Source: Vitrella brassicaformis CCMP3155 (lineage: Eukaryota > Protista > Chromerida). From it: a stretch of DNA of 64,000 nucleotides. Below the pieces are notes generated by a model. It made no database searches. It saw nothing but the letters and a program-made list of their open reading frames with translations, and was not told where the DNA came from. This document shows, one piece after another, positions 1 through 64,000 of this stretch. The translations under genes were made by a program, and so were the position numbers. The stretch is from contig CDMY01000355.1 of NCBI GenBank assembly GCA_001179505.1, forward strand, positions 1 to 64,000, written 5' to 3'. Numbering within the stretch: the first letter of the stretch is position 1; every line of letters starts with the position of its first letter.

Positions 1-27
1 ATTGAAGCTGGCGACGAAGACGCCGAC

Positions 28-3000
28 ATGTGGGAGACTAGAAGCTGCCCACCAGATCCACAGGAGACGCGAGACGAGCCGTCCAAACTCTTCAAGGACA
101 AGGAAGACATGCAAAAGTATTTCAGCAAGGTCGTCAAGAAGAAGGTACTCTTCAATCCATCGTCGTGCCCCACCTTTGATACGGCCTGGGAAGACGCTCA
201 CGGGAAGGGCTGGCCAGGCTCTGACACAGGCAGCGAGGATTCGCACTTCCATGACCCGGTGGCTCCCGCCGACCCGGTGGTTGCCGAGTTCTGTCGGATG
301 GTCTTGAAGATTGTTGCCGATGCCCAGCTTCACCGCCGAGCCCACACTCCTTGCTGCTTCAAGTATGAACGGTACAAACGGGCGGCGCAGCGCAAAGGGA
401 AATCTCGGTTCTCGTTCCCTCGAGCGCTCATTCGATGTACCTACATTGACAAGAAGACTCGCGTAATCCACATGCGTCGCCACCATCGATGGGTCAACGC
501 GTTCAATCCATTCATTGCCTACCTGCTGAAGTGCAATCACGACATTCGATACCTCGGACAATCCACTGATGCAGCATATGCTGCCGTAAGGCTGACGGCG
601 ATCACACACACACTGACAGTGAGCCTGGCATGCATTCATATGCTGGTACGCTTGCGTTGTATCTACCAGGTCCACTATTGCACCAACTACGCAGCCAAGA
701 TGGAGCTGCCAATCTCTGAGATGGTGGCTGTGATTGCTGCTGGCTTCAAGCGATATCAAGAGCGATACGGCGACGATGACAGCGATGATGTGCGAGAGCA
801 GTGCTCCAAGCTCGTCCGGTCCATTCACAACATGATCAAGTCGAAGACACAATTCTCAGCTCCCCAAGTCGCAATGATCCTTCTCGGCCTGGGCAAGAAG
901 GGAGAGAAGTATGTGTCGCACGACTTTCAGCCTCTAGTTCTTTCTTCATTCCTGGCGCACCTTGACCGCCACTTTGCTGGTGACACGCCCGCGGCTGAGC
1001 CGACACACACCGAGCAGGAGTCGTACACGATCACCCTGCAACAAAAGGGAAGAGGGCTGAGAGAGATCGTTCTGAGCAATCAAGTGGATGACTATATTCA
1101 TCGTCCCACCAGCAGAGAGCTGCAAGACGGCCGCCAGTTCCACGTAGCGCGTGTGGGAGATGAGGTCGGAGACGCCAGTAAAGTGGCGCTGCCACCGAAG
1201 CTGACGGGTTTGACGGCTTTCACCGACGTCGAGATGAAGGACGTTTATCTCTACCAGTTCATGGAGGCCTTCTTTGCAATGCGCCTGACGAAAGCGGAGA
1301 TGGACAGCGAGGAAAAGAGGGAGAAAATGAAAGAAAACGGGAAGCCGATACCAGCCAATCGGCTGGTACGCATCCAGCGATTTCGCTTCCTGCGTGCTCA
1401 CCCTCTGTGGACCACGCATCGGCTCCGCCAGCGGGCTGCCGACGACCTCCGAATCCCTCTCGTCTTCTACGACCGCATTCCGAGCAAGACGGCCGCGTCA
1501 GCAGAGGACAGAGAGAAGCACGCGAAGATTATGTTGGTCTTGTTCAAACCATGGCGATGCCCTGAGGACCTGAAGACACACGGCACATGGTGCGAGTCGT
1601 GTGCAGCGTTTGTGTCGGGCTTACCGAGTGATGATAGGCGCCACAAGCTCATGCAGAACTTCGAGGATGTCCATCGGTCAGAGGAAGACGCCAAAATCTA
1701 TCGATACCTGCGTGACAAGGAGAGCGAGCATGCCACATCACTCGCAGAAGAGACCCAGAAGTTCCTCAATGACCAATACGACCGCCTGTACGCCAAGAAC
1801 AGGGAGACTGAAGATGACGTGTTGCAGCTGCTGGGGCCCGCCTACCTGTCTGGCCTCACTGGCGGCAAGGAAACCTTCTCTCATATGGAGATCCTGGCGT
1901 CATCGCTCGCTCGACCGACGACAGAAGACAGCCCGCAGATTGCCGCTCCTACGGCGCCCGTGTTGAAGGCGTGCTTCGCTAAGTATATCAATGCATCGCT
2001 GGATGCAGTTGGGTGTGAACCTATTGATATCGAAACAGCAACAGAGGTGAGATGATGATAAGTATGAGTGCATTATGCATTGTATCAATCTAAACTGTCT
2101 GTCTCTCTGGTGCGTGCATCTCTGTGTACCTTGCATTGAAGGCGTTGTCGAAGACCTCTCTCGATGACCGTCATTCAGCATGTCAATCAAATGGAAGCCG
2201 TCAGGATCAGCTCAACGATGACCTGCAGCAGCAACGGAACAAGCTTTGTGGAATCGGCCACAGCCACGGCACGTCAGATGAAGCAAGCCTCTTGAGTAGC
2301 TTCTCCTCAAATCTCTTCACACACGGTGGTCACTCCATGGATGCTGCCGACCTCACTCGACTGCTGGCGCAGCCGGCGTCCGCATTCAAGCCGCCTGAGA
2401 CGGGCGACGACAAGAACCGTGAAGACCTCCTCTGTACAGTGGCGAGCCGTTACCAATTGAACGAAGAGCAGATGCGGGCGTTCCAAATTATCTGCAGCCA
2501 CTTGCTGAACCACTACAAAGACCTGCGGGACAACAAATACGTCACGCCATTGCGCATGTGCCTGACCGGCGAGGGCGGCACCGGCAAAACACACGTCATC
2601 AAAGCTGTGAAGGCCTATTTTGCTGAACTGCAATGCCGACATTGGCTGCGCCTGGCAGCACCTACCGGCGTGGCTGCAGATAATATCGGAGGCTCGACCC
2701 TCGATTCGCTCCTGCACATCTTCGATGACTTCGAGAGCGGCGACAGGAGGCTGCGGCGCCAAGCGGTGAAGCAGCAGACAATCGATGGTGACCGCATTTG
2801 CAGAGAGGAGCCTTGGAAGCACATCCATTACATGATAGTCGACGAGATCTCTTTCGTCAATCGCCAGAAGCTCGACAAAGTCGATGGGGCATTGAGGGAC
2901 CTGCGAAAGGCAGCGAAGAAGGACATAAGGGATGGCGATGATTCGTTTGGAGGCATGAGCATGATCCTGTGTGGCGACTTTATGCAGCTCCCACCTGTCC

Positions 3001-4268
3001 GGCCGTATGCATTGTATGACAAGCGCGATCGAGAGCATCCTCGCAGTCTCTGGCACAGCTTCGATTGCGTCATTGTCCTTCAGCACAATCACAGGATCGA
3101 GGGGGATCCGACCTTCTATGGCCTTCTGCAGCGATTGCGATGCGGGCAGCTGACTGATGACGACATCAAGCTGATTAAGAGCCGCGTGCTGAAGACCCCA
3201 AGCGATGCTCGAGGGCCTCGCATTGTGTGGCGCAATGAGGTCAGGCAACGCATCAACGCTCAGGAAGCCTTCAAGTTTGCCGCCGCGACAAACCAAGATG
3301 TGTACGTGTCACCAGCCATTGACACGTATCGGCCGAAAGGGAAGAAAGAGCAGCCTGCCCCGGCGTACATGCAGAAGATGGTCCTGGAGAAGAACGAGAG
3401 TCACACAGGCAATCTGCCGACATCACTGCTTCTCGTAAAGGGGTGGTCTTACATGCTCACGACGAATAGAGCGACGGAGAGCGGCCTTGTATGTCTATCA
3501 CCTGCACACCTACACACACACACTCACACACACACAGCACGCAATGGTGCATTCATTTCCCTCTCTTGTCTGGACACGACAGGTGAATGGTTCTCTTGGT
3601 ATCTTATATGATATCATTCTCGAGAACGACACCGCCATCACTACGGCAACACAGCTCGTCGACGGCAAGAGGCTTCGTTTGCACTATCTGAGCCGTCCTC
3701 CAGCGGAGGTCATCCTGCAGTTCGAGAACAGCCGACACACGCATCTCACGGGCCTTCCCCTCCCCCCCGCCTGTCCTCACCTGACGAAGCCCATCCGTAT
3801 ACGGCCGTCCTTCGGCATGTGGCTGAGGAAGAACGATCACGACCGAACCCGTACACAGCTCTGACACCAGCTGTGCGCTCTTTCCCTCTCAGCAAGAGCT
3901 TCCTCGGCCTCACATCAACGCCTATCAATCGGACAGTCAAACGCATTCAACTTCCTATTGTCCCTGCCTTCTGTCGCACTGTCTGGAAGGTGCAAGGCAA
4001 GACCCTCAAGGAGGTAACGGTGGATCTCAACCCTCCTCCTTACCAGACGAAGGCAACGATTCCTCTTGCCATCTATGTGGCGCTGTCAAGAGTGACGTCC
4101 CTCGAAGGCCTCCACATTGCGCGGGACTTTGATGAGAAGTGGCTGAGGCAAGAATGGCCTGACTGCCTGCGTGAAGAGCTGGCCAAGCTCAACAAGCTGC
4201 ATGAACGGACGAAGGAGAAACATCCCATCCACCCCAAGCTGGCGCGTTTCGTGTGTTCAGTCAGTTGA
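28..4268 (+). CDS. Helitron Rep-helicase (RepHel), 5'-partial, 3 introns, one frameshift
   Basis: Rep-region motifs QLHRRAHTPCCFKY, RFSFPR, HRWVNAFNP..L.CNHDI and YCTNYAAK. PIF1 motifs GEGGTGKT, APTGVAADNIGGSTL, IVDEISFV, LCGDFMQLPPV, GL|VNGSLG, TVWKVQGKTL and YVALSRV. GT-AG phase-0 introns at 586-669, 2047-2141 and 3489-3582 join the ORFs in frame. A -1 shift is needed at the C7 run 3762-3768. Confidence 0.88.
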
Positions 4269-4644
4269 TGCTTACTTCCGTTATGGATCTTGCATTCTTT
4301 AAGACGTTCGCGCCCAGAGAGACCCTTGTTGGTTGACTTTCTCCGCGAAGCAAGCCCGATCTTTTCCAAGCAGCAGCGGTTTCATGCAGCACCCTAGACG
4401 GCCTGACGGCCAAGCTTTTTTCAATAAGCTGCCGCTTTAGGGTAAATCAGTTTAACAGTCAGTGATCCAAACGTGACAAAAAACACGAAGCTTCTCGACA
4501 TATTGACGTGTCTGTAGTATTGCAAGCAACACAGCACCGCTACCGTTTTTCTTTTTTTCGTCCATACGATCGTGATCGAACGTTTTGTCTGACCGAACGT
4601 GTTGTTTCTTAAAGACGCAAATCGGGCACTAGCCCAATTCGCGG

Positions 4645-5237
4645 ACCCGTGACTAAGGATTCCGACAGAGGGGGTGCTTCTTCTTGCCCTCAGCCAGCAT
4701 CACCAGTCTGAGACACCATCCTTAGTCACCCGTGACTAAGGATTTCGCACAGAGGGGGTGCTTCATCTGGATTGGGTGACTCGAAAACTCGAAGTACGAC
4801 AGCCTCACCACGGAAATTGACATGTATGCAGGGCCGAATCACCCTAGTCACGGGTGACTAAGGTGGGGGGTGCTTCATCTGGATTGGGTGATTCGAAAAC
4901 TCGAAGTACGACAGCCTCACCACGGAAATTGACATGTATGCAAGGCCGAATCACCCTACTCACGGGTGACTAAGGTGATTCGGCTGTCGTACTTTGAGTT
5001 TTCGAATCACCCAATCCAGATGAAGCACCCCCCACCTTAGTCACCCGTGACTAGGGTGATTCGGCCTTGCATACATGTCAATTTCCGTGGTGAGGCTGTC
5101 GTACTTCGAGTTTTCGAGTCGCCCAATCCAGATGAAGCACCCCCTCTGTCGAAATCCTTAGTCACTGGTGACTAAGGATGAGAGTATAAGTGGGCTGGCA
5201 GCATGAAGAACCACCCCCTCTGTCGAAATCCTTAGTC
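4645..5237. repeat. Nested tandem + inverted repeat (~590-bp imperfect palindrome) with recurring hairpin node CCTTAGTCAC-NN-GTGACTAAGG
   Basis: Nodes at 4720-4741, 4842-4863, 4954-4975, 5035-5056 and 5156-5177, with half-nodes at ~4649-4658 and 5230-5237. The segment 4982-5237 is the reverse complement of ~4651-4916. Confidence 0.95.
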
Positions 5238-5509
5238 CAGCCGATAACAAAAACCCACCCTTCCCATCGGCTGGCCGCAAACAAAGCACCCCATCAGACG
5301 GCAGGCGAACGAAAGACGGACCTGACAGACAGAAAGATGAAAGAAAGTGATTGTATGCCGGAGGTATCCCACTGCCTTTCTTTGTTTGCGGGTTCTGTGA
5401 CAGGAAAAGTCCAAGTCATTACACAAGTCCAATTACGCTTACAGCGAACTGAACGACATCATCTCGGCTGCGGGCACAGGGAAAATCTGAAATCACCGAG
5501 TGTGCGGAG

Positions 5510-5573
5510 CCGTTCACAAAATCCGACGTTGCCAGCCGTTGACGTCGGATTTCGTTTCTGAACGGAACCCTAG
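5510..5573 (+). other. Stem-loop followed by CTAG: candidate Helitron 3' terminus
   Basis: AAATCCGACGT...ACGTCGGATTT stem (5518-5552) inside an outer CCGTTCA/TGAACGG stem. CTAG lies at 5570-5573 but is followed by A rather than the canonical T. Confidence 0.35.
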
Positions 5574-5981
5574 ACTGATGTGGGGATGAAGACGCCTGTT
5601 CGCTGTCGAAGCACCGTCACCTGCACAGAGAACCCGAGGGGTTTTTGCGTGCGTCATCTAGCGGGCAAAGGCAGAGCCCTCCGTCCTTCGTGTGGCCTTT
5701 CTGTGGGCCTTTCTGCCTGCTGCGCATCTGGCGGGAGGGGGTCTTGCGGCATGCGCCGCGTGCACATATATAATGCTTGTTGATCTCTGTCCAAAGATCT
5801 GTCCACTGCAATGATGGATGGCATTTCTTCGTATGTTGATCCGATGCTACACATGATGGATGGATGACACGTTAAGCGTGCTAAACCCATCATCTATCCA
5901 TCCAGCTCATGCCATGGCATCGCTCTGACACCCGGACAAATAAAGGAAGCCTCAAAGCATTCAACGACAAACGAAGGAATG

Positions 5982-8900
5982 CTACCCAGCGGCCGGTTTG
6001 TGTCTCTTGGTTGGCCCCGCTGCTGGGTCGGGGGGCTGCACTGGGCCAGCGACAATGAGCAGGTTGCGTGGCGTGAACCGCGCCCAGCACGGGTTGGTGT
6101 CCTGCGTCGGGTAGCTCTTCAACACGTGCATCGGGGCACTCGGCAACCTGCAGACAGACAGAAAGGTGCAACACGACACGACACTCGTATGTATCAGTCT
6201 GTCTGTCTGTCTGTGAGCATCTCTGTGTGTGTCGTGTCATCCATCCATTTCATGGGCTATCATCCCTCACTCACTCTTCGTCTCGGTCCTCCCGCCTGCT
6301 GGCCGAGTGGGCAGCCGCTGCAATGGGCTTCATGGCTGAAAGATACCCACCCACAATGCATTGCACACCACAGGCACAGCTGTCGGCCCGCTGGGTGTCT
6401 CCGGCTTGCCTTTGTGTGTATGTATTGTGCAGTGTCACCTTGTGTGGTGTCGTAGAGCGTGACGGTGTGGTCGGAGGAGGCTGACGCCAACATGCTGCTC
6501 CCGTGGCTGACCGACCAGTCAGTCGATCCACACACACACACACACACCCCTGCCTAAGTGTGCTCCCTCCTGTCTGCCCCACCCACCCACTCCCTTGAGA
6601 TCACGTACGTGAAGTCGAGCGATCTGACGACATTGTTGCTGCCCCAGGCCTCCCCGTCGCCGCCAGGTGTGAAGCTGCACAGCTTGCCCGCCTGCAGGTC
6701 CCACAAATACACCCGGCCGCTCAACGCTGAGGTTGAATGAGACACACACGGACCGAGAGAGAGATCGATGTGGCCAATGGACCCCTGTGTGTGTGTGTGC
6801 GTACTTCCAGCAGCGATGAGTTTGCCGTTTGGCGACGCGGCGAGTGCAGTGAGCGGCGCGTCGTGTCCGTAGAATATCTTGGTGAGCTTCGCACTCCTCA
6901 GATCCCACAGCCGCAGCGTCTTGTCGCGCGACCCGCTCACCGCCAACGACGAGTTGGGATGAATCGCTACACTCTAACACACACACACACACACAACAAA
7001 CGGACAGACCATGCCTGAGTGGGCCATTCGCCAATGAGTGACTGACTGACCGAGACGGTCTCTTCGTGTCCGATGAGAATGCGCAGCGGCTCTCTCCGTT
7101 CGGTGCAGAAGAGCCGCACCGTCCGGTCGGCGCTGCCCGTGACGTAGTAGAAGGCGTGGGGCGCCAGCTCCATGGCCTGCACACCGAACGGACGCGGGTG
7201 GGCTGCACACACACCACACCACACACCACACACCACACCACACCACATGTGACCATTGAAAGAGCCTGAGACGGCGTGTGGGTGTTGGGTGTGTGGTGGC
7301 GTGTACCTTCCAGCTTGAGGACGTTGGTGCCCTGTGTGGTGCTCCACATGCGCACTGCACACGCCAAAACACACACACACACATTCCGCCTGTTCGTGAT
7401 CGATGTATCTTTGTGTGTGGTGTGTGGTGATGTGGTGTGTGCGGACCAGTGCCGTCGTATGCGGCTGACATGATGAATCGGTCGTCGGGGGCGATGCGGA
7501 TGGCACTGATGCCGCCGCTGTGACCCACATACGTCCGGTGGGGCAACCAACCTACACACACACACACACACACAGAGACCAGTCAGGCGTATTTGCGTGT
7601 TCGGTGTGTGTGTGTTGGCTGAGCTTACTGGATGCCTTGAGAGCCTCCTCCGTGTTGGCTCCCTCGCCATTGTCGTCGTCACTCACGTCTGAGATCACCA
7701 CACAAACCCAGCCATCCATCGATCCATCACCAAGCCACCAGAGTGGCCTCCCTCACTGACTCATGTCGGCATCGTCTGCCGCCTGCTGCTGTGGGGGTCT
7801 GCCCGGTGACGCCGACCCCTCCCCCTCCCTCGCCCTGTCGCCCTGCTGCTGCTGCCGTTGCTGCTGCTGCTTGAGAGCGGGCATGCTGAAGACCTTGATG
7901 ACGCCATACTGCATTCCCATGGCCACCAGTGCACCGCTCTCGGGACTTACACACAACGACTGCGGGCTGAGTGACCAAAGGAAAGGATGGGAGAGGGGAG
8001 GAGGGGGTGGGGCTTGTGTTGTGCGGGAGAAGGTGGGGGGGTGGGACTCGTGTGGTGCTCACTCGTCGGGCGTGTGAATGTCGTAGCAGAGGATGTTGGC
8101 TGCAGGGGTGGGGCGACTCATCATCACACGCTAAACCACACACACACAGCGCACACAGACAGAGGGAGGGAGGTGAGGAGGGACACACATGACACACACA
8201 TAACCACGGGATATGACGTCCCAGCGATTCCTACCCTGTGCTTGACGTGTCCGAGGAATCGGTCACGCTCCCTCACACCCAACGCAGACCTGCACACCAG
8301 CCGCGCCGTCATCCAGCAGGCCCATGCTGATGGTGATTGGTGTCTCGTGTGCACCGCACCGAGCCGACTCACTCACTCGGCAGACGGCAGGGGCAGAGTT
8401 TCGGTGTCCCTCCTCAGCTGCACCGACTCCTCGCCGTCCAGGCGGGTCGGTCCAGCCCCGCTGCCAGGCTTGGGCCTCTGATGATGATGACATACACACA
8501 ATGAAGGAACGAGTGGCGAGACGCCTGCATCGTGTGTGTTCGTTCGTGACCTTGATGGATAAGTCATGCTTCTGCAGCTCTGCAGAGAATACACCAGCAG
8601 CAGGCAGCAGGAAAGCTCCATCGACCTCTTAATATTGTTCGTCTGGGTGTGCGTGTGTGTGTGTATACCGATAGGGTGGTAGAGGTGTTCCTCTGCCTTG
8701 AGGCCCCAGAAGCGGCTCTGGTCGCGCTGAATTGACGCCTGCATCTGCTCGCGACGCTTCTGCAGACGGAAGAACAGTGACGATGGATGGATGGATGGAT
8801 TGATGGAGGCACCCACGCCACGCCAATCCGCGCAGACGCAAAGGTCTCTCTGTGTGTGTGTGTGTGTGTGTGTGCGTACCACCCACTCCTGCCGCTTGAG

Positions 8901-10205
8901 AAGCTTGCCGCCCACAGGCACCGAGTCCTTGTACGTGCCCTCACCAGAATGAACCACTACACCACACCACACCACACAACACAACACACCACACAGATGC
9001 GCTCTATTCTATGTGTGGCATTGTGTTGTGTGGTGTGTGGTCGGCCGGTATGTATACCTTCGAGGCTGCATCTGTAGTTGAGTGCTTCAAGCAGCTTGGC
9101 GTTCTGTGATGTCAGGAGGTAACTCATCAGCACGTCCTGCGCCAACCTGCAAACCACACCACACCACACCACACACAGGGGTGTGTGTGTGTGTGTGTGT
9201 TCGCAGGCCTACCTGGAGAGCCGAATGGGAATCTTGTGTCCCAGCCGATACGCCATCAAGATCCGCGAATCCTGACACACCCACACCCACACATACGTTT
9301 GAAACACACCTTTTCGGGCAAGGCGGTGATCTCTTACGTATTGGCGCATGTCCTGTTGGCTGGTGATTCTGTGCAGCGTGGCCACGTCCTGCGTCCACTC
9401 CTCTGCGAAGTCATTGGCGTACAAGTTGACAAACGCCTTGGCTGCACACGACACACACAAAGGACGGAAGCAAGGAGGGAGGGAACGGACAGCAATGGAC
9501 ACACAAGTGACTGACAGACATGCCACGAGGTGGGTGGTGTGGGCGGCGTGGGTGTGGGTGAAGTGCACTGCATACCCCACATACCGTCAGCATAGCCTTT
9601 GTTGCTCATGAGCTCCCACCACAGATGCACGAAGATGGGGAAGCACACACGACGGACGTCATCCTGCACTCGCGTCGCACACACAACACGCGCACAAAAA
9701 ACAAAACAAAGCGGATGAATCGATGGATGGATGGATGGATGTGTTGTGCGGGTTCTCCCTGCCACAGTGACTGACTGACAGACCTTACCCACCTTGATGT
9801 CGTCAGACAGCGTGCGCGACCACCTGTCGAGCCCGCCATACACCTTCCTGAAGTTGTGCAGCACCACCGAACCAGACGCACTCTCGATCTGATCCAACGC
9901 CTTCATCAAACACACAAATCCCGTCATCCCGTCACACTGCTCCAATCCAATCCCATCCACCCTGTGTGTGACATGCTTACCTCTTTGTAAGGCGCGCCCA
10001 TGCCAGGATCGACAGGTATTTTGTATTCGCGTCTGAAAGCCTCGGCCGCCTCAGCGAAGCCGCTGCGATGGAGGAAGGACAGACACATGATCGGGTCCAT
10101 GGCAGGGGGGCGCTGCTGCGGCGGTGGGCCTCGCTGCTGCTGCTGCTGCGGGATGGGAGGCTGCATGGGAAGCTGCATGGGGGGACGGGGTGGCATCGAA
10201 GCCAT
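5982..10205 (-). CDS. TAF5: TFIID subunit 5 (LisH-like + NTD2 + WD40 repeats), multi-exon
   Basis: LisH-like CLSFLHRSGFAEAAEAFRRE. NTD2-like VCFPIFVHLWWELM and LMSYLLTSQNAKLLEALNYRCSL. WD40 repeats GHSGGISAIRIAPDDRFIMSAAYDG, YYVTGSADRTVRLF...GHEETV and SGSRDKTLRLWDLRS...GHDAPLTALAASPNGKLIAAG. C-terminus ...WARFTPRNLLIVAG. Confidence 0.9.
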
Positions 10206-10833
10206 TGTGGTCGTGATGATGATGAGCCAATCGACGTATGGGACGGATCAACACACGGATGGGAGGGAGCTGATCAACACACCGGCTGGCCGACGTGGAA
10301 GTGGGATCAAACAGACACACGTGTGTGGCAGCATGGCATGCTGGTTTTCTTGTGCTCTCTGTGGCTTACACTCTGGCGAGCGAAGCGATGGGCGGCGAAC
10401 TGAGTCAGTCAGCAGTGCCACCGCTGAACCCAACTGCATCCACAGCCCGTGTAGATCCGCATCTGCCGATGGTGCTCTCTGTCGATTGACATCCGTGGCT
10501 GCATCCCGACCTATCCTCAACGAACAAATCTCCGGGCAGATCACTGCAGATCTCAAAGGTGCGAGCTTGTGATCCGTTGCAGCGCGCAGTGGCCTTTTGG
10601 CACCTCCCATGCCCTTCCCCGCGTCCATACCTTGCGCTAGTCTACGTCCCATCTTGTTCCAGTAGAAGCCGGCTCACGAGCGTCTGTCTCTCCCTCCCGC
10701 TTCGTTCGTTGATTCCCTGCCTGCCTGCCTGTCTGTCTGCCTGGCAGCCCGACCAACTAACCACCTCCCCTCCCCAGCCGCCCGTCTGTGTGTCCGTCAC
10801 AGCAGCAGCAGCTGTCTGCCTGTCTGCACAGAT

Positions 10834-12925
10834 ATGACGTCGACGAGCACCCCAGCGGCCGCCCCGAAGCCGCGCTCCATCTTGCACAAGACACGCAAGT
10901 GCCGGTTCTTCGAAATCGGCAAGTGCTTCTGGGTGAGACGGACACACAGACAGCCGGGGCGGGAGAGCTGCTGATGGGCAGTGAGACAGATGAGCAGCAA
11001 AGTCGCGTCGGTTTTGTGTGTGTGAGGGAGTCGGCCCGTCTCGTCTCGCTCATTTTGATTGCGCTCTCTGTCTGTCTGTCTGTCTGTCTGTCTGTGTTTG
11101 TGTGGTGTGTGTCCGACAGGGTGATGGGTGCCGTTTTGCGCATGGCGAGGATGACGTCCGCCAGAAGCCTGACCTCAAGTACACCAAGATGTGCCAGCAG
11201 TTCATGTGAGTCACTGAGCCGAGAGACCTCCACAAACCAACCGAGAGAGACACACACGACAGACACCAATCGACAAAAGACGTTGCTGCTGTGTTTTTTG
11301 TGTTGTGCAGCCGTGGTGAGTGCACCAACCTCGACTGCATCTTTGCACACAGGTACCACACACACACACACACATACACACACACATTGCCAGACAGGCA
11401 ATGGCGACACAGACCGACATGATGGTTGTTTGCCTGTCTGTCTGTGTGTCTGATTGTTTGCTTGCGCTGTTCGTTCAGTGACCAGGAGCTCCGCAGTCCC
11501 CCCGACCCTTCCCGCGTTATCAAGCGCGACCCGGCCGCCCTCACACAGACGACCGTCAGACGCAAGGGAGGACCGCCACGAGACAACAACAAGACGATCC
11601 TCACCCACACATCGACACCCACTTCGACGACTGTAGCACCCACACCCATCGCCCCATCCACCACCACCACCACCATCAAGACCACCCCCCTCCCGCCCTC
11701 ACTGGCCCCCCTCCCCCCACACACCACTGCAGGCGCCGCGTCGTCCAACGCGTCAACCCCCGGCCGCTCATCGCACGCTGAGGAAATGTCGCCGTCGCGC
11801 TCCGTGCCGGCCGGCGACAGCTGTCTGGTGGGCTACATCCGCGTGAGCAGCAGCAGTGAGGGCGGCAGCAGCGACAAGGGCAGCGACTACGAGAGCGCCA
11901 GTGTGTCGCCTGTGTCCAAGGGCGGTGCTGGTCGTGAGCCTGAGGAGATGGGTGGGCACTGGCTGAGGGACGGCGCCACGCAGACGGACGAGAGTGTGGT
12001 GGGCACGCACCCCCACGGCAAGCAGGGCGGCAAGAAGGCCCTGCGCGTGGCCGTGGACGCCATCGACACCTCGCCCAAGGGGTCAGTCACTCAGTCAGTC
12101 AGTCAGGCACACACAAAGCGAACCACATGTACGTCCATCTGTCTGTCTGTCCATTCAACGAACGATCTGTGTGTGTCTTTGTTTCTCTTGATTCGATGCG
12201 ATGCGATCAACAGGCCGTTGACAGAGTCGCCCCGCTACGACGGGCAGCACGGCCACACCCCGTCCACCGTGACCGACCCCACCTTCTCCACCTCATGCCA
12301 CTCGTCCCCCGCACACTCCACCATCTCGCCATCGGCAGCCATGCGCCAAGCCATCGGGGCGCCTGGTACCCCTCCACCCCCGCCCCCTCCCCCACCGCCC
12401 CCTCCGCCCCCCGTTGCTGCCTTCCCGGCCACTGCGTACGCCAAGACCCCCACGGCGGACCCTCGCGGACTGATGGGGCCTGCACCGACCCCTCCACCCG
12501 CTGCTGGTGGTGGCGGTGTGGAGACGGCTGGCGCGTCGCCGCCCAAGCAGTACGCCCACCCTGCTGCTGCCGTGCCCGTCATGCCACACGTGCCGGCGGC
12601 GTACCACGAGGCCATGTACCGCGCCACGGCAACCGCTGCTGCAGGGGTGGGGGTGGCAGTGGGGGTGCGGCCTCCGACTCAGACTCACACACACGCTGTG
12701 TATGGCGGGTACCAGCAGCCACACCCACACCCACAGCCCCACCCCCAGCCCCAGCCCCAGCAGGTCACGGCCTGGCCCCCCACGGCGGCACTGCGCGTGC
12801 AGGGGTACGGTGATGCGGCGGCGGTGATGGCGTGGGCGCCCCACGGCCTGCCCTACTACGCCGCCCCGCACCCCGAACACACACTGGTGCCCGTCTACCC
12901 CGCCAACGAGGCCTACACCGAATAA
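10834..12925 (+). CDS. Tandem CCCH zinc-finger RNA-binding protein (TIS11/ZFP36-like) with long Pro/Ser/Gln-rich tail
   Basis: Spliced fingers LHKTRKCRFFEIGKCFW|GDGCRFAH and YTKMCQQFI|RGECTNLDCIFAH; introns 10933-11119 and 11353-11478 among others; stop TAA at 12923-12925. Confidence 0.85.
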
Positions 12926-14075
12926 GGGAGGGGAACACAGTGATGCGATCGATCAATGAATGAATGGTGTGTGATGGGTGGATGGATGGATGGATGGATC
13001 GTCGCAAGCGGCGATGGTCCCTCCCGTGTCTGTCGTGTCTGTCGTGTCTGTGTGTTGTGTCTGCTGTGCCGTGAGTGCTGTGTCTGTGTTGTGCCTGACT
13101 GGCTCGACATGGGCCACGCCAATGTCGTCGTGTCATGGTGTGGTGTGGTGAGAGACGGTCCGGTCCCTGTGGGTGGAGTCTTGTCAATCAATCGCCGGCT
13201 GGCCGGTCTCCGCTGTGTCTAAGGCGCGTGATAGACAGACAGGCAAGGCGGGATGGATGAGCGAAGTGAGAGACCATGTGTGTGTGTGTGTGTGTGTGTC
13301 TGCGGACGGATGGAGGGATGAGAGCTACTTGCTGTCTGTCTGCCTGTCTTTATCTGTCTGTCTATGGTGTTTTCACTATCTGTCTGTCGGTGTGTCTGGT
13401 TTTTACAATGGCCGAGTTGGCGTGCGGGTGGGTGGGATGATCGCATTGATATGCGGTGTTGCCCGCAGGGAGGGAGGGAGATTTCCCTTGATGCCCATGA
13501 CCCTGAGTGAATGAGTGAATGAGTGCTGCAGTCACAATGCGGCACAGCACACGACCGACACCCTATCGCATCGCACCGCATCTATCCATCCATCCATCCA
13601 CTCGGGCCCGAGTTTTCTTTGCCCTGGTATGTCGAGTGTTTCGAGTGTGTGAGAGTGGATGTCGGTCGGACTTCCGCCCGCCCTTTGTAAGGACTGGCTG
13701 CCTGGGTGGGGTGGGGTGTGGTGTGGTGTGAGCGCGCTGACTGACTGAATGACTTCCTTGTGTTGCTGCTGTCCATTTTGTAATTATATTGTGTGTATGT
13801 GTGTGTGTGTGTGTGTGTGTAACGACCCTTTTGTAATTGCTAACAACTAGACAAGCAAGCCCCACAGGCGATTGATTCCGCAACACACGGTGGACGCTGC
13901 TGCAACGCTTTGGCTGGTTGGTTGGTCTTTTGTGTATTGTGTCTTGTCGACGGACGGTGGTGCTACCTGGAGAGGGGGGGTGGGGGGTGGATCGCCATAT
14001 GGTCTTTTGTAATACAATCGCTAATCGCACCGCTGGCTGACGCGCTGGGGGGGAGAGATGACGCATTGATGTGAC

Positions 14076-14112
<37 letters not shown>

Positions 14113-14142
14113 GAGAGAGAGAGAAAGAGAGAGTGAGAGAGA
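14076..14142. repeat. (GA)n microsatellite, representative of abundant simple repeats in non-coding DNA
   Basis: Directly visible GA dinucleotide run with a few interruptions. Confidence 0.95.
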
Positions 14143-17100
14143 TTGATCGCATGGGAGGGGTGGGGGCATGGTTACGTAGCGAGGCCAAAGAAAAGGTAAC
14201 TAAAATCTTGCCTGGCTTTTTTTGATCAAGGACCACGTCTCTCATGACGATACGATCGATGCTGACATCCAGACAGACAGACAGACATTGGATGAGTGAC
14301 TACTCTCTCTCTCCGGCGAACCATGGATGGGTGTGCCGTACCGATGCGTCCATGTGTGTGTGTCTTCATGTCATGTGTACGTCTTCGTGGCTCTGCATGT
14401 CATGTTTCTTCTTGCGTGTCTACTACCTACCTCCTTCCATCACTCCCCCTGGACCGATTCCGAAGATTGATTGATTGGTTGAGTGAGGAGTGAGTCCGGT
14501 GCCTGCCAGCCGTCCGTGTGTGTGTGCATGTGTGTGCGTGTGCGTGTGTGTGTGGCTGGTCGATCGACCGACGGCCGACCTATGGATGGATGGAAGGAAC
14601 AAAGAAAAGCGGCCACCCCAAAGGAGGACTGTCCAATGGCGGACATCCAGGGAAGCTGCGGCAAGACAGACAGACAACAGGAGATGAATGGATGGGTGAA
14701 TGAATGGATGGGTGAATGGGATGGATGGATGGATGAGTCGACGCGGTCGGTACACATGCATACGTGCTTGCACAGCGTGGAGAGATAGGCGAATGGAACC
14801 ACTCACTCACTGACTGACTACCTACTTACTGGCTGGCTGGCTGGCTCTTGACCAACCAACCGACCGACTGACTGACTGACTGACTCCATGCCGAGGCTAG
14901 CTGCCCCTATTGATCCATCCATCCATCCACTCACCCTGTGTAAGCCATGCCGTGTGTTGTGCACATGTGTGCATGGGCAGATTTTGCGTGCTGAGAGACA
15001 GACAGACAGACGGACCAACCGACCAACCGACGGACGGAATTCGCCGCATCCATCCAGCCATCCACTCATTCGTGCTATTCTCATGACTCATTGACTGACT
15101 GACTGACTTCCCGACAGCCAGATTGATTGATTGATTGATCGAGGGTGCCGGGGTAGCTAGCTAACGTGCGGGCGTTGTTCCCACCCCTCCTTCCCTCTCA
15201 CTCTCAGGTGAGAGGGACGTCTTTAAACGAACAAATCAAAGGAAGGCCTCACTTGTTGGCCCACTGACAGACAACTGGCTGGTGTGTGTGCGTGTCCATG
15301 TGTGTGTGCGTGTGGGTGTGCGTGAGCATCTGTGTTCGTGTCTTTGTGCTGTGTAGCGTCGTGCCGTGTCGTGTTGTGCGGCCCTTTGTGGCCAGTCAGT
15401 CCATTGCCGTGTATGTCAGCCGTGCCATGCCATGCGATGCCATCGTCCATCCACGATGACCTTTCTTCTCCCTTCTCCCGCCTGACTGCCTGCCTCCCCG
15501 CCTGTCTGCCAGCTATCTGTTTCTCAAAGGGAGGGCACTTGGGGACGGCGGGTGGGGGGCCGGGTGGTGTAGGTGGTGCAGAGGGGGGGGGGAGTGGGAG
15601 GTCGACGGGCTCGGCGAACCGGACTAAAATGCTTGCTTACATCTCTCGGGCCTGGCGCCTGCTGCCTTGCTGAGCTTCATTCATTGGCGGCTGGCTCCTT
15701 CCTTCCTCTAGATCTACACGGCTGGCTGGCGACGGATGGGTGTATGGGTCTGTCTATCTCTATGGCGGGGCTGGGGCTGCGACGTCCATGTATCATGCGT
15801 GGCGTGCGTTACTTACCATCATGCTTCTCATCCATTCTTTCTCGAGAAAGCGGACTCTTGGTGTCTTGACTGGATCGGTGTCTTGATTGGTGTGGTGTCC
15901 TTCCTGTATTGCTCCTCGCTCACGTACTGTGTCACTCACTCACTCACTGACCGACTGACTGACTGGTGGCTATTTCTCATAATAAATACCTTCCATCCAT
16001 TCATGATTCGATCTTTGTCTCGATCTCAATCGATCGTCGTCGACTTGTGGACCGACCGAAGCGATCGACCTCTCGGGTATGCTGTACATAATCCACATGT
16101 ATGCGTATGACTTACATACGGACTTACATATGATATGTACACACCCATGTCATGCATGTCCTGCCTGGCTTGCCTGCCTTGCCTTGCCTGCTTTGCTGCA
16201 TACGTCTGTCGTCTCTCCGGGGCCGCATTCTATAGGTCCTCAAAGGCCCACACAAACACGGGCGGGGGAGCAGACACACTAACTTACTTCACCTCATGTC
16301 ACCTACCTGTCCTGACCTCACTCCCTCTTAGACTAACTCCTGTCTGTCTGTCTAGCTGCTCCTCACTCACCTGCACACTTGCACACTTGCATACTCACTC
16401 ACTGCCTCTCTCTCTTGTCGTTCTTCTTGTATGTCTGATCGAATAGCATGCACACTTTGTCTCTTCCACTGGCTGGCTGATGTCTGGATGTCTGGCTGTC
16501 TTGACGACACGAGCGACCCAAGGGCGCAATGGGCCGGCCTGGCCTGGCGGGCAGTGAATTGCGAGAGGTGGCGTCCCGTCGTCTACCTCATTTTTGGATG
16601 TACACGGTCAATGGACGGAAGTCTGGCGCAAAGAAGAAATCTCTCGCCGGCCTGCCTGCCTGACTGCCTGCCTGCCTGCCTGGTCGTCGTCGTATGATCC
16701 CACTCTCTCTCCTGCATGCTTGTCGAAGTGTCCTTCCGTCTGTCCGTCCGTCCGTCTGTCTGTCTGTGTCTTCTGTGGTGTGTGTCTGCGTGCGTGCGTG
16801 TCTCTCTTCTCGACACCAACCAAGTCTGTCTGTCTGTGTATGACACCAATCGATCGTCACAGCTGGTGAACACGGCGGGTATTTTTGACTCGTTAGTCCA
16901 CTACTTGTATATGCTCATACGCCTGATCGATGCGATCGATGCATACGTGACTTGTACTTGCCAGCCAGTCGATGCTATGCCTGCCTGCATGCTTGCCTGC
17001 TTGCTTGCTAGATTCTCTCTCCTCTCCACCACACCACCGCGCCACCGCGGAGCTCCTTACTACTTGCTGCTGTGATGGATGGATGGATGGATCGATGAAA

Positions 17101-20100
17101 TCTTGCTACCTAGGGAGTTAGGGCAATTCTAAAGAAACACAACCTTGCTTGCGCTCTTTTTGGTCACTCACTCAGTCACTCGCTATGCGTCCGTCAGCCA
17201 ACTACACACACACCAGATGGAGGCTGGTGGTGCGGTGTGTTGTGTTGTGTTGTGAGGGCACGGAGAGCTGGCTGCCGGGGCCTGATCTGGTCTGGTCTGC
17301 TCTGATCCCCGTTCCATCGTCCCTTCCTCCTTCCCTCTCTCTCTCTTGCGTGGCGTTTTTGCTGCGGTGCGGCTGGCTTGATGGACGGATGTGTGGATGG
17401 ATCCCTTGGTGAGGGGTGGAGATGCTTTGAATGACGGAGACAGACAGTCCTGCTGTGTGTGGCGAGTGAGTGATGCCTGCCTGCGTGTCTGCCTACCTAC
17501 CTGCTTGTCTGTCTCGGTGTTCTCAGCTGTGAGTGAAGTCGTGGGGGCGAAAGGGTCTGCGTAGGGGAGGGAGGGGGGGGAGGGGGAATTAATGGCATAC
17601 TGGCTGGCTGAGTGACGTCGTGTAGCCAACGGGGAGGGGTGGTGGGTCGATGGATGGATGGATGGTGGGAAAAGCGGATGGAAGAGAAGGCAATGGAGTT
17701 CATGTCATCGACCCACCTACTCTGCTCTGCCTGTCTGCCTGGCTGTGTGGCTGGCTGGCTGGCTGCATTGGTTGGTCGGTCGGTTGAGTGTTCACCTCAC
17801 TTGATGGCCGTCTGTGGCACAACTAACTACCATGATGCATATCATAGCTAGCCCTGCTGACTGAACAGAGGGGAGAGGGAGGGCCAGGCAGGGGGACGTA
17901 ACAACAGCAACACTGACTGCGCCCTCACTGCTGCCTCAGTCATGCTGCATGTGTGTGTGTGTGTGTGTGATTGTTTCTTTTGTACCCTCTTTTTACAATA
18001 ACCAGCCATCCACAATCCTCTAGCCTGGCCTGGCCTGACCCGACCGACCCACATGCCGTCCGCTGCGAGCGACACGAGTGAGTGGTTTTGCGTGCTTTCA
18101 TCAGTCCGTCAGACAGCCAGTCAGTGAAGCTAACTAACTCCTCTCGTCCCTGTCACCATCCACCCACTCATCCGGCCATTTATTCTCTCATCCAGCCTTT
18201 TACGCTATCCATTCCATTCAACCATCTCCAGCTGCCCAACTGCCTGTAGACGTGCGTCGTTTGTTAAGTGAATGACGTGACGTGTGTGAGGTGGCGGGTG
18301 CACCCACGGCTGCGCGGCAACAAGCTAGGCTGTTTTTCCATATATACCAGGTGGTGCTGGTGGGCGGGGCGGGGCGGGATGGAGGGGGAGTGTTGCGGAG
18401 CAGTCAGGCAGGCGGGCGGGCCAGCATGGGTGGTCTGAATCATGGCTTGTGTGTGTGTGTGTCCTTTGCTGTTTTATGGCGTCTTGGTTGGTTGGTGGCT
18501 GATTGGGGAAGGTAGTCGATGTGCTGCTGCGGCTGGTGCGGTGTGGGTGCTGAAGGAATGGATGGATGGATGGACCGGTGTCACACGTAAATGCGTCCAC
18601 ACGCGAACTGACCATGCTGTGTCCATGCGATGCCACGCCATGCATGCCATGCGTGAGAGCTGCGATCGATGCGAATTCGTCTCAAGGCGAGTAATGCTGC
18701 TACAAACCCATCCACCCACCCATCCATCCATCCACCCACATAAATGCGCCCACCCCGCTGCCATAGCCGGCCCATCTACACATACCTCCCTGAGATGCAT
18801 TGATGGTGGTGCTGCTGCTGCCTTTGGCCTAACTAAGCTGCTTTCTCCTTGCCTGCCTACCTGCTTCCTGATTTTACTTACATCGTCTGTCTGTCTGTCT
18901 GTCTGTGTCTCCGGTCATGCTCTGCATGGAATTTTGTTTTTTCAGGCATCCCATCCATCCATCCATCCATCGTCCGTCCAGACAGACAGACATACTTGCT
19001 CACCTCACACAGCCAGCTCAGCTCAGGACATGCTGCATGCCGTCACGACATATCAATACGGACGGAACAAGAGCCCGTACGTCGCCGACTCATCCATCCA
19101 TCCATCCATCCTTCCGTGTACTTCCCCCGGTCGGTATGTGAAGGCAAGGCAAGGATGTAAGTAATTAAGTTGCCAGCTAGCGAGGAAGTGAGATCGACCG
19201 GACGGACGATGTGGGTGGCGGTACGTTGAAGCAAGGCAATGCACACACACAGCTGACACGTCAGCACGAAGCAAGGGAGGGGCGGAATTCGGGTCGATCC
19301 ATCTCTGCAGGGCTGCGGTTTGTGGTGGAGTATTCCGTGTGGTGTGGTTTGGTGTGGTGTGGTGCGAGGGAGTTTCGGCGATAAGTGAATGGATGGATGG
19401 ATGGATCGATTAAGTGAGTGAGTGAGTGGTCTTCACTCACCCACCACCCACCATCCACCATGCTTGATTTGATTGCTTCATGCTGCCTGTCTGCCACGTT
19501 AGTCGGTGGCTCCCTCCCTGGCTGGTCAGCAAAACAGCCGTTGGTTCGTTTTTTCACACAACACCTACCTCTACCTCTACCTCTCTCACGTAGATTCTCT
19601 CTCTCTGGTTACCTGTTATGCTCATAGGTCCTACATAGTTTTCCTCCCCTTCTGCTGCAGTGTGCGTCTCACCGTGCCGTGCCCTTCAATCCTCTCACTC
19701 TCACTCTCTCTGTATTGTATGTGTGTGAACCCATCCATCTTATGCCTGCCTGCCTGCCTGCCTGTTCCCGCCATCCTTCTCTCTCTCTCTCTCTCTCTCT
19801 CTCGCCGCTATCCATGCATCTTTCCATCGTCGCTCTTATTCCGTGCCGTGCCGTGCCGTACATGCCTGCCTGCCTGCCGTGGTGTGCCGGGATGTGGGTG
19901 AATGGGACAACTTTTTGTTGTGGGTGGTGAGAGCAGCTGCCGACAAAGCTCCTTTGGTGGCGTCTCCTGAATGATTTGATTGATGCGATCCATGCGATGG
20001 GATGGACGGATGGATGCGCACGTGCGGACGGCCATGCGGTCATGTCTGTCTGTCTCGCTAACTTCCTACCTGTTCACACGCATGCACACATCGATATGTA

Positions 20101-20835
20101 TCCATCCCCCTACGTATCCCTCACCCACCCAATATCAGCACACACACACACTGATCGACTCGACTGGTCTACACACTACACACACCTGTCGCCTGCGTAT
20201 GGGGGGAGAGAGGGGGAGGGGGGGGAGGGATCACACTCATGGTAGGCAGGCACACGTGGCAGCAGCAAGCCGACTGATCGGCCAGACAGCTATGTAGGTG
20301 CCAGCCATATTGTGGTAGTTTGATAAGGGGCCGGAGATTGATTGATGTGTCACCTTTCGTGTGTACCGATAAGAGATTCTGCTCAGCAGACAGAGAGGGA
20401 GGCCGATGACCACACACGTGTCCGTCGTCTCGGAATGTGCGTGTCTTTGCAAAGGTACTCTGCAAAGCCGCTCACATTGCGACTCGACACGCAGGGGTGG
20501 CCAAGCCCGGCAGGACGATCCGATCCGGCGGACAGATCTCGATGCGATGCATGCACACACAAGGACAGTGGTGTGGTATCGCGGGTAAGTGTGAATGCCG
20601 TACGTACCGTGGTTGCCACAGTGTATACACCGCAGTGAGTGCTTTTGGTTGTACGTTGACTCATTTTTCGTCCCATGTATCCTTTCAATGCGCCCACAAC
20701 ACACACAGTGCAACTCGGGTCTGAAATCCTGGCCAGATCATGCCAGCTAGCCGTTGAGTCTTTCGTGCAAGCTTCATCGACTACTTTCTTCACTCTCTCC
20801 CCCAGTCGACGACTCTGTCTCATCTTCGAATCACG

Positions 20836-21529
20836 ATGATGAAGGTCCTGCATCTTGGCGCCCTCCTGCTGGCCGCTGCTGTGTGCGCTGACTCCACCTC
20901 GTCCGCCACGAACGATCCAGCTGCTGCCGCCGCTGCCACTAATGCGACGGTAGGGAGGAAGGTCCAGCACGCCTTCGTCGACTGCCTGACTCATCGCCCA
21001 CTGCTACTGTGTGTTCTTCAGGCGCTTCGCGGATCTGTGAATGTGTCGACGGAGGTCATTGACACGGACGGTGAATAACGACCTTGCAGTGCTTGCAGTG
21101 CAGGAGTGCACTCATTCATTCTGTCTGTCTGTCTGTCTGTCTGCAGCTGCCGAAGGCGATGCTGGAGCTGCAGAAGCTCGTGAGCTGCAGGGCCAGGCAT
21201 GCAGCGTCAGCTCGTGTCAGTGCGTGGGCGTGTGGAACGAGAACGGCCACGGTGGCGTGTGCGGTATGTACGAGCTGGGCTTCTTCCCCGAGACCCAGTC
21301 GCTGCCCTGGTGCTACGTGAGTCGCCAGTGCCCCTTCGCCCGTAACAGCGTGCTGATGCCCGCTTATGCGTGGCTGATCCCCTGCTGCGTCCCTTCTGGT
21401 GGCGGTGGTGGCGGCACCCCACCCATGGCTGCCGCACCCGTGGCCAGCCCCCCCGCTGGTGGCCCAGCTGTGGCTGCCGGCAGGCCAGCTCCCGCTGTTG
21501 GCAGCCCACCTAGCGGTGGCGGCTACTGA
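20836..21529 (+). CDS. Secreted protein: signal peptide, ALRG...RELQ pro-region, Cys-rich domain, Pro/Ala/Gly tail (3 exons)
   Basis: MMKVLHLGALLLAAAVCA signal; introns 20950-21021 and 21071-21146; domain CSVSSCQCVGVWNENGHGGVCGMYELGFFPETQSLPWCYVSRQCPFARNSVLMPAYAWLIPCC. Confidence 0.8.
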
Positions 21530-22506
21530 CGAGGTAGGTGGGCTGGGCGGGGGTGAGTGGTGTGAAGGGCATTCTGGATGGATGGGTGTGATCACTGTTG
21601 TGTGTGTGTGTGTGTGTTTGCCTTAGTGCGTCGGTATTTTCGTGTGAGCATCTGGTCCGGTGTGTGTGTGTGTGTGTGCAAGGGGCTAGGTGAGTGTGCG
21701 AGGGGCTGGGTTTTGATTGACTGTCCGGCTGCCAACACTCCAGCTGATCTGATTTGATACGTACGACCGGTGCCCACGTACAACACGTTACTTGTGGGTC
21801 GTTTCGGTTGTGTTTGTACTGCGTGTGGTGTGGGGTGGTGTGGTGTGGGGTGTGTGCCGTGTGCACACAGGCAAGGGAAGGGCTGCCACGTGTCTTTGTG
21901 TGGCGGGTAGTAGCAGTAGTCTACTAGGTGATTTATAATTTGAGCGGCATCTTGGTTGGTTGATGCACGGATAAGTGTGCATACAACAGAGAGGAGGGAG
22001 GGCAGTCTGTCTGGTCTCATGGATGGATACACGGTGTCTTTGCGTGTATGTATGCTCTCAATATCAACACACTTTTACATGAGAGCATAAGAAGTACGAG
22101 AACCGGTCAGCAGCAGTCGAGCAGTACAAGTGACCGCACGGACCGACCTGGACCACGACCGACGGACAAAACACACGCAACCAACGAGTTCCACACACAT
22201 AGTTCCACCCCACACACGAACGCCTTCATCGCCATCCTTGTCGCGTTTGCTCTCAGTGCGCCGACCACACACTACAGTGCAAACCGGCGCCCCATGGACG
22301 CTTCCTTGGCCGCCATCGCGATTCTCGCCAGATCGGGAATTCGGGTGCGAGCTTAAACGGATCTTTCAGCGAGCTCGAACGGATCCACAAATCTGCCTTG
22401 CATCTCCCTCTTATCTGTTCCTTCCAGCCCCTGTCAGCGTGCATACGAACCGATTTCATCGCAGATCTATCATTCCTGGAATCCCACCAGACCAGCCAGC
22501 ACCGTG

Positions 22507-24968
22507 ATGAAGCTGCTCTCTGCCCTCTGCCTCATCGCCCTCTTGGGCACAGCACTCTGTCAGGATGCCGCGCCACCCGCAGCAGCAGAGCCTATGGCTG
22601 AGCCGATGCCCGAAGGCACCACCGAGGGGGACGTGGAAATCGACTGCGACATCGCCGAGAACGCCGTGCTCGACGAATGCCGTAGGCATGCATGGAGACA
22701 CGCACTCACACGCGCATGGGGTGCATGGGGGTGGTGCATGTGACTCACGAGGGCATGGTGTGTGTCTGTGTGTGCTGTGTCAGAGGAGGTGAGTGGGCAG
22801 GTGCCTCTCGTCGAGCCGGGAATGCCCCCGGCGGAGACTGAAGTAGTGAATGCCACAGTCGCCGGCGAAGGTGAGAAGAGACACGGGTCTGCCTCATGTG
22901 GTTTCACGTGCCCTTCATGTGGGTGTGTTGTTGTGTCCTCATCTTTCTCGTTCAGCGTTCGTGTGCATGCCGGCTGCACAGTACGGTGGATACCGCCGGT
23001 TGGGCAGGAAGAAGAACCACTACGGCGGCGGTGGCGGTGGCGGTGGCTACACGAAGACCTATCACACCAAGGGCTACGACTGCACCTACGGCGGCAAGGG
23101 CGGCGGATGCACTGGAAAAGAGTGCGGTCAGTGAGGAGGGAGTGGACATGCACATACACACAGAAAGATAGCACGGAACACATGAGCTCATCTGTGCTGT
23201 CCGGTCATGTTGTGGCTGTGCAGTCGAAGGGCCTGTCGATGGCTCATCGTCATCCTCAACCACAACCACAGAAGCACCCACTTCCGCACCCGGCAGTGTC
23301 CCCGCGGTGGCTTATGCTCCTCCTGAGGGTGCTGAAGCTGCTCCCCCTTCCAACCGACAGCTCGGCCAGAAGCACTACAGCCACGGCGGCTACTACGGCC
23401 ACGGCGGCTACTCCGGCCACGGCACGTACTACGGCCACGGGAAGCACGGCGGCTACAGCGGCCACGGCAAGTACTACAGCCACGGCAGCAAGGGCGGCTA
23501 CAAATGCGCTGACAAGACCTGCGGTCAGTGAGGAGGCAGTGGACACACAGACACAAGAGCACGGGCGACATGGGCTCTCATCTGTGCTGTCCGGTCATGC
23601 TACGCGTGTGTAGGTGAGGGTGGTGAGGGTGGTGAGGGTGGTGAGGGTGGTGACGGTGGTGACGGTGGTGACGGTGGTGTTGGTGAGCCCGGGAGTGTGC
23701 CTGAGGCTGTGCCCGCTGTGGCGGCTCCTCCAGCTGCTGCTGGTTCCACTGGTAGTGCTCCTCCCCCCACCCGACAGCTCGTGGAGTCCTGTAGCGGTAG
23801 CAGTGGCACCTCATGTGGTGAGAACAAGAAAAGACACATGCCCACCGGACACGATTACTCACCTTTTGTATCTTGTCTTGTCCGACTGCAGGTGCACGTG
23901 CTCCGGTGCCTGCAGCTGCCAATTGCGTGCCTGCTGCAGAGGGTGGAGCACTCCCACAAGGATGCGGTAAGGGAGGCAGACAAGTGGTGCATGCATCAGT
24001 CACAGCACGTGATGTCTGTCCATGTGTTTTGTGTCACTGTCATAACTCCCGCTGAAGATGAGGCATCACCTCCTGCTATGGCAGAGGCCGCACAAGCACC
24101 GGCACCGGTGGCTGCTTCTGCTCCTGCTGATGGCTCTCGACGACTGCAGACTCAGGGGGCGGCGGCGGCGTGTGCCAACGGCGTGAATCCAGATGGCACA
24201 CCGTGCGGTAAGTGAGAATCACAGACACGTGCGATCATAAGTGCAGGTGTTCATGTGTGGATGTGTATGGTGTCTTTGCGGCAGGTGCAACTGCAGCATA
24301 CGCCACCCCTCCGCAGCAAGCCATGGCAGCAACACCACAATATGCGGCGCCTGGTAAGACAGACAAGGCAACACGGAGAGAAGCTGTCCGAGCCAGCATT
24401 CACTGGCACTGGTGTGCTGTGTGCGCGCGCGTCAGGTTCCTCATGCATCCCCGGTGGCCGTCGTCTTGGCACGGGCTCGAAGGGCTACGGCTCCTCGTGC
24501 GGCTACTCGAGTGGTGGCCACGGGGGCTACTACAGCGGCGGGCACCAAAAGGCGTCATGCGTCGGCTCTGACGGAACGACTGCCGTCGACTGCAGCGGAA
24601 GTGAGCAACGAAGAATCTGCACCCCACTTATACCATCCATGGAATGCATATCCATTTCGTCTCGTGCTGTGGCTCCGTTCTCTCGCTCAGGCTATATTAC
24701 TCCAACAGATACTGCATCGGCACCCCCATCACAATCCTCCTCCGCAGCAGCCCCCGTCGCAGCACCCCCAGCCGCAAGTTCCACTGCCAGCGCCCCAACC
24801 CCACCCACTGGCGGCGGCCGCCGGTCCCTCCGTGCCGACCTGACGAGAGTGGAAGGTGATGGGACGGCGGCTGAGATGGTGGCGGCCCCTGCTGGTGCTG
24901 CGCCAGCTGCTGCTCCTGCTGCTGTGGCAGAGGCGGTCACTGAGGCCCCCGCTGAGGAGGAGCCCTGA
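22507..24968 (+). CDS. Secreted modular polyprotein with repeated RxL motifs and Gly/Tyr/His/Lys-rich Cys-capped peptides (putative cell/cyst-wall precursor), 10 exons
   Basis: Signal MKLLSALCLIALLGTALC. Exons 22507-22681, 22784-22870, 22956-23126, 23224-23523, 23614-23817, 23892-23966, 24058-24207, 24285-24353, 24436-24600 and ~24709-24968, all joined by phase-1 GT-AG introns into one open frame. Confidence 0.85.
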
Positions 24969-25181
24969 GGGCGACTGACTGGCTGACGTGACACTTGACT
25001 GACTGCTTGGCTGCGTGGATGGATGGGTGTGTGCGAGGGGGCGGGGGAGTGAGTGTGTGGCTGTGTCTGTTTTGCATACCTATCTATCTAAACTGGCTGC
25101 CTGTCTGCGTGTCACGTGTCGAGAGAGAGTTGAGTCGTGGTGATGCATGCGATGACGATGCAGATGCACAGTTCCTAGCGT

Positions 25182-25227
25182 TTTATTCCTTGGCCCCCAC
25201 ACACTTTATTCCTTGGCCCCCACACAC
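25182..25227. repeat. Perfect 23-bp tandem duplication TTTATTCCTTGGCCCCCACACAC x2
   Basis: Seen directly, ~210 bp downstream of the polyprotein stop. Confidence 0.9.
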
Positions 25228-27472
25228 ACGTCACACACACCGCCACACCCCCACTCATCACACGCACATCTATCTGTCGTGGATGCATTGATGGCTACAT
25301 GGATGGTTGAGTGATTGCCTGGTGTTGTGTGGTGTCGGTGCGTCTGTGTGTATTTATCTCCCGGCCGTGTCAGTCGGGCCAGCAGCATTGGTTGTCTGGT
25401 TCCCTGGCCGGTCGGTCGGTCGGCTGGTTGGTTGGTTGGTTCCTTCATGGCTGTTTATGTTTCTGGCGGTCCATGGACAGTGGACAGCGCCTTTTTTGCC
25501 TGCCATACATGCGAACGAACGAACAAACGGACGACAAGAATGAGCGATCGAGCGGTTGATTACATATTGGTGACCAATATATTGGTAGCTGCTGCAGAGA
25601 CAGAGTGGGAAGACGACAAGACGAGACATTGTGTGTGTGTTGGTTGGTTTTCCCTTGTGTCTTTGTGTGCGCTGTGATGTGATGTGATGTGATGTGAGAC
25701 AAAAGGGGCGGTATGATGGGTCGCGGCGGCCGATTTTGGAAGGAAGGTGTGTGCGATGTGGGCGGTGAGCTCTCTGACGGACGTCTAGCAAGCGAGCACA
25801 GGAAGGATCCATGAATGGATGGCTGAGATGTTTTCTGTGGTGCGGTGCGGTGCCTGAGGTCGTCTTTGCCCTGAATGGATGGATGGATGGATGTCAGGCA
25901 TCTCTCGCTCTGGCGCGGTCATTTGCTGTCTGGCCCGGCTGCCGGTAGGCAACGCGGGCGATGTACACTTTTTCTTGTACAACGGTAGTCTGGCTGGCTG
26001 ACTGATTCTTTCTGGCTGGCGCTCTTGCTTGCCTGCCTGCCTGCTTGCTGGAGGTCTCTGACTGGATGACACGGGCACCCACCGACTTGCTGCCCGCCTC
26101 TGCGTGCGTTCGCCGCCCACCCACCCCGCCCCATGTGTGTGTGATGTGAAGTGACGTTGAAGTGAGAGTGAGTGAGAGTGGGTGCTTTTGTGTATGGCCA
26201 TGCCATGTGATGTCATGTCATGGATGTGAAGTGGTGTGTGTTGATGTGCGTGGTGTTTTGTCACCCTGCAAATTCGTCTGGTGCCCTTTTGTTTACTATC
26301 GCCACCACCCCATCCACTCACACGTCCCATACCCCACAGCCACACAGCACACCATGCATGAAGAGAGAGCGAGCTGCCCATAAGCATGCATGGGGATTTA
26401 ATTCATGCGTACATGCTGGCGGACACACTGGCTGACTGACTGACTGACTGGCTGACTGTCCCATAATACCGCAGGTAGGGGAGGGAATGAGGATCGCAGG
26501 TGGGTAATCGCACATGGACGGATGGGGTTGATTGATTGATTGTATTGGTTGCCTCTCTGTTTGTCAATTCCTTTTCCCGCCCTTTTACCAAAACGACAGA
26601 CGATAGCTAGCTAGCCGGCCGGCTGGTGTAGAGCGTTGTAGGGATAGTGACGACCGACCGACAAAGGAGTGATTGGGTGGGTGAGTGGCCGCCATCGATT
26701 CGAGTGATGAGTGCGTGTCTGTCTGAATGACCTGCCCGTTTTGAATGACTGAATGTGAGTGACCGTATGTATGGTGTGGATGCCATGGCTGCATGCGAGA
26801 GGGGAGCGCGGGGAAGGAGGGGATGGATGTTTCGACATGGCTCGAGTGTGCTCTGCTGGTCGACGAGCAGCTGTTCTCGCCCCCCTGTCCCTTATGCCTC
26901 GAAGTCATGCTCTCACCAGCATCTCTTCGCGACGTGGTGGGCGGGCGGGCACGAGAGCTGCTTGTCGCATGTTGCAGCGCTAAGACAAGTGTGACCGAGC
27001 GATGGTGGGTAGTGATGGACTGATGTGTGTCGTGTGGGCATGGGAGGGTGTCTCGACGCATTCCGTGTGCATCGGCTGCACCAGACGTCGACGGAAGTTG
27101 TTCAACTTCCATCGGTATCTTCTGCTGTCGTCTGACATGCAAAGTGACGGGAAGTGCACCCTGCCTGGAGATTGATTGGACTGACAGTCATCAATAATCA
27201 CTGTATGCCAGTGCAAGATTGATCAATCGTGTTCCATCCCATCACCATACGACTGTCACACACAATATCGCACCGAATTACACACACGGGTTGATTGTGA
27301 CACCGCCGGCTGGTTAGTTACCACGCAGCTCGGTCGCTCTTGCATTAGCAGAGCTCTCAGTGTCTCCGTCACCCACCCACCCATTCTCCCAACCAGACAC
27401 CACCCTGCCACTATGTACACCACCACTACACCGCAGACGCCGAAAAAACACAGCAAAAGATCGTCTCGGCAC

Positions 27473-29673
27473 TCATGGAATCCTCCAGATGCGCGGCTTG
27501 TGGTCAGCCTGAATGAGGGACAACAGCAGCACAACCATGAAATAGACTGTGCGGACCGACGTTCTCTGTGTGTAAGGGTGTCTCACCGCGCCAGTCGCGA
27601 AGAAATGTCCATCAGGCGCCATGGCGAGGGTCAAGATGGGGCTCTGATGCGCGTCCTCAACCTTGTCCACACACTGAGCACACACCACACCACAACAGAG
27701 AGCCAGATGCGCGTCTGCGAATGGATGCGTCTGTCTCTCTAGGTGCTGTGAAGATGTCTCTCTGGCCACCCACCTCGAATTTGGGCAGTGAGAAAATCTT
27801 GATGTGCCGCTCGGCCACTGCCACCAGACGGGAACAGTCAGGCGTCACGGCTGCACACGCAAGCACACACACGTGCACAGGGAGGGAGGGAGGGAGGGAT
27901 GAACGATCAGTGAGTGCGTTCCTTCCCGTCGTATCTACCTACCAAGAGCTGTCCAGTTTTTGAACATGGGGTCATCCTCCTGGTGCGTGTGCAGCTTGCG
28001 GGGGTCCTCTGACATCTGGACGACACACACACACACACACAAATACAAAGACACCCACGCATAGCTACACACATGAACGACACACGTCTTTGTGTGTCCG
28101 TGACCACATACAGGACACATGACCACATACGTGGTAGCGGACATCGATTGTCCACAGGGCCAGTGCGGCATCCTTGGTGGCGATGATGGCCTTTTTGTGG
28201 TCGGGGTAGAAGGCAACGGCATTGGCGCCACGGTCGGTCTTCAGATCCATCGCCCTCGACAGCTGCATGACACACACAACAGAAAGAGATACACACAAGC
28301 ACTTACACTTGGTGCTCGTCTGTGTCTGGCTAGCTACACACTTTGGAGAATTCTTGGTTCTTGCTGGTGACTTCCATGATTTTGATGCCGGGCGACCATG
28401 CCGCCACACCGACGAACCGGCCGTCGAGCAACGAGGTGGTGGTGAAGTAATTCCGCACCTGATGGATGGATGGCCAGTGGGCAGCGGAGGGTGGGAGAGT
28501 GAGTGTGTGTTGCCTGAGCGAGTGTGTGGGTGGTGGTGGGTGGGGCCTGACTGACCTGTTTGGTGTCGTAGGATGCCAGCAGCTCGCCTCTGTACGACCA
28601 TATCTTCACGTCTGTGTCGTCGTCACACGACGCTGTCACCACCCACTTGCCTGGCACAACACAACACAACACAACACAACACAACACACACACACAGACA
28701 GAGAGAAGCGCATGATCGATTCATGCCGAGCGTCGCAGACGTGTCAATTGTGTCTGTGCGTCACTGACCCTTGGATGCCGACAGGAACTTGACCTCGTTC
28801 TTGTGAACGGGCTGCTCTGTCCGATAGACCTGCACACACACACACAGACACGCACACACAGACACACAGACATTCATCCTTCATCCGCTCACCCCCCATC
28901 CACCCATCCGCCAGCCACCCATCCATCCACCCACAGCCCACCACTTGCATGGCCTTCCCCTTTGCAGGGTCCTTTGCGATTCGGTGCACCGCCAGGCACC
29001 TCGACTGCATCATGGCCGCAACCACCTGCTGGCCGTCAGCTGTGAAGTCACACGCAGACGCGCTGTCCGCCTCGATGTTGCCGCGGGCGTACGGCGGGTT
29101 CTGCATGGCCTCCTCAATGGGCTTGGACTTGTCGATGGTAAACACCCTGCAAACAAACAGCACGACAGGCTTCCTCCTGTACCATCAGGTCATTGTGTGT
29201 GTGTGTGTGTGTGTGTGTGTACCTGAGTGTGCGATCTCCGCACGCCACGCAGATCTGGCTGGAAACATTATCAATGACCACGCAATAGATCTCGCCAGCA
29301 AAACCTGCATCACACACGCGGCGCACATGCATCCCTGCCTGCCTGCCTCCCTCTCTCTCCCAGCCACTCACTGACCCTTGAGATTGTTGACATACAGCGG
29401 ATGGTGTGTGGCCTTCTCCGCTGCTGCCTTGCCCGGCTTGCCGATAGCCTTGGCTGCCGCACCTTTCTGCAGTGATCCTTTGCCCTTCCTGCCGCCGCCG
29501 CCCTTGCCAGCACCGGCCGCTTCACGATGCTGCTGCTCCATCTCGCTCTTGGCCTTCTCTTGCTTGCTGCGCCACCTGGCCTTATCGCCGCGCATCATGA
29601 AAAAGACTAGCACGAACACGCCAATGCCGACAGCTGTGAAGAAGAGCGTCAGCACCATGTCTGTTGTCACCAT
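27473..29673 (-). CDS. TBL2: Transducin beta-like 2 homolog (N-terminal TM anchor + WD40)
   Basis: TM segment VLTLFFTAVGIGVFVLVFFMM, Lys-rich linker, HPLYVNNLKG, WD repeats (WVVTASCDDDTDVKIWSY; AVAFYPDHKKAIIATKDAALALWTIDVRY; DAHQSPILTLAMAPDGHFFATGA), ending RIWRIP*. Confidence 0.8.
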
Positions 29674-30309
29674 GAACCGCGTAGCTAAAGACAGACACTC
29701 ACAGATACACTCACAGATCCGACGCAGAATCGCAGACTTCTTTCAGAGACTCAATTAGCCGTGTTCTTCCTCTCATCCCATTCCTCCCTTCCTCGTCACG
29801 GCTTAGCTCGCAATGCTCAAGATCCGTTTCACCGTGGTCCCCAACTCGTCCTCGTCGCTGATTTGCGGATTTGATTGGTGAGGAGAGCGCAGGGCCAAAA
29901 GGCGGATGGAACCCATCGGAACACACCCCACATCCCACCCAAACCAACACCTGCTGCAGGACGCACACCATGGTGAGCCGACGGGGGCGGAGATCACACA
30001 CAGGCAGCGAGATGCAGACAGCCCCGACAGAGGCAGACAGAGGCAGCCAGCACAGCCACATGGCAGCTCAGATCACGCCCTCACACTCGCGAGAGCGTTC
30101 TGAGGAGGTTGCCAGACGAGGCAGGCAGAGCTGTCGCTGTGTGGATGGATGACAGGCAGAGAGACAGATTTGGCACACTACACTGTGCAGTGACGCCGTG
30201 GCTCTGGCATGGCCGTCCATGCTCTGCCCTCTCCCCTCTCTCTGTGTGTGCACGCGCCTTCTCAGGTGATCATCTGTTCGGCGGTCCGCTGCAGGTGCCA
30301 CCACCCGTC

Positions 30310-32204
30310 ATGACATCAGACAACGGCTCCCCTGATGCGGCCGACAACCCCCCCGAGCCGCACCAGGACGTCACGGCACACCAGTCCGTCATGCCGCCGG
30401 CACCCATCACCCACCACGATGTCTCACCTGCACCACAACCACCAGCTCCACCAGAGTGGAATATGGCGGCTCTTGAGCAGGAGCAGCCTGAGCATGACCA
30501 CCAGCAGGATCAGCAAGGTCAGCAGGAGCCGCCGTCGTCATCGACGACGCATGTGGCGATTCCGCCGGAGCTGGCAGAGCAGTTGGAGGTGTTGTTCACG
30601 CCGGAGCAGCGGGCGTACATCCACCAGCTGGCGGTGCAGACGGGCAGCCTGGAGGCGGCCATCACCCACATGCAGCAGTTCCACATGCAACAGGCCGTGC
30701 AGGCCCACGCCTACATGCTCCAGCAGCACACACAGCACCAGCAAGCGCAGCTACTCATGGTACGTACCCGCTGTGTTAACACACCACACACAGGACAGGA
30801 CAGCCATGCCCTCTCTCTCTCACTGTCTGTCTGATGGCTGGCTCTCTTTTTCCCGTTGGTTCAGCATCAGTTGAATAATGCGACCGTGAATGCGCACGGC
30901 AGCTCTGGTGCGTCAGATGAGGCCGACTCGCCCCGTCCCCACCTCCCCCATGTCGCCCCCCACCTGCCCCCCACCTCACCCGCCCCGCCCGCCTCCCCCT
31001 CGCCCCTCATTGCCACCAGCAGCCCGCCCCAGAACGCACACACAGCCATAATCGCCACCTCTTCCCCACCCACTGCTGGCGATGCGCCAGGGGCGGCAGC
31101 GAGAGCCAACGGTGTGATGGTGGGGGCTGCTTTGGCTGACGGCCATGGGCATGGGCCGGCGAATGCTGCTGGGGGCCCGGGGGCTGCCGGTGTTGTTGGT
31201 AGTGATGGTGGTGTAGGTCCGGGCGGTGCACCGCGGATCAGTCCGCTGGCCATGGCGCAGTTCGGCGGGCCCATGATGTATGTGAGCAGGGAGATGCGAT
31301 GATCGCATCGACGGGTGATGGATTCGTTTGTGTGTGTGTTGTCAGTGCGGCGCACGCCGGCAGTGTAGATGGGGACGAGGAGCCGATCTTCGTCAACCCT
31401 AAGCAGTATCGCAGGATACTCAAGAGGCGGCAGGCACGGGTGGGTATGCATACCTAACGAACGAGACGTGTCTATCCACGCACGCATCACTGTTGGCTGC
31501 CTTGCTTGCGTCTGCATTACCCCACCCGTCGTCTCGTTGGGTCGGTCAGGCGAAGGCTGAGCGGAACGGCTATGGCCGCACGAGCGGCAAGAAGCCGTAC
31601 ATGCATGAGTCCAGACACGTGCACGCCATGAAAAGGTCACCTGCCCGTACACACACACACACATACAACATGTCACTTCCACGTAGCCACCCACCCACTC
31701 ACTCACTCCCTCACTCCCTCACTCCTCTGTTTTGTGTCTGTGTGTGTGGTGATCTGGTGATCTGGTGAATGATCAATCAGGCCGCGCGGCCCAGGTGGTC
31801 GTTTCCTGCCCGGCTCATACAAGGCCATCGACGACCGCCCAGAGGGCGAACAGTCCACCCTCAAGGCCACACCGAAGCCCCCACCTCCCAAGCTGCCACC
31901 CCCCACAGCCAACTCCCAGCCGATGCTGTCCGGCGCACTGGGCCTCAACAACCCCCGCACCATCGACGTGCGGGCGCTGATGCTGGCCGCGCAGCAGGCA
32001 CAGGCTGCGCAGGCGGCCCAGGGGCATGTGCAGCATGCACAGCAGCCGATGGTGGGGCCGGGTGGGCCGACGGGGATGGTGCCGCCCTCTCCTGGCCCCC
32101 CTCCTGCCATTGGTGGCGTCGGTGGCGTCGGTGGTGTGGCTGCTGGCATTGCGGCTGTGCCGTCGGTGGCTGTGACCTCGGGGCCGTCGCCTGCACACGC
32201 CTGA
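30310..32204 (+). CDS. NFYA: Nuclear factor Y subunit A (CCAAT-binding, HAP2/CBF-B domain)
   Basis: Spliced domain EEPIFVNPKQYRRILKRRQAR|AKAER...KKPYMHESRHVHAMKR|PRGPGGRFL, with a Gln/Pro-rich N-terminus. Confidence 0.92.
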
Positions 32205-32774
32205 GTGAGTGAGTGATCGGGGAGGGATTTTTCACACGTGAGTGTGGTTGTGTGTTAGTGAGTTAGTGTGTGTGTGTGGGTAATGCTTGCTTTTTTCACG
32301 GGTGTCTCTGTGTGTGTCATTCACTGCCATGGCGTGTGTGCGTGTCTGCCTGCCTGAGCCTTCGTCGTCGCGTAAGGCAGGGCCCTCGTGGGCCGCCTTT
32401 GCGTGAGTTTGTTGCACCGACATGGCGAGCGAGGGATGGTGTGTCGTGGCATGACATCTGTCTGATGCGTGTGCGTCCGAATGGACACAGACACCACAGA
32501 CACAGACAGACACGGACAAGTGTGTCGACTGACACTCGATGTGACCCATCAACACCACCATTCGATTTGACTCGTTCGGTTAGTCAGTCCTGGCCAGCTG
32601 GTCACGCAATCAATCCACGCACGCCACGCAATGGATCTACACATCCATCCATCCATCCATCATGATACCTATCTATCGGCCTACACACCTATGGACACAC
32701 ACGCCCCGACAGACCGACCGACAGACAGACAGACAGTCCCCTGCCTGCCTGCCTGCCCGTGTCGTCTCAGTCAG

Positions 32775-35700
32775 CTATCTGATGGTCATGGTGTTGACCC
32801 CGCCTCCGATGTTGAGTCCCATCGATGTCGGGCCGCTCAGAGGGCCCATGGCAGAGGTGGTCTGGGCCTTGACCATCAACTGATTCAGCTGCTCTACCAG
32901 CTGCGTGCACGCCTGACGTAAATGACAATCAGACAGACACATGGACACACATGACACACATGACATGTGACAGGGGTCAGTGTGTGTGTGTGTGTGGAGG
33001 GTAGCGGAGGGGGGGCCCTCCCTGTACCTTTCGCTGCTGCTCGAAGTCGGACTCGGCTGTCTTGGAGTGAATGAACGTCCTCAGGTGATACAAATTCTGA
33101 CCGATGCGTACACACGTGCACCACACGATATGGATATGGACCGACCGACCGACCTGTTCGAAGTGTTTGAGCTTCTGTTCCTGCGTTTCGAGCGCCTGGT
33201 GGGTCTCGTGGTCAGCCAACTGGGAGGCAGGCAGGCAGGCAGTGTGGGTTGCTGTCTGTCGTCCATTCCATCCCCCCTCTCGCCTGCCTAATGTGTGTTC
33301 ATTCATACCAGTTGGCGCTTTGAGTCGAGGTTGATTTTGACGAAGTTGACCTGCTGCTTCAACACGTCGCGACGGCCGTACAGACGCTGATGAATCAATC
33401 AATGAGGACAGCAAACACTCTGCCGTGAACCAATTAAGACGGGGTAGGGTTTTCTGTCTTGTTTGTGGGTGGAGACGGACGGACCTCTCGCCTTTCCTCG
33501 AGCTCGATCTTCTCTCGACGGCCGTCCTCGCGCACACGATCGACGTCACTCTGACATGCGTGGCACACACACAGCACAGCATCACACGGATCATGGAAAG
33601 GTGTGGGTGTGGGTGTGATGTGGTGTGTGGCGCGTGGGCGTGTGTGTGTTGTACCTACCAGTTTGCCGGCCATTTCCTGCGTCATGAACTGGCGCCGCTC
33701 CTCAAGGGACTGCAGCTCCTGCAGATAGATACATGACACGCACACACACATCGGGGAGGCAAAGCGATCAACAGCAGGGTGATGACAGACTTCCTCTTGT
33801 TTCTATGTACTCACTCACGCACCGCAGCGATTTTCTCGTCGAGCGTTGTGATCTTCTGCAGCTCCTCATGACGCTAAACACACACACACACACACACACA
33901 CATGGCGAATGTGCCAGTCCTCCTCCCTCCCTCCCTCCCTCCCTCCGCCCCGCTGACCTTCTGCAGCTCGCCCTGCAGCCGCACATGCGTCGTCTGCGCG
34001 TTGCCAAGCTGTTCACTCTGATCACACAAACCAGCCAGCGTACACACAAAGTACGTGTGTGTGTTGGATGGATGGATGGCCACGAACCTTGAAGTCGAGT
34101 TCCTCGGTCATATCCTTGACTCTGTCAGATGTGGGCATGGCCGCCTGTCTCTCGCAGCTGCGCGTGATGCTCTCGAGTAGCGACACGACGCGGCTTTGCT
34201 TGGCCTGGATGTGCTCCTCCTCGGCCTGGCGCGCCGACTCGTAGTTGGCCATGAAGGTCGTCATTTCCTGGTCCTTCCTGCAGAAAGCAGTGACACACAC
34301 ACACACACAGCACTTGGACGCTTCTATGTGTGTGTGGTGTGTGATGGTGTGTTTGTGGTTGGTTGCCTGAACAGTAGTTGGTATTTCTCGTGCTCATTCT
34401 CCTTCATGTGCTTGCCCTGGGAGAGGAGGAGGAGGCGACAACAAGAGAGCCATCCGTACGGTGCATGGTGCCTTTGGTTGGTTGGACGTGGGTGGCATTT
34501 CTGTGTTCTTTCGGTTCTCTCTGTTCCCCCCTGACCTCTTCCTCGAGCTCCTGCAGCTGCCGGCGGTAGCGATCGATGTCAGCACGGACCTCACCCACTT
34601 GCTGACCACACGCACACACAGGGATGCACACACAGACACACACGCGATACATACCGACCCAAATGCACGCGGACTTGATTCTCATGGTCCCCACCCACTG
34701 ACTGACCTGTTCGGATTGCACGATGACGGCGTTGTCGTCCCTGACTTTGGTCTTGAGCAGCTCCCGCTGCTCCGGGATGCTCAGCCGCGTGTGGGCCGTG
34801 AGCTTCTCCAACTCACCCTTGCGCTCCTGCAGCTCGCTCGCCGCCTCACGCAACTGCTGGAACTTCAAACGATACGCGTCAGACTGCACAAACAGGTGGG
34901 TTACAAACACACACACACGGGCAATACACAGACACGCACACGTGTTGGTCTGGTGCTGTGTTTTGAAGGTACCCACCCGCAGTCTGGCCTCGACGTCTGC
35001 GAGTCGTCTGGTGACGTCATCCAGCTCTGCGCGGTGCGCACGGACCTCCTGCAGGAGTGTCTCGTTCTCGTTCTGGAAACCCTCATACTGCTCCCTAAAA
35101 GGCACAAGCACAAACACCAAGTGAGTGAATGCGTGTTGGTCGGGTCGCTGGTTGGTGATCATGAGTGGTCCGTCGTCACCTTTGGTCGGGGTGCAGCTCG
35201 TTGAGCCGCTCCTCCGACGCCTTGCGGACCTTCTCTATCTCGTCCTCAACAGACGCTATCTGCTCCTCGTTCTGACCGACGAACAGAACAGACAGCAAAC
35301 ACAGCCGTGCCGTGTGAGTTCGTCAACGCGCGCGCGCGCGCGCGCGTGTGTGTGTGTGTGCTCTTCTCTGTATGTGTGTGTGTGTGCCTGTTTCTTCTCC
35401 AGGAAGATCGAGTCGAGGATGGCTCGCTGCTGGTCGTTCTGCGTCTGCACACAAACCACACACACACACACACACACACACACATCAGCACAGCCGACAT
35501 GAACGAATGGTGCCCGCGCGTGTGCGTGTGGGTGTGAAATGGCATGCCAGTCAGTCAGTAGATCACCTTGAGTACTTTGAACATGTGCTGGACCTCCTCC
35601 GGCCTGGTGTCGTGCCGCTGCTTGTCCAGCGCCAGGTTGTAGTCGGCCAAATCCCCCTCCAAAGTACGAACCTGACGTACACACACACACACACACACGT

Positions 35701-36764
35701 GTATCGTATCCACAGGAAGAGACCGTGTGTGGTGCGCGTGAGGAGTGCAGTGCGGAGTGCGGGAGGGACCTTTTTGATGAGTTCGTCGTATCTTCTCTCG
35801 TACTGCTGGAACAGGCTGGTGTCGTTCTGAATGGTGTCGATCTCCTGACTGCGCTCAACACAACACATACACAGACAGAGAGAGAGGTGATTCATGACCT
35901 GCGGACAGTCAAGGACAGAGCCCGCCACCACACACTCTCGCCCACCCACCGGAATCGGTTGATTTCGTTCATGAGCTCGCCCGTCTTCTGCCGCAGCTGC
36001 GTCATGTAGTACGAACGGTCATATACCTGCCGACCAGGACCTGAACACACACCACAATGCATTTACCACACCAAACCATGCAGCCCTTAGTCTGTCTGTC
36101 GTCATGCATATGTGCTCCCCTGCAGGCCCCTCACCCACCCACCCACTCACTCACCGATTTGTCCGGTCTTCATGCCCATGAGCCCCTGCTGCGTGACGGG
36201 CCGGTCCGCCACCTTCACCTCAGTAGCCACGCCCACACCTATGGCCCCATCCTACACACAATGCAATCCAATGCATTGCACCGCACCAACAGGCAGGCAT
36301 GTGCAAACAAACGCATGTGCCTGTCTTGCTTGTTTCTGTACCCTCATTGCCGTGCCCATTCGCCCCCGCATGGCCGTCCCCGGCACACCGCCATAGCCCA
36401 ACGACCCTGACACACATAGACACAGACACAGACAGACATGTGCCACTTGGCCGCAGATCTTGGCTTGATCAGTCGTCATGCAGCTGACCAGTGATGGGTC
36501 GTGTGACGCCAGTGCCGGGAGGCGCCGCGATGCCCACTGATGGAGCCACATGACAACACACAGGAGAGATGAAATGAATGCATGGGTTGATGCTGATGGA
36601 CGGATGGATGGATGGATCTGCGTGTGTGTCTGTGTTGTTCACTTCTGCTTGGAGGTGTCGGGCCATAGCCCCGAGAGCTGGGCCGCCTGACAAGACAAAG
36701 AGGCACCATGCCCATCACACCAAAGGTGTGATGAAGCGACGATTTTTCTTTTTCCTTACTGCAT
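32775..36764 (-). CDS. IFT74: Intraflagellar transport protein 74/72
   Basis: N-terminus MQ|RPSSRG..., PGTAMRGRMGTAMR, VKVADRPVTQQGLMGMK, GPGRQVYDRSYY, RTLEGDLADYNLALDK, EKYQLLF.RKDQEMTTF, long coiled coil, and HETHQALETQEQKLKHFEQ. Confidence 0.92.
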
Positions 36765-36833
36765 GGTGTGACGATTGGCACCGTGCGGAGCTACCAACCA
36801 AAGCAGATCTACTATGGCGATGCTTCCACCTTT

Positions 36834-36852
36834 GCGAGCTTTTGGCGAGCTT
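36834..36852. promoter_or_regulatory. Two copies of candidate promoter motif GCGAGCTT in the IFT74/eIF3j bidirectional promoter
   Basis: GCGAGCTT at 36834-36841 and 36845-36852; the same 7-8-mer occurs in all five head-to-head intergenic regions of the window. Confidence 0.45.
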
Positions 36853-37071
36853 TGCCTTTCCTGCCCTCGCATCTTTTGCGTTCCGTGTGTTCGCGCTTCT
36901 TCGTCCAAGCTCACTTGCTCAGAACTGCAGCCAGCGGTCGGTCCACAGGTCGGTCAGTCAGCGGATCCCTTCCAAGACACACGTCTGTCGGCAGCAGCGG
37001 TTCCCTCCCTTCCTCATCACTCACGTCACATCGCATCGCATCACCGCCAGTCAGTCAGTCAGTCAGTCAGC

Positions 37072-37902
37072 ATGTCGAGTTGGGATGACGACGACTTCGA
37101 CGTCGACCCGGCCGGCGTCGCAACAAAGAAGATCAACGAGGAGGAGGAGGACGTCCTGGACGACTGGGAGCAGCACGACGACCAACCCACCGCACCAGCC
37201 GCACCAGCACCGCCACCGTCAGCGTCAGCGTCAGCCCAGCCAGCCAGCAACGGCACCCTCCCCGCCAAGAGCAAGCCACCAGCCAAGAAGGAGCCGGCGG
37301 AGGAGGCCTATGTCGCCCTGGACGATCCACTCGCCGAGAAACTGAGGCGGCAGAAGCTCGAAGAGCAGTCCAACGACATCTTGGCGGCCGACCTGTTCGC
37401 CGGCTGTCCCCGTCCAGATCCGTCATCAGGGAGGGGTGGGGAGGGCAACTCGACGGCAGCGTCAACCTCTGCGGCCGACGGTGTCAAGGAGAGGGGTAAG
37501 GCCACCAAAGTGGGAGGAACTGGGAAGGACAAGGGCGTGGCCAAGGACCTCTTCGACGACGTGTCCTTCAAGAGCACCAAGGACCTCGAGGCCTTCGCAG
37601 CCAAGCTGAGCGACAAGATCGTGGCCAGCCCGGTCAAGTCGGCGGGGTGGTTCCGCTTCCTGGACTTGGTGCTGCGTGACGCCCAGGGCAAGCTGGACGC
37701 CAAGGACTGCAAGAAGCTGATATCGAAGCTCAACGAGTACATCTCGCTCAAGGAGACGGCCAAGCGGCAGGCCGAGGACGCCAAGAAGAAGCCCAACAAG
37801 GTCAAGATGGACGCCAAGGACGAGATGGACATCATGTATGGCGAGGGTGCCGAGGAGGAGTACGAGGAGGACGATGAGGAGTACTACAAGGACTTTATGT
37901 AG
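37072..37902 (+). CDS. EIF3J: Eukaryotic translation initiation factor 3 subunit J (single exon)
   Basis: MSSWDDDDF...DVLDDWE...LDDPLAEKLRRQKLEEQS...AADLFAG, and a C-terminal acidic tail ending ...YYKDFM*. Confidence 0.9.
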   Translation: MSSWDDDDFDVDPAGVATKKINEEEEDVLDDWEQHDDQPTAPAAPAPPPSASASAQPASNGTLPAKSKPPAKKEPAEEAYVALDDPLAEKLRRQKLEEQSNDILAADLFAGCPRPDPSSGRGGEGNSTAASTSAADGVKERGKATKVGGTGKDKGVAKDLFDDVSFKSTKDLEAFAAKLSDKIVASPVKSAGWFRFLDLVLRDAQGKLDAKDCKKLISKLNEYISLKETAKRQAEDAKKKPNKVKMDAKDEMDIMYGEGAEEEYEEDDEEYYKDFM

Positions 37903-38207
37903 GGCGGGAGGGGGACTGGGCACCACCCAACCAAATCCATCCGGTGAGCGAGCAGGCAGACACAAGGCAAGGCGGGGAGGGGAAGCGTCGTGTGCATGGC
38001 ATGTTGGGTTGGGTGTGGTGGTGGTGTTTGTGTGTCAGGTTTTCCTCTCGTAACAGCTTGATTTGCTAGTGGGACGTGTCGGCCATCCTTCCACGTATCC
38101 ATCCATCCATTCAGCTATCGCTCTCGTGCCTTTCTTGTCTACCTACCTCCCCTGACAGCTGTACAGGCGTCGATCTTGCTTTTTCAACCAATCTGCACCG
38201 TGCGCCA

Positions 38208-38326
38208 GGTGCTGCTGCGCGCCTCCTACATCCTCGTGCTGCTACTTCGGGGCGGCTCTCAGGGCACTGAGTGCCGCCTTGTAGTAGCAGCAGGAGAGTG
38301 CAGGAGGCAGCAGCAGACAGAGCACC
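38208..38326 (+). ncRNA. ~120-nt long imperfect hairpin (pre-miRNA-like or 3'-UTR structure)
   Basis: Nested pairs GGTGC/GCACC, TGCTGC/GCAGCA, GCCTCCT/AGGAGGC, TCCT/AGGA, TGCTGCTAC/GTAGTAGCA, GGCGGC/GCCGCC and CTCAG/CTGAG, with a GGCA loop. The irregular pairs are G-U on the + strand. Confidence 0.4.
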
Positions 38327-38439
38327 TTTGTGTCGTGTGCAGCTAGCTGACTGTGAGGTGTTTGCTCGTCCGTCTGTTGATCGATCTGGGTGGCTGCATA
38401 GCTACTCGTCATGACCATGACTACCTGACTCTCTCGTCC

Positions 38440-38475
<36 letters not shown>

Positions 38476-39081
38476 GTGTATGTGCTCCCAATGGCGATGT
38501 CAGGTGCTGGATGGATGGCTGGATGGCTGGCTGGCTGCACGTCTCTTGGTTGGCAGGTTTTGTTGTCTGTCTGGCTTGTCCATCGAGCATTTTTGGGATG
38601 GGCTCTTCTCGATTGCGGTGTTTGGTCTGGCTGCTCTTGCTTGGCCTTGACAGCCACTCATTGGGCGCTTTGCACAGCGCCCGTGGGTAAGATGTCATGG
38701 CCCTGCCTGGGCAACCAGACAGAGAGCACCGGTCGGTCGAGAGAGACGAGAACGGACTACAGATGAGGGAGGAAGGTGTGTGGATGTCGTGTGGGTGGCC
38801 CGTCATCCATCCTGTGCCTCCGTGTGTGCGTGGTTCCATGGGTTGCATGTCAAATCGAGACCTTTCTGTGGTGGTGTTGCGTGTCGTGATCCATCTTGAC
38901 CCATCAACACATTTCATGTACCCATCCGATGGCCAATAAATGAACCAATGCATTCGTGTGCGTGTGCCAATGTCGAGACACAACCATGCGCAGAGCGGTA
39001 GGTAGCAAAGATTGACCCAAACGCGCCGAACGGACGAAATGTAACAGTACAGCAATCCCGCCGCCCCCATCTCTCATCTAT

Positions 39082-41076
39082 CTATCTGCCCGTCTTCCCC
39101 TTCTGGAGCCCCACAAACCGTGGCCGTCGCTTCGGCGCCATGAGAAGGTGCTTGACGATAGTCTCACCCTTCAGCCCACACGCAAGCGCCCTCTCGTACC
39201 AGTGATGCAGCCTGATCTGCTCCTCGCACCGTCGCATGTCCATCACGTGGCTCCCTCTCCCCTGCCCAGCCATACCTACACCATGTTGGTGCCTCAATCT
39301 CGCTCGGTTGGTTTGTAGTGGGGGCAGGTCAGGGATGGGGGTGTCGCTCTCTTCCTTGGGCGCCGAGGACAGCTCTCGGCTCTCGGGCGATGCGCTGGTG
39401 ACGCTTCTGGTCTTCCGCCTCTTGGGCCGTGTCTTGTTGTCTGCACTGGTGACGGCAGAGCTGCTCTGGCTGGCCGAATGCTGAGACATGGAGCTGACGC
39501 TCTTCTTGCTGCCCTTGCTGCCGTCCCTGTGGGTGTGGCGCGTCAGCAGCACACTCGCCCTGAAGCTTGGACTGCGGAGGGCAAGCGACGATGTCTTTAT
39601 CTGAGGTGGGAAGGCACGATGGCTGGGTGAAGGCCTGCATGTGTGTCTTTTGTTACCATTGCGAGTTCGCTGTCGAGCTCACTCATGTGGAAGGCGAATT
39701 TGCTCGTCTTCGTGAAGGCCTGCGGGGGCCGTGTGTCACTCTGGGAGGACTGCACGATTCGCGCGAGGAGGGCTGAGGCTCCCAGGGCATCATTGGGGTG
39801 TGCGAGGGGGGAGGAGGATGCTGACATGTGTCGAGGGGAGCATGCAGTGGGGGAGGCCTGGGCGGAAGCCTGTGCTGGGCCCTCAGGGACCGGAGGCAGG
39901 TCTGGAGGAAGCATCCTCACTTTGAGATGGAACCAAGGGGAGTGGAACAGTGGGCCCCAAAAAGGCAAGCTGGTTCGTCGCGGGTCATCCCCCTCCCCTA
40001 CCCCCTCCCCCACCCCCTCCCCCATTTCGACAAGTGAAGTAATATGCAGCTCCCCACCCATCCCTTATCAATCCACCTCCTCTACTTCGGGCGGTCCATC
40101 TGGGCCGTTCTTGCCTTTTGCATCCTCATCGCGAAGGAGGTAGAACGAGAAACTTCCTACCCGCCCCTTTGACGCCATCAGCCTTCTTCCAGCGCTGAGC
40201 CAGGCACCCTATCACCTCCATGGTGAGCTCCGCCGGCAGCTTGGTCATCTGCGGCTTCCACACTTCCGGCGGATGCTTCACCACCTCCTTGGCCAGCGAC
40301 TCAGCCACCCTGTCCTGGGGGAAGTTGGTACTCGTCATGAGGTTCGGCTTGAGCTCCAGGACTAAGATTGCCACACCGAGGGTCCACTCGGGGATGCACG
40401 AGTAGAGCACGTCCAGGATGACAGCCACGTGCGCCTCCATGCCGAGATACTCACACATAGCCAGCAGGTACAGCAGGCCGCCGTACACCATGGTGCCGTC
40501 CGGCTCGTGCTTCTTCTGCGGAGGGCCCTCGGAAGACGCCGCCGCCGCCGCTGCTGACCCCTCTTGCACGGGCTCATCGTCCTGCTTGTGGTGTGTAGGC
40601 ACATGAAGGGCGTAGGGGCGGTTCTGACATGAATGGAACCGGCAAATGACACACCCAGCAGAATGGCGTGTTGGCTGTTGTCTTACCTTCATGCCGGTGA
40701 TGTGATTCTTGAGCAGCTGAAATGAACGGAAGAAGCAGATGGGGCATCAGGTCAGAGGTACAGCAACGCGCGGGTGCCATTCCTACCTCAGAATCTGCCA
40801 TCTCCGAGAGTGCCATCAGCACGGTCAGGTGTTTGAAGGTCTCGGCATGGATGTACGGCAGCTCCACCTCCTGTTTGGCGTTCTCGACAAACCCATCACG
40901 CTCGATGGCAGCAAAGTAACCCGAATGCTTGACGAGCAGATCCTGCACAAAAGAGAGGCACGTGAATGTGGCGTTCCCACGTGTCTGCCCATCTCCCGCC
41001 TCACCTTCTTCTCGGTAAAGGTCTGCTGCGCGTCGCCTGAGCCAACGACTATCTTGAAAAACGACGCCTCAGCCAT
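39082..41076 (-). CDS. BTB/POZ-domain protein with Ser/Lys-rich C-terminal region
   Basis: FKIVVGSGDAQQTFTEKK|DLLVKHSGYFAAIERDGFVENAKQEVELPYIHAETFKHL, then LLYLLAMCEYLGM. A phase-1 intron (~39921-40160) links it to the downstream exons ending ...GLQKGKTGR*. Confidence 0.75.
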
Positions 41077-41265
41077 GGCGCCGCCTCGCACACCTCTCAC
41101 CCAAACTCCGTTTCTTCGATCCGTTTCGCTACTTTCGTTGTATGCTACAGTCTGGCAGCGCTAGAGGAGTGCCGTCATGGCCAGAATGCGATGAAAGGCG
41201 CTCATTTTCTCCGGACGCGATCCACTGAAGCTCGCGCGCAGAGATTCTGAAGAGCGAAGGCGATT

Positions 41266-43140
41266 ATGTGGAGAGGCACCATTCGTTCGGGGCGCAAGTC
41301 CATCGACGCCATTCCCGAGTCGAGAGACCAGTCTCCGGGACGCTCGCCCACGCTGTCGGTGTATGGAGGCCTCAACACACCCACATTCGGTGAGGGAGCA
41401 CCTGGAGGGCATGAGGGGATGGCCTCTTGAATTGCATCACACTGCCTCTTGTCTGTGTCCCTTGGTTGGTTGCTGTCCATTCTCAGATATTCTGACGCCA
41501 GATCGTGTCGGTGTGTTGGCCACTGTCGCCCGCATCGTCGCAGAGCACCAGTACACCATCGAAAGTGCAGATGTCGAGACCACAGACAAGGGATACGCCC
41601 GCGAAGTGCTCCAGGTGTGTGTGTGTGCCTCGCGAAAACAAATTCGCATCCATCACATGCCTTCTGCTCGATGTTTGTGACTGCAGCTGCGTCGCAGTGA
41701 CGACTTTGACGCGGTGCCAGCGCCCGACGATTCGACGGCCCGTCTGGAGGCGCTGAAGAACAGCATCAAGGAGCACTTGAAGACGCTCATCGACACCGAA
41801 GAAGCACCCCGTCCCCGTGGGAAGGGCAGGAGGGCCAGGGGTCGGGCGGGCGACAAGGACCAGGCAGAGATCGTCGTCGAGGGAGCCGACAAGGTGACAG
41901 AGATGGATGTGCGGATGGATAGCACCTGATGACTGTGTGATATCTGTTGTGTGTTGTCAGGTTGGATTGCTCGGAGGGATTACTGACGTCATCCGTCGTC
42001 ATGGCTTCACCATATCCAACGCAAAGATCGAAACGATGCAGGTGCGCGCACACCGAGAAACAACATGCAGCGCGCACAGATCACCTGAGAATATCAGCTC
42101 ACCTCTTGCTCACGTTGATCGCAGGACGGCGTTGTGCGCGACACGTTCCGTCTTCGGCTCGGCGGTGCGCTTCTCTACAGCGACACATCAATCGACGAGT
42201 GCCTGGAGGACCTCATGGAGTCACTCGAGGACAGCGGCGCAAAGTAAATTCCCACAACGATGGCACGCAGAATGACTGGATGGTGTCGCCCGTCGTGTTG
42301 CCTGTTGCCTGTGTCAGTTTCCACGACTTTGTGGAGCCAGTGTTAGACGAGGACTTCAAGTCATCCCCCATCAAGCAGCCCATCGCTCCCGAGCTCATTA
42401 CCAAGATGGTCACCCACGACTCCCTGGAGCTCCCTCAGCTGCCCCCCAAGTCACTCGAGACCCCCGCCCTCTACTCGCGCAGCGCCACAGACCCCGTGGG
42501 CACACCCGGCACATTCTTCACACCTCCCCTCAAACCATCCAATCGCCCCCCACCAGGGACCACCAATGACAGCTCACAGCAGCAGCAGCAGCAGCAGCGA
42601 ACAGACAAGGACGTCAACGACTCGCTGGCGCAGTTTTTCATCTCGCGTCTTGACAGCGATGACGACTTCAGACTCGAGGAGGCGGCCGAGCCGGTCCCGC
42701 CAGCGGACGGGCCGACTGCTGCCGAGGGGGCAGTCATCAGGAAAGACAGCGGGCCCGGCACGTGGGTGGGCAGCATTCGCCCCGACAGCCCTCTGATGAA
42801 CGCCGTGAAGCGCGAGCCCAGGCCGACGCGGCCCCCCGGCCTCCGCCGCAAGCGATCCAGCTCTATAGCGTCTGGCGAGCGTCTGCCCTCCCTGCCGGGC
42901 CACCGCACGTCGAGCTCCCACTCTCACTCCACCGAGACGAGCGAGAATGAGAATGGCGGCGATCTCCCTCCTGTCAGTCAAACACCACGATCGGAGTCGC
43001 GTTCGCCGCAGGAAGGGATGCACCTCTCCTGCAAGATCAGCAAGAGACCCGCCAGTGTGGACGCAGGACCAAACAGGGGCAGACACAAGTCAGCAACCGA
43101 GCGAGCCAGCCATACACACACACACAGACCTTTTTTCTGA
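41266..43140 (+). CDS. Protein with two ACT domains and a long disordered Ser/Pro-rich tail
   Basis: ACT-like segments TPDRVGVLATVARIVAEHQYTIESADVET and GADK|VGLLGGITDVIRRHGFTISNAKIETMQ|DGVVRDTFRL. The 3' end is uncertain. Confidence 0.7.
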
Positions 43141-43551
43141 TAACTTCTACTGTCCGCCTGTGTGTGCCTCCAGCTTCTGTCTGTCGGCGTTTCGCGGTCT
43201 CCGGAAGGACGAGAGGGGCATGCACACGTGACCTTACTGCGTCCATTCCATTGAAGCGGTTTTTTCCTGGCGGTTTTTGCCAGCAAAGGGAAGGGGTAAT
43301 GTGGGATGTGGGGGGGTCTCGCCGGTCTTTCTATCTGTCTATCTATCTATCTCTGTGTTCGTCCCGTCACGACGAATTTTTATCCATCTCGCGTGCATGT
43401 GTGCGCGCTGTGTCGGTCGGTCGGTCGGTCGGTCGGTCATTCCATATATTAGAGGGAACGGTGTGTGCATCTTATCTATCTTGTGTGCAGTGCATGTGTC
43501 GATCAGAAGTACACATGTGCACCTGGGTGGGGGTGGAGGCATACAGCCAGG

Positions 43552-43840
43552 CTATCTATCAAGGTCCTCGACTTTTTTGGCCGCCCTGCTGCTGCCCGCG
43601 CGTCTGCCACAGACCAGCAGCATTGCAAGTGGGTGAGAGGTGCGGATGGAGGCCTGGAAGTTCTTGTGCTATCTATAGCTTTCGTACTGCCTGCCTGTCG
43701 CACCTCCTCTGCCCCGTGTCGTCGAATGGACCATTCATGTCGTCGATGGGTTTGGATGCCATGCTAGATGGCTGCTCGTATGGGCATGTATTTGCCTTCA
43801 ACTGCGACGTCTTTTTCGCGAGTTTCGATGGGTCGATCAT
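43552..43840 (-). CDS. Possible small 2-exon protein (~62 aa)
   Basis: MIDPSKLAKKTSQLKANTCPYEQPSSMASKPIDDMNGPFDDTGQRR|RAGSSRAAKKVEDLDR* using a GT-AG intron at 43604-43703. No recognisable domain. Confidence 0.3.
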
Positions 43841-44387
43841 GCTTCAACCGCGTGTTCCTTCGTACGGGTGGCACAGGTGGCTGGAAGGCTTCCCGGGGTG
43901 CGTCGAACAACGCATGTTCGGGACACCTTCCTGTCGCGAGTCGCACCTGTGGGAGGAAGGCGTCAGAGAAGTCTGCAGTTTCTCTTCGCACTGGCTCCGG
44001 CTCGGTTGCGTCTTTGTGTGCGGTGAGAGTGACGTGCGGAGGGCGCTCGAGGGTGAGCAAACGAGACGGTCAAGCAAGACACGTCACGTTTCCTCACACT
44101 CCTGCCCCAGTGTTCAGTGCCTTGCGATCGAAGCACGAACAAGAGATCTAGACTGTAGTCACGAGTATCAGACTGTGCACTTGAGACTCTCTTGAGACAG
44201 CAAACGCCGAGTTGTGCATGGACGATTGTGCCTGACGACACCAATCCGTAGCCAGTCCACGACAAACCAAAGATCTCGGAGACACCATAATAATTTGCAC
44301 GCCTGCTCGCCCCCAGTCTCAGTCGAGTGAAGCTCCCACATCCGCTCCCTCCAGGTGCGCTCTCAGTCCCCTCCTTTCTCTGCCGGG

Positions 44388-45880
44388 ATGATGACGAGTG
44401 ACTCGGATACAGGAAGTGTGGGCCCGCTGCAGCACTCATGGCTTGCGGATGCAGTCAAGGTCGGCATGGTGTGTGCGCGACTGTTTCGGGACGGCGCGAG
44501 CGAGCAGAGGCGGGTCTTTCGACTTGTGTTGGGGATGATGGCACAATTGGTGACAAAGCAGGCGAGAGAGGAGGGACTGGGCGAAGAGTTCGGCCCGACG
44601 ACAGAGGACGACAGGGACGTCATCTGGAAGATGTGGAAGGCCGCAAGAGGTGAAGGAAGAACCGCATCTATTGTGTCCATCATCCATGTGTGGAAATGAT
44701 GATGGTCTTGTATGCTGTCCACCATCAGGTGCTGTGCTTCACCTTTTGCCACCCATCCGGCCCTCCATCGTGTGGCCCATCCTCCCCGCCATCCGTCTCC
44801 GTCTCGCGAGAGCATTGCGCATCATCAGGCACCTCATCTATGCCCGCCTTCTCTCGTCCTTCCTCTCACTCAAAGCCGTCTGGCGGCAATCATCGATGCG
44901 TGGTCGGGCATCGCAGGCGTCAGATGCGGTCAGGCGTCGCATACTGGGATGCCAGATCACCGAGGCGAGCGCACAGTGGAAGGGAGGGGTCGTCGGCGGC
45001 CTGATTGAGCTGGACCGTGCGGTCAAGAGGGTGCTGTTGAGGCGGAAGGGCATGGCCATGCGTGTGTGGCGGAGGGAGGCTGGGCGGGGCGACAGGGAGG
45101 GATGGGCCATGATGCGAAAGGGACTGATGAACTGGACGGGAGAAAAAGGCGGAGACGCCGAGAAGAAGGTCGGTCAGACAATGGCGCAGACAAGTGGACT
45201 GGGTGTTTGGTTCGTCAGTCAATCTCCGCGTGTGTTTGCACAGTGGCTGGGTCTGATGCTGCCTGAGAGACAGTTGGTTGTCATCCTCCTCGATGCACTG
45301 TGGCGAAACAGTGAGCGTATATGCATATCATATGGCCTTCGATCACTCATTCCCTCATCTGTTGTGTGCAGATGGCTCCACGCTTCTCTCCAGGCTGCTC
45401 ATCGACACAAATGTCTCATCCCTGGCTTACCAGCTCGCCAACCAATATGCTCACACTGACCCATCCGCCCTCCCGCCGCGCCTTGCATCCATCGCACAAC
45501 CCATCACCGCCATGTCGACACTCACCAGCCTGACGGCCTTCTTGCCCTTCCCTTTCGAGTCGCATGATGTCGGCGGCGACGACGTCTTCGTCCGTGTGAC
45601 CCCTGAGGCGATGCGACTGTGGGGCCGGGTGAGGGAGTGGCATGGGCGGGGCGGGACGCCCAGCGACCTCGGCAAGAGGAAGAGGGCGATGGCATACGAT
45701 GAGGCGAGAGAGGCCAAGTCACTTCGGGCGGGCATCGCGACGCTTGCAGGTGGGTGGGGGAGAAGGGGGAGAGAGACATTGAGGAGAGACATGCGTTTGG
45801 TGTGCAGGCCTGGAGCCGAGAGCCAAGAAACAGGAGAAGAGACCTGTCGAGCTTTCGCAGTCCGTGACATCGCTCTCTGA
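44388..45880 (+). CDS. Hypothetical protein (4 exons); may be the 5' part of the downstream C2/LRR gene
   Basis: Microsatellite-free coding-like exons (SWLADAVKVGMVCARLF...; IVWPILPAIRLRLARALRIIRHLIYARLL...). Phase-0 GT at 45800 or 45860 could splice to the AG at 45942-45943. Confidence 0.55.
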
Positions 45881-45949
45881 CGTGAGCCCTTCGTTGTGCC
45901 TGCATTCAGCATTTCTTCTGTTGATCAATGTTGTTTGCGTCAGAAAGAG

Positions 45950-48900
45950 ATGGATCGGATGGTCGACGAGCTGCTGGGGATATTCCGCCTTATGAGACAC
46001 CAGCGCAAACACGGCACCAATCTCCTTGTCGACCGCGACCAGCTGAGCAAGCTGGTGTCCCACCCTGGCGAAAAATCGGGTTCAAAACTCTCGCCGCGGA
46101 CCCTAATCTCTTCCCTCGAAAGCCTGAATGTGCTCCCGCCAGGCTCAAACTGGCTCGACTTTGAGCGTCTCGCGGCATCTCTGCTTCAGAAAGACATCGA
46201 TGCCTCCGCAGCCCCTCTTCCATCTGTCGCGCCACCGTCACCAACAGCACCTCTCGACCAGCCGCCACCCCTCTCGGATACCTCGCCACCTCCGCCACCG
46301 TCCAACACCTTCCTGGACGTGCCCCCTCTCCGTGTTTGCGTCTGTGCCGCATATGGCCTGCCGCTGTTTGACGAGCCGCGAGACGCGAGCCGGCTGTACA
46401 GTGTGGAAGTATGCTTGCTGGGCGACGGCAGGGAGGAGAGGGGAGGTGGTTCGACGATGTTGAGGACCCGGCCGAGCACACTGGAGGGGCGGGGGCGGCC
46501 GATGGGTGGGCGGGTCATGTGGGACCATACGATCGAGTTCTCGATGAGAGACCTGACGGTGAGCGACGAGAAAACGATACAAATATATCGGTGCGTGAAT
46601 GATTCTGGTTTGCTGTGTGCAGGTCTCTGCTTTCCGCAACCTGCGGCTCCGCTTCACTCTTGACGTGGTCAGCAAGGAAATAATGTGTGTGTCTCCAATT
46701 GCCGGACTTATTCCTTGTCAATTGCCTTCTACCCGTCAGCTTGTCTCACACAAGGAATGGCGCACCCTGGGCACCAAGGAGGTCCCTCTCCGCCACCTCG
46801 CCAAGCTGCAACTCGAAAAGCCGCAACCACAGCCACAGTCCTCCACTTCAGCTGGCCGCCCGCAGCGCTTCATTGTCAGAGGGGCGTGGGAAGACAGAGC
46901 ACCCGCCATGTACCGATTCAGGCTGACGAATGTGGACCGGCGGCTGGGCAGGAGAGTGGAGAAGGCAGCAGCGGGGAAGAGGATGTATCTCACGATTGCG
47001 GTCAACGAACTATGTCTTCGAAGGCAGCGAGCTGCTGCGCAAGGACGAGTGGGGCAACCTTCTGAGGCCGCGGGCGGTGTTGAAGCCCATCCCTGTCCGG
47101 ATGGACGTGTGGGTGGACTCGGCCGCCTTCCACCCCTCGCTGGTCGATGTGCACCTCGACACATCGACGGACAGCACTAAGGAGGAGCAAGCAAAACTCG
47201 CCACATATGCGGTCGAGATGTCATTTTCAGGGCCGCTTGGGGGCGGCAGACAGCCGCAGATGCGGTCGACAAGGTTTGTGTTGGCGCAGCTGCTGACGAA
47301 GACCACTGCTGGGTCGCGGCCGGCTCAGTGGGCGAAGAAATGCAATTGGGGCGACGTTGTGGACATCTCCCTCGAACAGCTTCAGGAAGAAGGAGGCGAG
47401 AAGCAGCTGCAGCTGTCAATGGCGCTGCTATCAAAGATCGACAACCAGGTGTGGCGTACACACACAAATAGCGTCTCTGATACACCATATGCGGCCTCTT
47501 TGCCTGTCGGTGTCTCTTTCCTGACAGCCCGACACTATCCGTCTCGGCGCAACCCCTACGCCAATCGACCCCCTGCCCTTCATGCTGCCCTTCCCCCCTC
47601 CGCCGCCCCACTTACCGCCCTACACCCTCCCCACAGGAGACAGCCTCGAGGACCGCACCGACTGGCAGCTCCACCCCTTCAGACTCACTCCATCCATCCT
47701 GCCACTCAGGGGCCAGCAGGCGATCGATGTCTGGGTGGGGTTCAAAGTCAGGTGGGTGTGGGAGGTGGTCGACTATCCGAGAGAGCCCTTTGCCGCCTTC
47801 CCTCTGCCGCCGTTCCCGAAGGTGCGGCCCCTCTCTCATCGTAGTCAGCAGCTGAGGCGTGGGCAGGACATCCAGACGGAGGCAACCTACCCGCCACAGT
47901 ATGCTGAGACACGGCTAGAACCCCCATGTGTGGAGATTGTTCTCGACGGCATGATCGTGAGCAACCTCCCTGACCTGCCCATGGAGTATGCCATTGAAGT
48001 CGCCCTGTCGCTGAAGACTACCCGCCCCCCGCCGCCATCTGGGCCGCCGCCCAAAAGAACAGAGACCCGTGAAGAACTGTCCAGGCGGGAAAGTGGTGTC
48101 GCCGTGCCTCCGATGGCGACACCTTTGCCGGCGACACAGGCCGCTTTCCCGCCGACTGTAAGCCTTCCTGTCCCTGCCAGCGTGAGCATCCCTACCCCTC
48201 AGGCGCCCTTGCCGCCTCCACCCCCATCACCACCCCCACACGACGAGATGGAGTCCGAAAGCTCTGCATCGTCAGAAGAGCGAACGCCGATAGTCACCGA
48301 GACAACAGGCATTCTCTCATCCTTCCTGGGTCCGACAACAAGTACCCAGCCGGTGCCGCAGACAATGCCGCCACCGCAACAGTCAACGCGGGCCCTTTCA
48401 CAAGTGGCGAAGAAGCGGCCCCCACCGCCGCCACCGAGTATGCCGTTCCCAGAGCCGCCTTCCCCCGAAGGCAGCGAGTCGACGAGCGGATCAGAGGAGG
48501 ATCAGCTGCTGCCAAACTTCAACCTGCCGCTCTTCGCGCCTCCCACAGCCACACACGCAGCTCCTCCGCCCGATGCAGTGGCGACCAGTCGGCCGAAAGG
48601 GAGTCCCTCTGTGTGGATGAGCCGGGCGATCAAGAGCACGGGCGGTGAGGGGGAGCGGTGGATAGAGTGGAGGGAGGTGGGGGAGGTCCTGTTGGATGCT
48701 GGGGTGGACAAAACAGTAGGGCAGATGACGATGGCCGTGACGCTCTGCGCGAGGCCGCTCAGGATTCCGTCGCAGGTGGGGACACTTCATGAGACACACT
48801 GATCCACCACCATCAATCACCACGTGTGTGCTCTGGCCAGGGCGAGTGGCGTCCATTTGCAACAGCCCACATGCCCCTTTCCAGCGTCCTCACCTTCACA

Positions 48901-50900
48901 CCAACGCACCCCTTGCCTGCGCCCCCTGAACTCAATTTCCACTCCCTCCTTCTCCAGAGTGCTCTCTCGACACGCGACGTCACCGGCAGCCTGCGAATCG
49001 CCTGCCGCGTGCGCCACCACATGCAGGCGGCATTCTCCTTCCCACCTGCATCGCCACCCAGGAGGCCCATCACGCCTCGACTTCGCTTCGAGCCTCCACT
49101 GGTAGACAGGGCGATTGGTGTGGACAAGGGGGTCGAGGCGCAGATCGAGGCGCCGAGGACTGCTGAGATTGCTGTCCCTCGAGTGCCGGCAAGACCATCC
49201 GTGCCTGTCACTGCCGTCGCGAAGAAACCCGACTCGGTGATTGCGGCACCACCCAAGAAGCCAGGAGCCCGGCCACCACCACCACCGCCTCCTCTCCCTC
49301 CTGTCGTGCCAAAGCGTCCCTCTGTGAGGCCACCGTCTGAGTCGGCGAGCGAGGAGTCTGTGGAGCCTTCACGGCCGTCGATCATCAACCTCACCGCTGC
49401 AGCAGATCGCGACAGGAGGGCAGACTCGTGGATGGGCGACTTCCTTGGCCCGTCTGTCAGGCAGTCTGCTGGCATCTTTGAGTCGATCGGTGCATCCATT
49501 GGCGGCGCAGAGACAGGGCCGGTGGAGGCGAGAAAGGCAGCGGGGGAAGGGCCAAGGCCATCACCAACTCCACCTGCACCACTACGACCACCACCACCAC
49601 CACCACCACCAATGGAAGAGCGAAAGAGCAGGTTGACGGTCGTGCTGAAGGATTCCAGCTACACGGACCTTGATATGGTGATCTTGGAGAGGGGAGTGCT
49701 CGATCTGAGGGGGAAGGCTCTCGGGCCAAAGGGATTTGCAGACATGGCGCGCGAGGCTCACCAATGGGCCAAGAAGCTGCACACCATTAAACTCGCCGGT
49801 GAGGCAAACTGCATGCAGCATATTGGCTCTCCACTCTTGCACCTCGCTACGGCCGCCTGATCTCTGCGTGCGTCCTGCAGGCACGTGTCTCGAGGACGAA
49901 GGCGCCATGGCACTGGCGAGATTCCTGGGCAGTGGCACGACAGCAAAGACCCCAAGGCTGAGCTACCTGGACGTCACTGGTACACGCACATGGTCCCCGA
50001 GGCATGTGTATATGCATGGGCTGTGTCCTGTCTTATCTTGCATCTTTTGCCAGACACGGAGATGACGGAGCGTGGTGTGGTTGAGTTGGTGAGCTGCCTC
50101 TACACGCTCAACATACCCATCAAACAGTTCTCCATCGGAAGTGAGACGTGGGAGAGAGACACAGACAGACAGACAAGCACATGGTCGGAGTGACATCTGT
50201 GTGTGTGGCATTCCTGCGTGCCTCAGAGAATCCCCTTGGAGTGACCGGCACGGCCGCTGTCTCTGCCCTCCTCTCGGCTTCGAACACCCTGCTCAACATC
50301 AACCTGGCTGGTGATCGCCTCTCTGTGTGATTATGTGATTACGTGATTGCGTGCAGGCTGTGGCATCGAAGACGGCGGGGCCCGTGCGCTGGCTGGTGCC
50401 CTGATGCCCTCTGGCAGGGCTGGCCAGAGACCATCGCCGCTGATGAAAATCCGGCTCAAAGGTACCAAGCAATTTGCAGAACGCAATGGCGTTTTTCAGT
50501 CCTTTGCAACGATGCATGTGTTGTTTTGCGCCTCACAGATAACCGCATTGGCGACAACGGAGCTGTCCTTCTGTTCCAGAGCTTTGCAAATGTGCCAAAC
50601 CTCCGAGAAATCAATTTTGGAGGTGATCTTGTGTCTTCGCACGATGAAGCACTGTTCCCATCGATGTATTGCGGCATCCAGGCAACCCGTGGGGCGACAG
50701 GGGTGCATCAGCCTTGCTGGCACTGCTCGACACACCGGACATGAGAATAAAGGACGTGGACATAACAAGTATGCCCGCGAAAAAGCCTTGTGACGGCATG
50801 ATGGTGTCTCTTCTTTCTTGCAGGTATTCGTGTGTCTGGGAGTGTGCGCGACGCCTTGCGACAGAGTGCCGGGGAGCACAATGTGGCTGTTGTTATGTGA
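45950..50900 (+). CDS. Large protein with several C2-like domains, Pro-rich linker and C-terminal RNI-like leucine-rich repeats
   Basis: C2-like LRVCVCAAYGLP...YSVEVCLL...WDHTIEF and MDVWVDSA...YAVEMSF...CNWGDVVDI. LRRs LDLRGKALGPKG, LKLAG.CLEDEGAMALA, LDVTG.EMTERG, FSIG.NPLGVTG, LNINLAG.GIEDGG, DNRIGDNG, NPWGDRGA. Ends ...NVAVVM*. Confidence 0.75.
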
Positions 50901-51577
50901 GTCCCAGTGAGGGCGTGGTTGTATCAGGGAAATTGATTCAATCAATGAGGAGGATGAAATCGGCAGATCAGTGGATGTGACTTTGCTTCTGCACTGAGTC
51001 GATGGACAACTTAGGACTCCGACTTAGGAGACGAAATTTGGATATGTTTTGTTGGGGTGCGGCACACTGCATGCAGACATTAGGAATGAAAGCCACTCAT
51101 CCGTTGTCCTTTAGGAACTCGTGTCTCCGATAGGCGTCTCCGCGTCATTTCCCCCACCTGGCATTTCCCTGCCGCGTATGGCCTGGGATGCTTAGGGTTT
51201 CTGTCGGTGGGTGACCTGCTGCCGATTGAATTTGGGACGGCCTTCATCATTTTCACGGTGCCATCGCCACAGGCCATCACTGCCACACACATCACACACG
51301 AAGGTCCACACGCAACACAACGCATGAAGTGTACAGTATACAGTACAGCAAAAAATGCCCAAAATGCCTTTCCCGCCCTGGTGCACAGCTCGCAGAGAAG
51401 CGCTGAGCCATTCTTCGCGTTAGCGTCTGCAGACACGACCAAGAGGAGCTCAGTGTCTTCACCGTCCAAGATCTCGCATTTCCATTCATCGAAGCGGCTG
51501 TGTGGATGCGGTCATGAGGAGGAGCACCTGTGCCGAGAAGATCTCACCACAGATGCTGATCTGACCGCATTCTGCCG

Positions 51578-54500
51578 ATGAGCGCGTCATTCTTCGAGAA
51601 CCTGCGGAAGGGCCTCACCGGCAGCACCAGGAAGGCACTCTACGAAGACAAGAATGAGGAGGAGAGCCCACCTCGCATGCAGGCGTCATGGAGCCGCCGG
51701 ATCAGCGGGAGGAGGAGCCGCTCGGCGTCGGCTCGCAAGGAGAGGGAGGGGGATGTGAGGCTGGATTTGGAAGGGCAACCGGTGAGCATGAGATCGGCGA
51801 CCGAGGGGAACCAACAGGGAGAGCACCGAGAGAAGAAGGACTTAGATGCCTGGGTGGAGAAGAAGCTGTGTCCTCAGACGGTCGGTAGTCACGACACAGC
51901 CAGATAATGCTGCACTCACCCACTCACTCGCTCGCTCACTCACTCACTCACTCACACCCAGACAGACAGACAGACAGATGCAGACATACAGATGCACACA
52001 CACACGCCTCTGCATGCTTGTCACTGGCTGGTTGGCTGGTTGATCGACTTAATTTGTCAGGTGAGAACCAACGCATATCGCGTCGGCAGAGAGGACGGCG
52101 ATGCCAATGCAGACCTCTCGAGCCGCCAACCCAGCCGCCCCGCCCCACCACAGGCCAGCAGCACTCGCCTCAAGCAGCAGCACCAGCAGCAGCAGCAGCA
52201 GGGTGGTGGTGGTGGTGGCCCGACCCCTGGCAGAGCCTTTCTCAGCCGCAATCTGGCCCAGGGCCTGGCCGCACAGGCCATGGCTGGCCGTATGGAGTTT
52301 TGTTCGGCTCCATTGGCTCCATCAGGGGCGTATGAGGGTCTGGGTGGCGGGCACAGCTCTGACGATGACGACAGCCCCCACTCGATGCGGGGCAACAAGG
52401 AGCTGACAGGACTCAGCGAGGTGATGATGCGCCAGAAGATCCGCGAGATGGTGCGGAACAGAGGAGGCATTGTCGACAATCAGACTAATGACAAAGAAGG
52501 TGAAGGTGAAAACGACAACGAGCAGCCAGACGACCCCGCGGTCACTGCGGCACGGCGAAGACAGCTGGCGATGGCTGAGGACAACATCAGCCTGCTGCAG
52601 TCGCTCCAGGGAGAGATCGAGCAGAGCCGCTACTTGCGAGCCGACCCAAACGACGATCCGGATAAGAGAGTTGTAGAGTCATTCATGACGCAGCTAATGC
52701 AGAACGAGGTGGGCACCAGAAGGAACTCAAATACACGCATGAAGCAATGAATGTGTGTCCTCGGTTGAGTATCGAACATCAGGCGGGTGCCAAGGGAGAC
52801 CGTGTTGGTGCCGACACAGAGGACAGTGATGGCGATGCAGCGCCCCCGAGCCACCAGCCCAGCGGGTTCCCTCCCCCACAGGCCAGCAGCACTCCCCTCA
52901 AGCAGCAGCGCCAGCAGCAGGGTGGTGGTCCGGGCACAGGGACCTTTCTCAAGCCCATTGGCCGCGGGGTAAGATGGGGCTCCTCAGCTGCACCAGGGTA
53001 CGCCGATAATAGCTCCCAATCCTCGCGAAGCAGCGATGAGGACGGCCCCCAGTCGACTGAGCCGAGAGGACTGGACGAGGCCTTGATGCGCCAGAAGCTC
53101 CGCGAGAGGGTGCGGAATAGAGGCGGGATTGCGGACGAGAATGACAGTGACGAGCAACCAGACGACCTCCTCACTGCGAAACGGCGAGAGCAACTGGCCA
53201 TGGCTGAGGACAACAGCAGTCTACGTCAGTCGCTCCAGGGAGAGATCGAGCAGAACCGCTACTTCTCCAAACCGACCTTCAGCGACTCAGACGAGGACAA
53301 GGAGCGAGGAAGGAAGCTGCAGCAAGACATGATGCCCAGCTTTGGCGACCTCTCCCAGCTGGGCGAGGCCGACTTCCTCCAGCAGGGCTCGCCCATCTTC
53401 TTCGGCAACGACATGGGCATCCCTGGCATCCCGTCGTCATCGGCAGCAGGCGCCGCCCAGCGGCGGGCTTGCCGGCGGGCTCACAACGACGACGGGGCCG
53501 ACGATGCGACCAAGGGCGGTCAGGGCAGCAAGGAGCGGCAGTCGCGGCGGAACAAGGGTGTCACCACCACCCAGGATCGTTTCGAGAAGGTGCAGAGGCT
53601 GGTGGCGAGCTTAGGGCAGCGCCAGGACCAGCAGAGGAAGAGGATGCACGAGGAGAGGAAGAGGATGCACACTTTCAGCCAAATTGAGAAGCTCGAGGCC
53701 ATGGTGCGGGCCACGCGCGAGAACTGCGCCCACGACCAACTGGCGCCAGAGGACCAGCGCCAGCCGGTGCAGCTTCTCGAGGACCACCAGCTTCTTTTTG
53801 AGCTGCCCACCCCGGGCTACCCCCACCCGTTTCTCATGGACGGCCTGCTCTTCCGCCATGCCGTCCAGGCGTGTGTGGTCCACGGTGCGGCCGGGTCGCT
53901 TGAGGTTTTGCCGCGCGAGACACTCATCAAGCCGAGCAAGAAGGACTGCGACGAGCGCCTGGGTGCGGGTGAGGTGCAGGAGGAGGATGGGAAGAAGATC
54001 AAGTGGAGCGATATGGTGCTGGACGCTCTTGACTCGTCTTGCATGTACCGGGACGAAGCTCTCAACGTGGTCACCGAAGGTGCGCGGACACACACACACA
54101 CACACACAAACACACACATGCTGTTGATGGGTTCATTCGTGTAACCTGTGTCTATCTCGATGAATGGAGCAAGCAGATTACCTGCCGTCGCCCCTGCTGG
54201 TGCAGGCGGCCATGGCCAATGCACCCATGCAGACCGTGCAGGTACGTCAGAGAGAGCACTCCGCCGGCATTGGGAGGGAGTGTGGGTGTGCATGGTGGCC
54301 TGCCCCCCTGACTCATGTGTAGACTCTTGTCGCCTACAGCGCCGACGTCAATGACAAGGGCCATGTGCACCACTTCACACGCGGCGCATACAAAGCCAGC
54401 CTCAAGACATCATCACTCGGTACGTGAGACCTCACTATGTGACCAATCATATCATGGCCACCTCTGTCTTTTCTTTTGTGGGTGCCTATGTGCGTGTGCA

Positions 54501-57500
54501 GGTGCGGCGGCCCTGTGGCATCGGCCTCAGATGCTCTCCTTCCTCCTGGCCAACACAGCCGCCGACATGTCGGTGCTCTCTGAGGTAGAGGTCAGGCCCC
54601 CACAAACGGCAAACGCCAAAAGTAACCGCCACCTGCGTGCCTGCATGCCTAAAACACCAACAGACCAACAGACAGACAGACAGACAGACCCATTCACTTT
54701 CAGCCTCTTCTCTTTGCCGTCGTCCCTCAGGCACATTCCGTTGGGCTGAGGGTCTGAATCTGCTGCAGCTGGTGTGCATCGGCCCGCCCCCGCCCAAGAC
54801 CGCCCCGAAGAGCACATCGATTGTGCCGAAGGAGTCCAGGCCGCCCGCCACACCCAAAGAGGCAGATGGTCAGACACAGGCAACCACAGACAGCAGCCTC
54901 TCATTGGTGCATTGCCCGTGCCATGCATGCAGAGTCTGCCAACGTGCTCAGTGCGGCAGCCAAGCTGAAGGCCAAGAAGGCTGTGGCCAAGAGCAAGGCG
55001 GAGGAGGGTGCATCATCACAGGCCAAGGAACAGGAGAAGGAGGATCGCCGCCGAGAGGCCATCTTGGAGCAGGTCCGCATCAGACGGGAACAGCAGGAGG
55101 AGGACAGACAGCGCACCGCCCTCGCGACGCTGGAGGCCCTCGCCGCCCACGGCCTGATCGGAGGCCATCAGCAGAGCATCCTCTCCCTGCAGCGGCGGGA
55201 TAAGGAGGGCAACACGGCTCTGCACCTGGCGGCCCGGCACGGCTGGTCGAGCCTGGTTGACTGGCTGCTCAAGCGGGGCGTTGCAGTAGATGCCGTCAAC
55301 ATGGCCAACGAGACGGCGCTCGACCTCGCTCGCAAGAACAAGCGATCGGTGAGGCACGCCAGACAGCAGGCGGGCAACAGGGCCTCCCAAGTGTGTGATG
55401 GCGTCTTGTGTGCTGTGGAGTGCAGGCGTGTGAGGCGGTCTTGACAGAGCACCTGTCTGCCCATCACCAGCAGGAGGCGGTCTACGAGCTGCTGGCGGAG
55501 GAGACACTCAGACGCGAGCGCGACGAGAAAAAACGCGAGAAGAACCGGGAGAAGGTACGCAGACACACCCAGACACAGACACACAGGCCCCCCACAGACA
55601 CGCCAGACAGGCGACAAACAAAGATCCTCTGCTCTTTTCCTTTCTTTGTGTGGTGTAGAGGAAGCGTCAGAAGTGCAAGAAGCGCGACACAGCCGTAGGA
55701 GCTGAAGGAGCCGAAGGCGACCAAGAGGAGCCGCAGGCGGCCCCAGTGGAGGAGGAGCTCGACGACCATGAACAGCGCCTAGTTTCCCGAACGAATGTCC
55801 CGCACCCAAACACGATTGCACGAACACGGCTTGCGCCCCTCTCCCTCTCTCTCTCACACACAAGGAAGGCCTCGACCGTCCAGTCGAGCTCGTAAGCGAC
55901 GACGACAGAGCAAGGCATCCGTGCAGAGGACCTGGTGGTCTGTTCTCTTACAGGTGTGATGTCGAGGACGGGCCAATGTCGAGTTCGCCTCAACCTGGCG
56001 GAGACCTGCCGACCACGTGAGCATCAAAGCATCGCCAGGTGCTCGCAATATGGAGCGTGCCTTCGTCCATTGCAGGCTCGACGAAGACATGAGTGGCGTG
56101 CCGTCCTCCTCGTCGAGTGTCCCGCCGCCGCATGCACACAGGTAAACGAGTCAGCCCAGATCTCTCTCCATCGAAACGAATGAATCAGCGCCCCGCCCGA
56201 TGTGTGTGTGCAGAGGTGCTGGCGACACTGATGAGGACCGTGACGAACAGGAGGCAATAGCTGCGTCGCTGGAGGCTGCCGCTGAGCAGTGGGAGGCCAT
56301 CAAGACGCACGTGACCACTGCCCACAAGCAGATACAGGGGTGAGTACGAGACAGACGCTCATCGGATGCGCGACGATGCATTTTCATCTGTGTCTGGCGT
56401 GGCGTGGCGTTGTGTATGCGACAGGTTGCGGGAGAGGTTACAGGCCGAGGCGGACATGACTGCGGCCACAGAAGCCCAGGAGCAGCGCTTGATTGAGGAG
56501 AACAACGAGCTCGAGGCAGCCAACCCCGTGTACGTTGCTGCAGGCGTCACCCACCAATGCGTCCATCCATCCATCCATTGCCTGCCTTCCATGTGTCGGT
56601 TCTGTTCTGTTGCAGTCTGACGGCGGACCAGCTCGACCTCAAGGCCTCTGCTGGTGATGTCAGGCACTTCCAGAGGGTCGTCGACGGCCGCTTCTACGAG
56701 CTGCAATCGCTGATGGGCGAGTGCCTCCAGCGAGCTGTGGACCTCACCAACAGCCCTCCTGACACATCATCGGACGAGCCGGCTCCCGACAAACAGGACA
56801 GCAGCCCGAACATGCCCCCCGAGGCCCCCTGTGCGACCAGTCCCCCATCGGCGACGGCTGGCGAGTCCATTGGGTGGCTGGAAGAGTTGGAGAGCAGCCA
56901 CCTGGACATCCCCGAGAAGTGTGTGAGGGCATCGAAGCGGCTGGAGGACATTGAGCAGGACATCGGCAAGTGAGAAGCGCAGATTGAAGAGGACTCACCG
57001 ATTGCATTACAGATCGGTTGCCATCCCTTCCTGCAGGTTGGTGTGTGAGGTCGTCGACGCCACCACCCGCCGTGAGGCATCCGACGCCCATCTGCAGGGC
57101 CTCACCGAGCAGAATTACGAGCTCAAACGACGCGACAAGGAGCGGTGAGAAAGGCGCACACACAGTCTCATGTTCACTTCTATCTGTCTGTCTGTCTGCC
57201 TGCCTGCCAGATTGACCGAGGAGAAGCTCCAGTCGCTCACGTCTGTCCAGGCCGTGAAGTGCTTCCATCAGGCGGCCTCTCAAGAAAGCCAGCGACTGAA
57301 GGAGCTGCTGGGTCGGTGCAGCGACCACCTGCTCAATCTGGCGAGTGCGTCCTTCCAGCGTGATGTCGAGCGGCGCGTCGAGGAGGTCAGGGTGGCGCGC
57401 GACAGAGAGGCGGTCGAGCAGCTGAAACGTCAGGAGGCTGCGACGGCCAAGATGGTCAGCGAGATGCAGCAGCAGCTCGAGGAGGAGAGGGGCAAGCCCA

Positions 57501-57774
57501 AGCAGGACATCACCTCGTGTGTGGTGTGCCATGAAGCGCCCAATGACGTGGTTATGATGCCCTGCCGACACAAATGCATTTGTACAGGTGGGCAGATGGG
57601 CAGGCAAGGGACACCTTGGGGCGTACATATGTGTGGTGTGTGCCCATTTGTGCAGGTTGTTTCGATCGCCTCAAGAGGCAGCACCCGGGGCGCAAGGTGC
57701 CGTGCCCCATATGTCGCAAAGAGCGCCTCAAGCAATACTCAGGGCCCGTGTTTGAGCAGGGGCACCACGACTGA
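51578..57774 (+). CDS. Ankyrin-repeat, coiled-coil, C-terminal C3HC4 RING protein (putative E3 ubiquitin ligase)
   Basis: Ankyrin repeat RDKEGNTALHLAARHGWSSLVDWLLKRGVAVDAVNMANETALDLA. RING CVVCHEAPNDVVMMPCRHKCICT|GCFDRL...VPCPICR. A continuous spliced frame can be traced by eye. Confidence 0.8.
52080..53265 (+). repeat. Intragenic tandem duplication (~52080-52635 vs ~52800-53265) separated by an intron
   Basis: Both copies encode PPQASST.LKQQ..QQGGG, MRQK(I/L)RE.VRNRGGI, EQPDD and QLAMAEDN.SL.QSLQGEIEQ.RY. Confidence 0.9.
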
Positions 57775-58632
57775 CCGAGTGGTAGAGCTAGCAGGGGCGC
57801 GACTAGTACCCGGACAGGTGACCAGCTTGTCGGCCACCCCGTTGTGTGTAGTGATGGGTGACATTAGTATGTACATATATACCTATATATGTGTGTGATG
57901 GGTTGGCGATGTCCATATGCGACATACATGGCCGGTTGGCTGGCTGGCTGGCTGGCATGTGTAGTGTTGTGCTGATTTATCGACACAGATGGATGGATGG
58001 ATGGATGGACGAATGTGTGTGTGGCCACCTCAGATGCGGTGTGGTGCTTGTCGTTCGCCCGCTTTCTTCTGACACATAGCTATAGCCCAGCGGTGATGGG
58101 CGTCTGAAAGCGATCGAGGGAATGGCAGACACGACTAGGTCATCGAAAGACAAGGAGGGAAAGTCATGTAGTTATGGTTTTTAGCCACACCTGGATGGCA
58201 CTGAGTGGTCAGAAATGTGGAGACGAGCACTGGCAAGACTTTGACTGAAAAATCGGATTCATTTCACATCCAAGACATAGTCAGCACGCACGTCTCCCTT
58301 TTCGTCTCAGTCGCATTTCGTTCAAAGGTTCCTCGGTGCAGTCACTCTGGATGCTTTGCATAGTATAACGCTGGCCAACAGCCATCCCTCCCTCCCTCCC
58401 TGCAGACAGACACTTCTTCAGCGAAGAGAACAAACACTGCGTTTCCCTGACCATCCCACAACCCCTCACTCACCGTACCCTATCTCCCTCCCTCCCTCCC
58501 TCCCTGCCTCCCTCCCGACATGACACAACTGCCTAGAGATGTATCGCCCAAAAAACACGGCTGAGCGACGTCAGTCAGTGTCGGGCGGCGACAGGCTTGA
58601 CGACGACTGGGCTGCGCCGCTGAGGTTGTGCA

Positions 58633-60581
58633 TCACCTTGCTGGTGCGACGCAGTCCCGACTGTTGCCGACCTGCAGATGAAGGGAACAAAGGGACGAGG
58701 GAGGGACACAGACAAGCAATGTCGAGACACGGTGATTGCTGCATGTCTCCTGCTCACCTTCACTGCTGGCAGTGCTGAGGCTGCTGCGGGTGCTGCTGAA
58801 GGTAAGGCCTGACACACACATTCAGAAGACACACACGGAAAGGACATGCGCACGTGAGCCACTCATTCAGCAGCCAACCAGTCAACGTCTCTCTCTCTTG
58901 GCATTCAAAGCTCATTCACTCTGCATGGTTGGGCTTCGGTTCAGGCCTTCCGACACGACGGGCTCGTTGTCGTGCTCCATACCCATCATAGAAAAGCTTG
59001 ACGGTCCGTCCCGGTCGGCGACTGCCCCGAAGCCTGCACCAAAGGGATACACGTGCATGTCGACTGCTCACAGCTTACTCATTTCGCACTCACCAGACGC
59101 CACAATGGGCTCTTGCTGCTGCACCAGAAGCGGACTGTCATCTGCACAGATCCATCCGCAGGAGAAGCGTATCTAATGTGAGGACAGTGCCCGTGTCTCA
59201 TAGCCTACCGCTGCCGCCATGAACCTCGCTCTGAATCTCGCTCGAACCACCGCCAGCAGCTTCACCAGCAGCAGCTTCAGCAGCAGCTTCAGCAGCAGCA
59301 GCTTTCTCAGCAGCAGCAACGCCAGCATTCACTGCCGACAGCACCTGTGAGACACACGGTATCCATCTCATTAGCCATGACGGATGTGATGACTGTGGAA
59401 GGGCACCTTTGCCAGCAGGGACCCCATTGCTGTTTTATCTTTAGCAGCAGCTTTGAAAAAGCGCGGCAGCATGTTCCTGGGCACGCCATTCCCCTTCCAC
59501 CCATCGGGGTTCACCCAACCAGAACTCTGACCACTTGATGACGAGGGCGGCGTCCAGAAACACGACACTGCACAGAAATGAGAGCATCCTTGCGGCAAGT
59601 GACGATGGACCTTTTGGTGTCTCGTCTTACAGGCCACTCCAGCCAGTTTGTCGATGGCGTTGTGGACCGCCCTCGACCTGGACTTGTACCGGCGAGCTGA
59701 TGGGTGTTGAGACAAACACAGCAATCAATCCATCAGACATGCCAGCTGTCTGCCTTTGTCTGTGTGTGTCTCTCGCTCACCCTTCCGTCTCAGGTACACT
59801 ATGAAACGCTGTAGACAAAGAGACAGACAGACAGACAGACAGACGAGTGTGTGTTTGGGTGTTTGCCTGTGTGTGTCTCACCACTTGCTCCTTGAGGTAC
59901 TCCTTGTCCTTTTGAAGTTTGGCCACCTCGGCCTTCTCGGCTTGCTGCACGTGACGCGATGCACAAACAGACCGTATGTAACACTTTCGCCGCCCACAAA
60001 GCCCCCGAGCTGTGCGTATGTACCAATTCTTGTTCTGTGCCGCTATCCGCCGTTCCCTGGAGGGTCTCGTGCCCCGTGGAGTTGGCTGCATTTCGCAGAT
60101 GGACAGGCACGCACACAAGACAGACAGACAGAGAAATGCAGCGCACCCATCAGCCACTCATTAATTGTGGCGTACGGTCGGTCGTCCCAACATCCTCTCG
60201 GCTCTCAACCGGGTCGGCCTCGGGCAGCTCGTCAGCTGAAGCAAGGACCAGACAGAAAGACACCGTGGGAGACCCTTCTTGCCTCTTCCGTTCACTCACG
60301 TGCGTCCTTACCCCGGCCCTCTCGCGTCTTCGGCTGTCCATCTGAAAGGCAGGCACAGCGGCACCCACAGCCAATCAAGCGACCACCGGTGAGTGCTGTG
60401 CCCCCTCCCCACCTCTGGTGCCATTTCGCTCACCAGTGGTGCTTCTCGGACGCGGACTCACCACATCAGTTTCTGGAATCCAGGCTTCCACAAAAAGCTG
60501 GATTCCAGCCCAGCACGCGAACGCGACGGAGGGGAAGCAGAGAATCACTTGGGCGGCGACAATTGCCTCAGCAACCGGCAT
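58633..60581 (-). CDS. Hypothetical protein with N-terminal hydrophobic (signal/anchor) segment, ~11 small exons
   Basis: A phase-consistent exon chain can be built: MPVAEAIVAAQVILCFPSVAFACWAGIQLFVEAW...QAEKAEVAKLQKDKEYLKEQ..RFIVYLRRK.RRYKSRSRAVHNAIDKLAG..GWVNPDGWKGNGVPRNMLPRFF...; no known domain recognised. Confidence 0.6.
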
Positions 60582-60765
60582 TTTGGATTTGGGCTGGTCT
60601 TGAAGTCGAGACTGGGGGCCGTCTGGGGGCGATCAGAGCGATCTTCCCAACGGAGGCCGAGATCTGACCGTGGTGGTTGTGTGGTGTGGCTTGTCGATGG
60701 CGGGTGTGGCGGGCGATTTCGACAGTGAATTGGTCGGATTTCTTTATCAAGACCTGATGTACATT

Positions 60766-60793
60766 ACTCGATTGGTTCTCTCGATTGGTTCTC
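60766..60793 (-). promoter_or_regulatory. Tandem CCAAT boxes (AGAACCAATCGAG x2)
   Basis: Perfect 13-bp tandem CTCGATTGGTTCT ~190 bp upstream of the 60581 ATG; it matches the general NF-Y consensus RRCCAATSR. Confidence 0.45.
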
Positions 60794-61091
60794 TGTGAGC
60801 ACCATGGTTGAAAGTGCAATAGCCGTGTCACCATCTCACACAGAGAGAGTCTCATCGACACACACATGCTCCAGGGATCATTGTGCTGAGAGCTCAGCGA
60901 AACTCTCAGCGTCCACCGACATACATAGATAAATCAGTGTGACACACTGAACTACTCCTTCTCAGACCCTCGCTGCTGTACAATGGAGCACAAACACACA
61001 TCTCTCTCTCTCTCTCTCTCTCTCCCTCACCCGCTCCCTTCATTGCCAGACCACCCTTGATTCCCTCACTCGCCATTCATTCATTCCTTCA

Positions 61092-61368
61092 TCAGACTTG
61101 GACAGTCTCCATTGCGTCCTGTATCTTCTTGAACACAGTGCTGGGCTCCTCCGCCCCGTCGATGCGCACGAGTATGTCTTGGTAGCAGCCGAGTATCTCG
61201 TCACAGTTGTCCTTGAACTTCTGCAGCCGCACGCGGATTGTGTCCTCGGTGTCGTCGGACCGCTGGATGAGCTTCGACCCATCCACCTCGGGGCCGGGAG
61301 GGTTGGTCTTCAGGTTGTAGATCTTCCCCGTGGCTGGATCTGTCCGACGATACACCACCCTGAGCCAG

Positions 61369-61409
<41 letters not shown>

Positions 61410-62031
61410 GACAGACAGACATGCAACAGGTAAATGATGGTTCCCTCCCTGCCTTTGTAGGTTTCTCTCACCTGTCGATGATGAGCTGGTCGGGCGCCTC
61501 GAGCAGCAGAAACTTGTCTGCCTGAATGCCAGCCTCCTTGAGTGCCTCAGCCTGGCTCTTGGTCCTCGGGAAGCCGTCCAGCAGCCACCCCTCCTCCACA
61601 CAGTCACCCTGCTGCAGCCGCGTGACGACGATAGCAATGATGAGGTCGTCAGGCACCAGGTCGCCAGCCTCCATGTACTCCTTGGCCTTGTTGCCCAGCT
61701 CCGTGCCCTCGTTGACAGCAGCCCGCAGGATGTCCCCGGTGCTCAGGTGGATGACACCGTACTGCTGCTTGATGAAGTCGCACTGGGTGCCCTTGCCCAC
61801 CCCTGGGGCGCCTGCAATGATGATCTGTGGGCCGCGCATCGAAGGCTGACCTCGCAGCGACGGTGATGGTCGTCGCCTCGATGCTGGCAGGCGCGGGCGG
61901 GAGGGCGGGGAGCGAAATAGAGGGCCGGAAGATGACGATGATGTCGATGCACTGCTGTCCGATGAACGGAACGAGGCCGCATCCGCAGATGCCATGGAGA
62001 TCACCACCAACGCCGCGGCGACGAGCACCAT
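61092..62031 (-). CDS. adk: Adenylate kinase with bipartite (signal + transit) leader, probably plastid-targeted; 2 exons
   Basis: P-loop [47 protein letters not shown] and QRSDDTE. Leader [21 protein letters not shown] followed by a Ser/Arg/Pro-rich stretch. Confidence 0.93.
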
Positions 62032-62296
62032 CTTGAGAGCGCTTTTTCCCCGCTTCGGACCGTCTGCGAGCTTACTGAGACGAGCAGTTTCACGAATATC
62101 CTAGGCAAATGTGAGCTTGAGGGTGACCGGTGTCTTCGGGGAGAGGAAAGAAGACGAACGAGTAGTCTCCCATTCGGCAACGAGATCAGGTCGCTGACTT
62201 CTTGGTGACATCAACTGGTCCACACACTTCAGCCCTCTTGGTCAAGGCTCCTCGACAGTCAGAAGGACAGTCAACCAACGGCCCACAGCCGTCGAT

Positions 62297-63226
62297 ATGG
62301 CTGAGTTCAGCGATGTAGGAGCCCACTGCAGTGACCCTGTGAGCACAAACAACACTGGAAAGCCATCCATTGCTCACTCGTGGTGTTGCTGCTTGCTGTT
62401 GTGGTTGGCCATGTGGTGTGTGTGTGCAGTACTGCCGGCAGAAGGACTTCTTGCCCTTCGTCTGCAACCTATGCAATAAGACGGTAAATGATTGTGGCAC
62501 TCAAGGGAGGCAGGGAGGGAGGGGAGGGAACCAACCTACCACTTCTGTGGCCGGATGGGTGCTTGCTGTGGTGTTGTCCTTGACAGTACTGCCTTGAGCA
62601 CTTCAAGCCGGAGTCGCACCAATGTCCCAGGGCGGCGGCGGTTGACAGGCGCGTGATGATCTGTCCTCTCTGCCTCGACTCCTTCCCCATGGTGGCGGGC
62701 GAGTCGTGTGACGTCACCTTTGAGCGCCACACGCGCACCTCCTGCCGACCAGACCTCTATGAGACCCGCAGGGCGCAGCAGAAGGCCACCTGTCCCGTCA
62801 AGGGATGTAAGGCGAAGCTCACGGCTGTCAACTCATTCGTGTGCCCCCGGTGTAAGCAGAAGGTCTGCATGAAGCACAGATGGCAGGAGGACCACGACTG
62901 CCGGCCACCTCAGTCGAGTCTGATCAGTTCCCTAACCAGCAGCTTCTCTTCATCGCGGCCTCCGTTGAAGGGCAAGGCCGCCGCTCGGATGCAGGCCAAC
63001 AAGCCGCCCAACGTCATGGACATGCTGCGAGGTGGGCGCGTCAGAAACAAACGGCACAGCACAACACAACACACACGAATTGGCTCACGTGCTTTCAGAG
63101 ACGGCGCACAGGAGGATGCGCACAGGTGGATCCAGTGGTGCGCCGAGTGCACAGGGGTCCTCGTCCAACACACAGCAAGGGTCGCGCAATCAACGGCAAC
63201 GCAACGATGATTGCGTCATCTCATGA
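62297..63226 (+). CDS. AN1-type zinc-finger protein (ZFAND2/AIRAP/Cuz1 family) with C-terminal CaaX
   Basis: GAHCSDP|YCRQKDFLPFVCNLCNKT|YCLEHF..SHQC, ICPLC, and CPVKGCK..L...FVCPRCKQKVCMKHR..DHDC. C-terminus CVIS*. Confidence 0.88.
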
Positions 63227-63786
63227 AGGATGACGAGCGAGCAGAGAGAACGGGCCGGTGTTTGGCTTGGACGGGAGGGGATGCGTATGTCGTGGATGTG
63301 TGTAGATGTGAGTGTATCTTGCTGACATACGAATCCTTTGGGGGTTGTCGTTTTCCGGTATATTGCTGCGATTGCTTCTTGGCTATGGGCTTCGGTTGCT
63401 GCAGCTCAGCGCCGATTTTTGCTGAATTCACTCACTCACGGGCGCAATGGTTGCTGATGTACATGTAGCCCGTTGGTGGGTTTCGTACTGAATGTTTGTG
63501 TGTGGGGGTGAGGTGACATTGCTTGCGGCACGGCTACGCGTGTCATGACGTGATGGCTGACTCCAGCACAATGAAGGCAGTGTTATGTGTGCCACCGGTG
63601 TGTGGGTGCGAAGGTTGGCTGTACACGCATCGCATAGCATCCAAGGTCTCAACCAAGTAGCAGCTCAAAACAGCCCCATCATCGGAAAGAAACGATGCGC
63701 GCAACACTATTCTTCAACCACAGCGGCCCTCCCTGCAAAGCACTCTGACTGAGGCCATCCTGCCCACTTTGAGAGATGACGACAGC

Positions 63787-63885
63787 TCATCTCGTCTCCT
63801 CCGCCGCTTTGCCTAGCGCTCGCGTCAGCAGTTCGATGAACAGGGGGTCGCGCGGCACAAAGGCAGGATGCCGAGACACCAACGC
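63787..63885 (-). CDS. Probable last exon of a gene extending beyond the window
   Basis: Acceptor GTGCAG followed by ALVSRHPAFVPRDPLFIELLTRALGKAAEETR*. Confidence 0.35.
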   Translation of the reverse strand, partial: ALVSRHPAFVPRDPLFIELLTRALGKAAEETR

Positions 63886-64000
63886 CTGCACAACACAACA
63901 CAACACAAGGCAACGATAAATGCACGTTGGTGTCGTGTGTCGTCAATCGTGCGTCCCCCATCGTCCTTGTCTGTCTGTCTGACAGATCTCCCATGGGGGA

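Follow-up and report, generated by a model that had tools for sequence, protein, structure and literature searches.

A putatively secreted Vitrella brassicaformis protein with R-x-L motifs at its module junctions: an orphan candidate precursor

Does the chromerid alga Vitrella brassicaformis CCMP3155 encode a secreted polyprotein that is cut at R-x-L (RxL) motifs, and do the pieces serve as wall material? The question was raised by a sequence-only reading of one locus on contig CDMY01000355.1, which had proposed a precursor releasing short Gly/Tyr/His-rich, Cys-capped peptides as a wall-building system. The locus was analyzed within a window of 64,000 nucleotides at the start of the contig, the stretch from which the reading was made. 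A single consistent gene model was obtained on the forward strand, and its features are collected in the table. The coding sequence of 1674 nt starts with the ATG at 22507, which is the first ATG after an in-frame stop located 51 codons upstream, and ends with the stop codon at 24966-24968. The introns are 74-102 nt long, all nine are canonical GT-AG introns in phase 1, and six of them lie directly after a Cys codon (P=1.6e-7). Skipping of exons 6 and 8 would leave the frame intact. Because introns 3 and 4 are homologous at both ends, exon 3 and exon 4, each with its intron, are regarded as units that arose by tandem duplication. No intron folds back on itself better than shuffled sequences do (z between -0.9 and +0.8 for the nine introns). 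In two probable RNA data sets, 0.60 and 0.57 of the words of the gene were present, with 0.48-0.63 expected for a spliced mRNA, and in DNA-like runs 99% were present. The RNA shares fit a spliced mRNA and thereby support splicing and expression only indirectly.

Table. Features of the RxL-motif gene, in positions of the analyzed window
Feature	Position	Strand	Remarks
Whole gene, secreted low-complexity protein of 557 aa	22507..24968	+	10 exons, 9 phase-1 introns
Signal peptide, residues 1-18	22507..22560	+	Hydropathy scan; -3/-1 rule by eye
Acidic pro-region	22561..22993	+	Remainder of exon 1, all of exon 2, first part of exon 3; spans introns 1 and 2
RxL site 1	22994..23002	+	RRL in GGY-RRL-G
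Head 1 (exon 3)	23003..23125	+	41 aa, Gly/Tyr/Lys-rich, pI 9.3, 3 Cys (C-x8-C-x4-C)
Intron 3	23127..23223	+	Homologous to intron 4 at both ends
Exon 4 spacer	23224..23354	+	Ser/Thr run, then Ala/Pro-rich acidic stretch
RxL site 2	23355..23363	+	RQL in PPSN-RQL-GQ, fits RxLxQ
Head 2 (exon 4)	23364..23522	+	53 aa, pI 9.3, closed by C-x4-C
Intron 4	23524-23613	+	Homologous to intron 3 at both ends
Exon 5	23614..23817	+	Gly/acidic triplet repeat, Ala/Pro spacer, RxL site 3, 12-aa head (C-x7-C)
RxL site 3	23772-23780	+	RQL, fits RxLxE
Exon 6	23892..23966	+	Ala/Pro-rich module, C-x12-C, no RxL
Exon 7	24058..24207	+	Acidic Ala/Pro spacer, then RxL site 4 and a head of 20 aa with closing C-x10-C
RxL site 4	24138-24146	+	RRL
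Exon 8	24285..24353	+	23-aa Ala/Thr/Pro/Gln linker, 2 Tyr
Exon 9	24436..24600	+	4-Cys module: Cys414, RxL site 5, Gly/Tyr/Ser/His head with 3 Cys
RxL site 5	24459-24467	+	RRL
Exon 10	24691..24968	+	Ser/Ala/Pro spacer, RxL site 6, Cys-free acidic Ala/Pro tail of 45 aa, stop
RxL site 6	24822-24830	+	RSL in GGGRRSLR

The N terminus was inspected by eye and with a Kyte-Doolittle scan. Residues 1-18 are the sole hydrophobic stretch of the protein and carry Ala at -3 and Cys at -1, in line with the signal peptide proposed earlier. A plastid-targeting leader was ruled out because the stretch behind the signal peptide is strongly acidic, and a membrane or GPI anchor because a second hydrophobic segment is absent and the C terminus is acidic. 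The mature protein, with a pI of 4.8 and 18 cysteine residues, begins with the acidic pro-region, which together with its closing RRL forms fragment F0 (residues 19-103, net charge -15, pI 4.1) and contains a C-x10-C pair, one NAT sequon, and the lone Cys-91. Behind it, spacers alternate with segments termed heads. Head 1 contains five tyrosines and stops exactly at the end of exon 3. Head 2 has 17 Gly, 10 Tyr, 8 His, and 6 Lys residues, the Tyr and His counts being those given in the sequence-only reading, and carries GHG-type tandem repeats of 6/15 aa, among them GHGGY, GHGTY, and GHGKY. A structure prediction for exon 4 gave a pLDDT of 55 and a pTM of 0.11 with no secondary structure, and this exon is thus predicted to be disordered. 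Heads 3 and 4 (exons 5 and 7) are not basic, nor are they rich in Tyr. The 15 lysines of the protein are almost confined to the heads, where they are scattered among Gly and Tyr. The exon 9 module is homologous to exon 3, both following the pattern C-[MI]-P ... G-x-RRL-G.

The motifs named in the earlier reading were all recovered, as YRRLG (Arg-101), NRQLG (Arg-189), TRQLV (Arg-298), SRRLQ (Arg-365), GRRLG (Arg-419), and RRSLR (Arg-510). The mature protein contains only 14 Arg and 10 Leu residues, yet six of the leucines stand two positions behind an Arg. RxL thus occurs six times where 0.26 occurrences are expected, none of 200,000 shuffles reached six, and among all gapped residue pairs R.L shows the strongest enrichment (23-fold). 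Wherever an acidic or Ala/Pro-rich spacer gives way to the next segment, the motif is present. The 30 residues upstream have a net charge of -2 to -4 at sites 1-4 and are approximately neutral at sites 5 and 6, and Ala and Pro together account for 14-16 of them, or for 9 at site 1. The 30 residues that follow sites 1, 2, and 5 carry a net charge of +2 to +4 and include 17-24 Gly, Tyr, or His residues. Behind five of the six motifs comes a segment closed by a Cys pair, and three of these segments, in exons 3, 4, and 9, are Gly/Tyr-rich; both observations agree with what had been described. In exons 1 and 6, a Cys pair occurs with no RxL ahead of it.

Two motif subtypes with conserved contexts can be distinguished, GG-x-RRL and PP-x-x-RQL. 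The two RQL spacers, in exons 4 and 5, are homologous to each other (61% identity), whereas the heads behind them are unrelated, which together with the two conserved contexts fits selection on the junction itself. On the other hand, the modules multiplied by duplication, so some copies of the motif were inherited and are not independent. The layout of signal peptide, acidic pro-region, and RxL at the junctions between spacers and products is real and non-random.

Relatives of the protein were sought with the exons singly, exon 5 only from position 23688 on; the joined 557-residue model was used only for local counts and shuffles. An exhaustive phmmer comparison of exon 4 with 1.84 billion representative proteins returned no match. 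As a self-match of this exon would score E=1e-56, the protein encoded here is itself missing from the searched collections. Pfam searches with seven exon pieces gave nothing beyond a noise match at E=0.69, and no match was obtained in the ESM Atlas, in the PDB, in a word search for exons 9-10 that covered region 75-250 of a 250-aa stretch free of stops, or with an exact 30-mer of exon 1. None of 598 pattern matches of exon 4 to metagenome contigs was confirmed, and two small antisense ORFs in or beyond the 3' end also had no match when looked up. When every exon peptide was compared by tblastn with the remainder of the window, only poly-Gly noise appeared. The gene is thus an orphan, with no orthologue or paralogue in the searched collections, and to call it a wall-building system was an overstatement for one gene without a paralogue in the window.

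In the layout of its parts, the protein most readily invites comparison with the RXL precursors of diatoms, in which a signal peptide and an acidic domain precede units that end in RXL and are trimmed at RRIL/RRNL (PMC4557024). These biosilica precursors, silaffin Sil1p, the silacidins, the cingulins, and Sin1, share with the Vitrella protein the signal peptide and an acidic N-terminal domain that ends in RXL, and a sequence that is not conserved between species is likewise common to both (PMC4557024, PMC5525289). Several units fenced by RXL or RRxL, disorder, low complexity, and basic products are further common features. The Vitrella protein differs in that it has no KxxK at all, whereas the diatom proteins have Lys clusters of this kind and Ser-rich basic units modified with polyamines or phosphate, that its Gly/Tyr/His-rich heads carry disulfide loops with one exon per module, and that long acidic Ala/Pro/Ser/Thr spacers separate the units; no homology was detected. 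Vitrella, a chromerid alveolate, is to our knowledge not known to silicify. We regard the protein as a variant of the diatom silaffin-type layout.

Vitrella is also the closest free-living relative of Apicomplexa (PMC4501334), and the consensus motifs of the apicomplexan proteases are RRLxx for ASP5 and RxLxE/Q/D for plasmepsin V, with ASP5 also cutting at internal and C-terminal sites (PMC4764566). Three of the six sites are RRL, and RQLGQ and RQLVE fit RxLxE/Q/D; five sites therefore fit one consensus or the other, and the sixth, RSLRA, fits neither. Entry into the ER, here predicted from the signal peptide, is a second feature shared with PEXEL/TEXEL substrates. In a classical PEXEL protein, however, the motif lies close behind the signal peptide, whereas the Vitrella protein has six sites, the first of which ends 85 residues past the predicted signal cleavage site, and the alga has no host cell into which to export. 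Pepsin-family proteases are divided into clades A-F (PMC8540915), and a plasmepsin V/ASP5-type cut after Leu would call for a clade-D enzyme. No gene for an aspartyl protease of this type lies within the window, and a literature search found no paper on RxL processing in chromerids or on a chromerid plasmepsin V/ASP5 orthologue.

Three further systems show likenesses to the protein. The resistant walls of coccidian oocysts are built of Tyr-rich peptides that are thought to be cut from precursors and then cross-linked by dityrosine (PMC3770453). Eimeria GAM56 and GAM82 are, like the Vitrella protein, secreted disordered precursors with a Tyr-rich domain, to which heads 1 and 2 are comparable; however, the processing of GAM56 is blocked by serine-protease inhibitors and follows no known RxL rule, no sequence similarity to GAM56/GAM82 was found, and the His and Gly content is much higher in the Vitrella protein. 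In squid beak, the GHGxY repeats of histidine-rich proteins bring about liquid-liquid phase separation by way of His-Tyr contacts, and hardening follows (PMC6884462). These animal proteins are likewise secreted and disordered with Gly/His/Tyr repeats of a pentapeptide type, a likeness in composition only, and they have neither the RxL fences nor the Cys loops of the Vitrella protein. Siliplant1 (Slp1) of sorghum is a secreted protein of disordered repeats with zwitterionic units and His-rich and Tyr-rich sub-domains, in which RXL ends some of the repeats (bioRxiv 10.1101/518332). Unlike the acidic Vitrella protein, Slp1 is Pro/Lys-rich with a pI of 9.3, and it has no Cys loops; the two share no sequence similarity.

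This leads to the question of what a cut at RxL would release. No motif lies behind the Cys pairs, on the far side of the loops, so an RxL cut alone would leave each segment attached to the next spacer, as a tail of 33-68 aa that is acidic or made of Ala/Pro/Ser/Thr. In exons 3 and 9, a further Cys precedes the RRL, and this residue may tether cut pieces to one another. Fragments F0, F1, F4, and F5 would contain three cysteines each, and because of this odd number, F0/F1 and F4/F5 would either stay linked by disulfides that bridge two of the cut sites or expose a free thiol. Short Cys-capped peptides would need a second processing step beyond the RxL cut. Of the earlier proposal, the layout of an RxL-cut precursor thus stands, with its match to the diatom precursors and its fit to the ASP5/plasmepsin V consensus, but short Cys-capped peptides would not be freed by the RxL cut alone, and the fragments with three cysteines complicate their release further.

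The same tails and unmarked far sides of the heads would suit a protein that is never cut. It would then be a structural glycoprotein, a hybrid of Gly-rich and Ala/Pro-rich wall or matrix protein like the plant GRPs and AGPs and the algal hydroxyproline-rich proteins, working as one chain in which RxL serves for sorting or enzyme docking or is a remnant of duplication. The 18 cysteines of the mature protein and the three-Cys fragments favor a chain or network held by disulfides, the 20 AP, 16 PA, and 12 PP dipeptides together with Ser/Thr runs are typical of O-glycosylated wall proteins, and the duplicated modules account for some of the motif copies. An uncut chain nevertheless seems unlikely to us, because the motif has been kept in modules with unrelated heads and in two sequence contexts, because it holds most of the leucines of a Leu-poor protein, and because RXL is an established cleavage signal in diatoms (PMC4557024).

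Alternatively, cuts at RxL could free cationic Gly/His/Tyr peptides that act on microbes or handle Zn, Cu, or Ni and build no wall. Acidic pro-pieces would shield them, as in many precursors of antimicrobial peptides. Gly/His-rich antimicrobial peptides occur in plants and insects (shepherins, holotricin-3, tenecin-3), both heads with a pI of 9.3 are preceded by an acidic spacer, and head 2 holds 8 His in its 53 aa. However, cationic character is limited to two or three of the five heads, the long acidic tails would stay on them unless a second cut was made, and no similarity to any protein, antimicrobial or other, was found in the searched libraries. A defense or metal-handling function is therefore considered improbable.

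It is a separate matter whether the signal is R-x-L at all or a dibasic site of the kexin/furin type, cut after RR. Four of the six sites contain RR, and GRKK stands behind site 1. However, the two RQL sites offer only one Arg, all six sites have Leu two positions after their first or sole Arg, which a dibasic rule would not explain, and the remaining Lys/Arg pairs are found within a head, for example KK at residues 106-107. The dibasic signal was rejected on the single-Arg sites and the invariant Leu, and we regard it as very unlikely. That the model is wrong, with chance open frames in GC-rich low-complexity DNA mistaken for a gene, is barely credible: the missing protein and a GC3 of 0.61 against 0.84 in the neighboring eIF3j gene would agree with it, but nine consecutive introns of typical size hold one frame of 557 codons with a signal peptide at its start, their shared phase and frequent position after Cys codons are not those of chance frames, and the word shares in the probable RNA sets are those of a spliced transcript next to near-complete coverage in the DNA-like runs.

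We tentatively favor a secreted, intrinsically disordered modular pro-protein that would be cut at RxL and whose heads would be structural or adhesive material of a wall or matrix. By analogy with the silaffin, silacidin, and cingulin precursors of diatoms, a secretory-pathway endoprotease would cut behind the Leu of R-x-L after ER entry, and an aspartyl protease of the plasmepsin V/ASP5 type would be the obvious candidate. The cut would remove the acidic pro-piece of 85 aa and yield units in which a basic Gly/Tyr/His/Lys head, bearing a small disulfide loop, is joined to an acidic, probably O-glycosylated Ala/Pro/Ser/Thr tail, with F0/F1 and F4/F5 paired through disulfides or bearing a free thiol. 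The tails might then be trimmed back, similar to the RRIL/RRNL ends of silaffins. The heads could finally become part of a thick cell or sporangium wall or of an extracellular matrix, where Tyr cross-links, His-metal or His-Tyr contacts, disulfides, and charge pairing between heads and tails would provide cohesion. The wall role is suggested by composition alone.

A wider proposal, which we consider doubtful, is that a free-living chromerid has a secretory protease of the plasmepsin V/ASP5 type whose cleavage code is R-x-L, and that genes such as this one represent its ancestral substrates. PEXEL/TEXEL and diatom RXL processing would then descend from, or converge on, an old pathway for the maturation of matrix and wall peptides, and the disulfide loops at the exon ends would stop exopeptidase trimming and so set the C termini of the Gly/Tyr/His peptides.

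Beyond the questions of protease and wall, the locus is one orphan low-complexity gene known from its sequence. We know of no description of the protein make-up of the Vitrella wall, which is very resistant, and the Gly/Tyr/His heads may be among its components. The protease that cuts RXL in diatoms is unknown (PMC5525289). As the product of a free-living relative of the Apicomplexa, the Vitrella precursor with its RRL and RxLxQ/E sites offers natural substrates for probing both that protease and the role of plasmepsin V and ASP5 before parasitism.

The protein encoded at 22507-24968 (+) begins with 18 hydrophobic residues, which form a predicted signal peptide and are the only hydrophobic segment of the 557-residue chain. 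The mature protein is composed of 18% Gly and 18% Ala, contains 56 Pro, and is poor in Arg (14 residues) and Leu (10); six of the ten Leu lie two residues past an Arg. The six R-x-L tripeptides (RRL at residues 101, 365, and 419, RQL at 189 and 298, and RSL at 510) compare with 0.26 expected from composition, no shuffle among 200,000 reached six, and no other gapped residue pair in the protein is as enriched as R.L. These results bear out what the sequence-only reading saw, a protein punctuated by RxL behind a predicted signal peptide; the RxL-fenced feature is real and stands on firm statistical ground. By context the sites are of two kinds, GG-x-RRL and PP-x-x-RQL. All six are preceded by 30 Ala/Pro-rich residues, which are acidic at sites 1-4 (net -2 to -4) and about neutral at sites 5-6. 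Sites 1, 2, and 5 are followed by a shift to basic sequence rich in Gly, Tyr, and His. Among the segments directly following RxL, here called heads, head 2 in exon 4 is laid out as GHG-type tandem repeats, and its earlier count of 10 Tyr and 8 His in 53 residues was exact. Heads 3 and 4 (exons 5 and 7) are short and slightly acidic, without Tyr or His.

Cutting after every RxL would yield seven pieces. The first, F0, would be an acidic pro-piece with a net charge of -15; F1-F5 would each consist of a head and its tail, and F6 would be the acidic C-terminal end. The precursor had been suggested to release short Cys-capped peptides. Both the RxL sites and the heads are present, but an RxL cut alone would leave acidic or Ala/Pro/Ser/Thr-rich tails of 33-68 residues joined to the heads. 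From the sequence, tail-free heads would need a second cut or C-terminal trimming; no motif was found after the Cys pairs. In silaffins, the ends RRIL and RRNL are lost by trimming (PMC4557024). Three Cys would fall in each of the pieces F0, F1, F4, and F5, since a Cys lies upstream of the RRL in exons 3 and 9. If all 18 Cys of the mature protein were paired intramolecularly, at least one disulfide would have to span sites 1 and 5; the alternative is that free thiols are available for intermolecular cross-linking.

In the diatom silaffin precursor Sil1p and in silacidins, cingulins, and Sin1, RXL is taken as the recognition site of an unknown endopeptidase (PMC4557024, PMC5525289), and the Vitrella protein shares their order of signal peptide, acidic pro-domain, and RxL-fenced units with basic products. 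In Apicomplexa, RRLxx is cut by ASP5 and RxLxE/Q/D by plasmepsin V (PMC4764566); the Vitrella protein has three RRL sites, and both of its RQL sites carry Q or E at P2'. Because the order of parts matches the diatom precursors and five of the six sites match the ASP5 or the plasmepsin V consensus, the best reading of the motif is cleavage after the Leu of R-x-L within the secretory pathway, which is plausible and probably correct. For the products, the best reading is a structural role of the Gly/Tyr/His heads in a wall or matrix. This is speculative and drawn by analogy from GAM56, whose Tyr-rich peptides are cut out for oocyst walls (PMC3770453), and from squid beak, where Gly/His/Tyr repeats condense and harden (PMC6884462). 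RxL cleavage combined with this structural role is put forward tentatively, as possible rather than probable. RxL itself may be a general maturation signal in Vitrella, used in this gene on a Gly/Tyr/His precursor, rather than the mark of a wall-specific system.

An uncut structural glycoprotein, which would keep the structural role and dispense with the RxL cut, is unlikely, and so, to the same degree, is a source of defence or metal-binding peptides. A dibasic kexin site as the processing signal, which RQL does not offer, is very improbable. An error in the gene model is hardly credible: three forward frames joined at GT...AG boundaries gave one consistent solution with a coding sequence of 1674 nt for 557 residues, starting at the first ATG downstream of an in-frame stop.

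Exons of the RxL gene in the window
Exon	Positions	Strand	Basis
1	22507-22681	+	
2	22784-22870	+	
3	22956-23126	+	
4	23224-23523	+	
5	23614-23817	+	
6	23892-23966	+	frame and splice signals alone
7	24058-24207	+	
8	24285-24353	+	frame and splice signals alone
9	24436-24600	+	
10	24691-24968	+	

All nine introns (74-102 nt) are in phase 1, with a chance of at most 3e-4 even assuming a phase-1 frequency of 40%, and a Cys codon directly precedes six of them (binomial P=1.6e-7). Every exon is thus symmetric (phase 1-1) and the skipping of any exon keeps the frame; judged from this arrangement, exon skipping could yield modular isoforms in which one module is one symmetric exon. Within 22682-24690 the introns are AC/AG-rich in their 5' halves and GT-rich in their 3' halves, and fold-back in each of the nine is no stronger than in dinucleotide-shuffled sequence (z between -0.9 and +0.8). 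Introns 3 (23127-23223) and 4 (23524-23613) are alike over about 22 nt at the 5' end and over their 3' halves, which shows tandem duplication of an exon-plus-intron unit. Together with a four-Cys plan common to exons 3 and 9 (C-[MI]-P...G-x-RRL-G) and 61% identity between the spacers ahead of the two RQL sites, which are followed by unrelated sequences, this shows that the gene grew by duplication of one-exon modules.

The exons were searched one by one; exon 5 holds a Gly/acidic triplet DNA repeat at 23645-23686, a stretch left out of later searches. No exon piece matched Pfam or had a relative in the ESM Atlas or PDB, and a word-index search with exons 9-10 gave no match. Exon 4 had 0 matches in an exhaustive phmmer search of 1.84 billion representative proteins, where a self-match would score E=1e-56. 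The gene's own product is therefore not in this library, in which neighbour genes of the same record are present, and the public record probably lacks an annotation of the gene or carries a different model of it. An AlphaFold2 single-sequence model of exon 4, a weak test, showed no secondary structure (pLDDT 55, pTM 0.11), which fits disorder.

Evidence for a transcript is indirect. Of the 31-mers sampled from 22300-25200, fractions of 0.60 and 0.57 occur in two small data sets that are tentatively taken as RNA, against 0.99 in DNA-like runs and 0.48-0.63 expected for fully spliced mRNA, varying with UTR length. Short contigs of Vitrella brassicaformis are present in two JGI data sets, and a 90-nt genomic stretch is missing from one, which marks them as transcript assemblies. 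The remaining 61 kb of the window showed no paralogue. In that part, a 240-residue ATG ORF at 18442-19161 (+) is unspliced on transcript-type contigs (Logan SRR646408, JGI 3300017148), with no NCBI gene for exactly this product among the matches listed. The single-exon eIF3 subunit J gene (PF08597) at 37072-37899 (+) exactly matches a called NCBI gene with identical coordinates on contig CDMY01000355.1 (104,154 bp) of GCA_001179505.1, of which the window is thus the first 64 kb; its transcript contig L002 skips 37946-38034, indicating a 3'-UTR intron or read-through into the next gene. A PIF1-like helicase ORF at 2124-3608 (+; PF05970, E=9e-24) fits a Helitron beside the palindrome at 4645-5237.

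Vitrella brassicaformis, whose genome is described in PMC4501334, is a photosynthetic, free-living relative of the Apicomplexa. No paper on RxL processing in chromerids was found in the literature. We regard the gene as a variant of the RXL-polyprotein kind with Gly/Tyr/His heads, and such a gene in the Vitrella lineage is relevant to how the PEXEL/TEXEL pathway arose.
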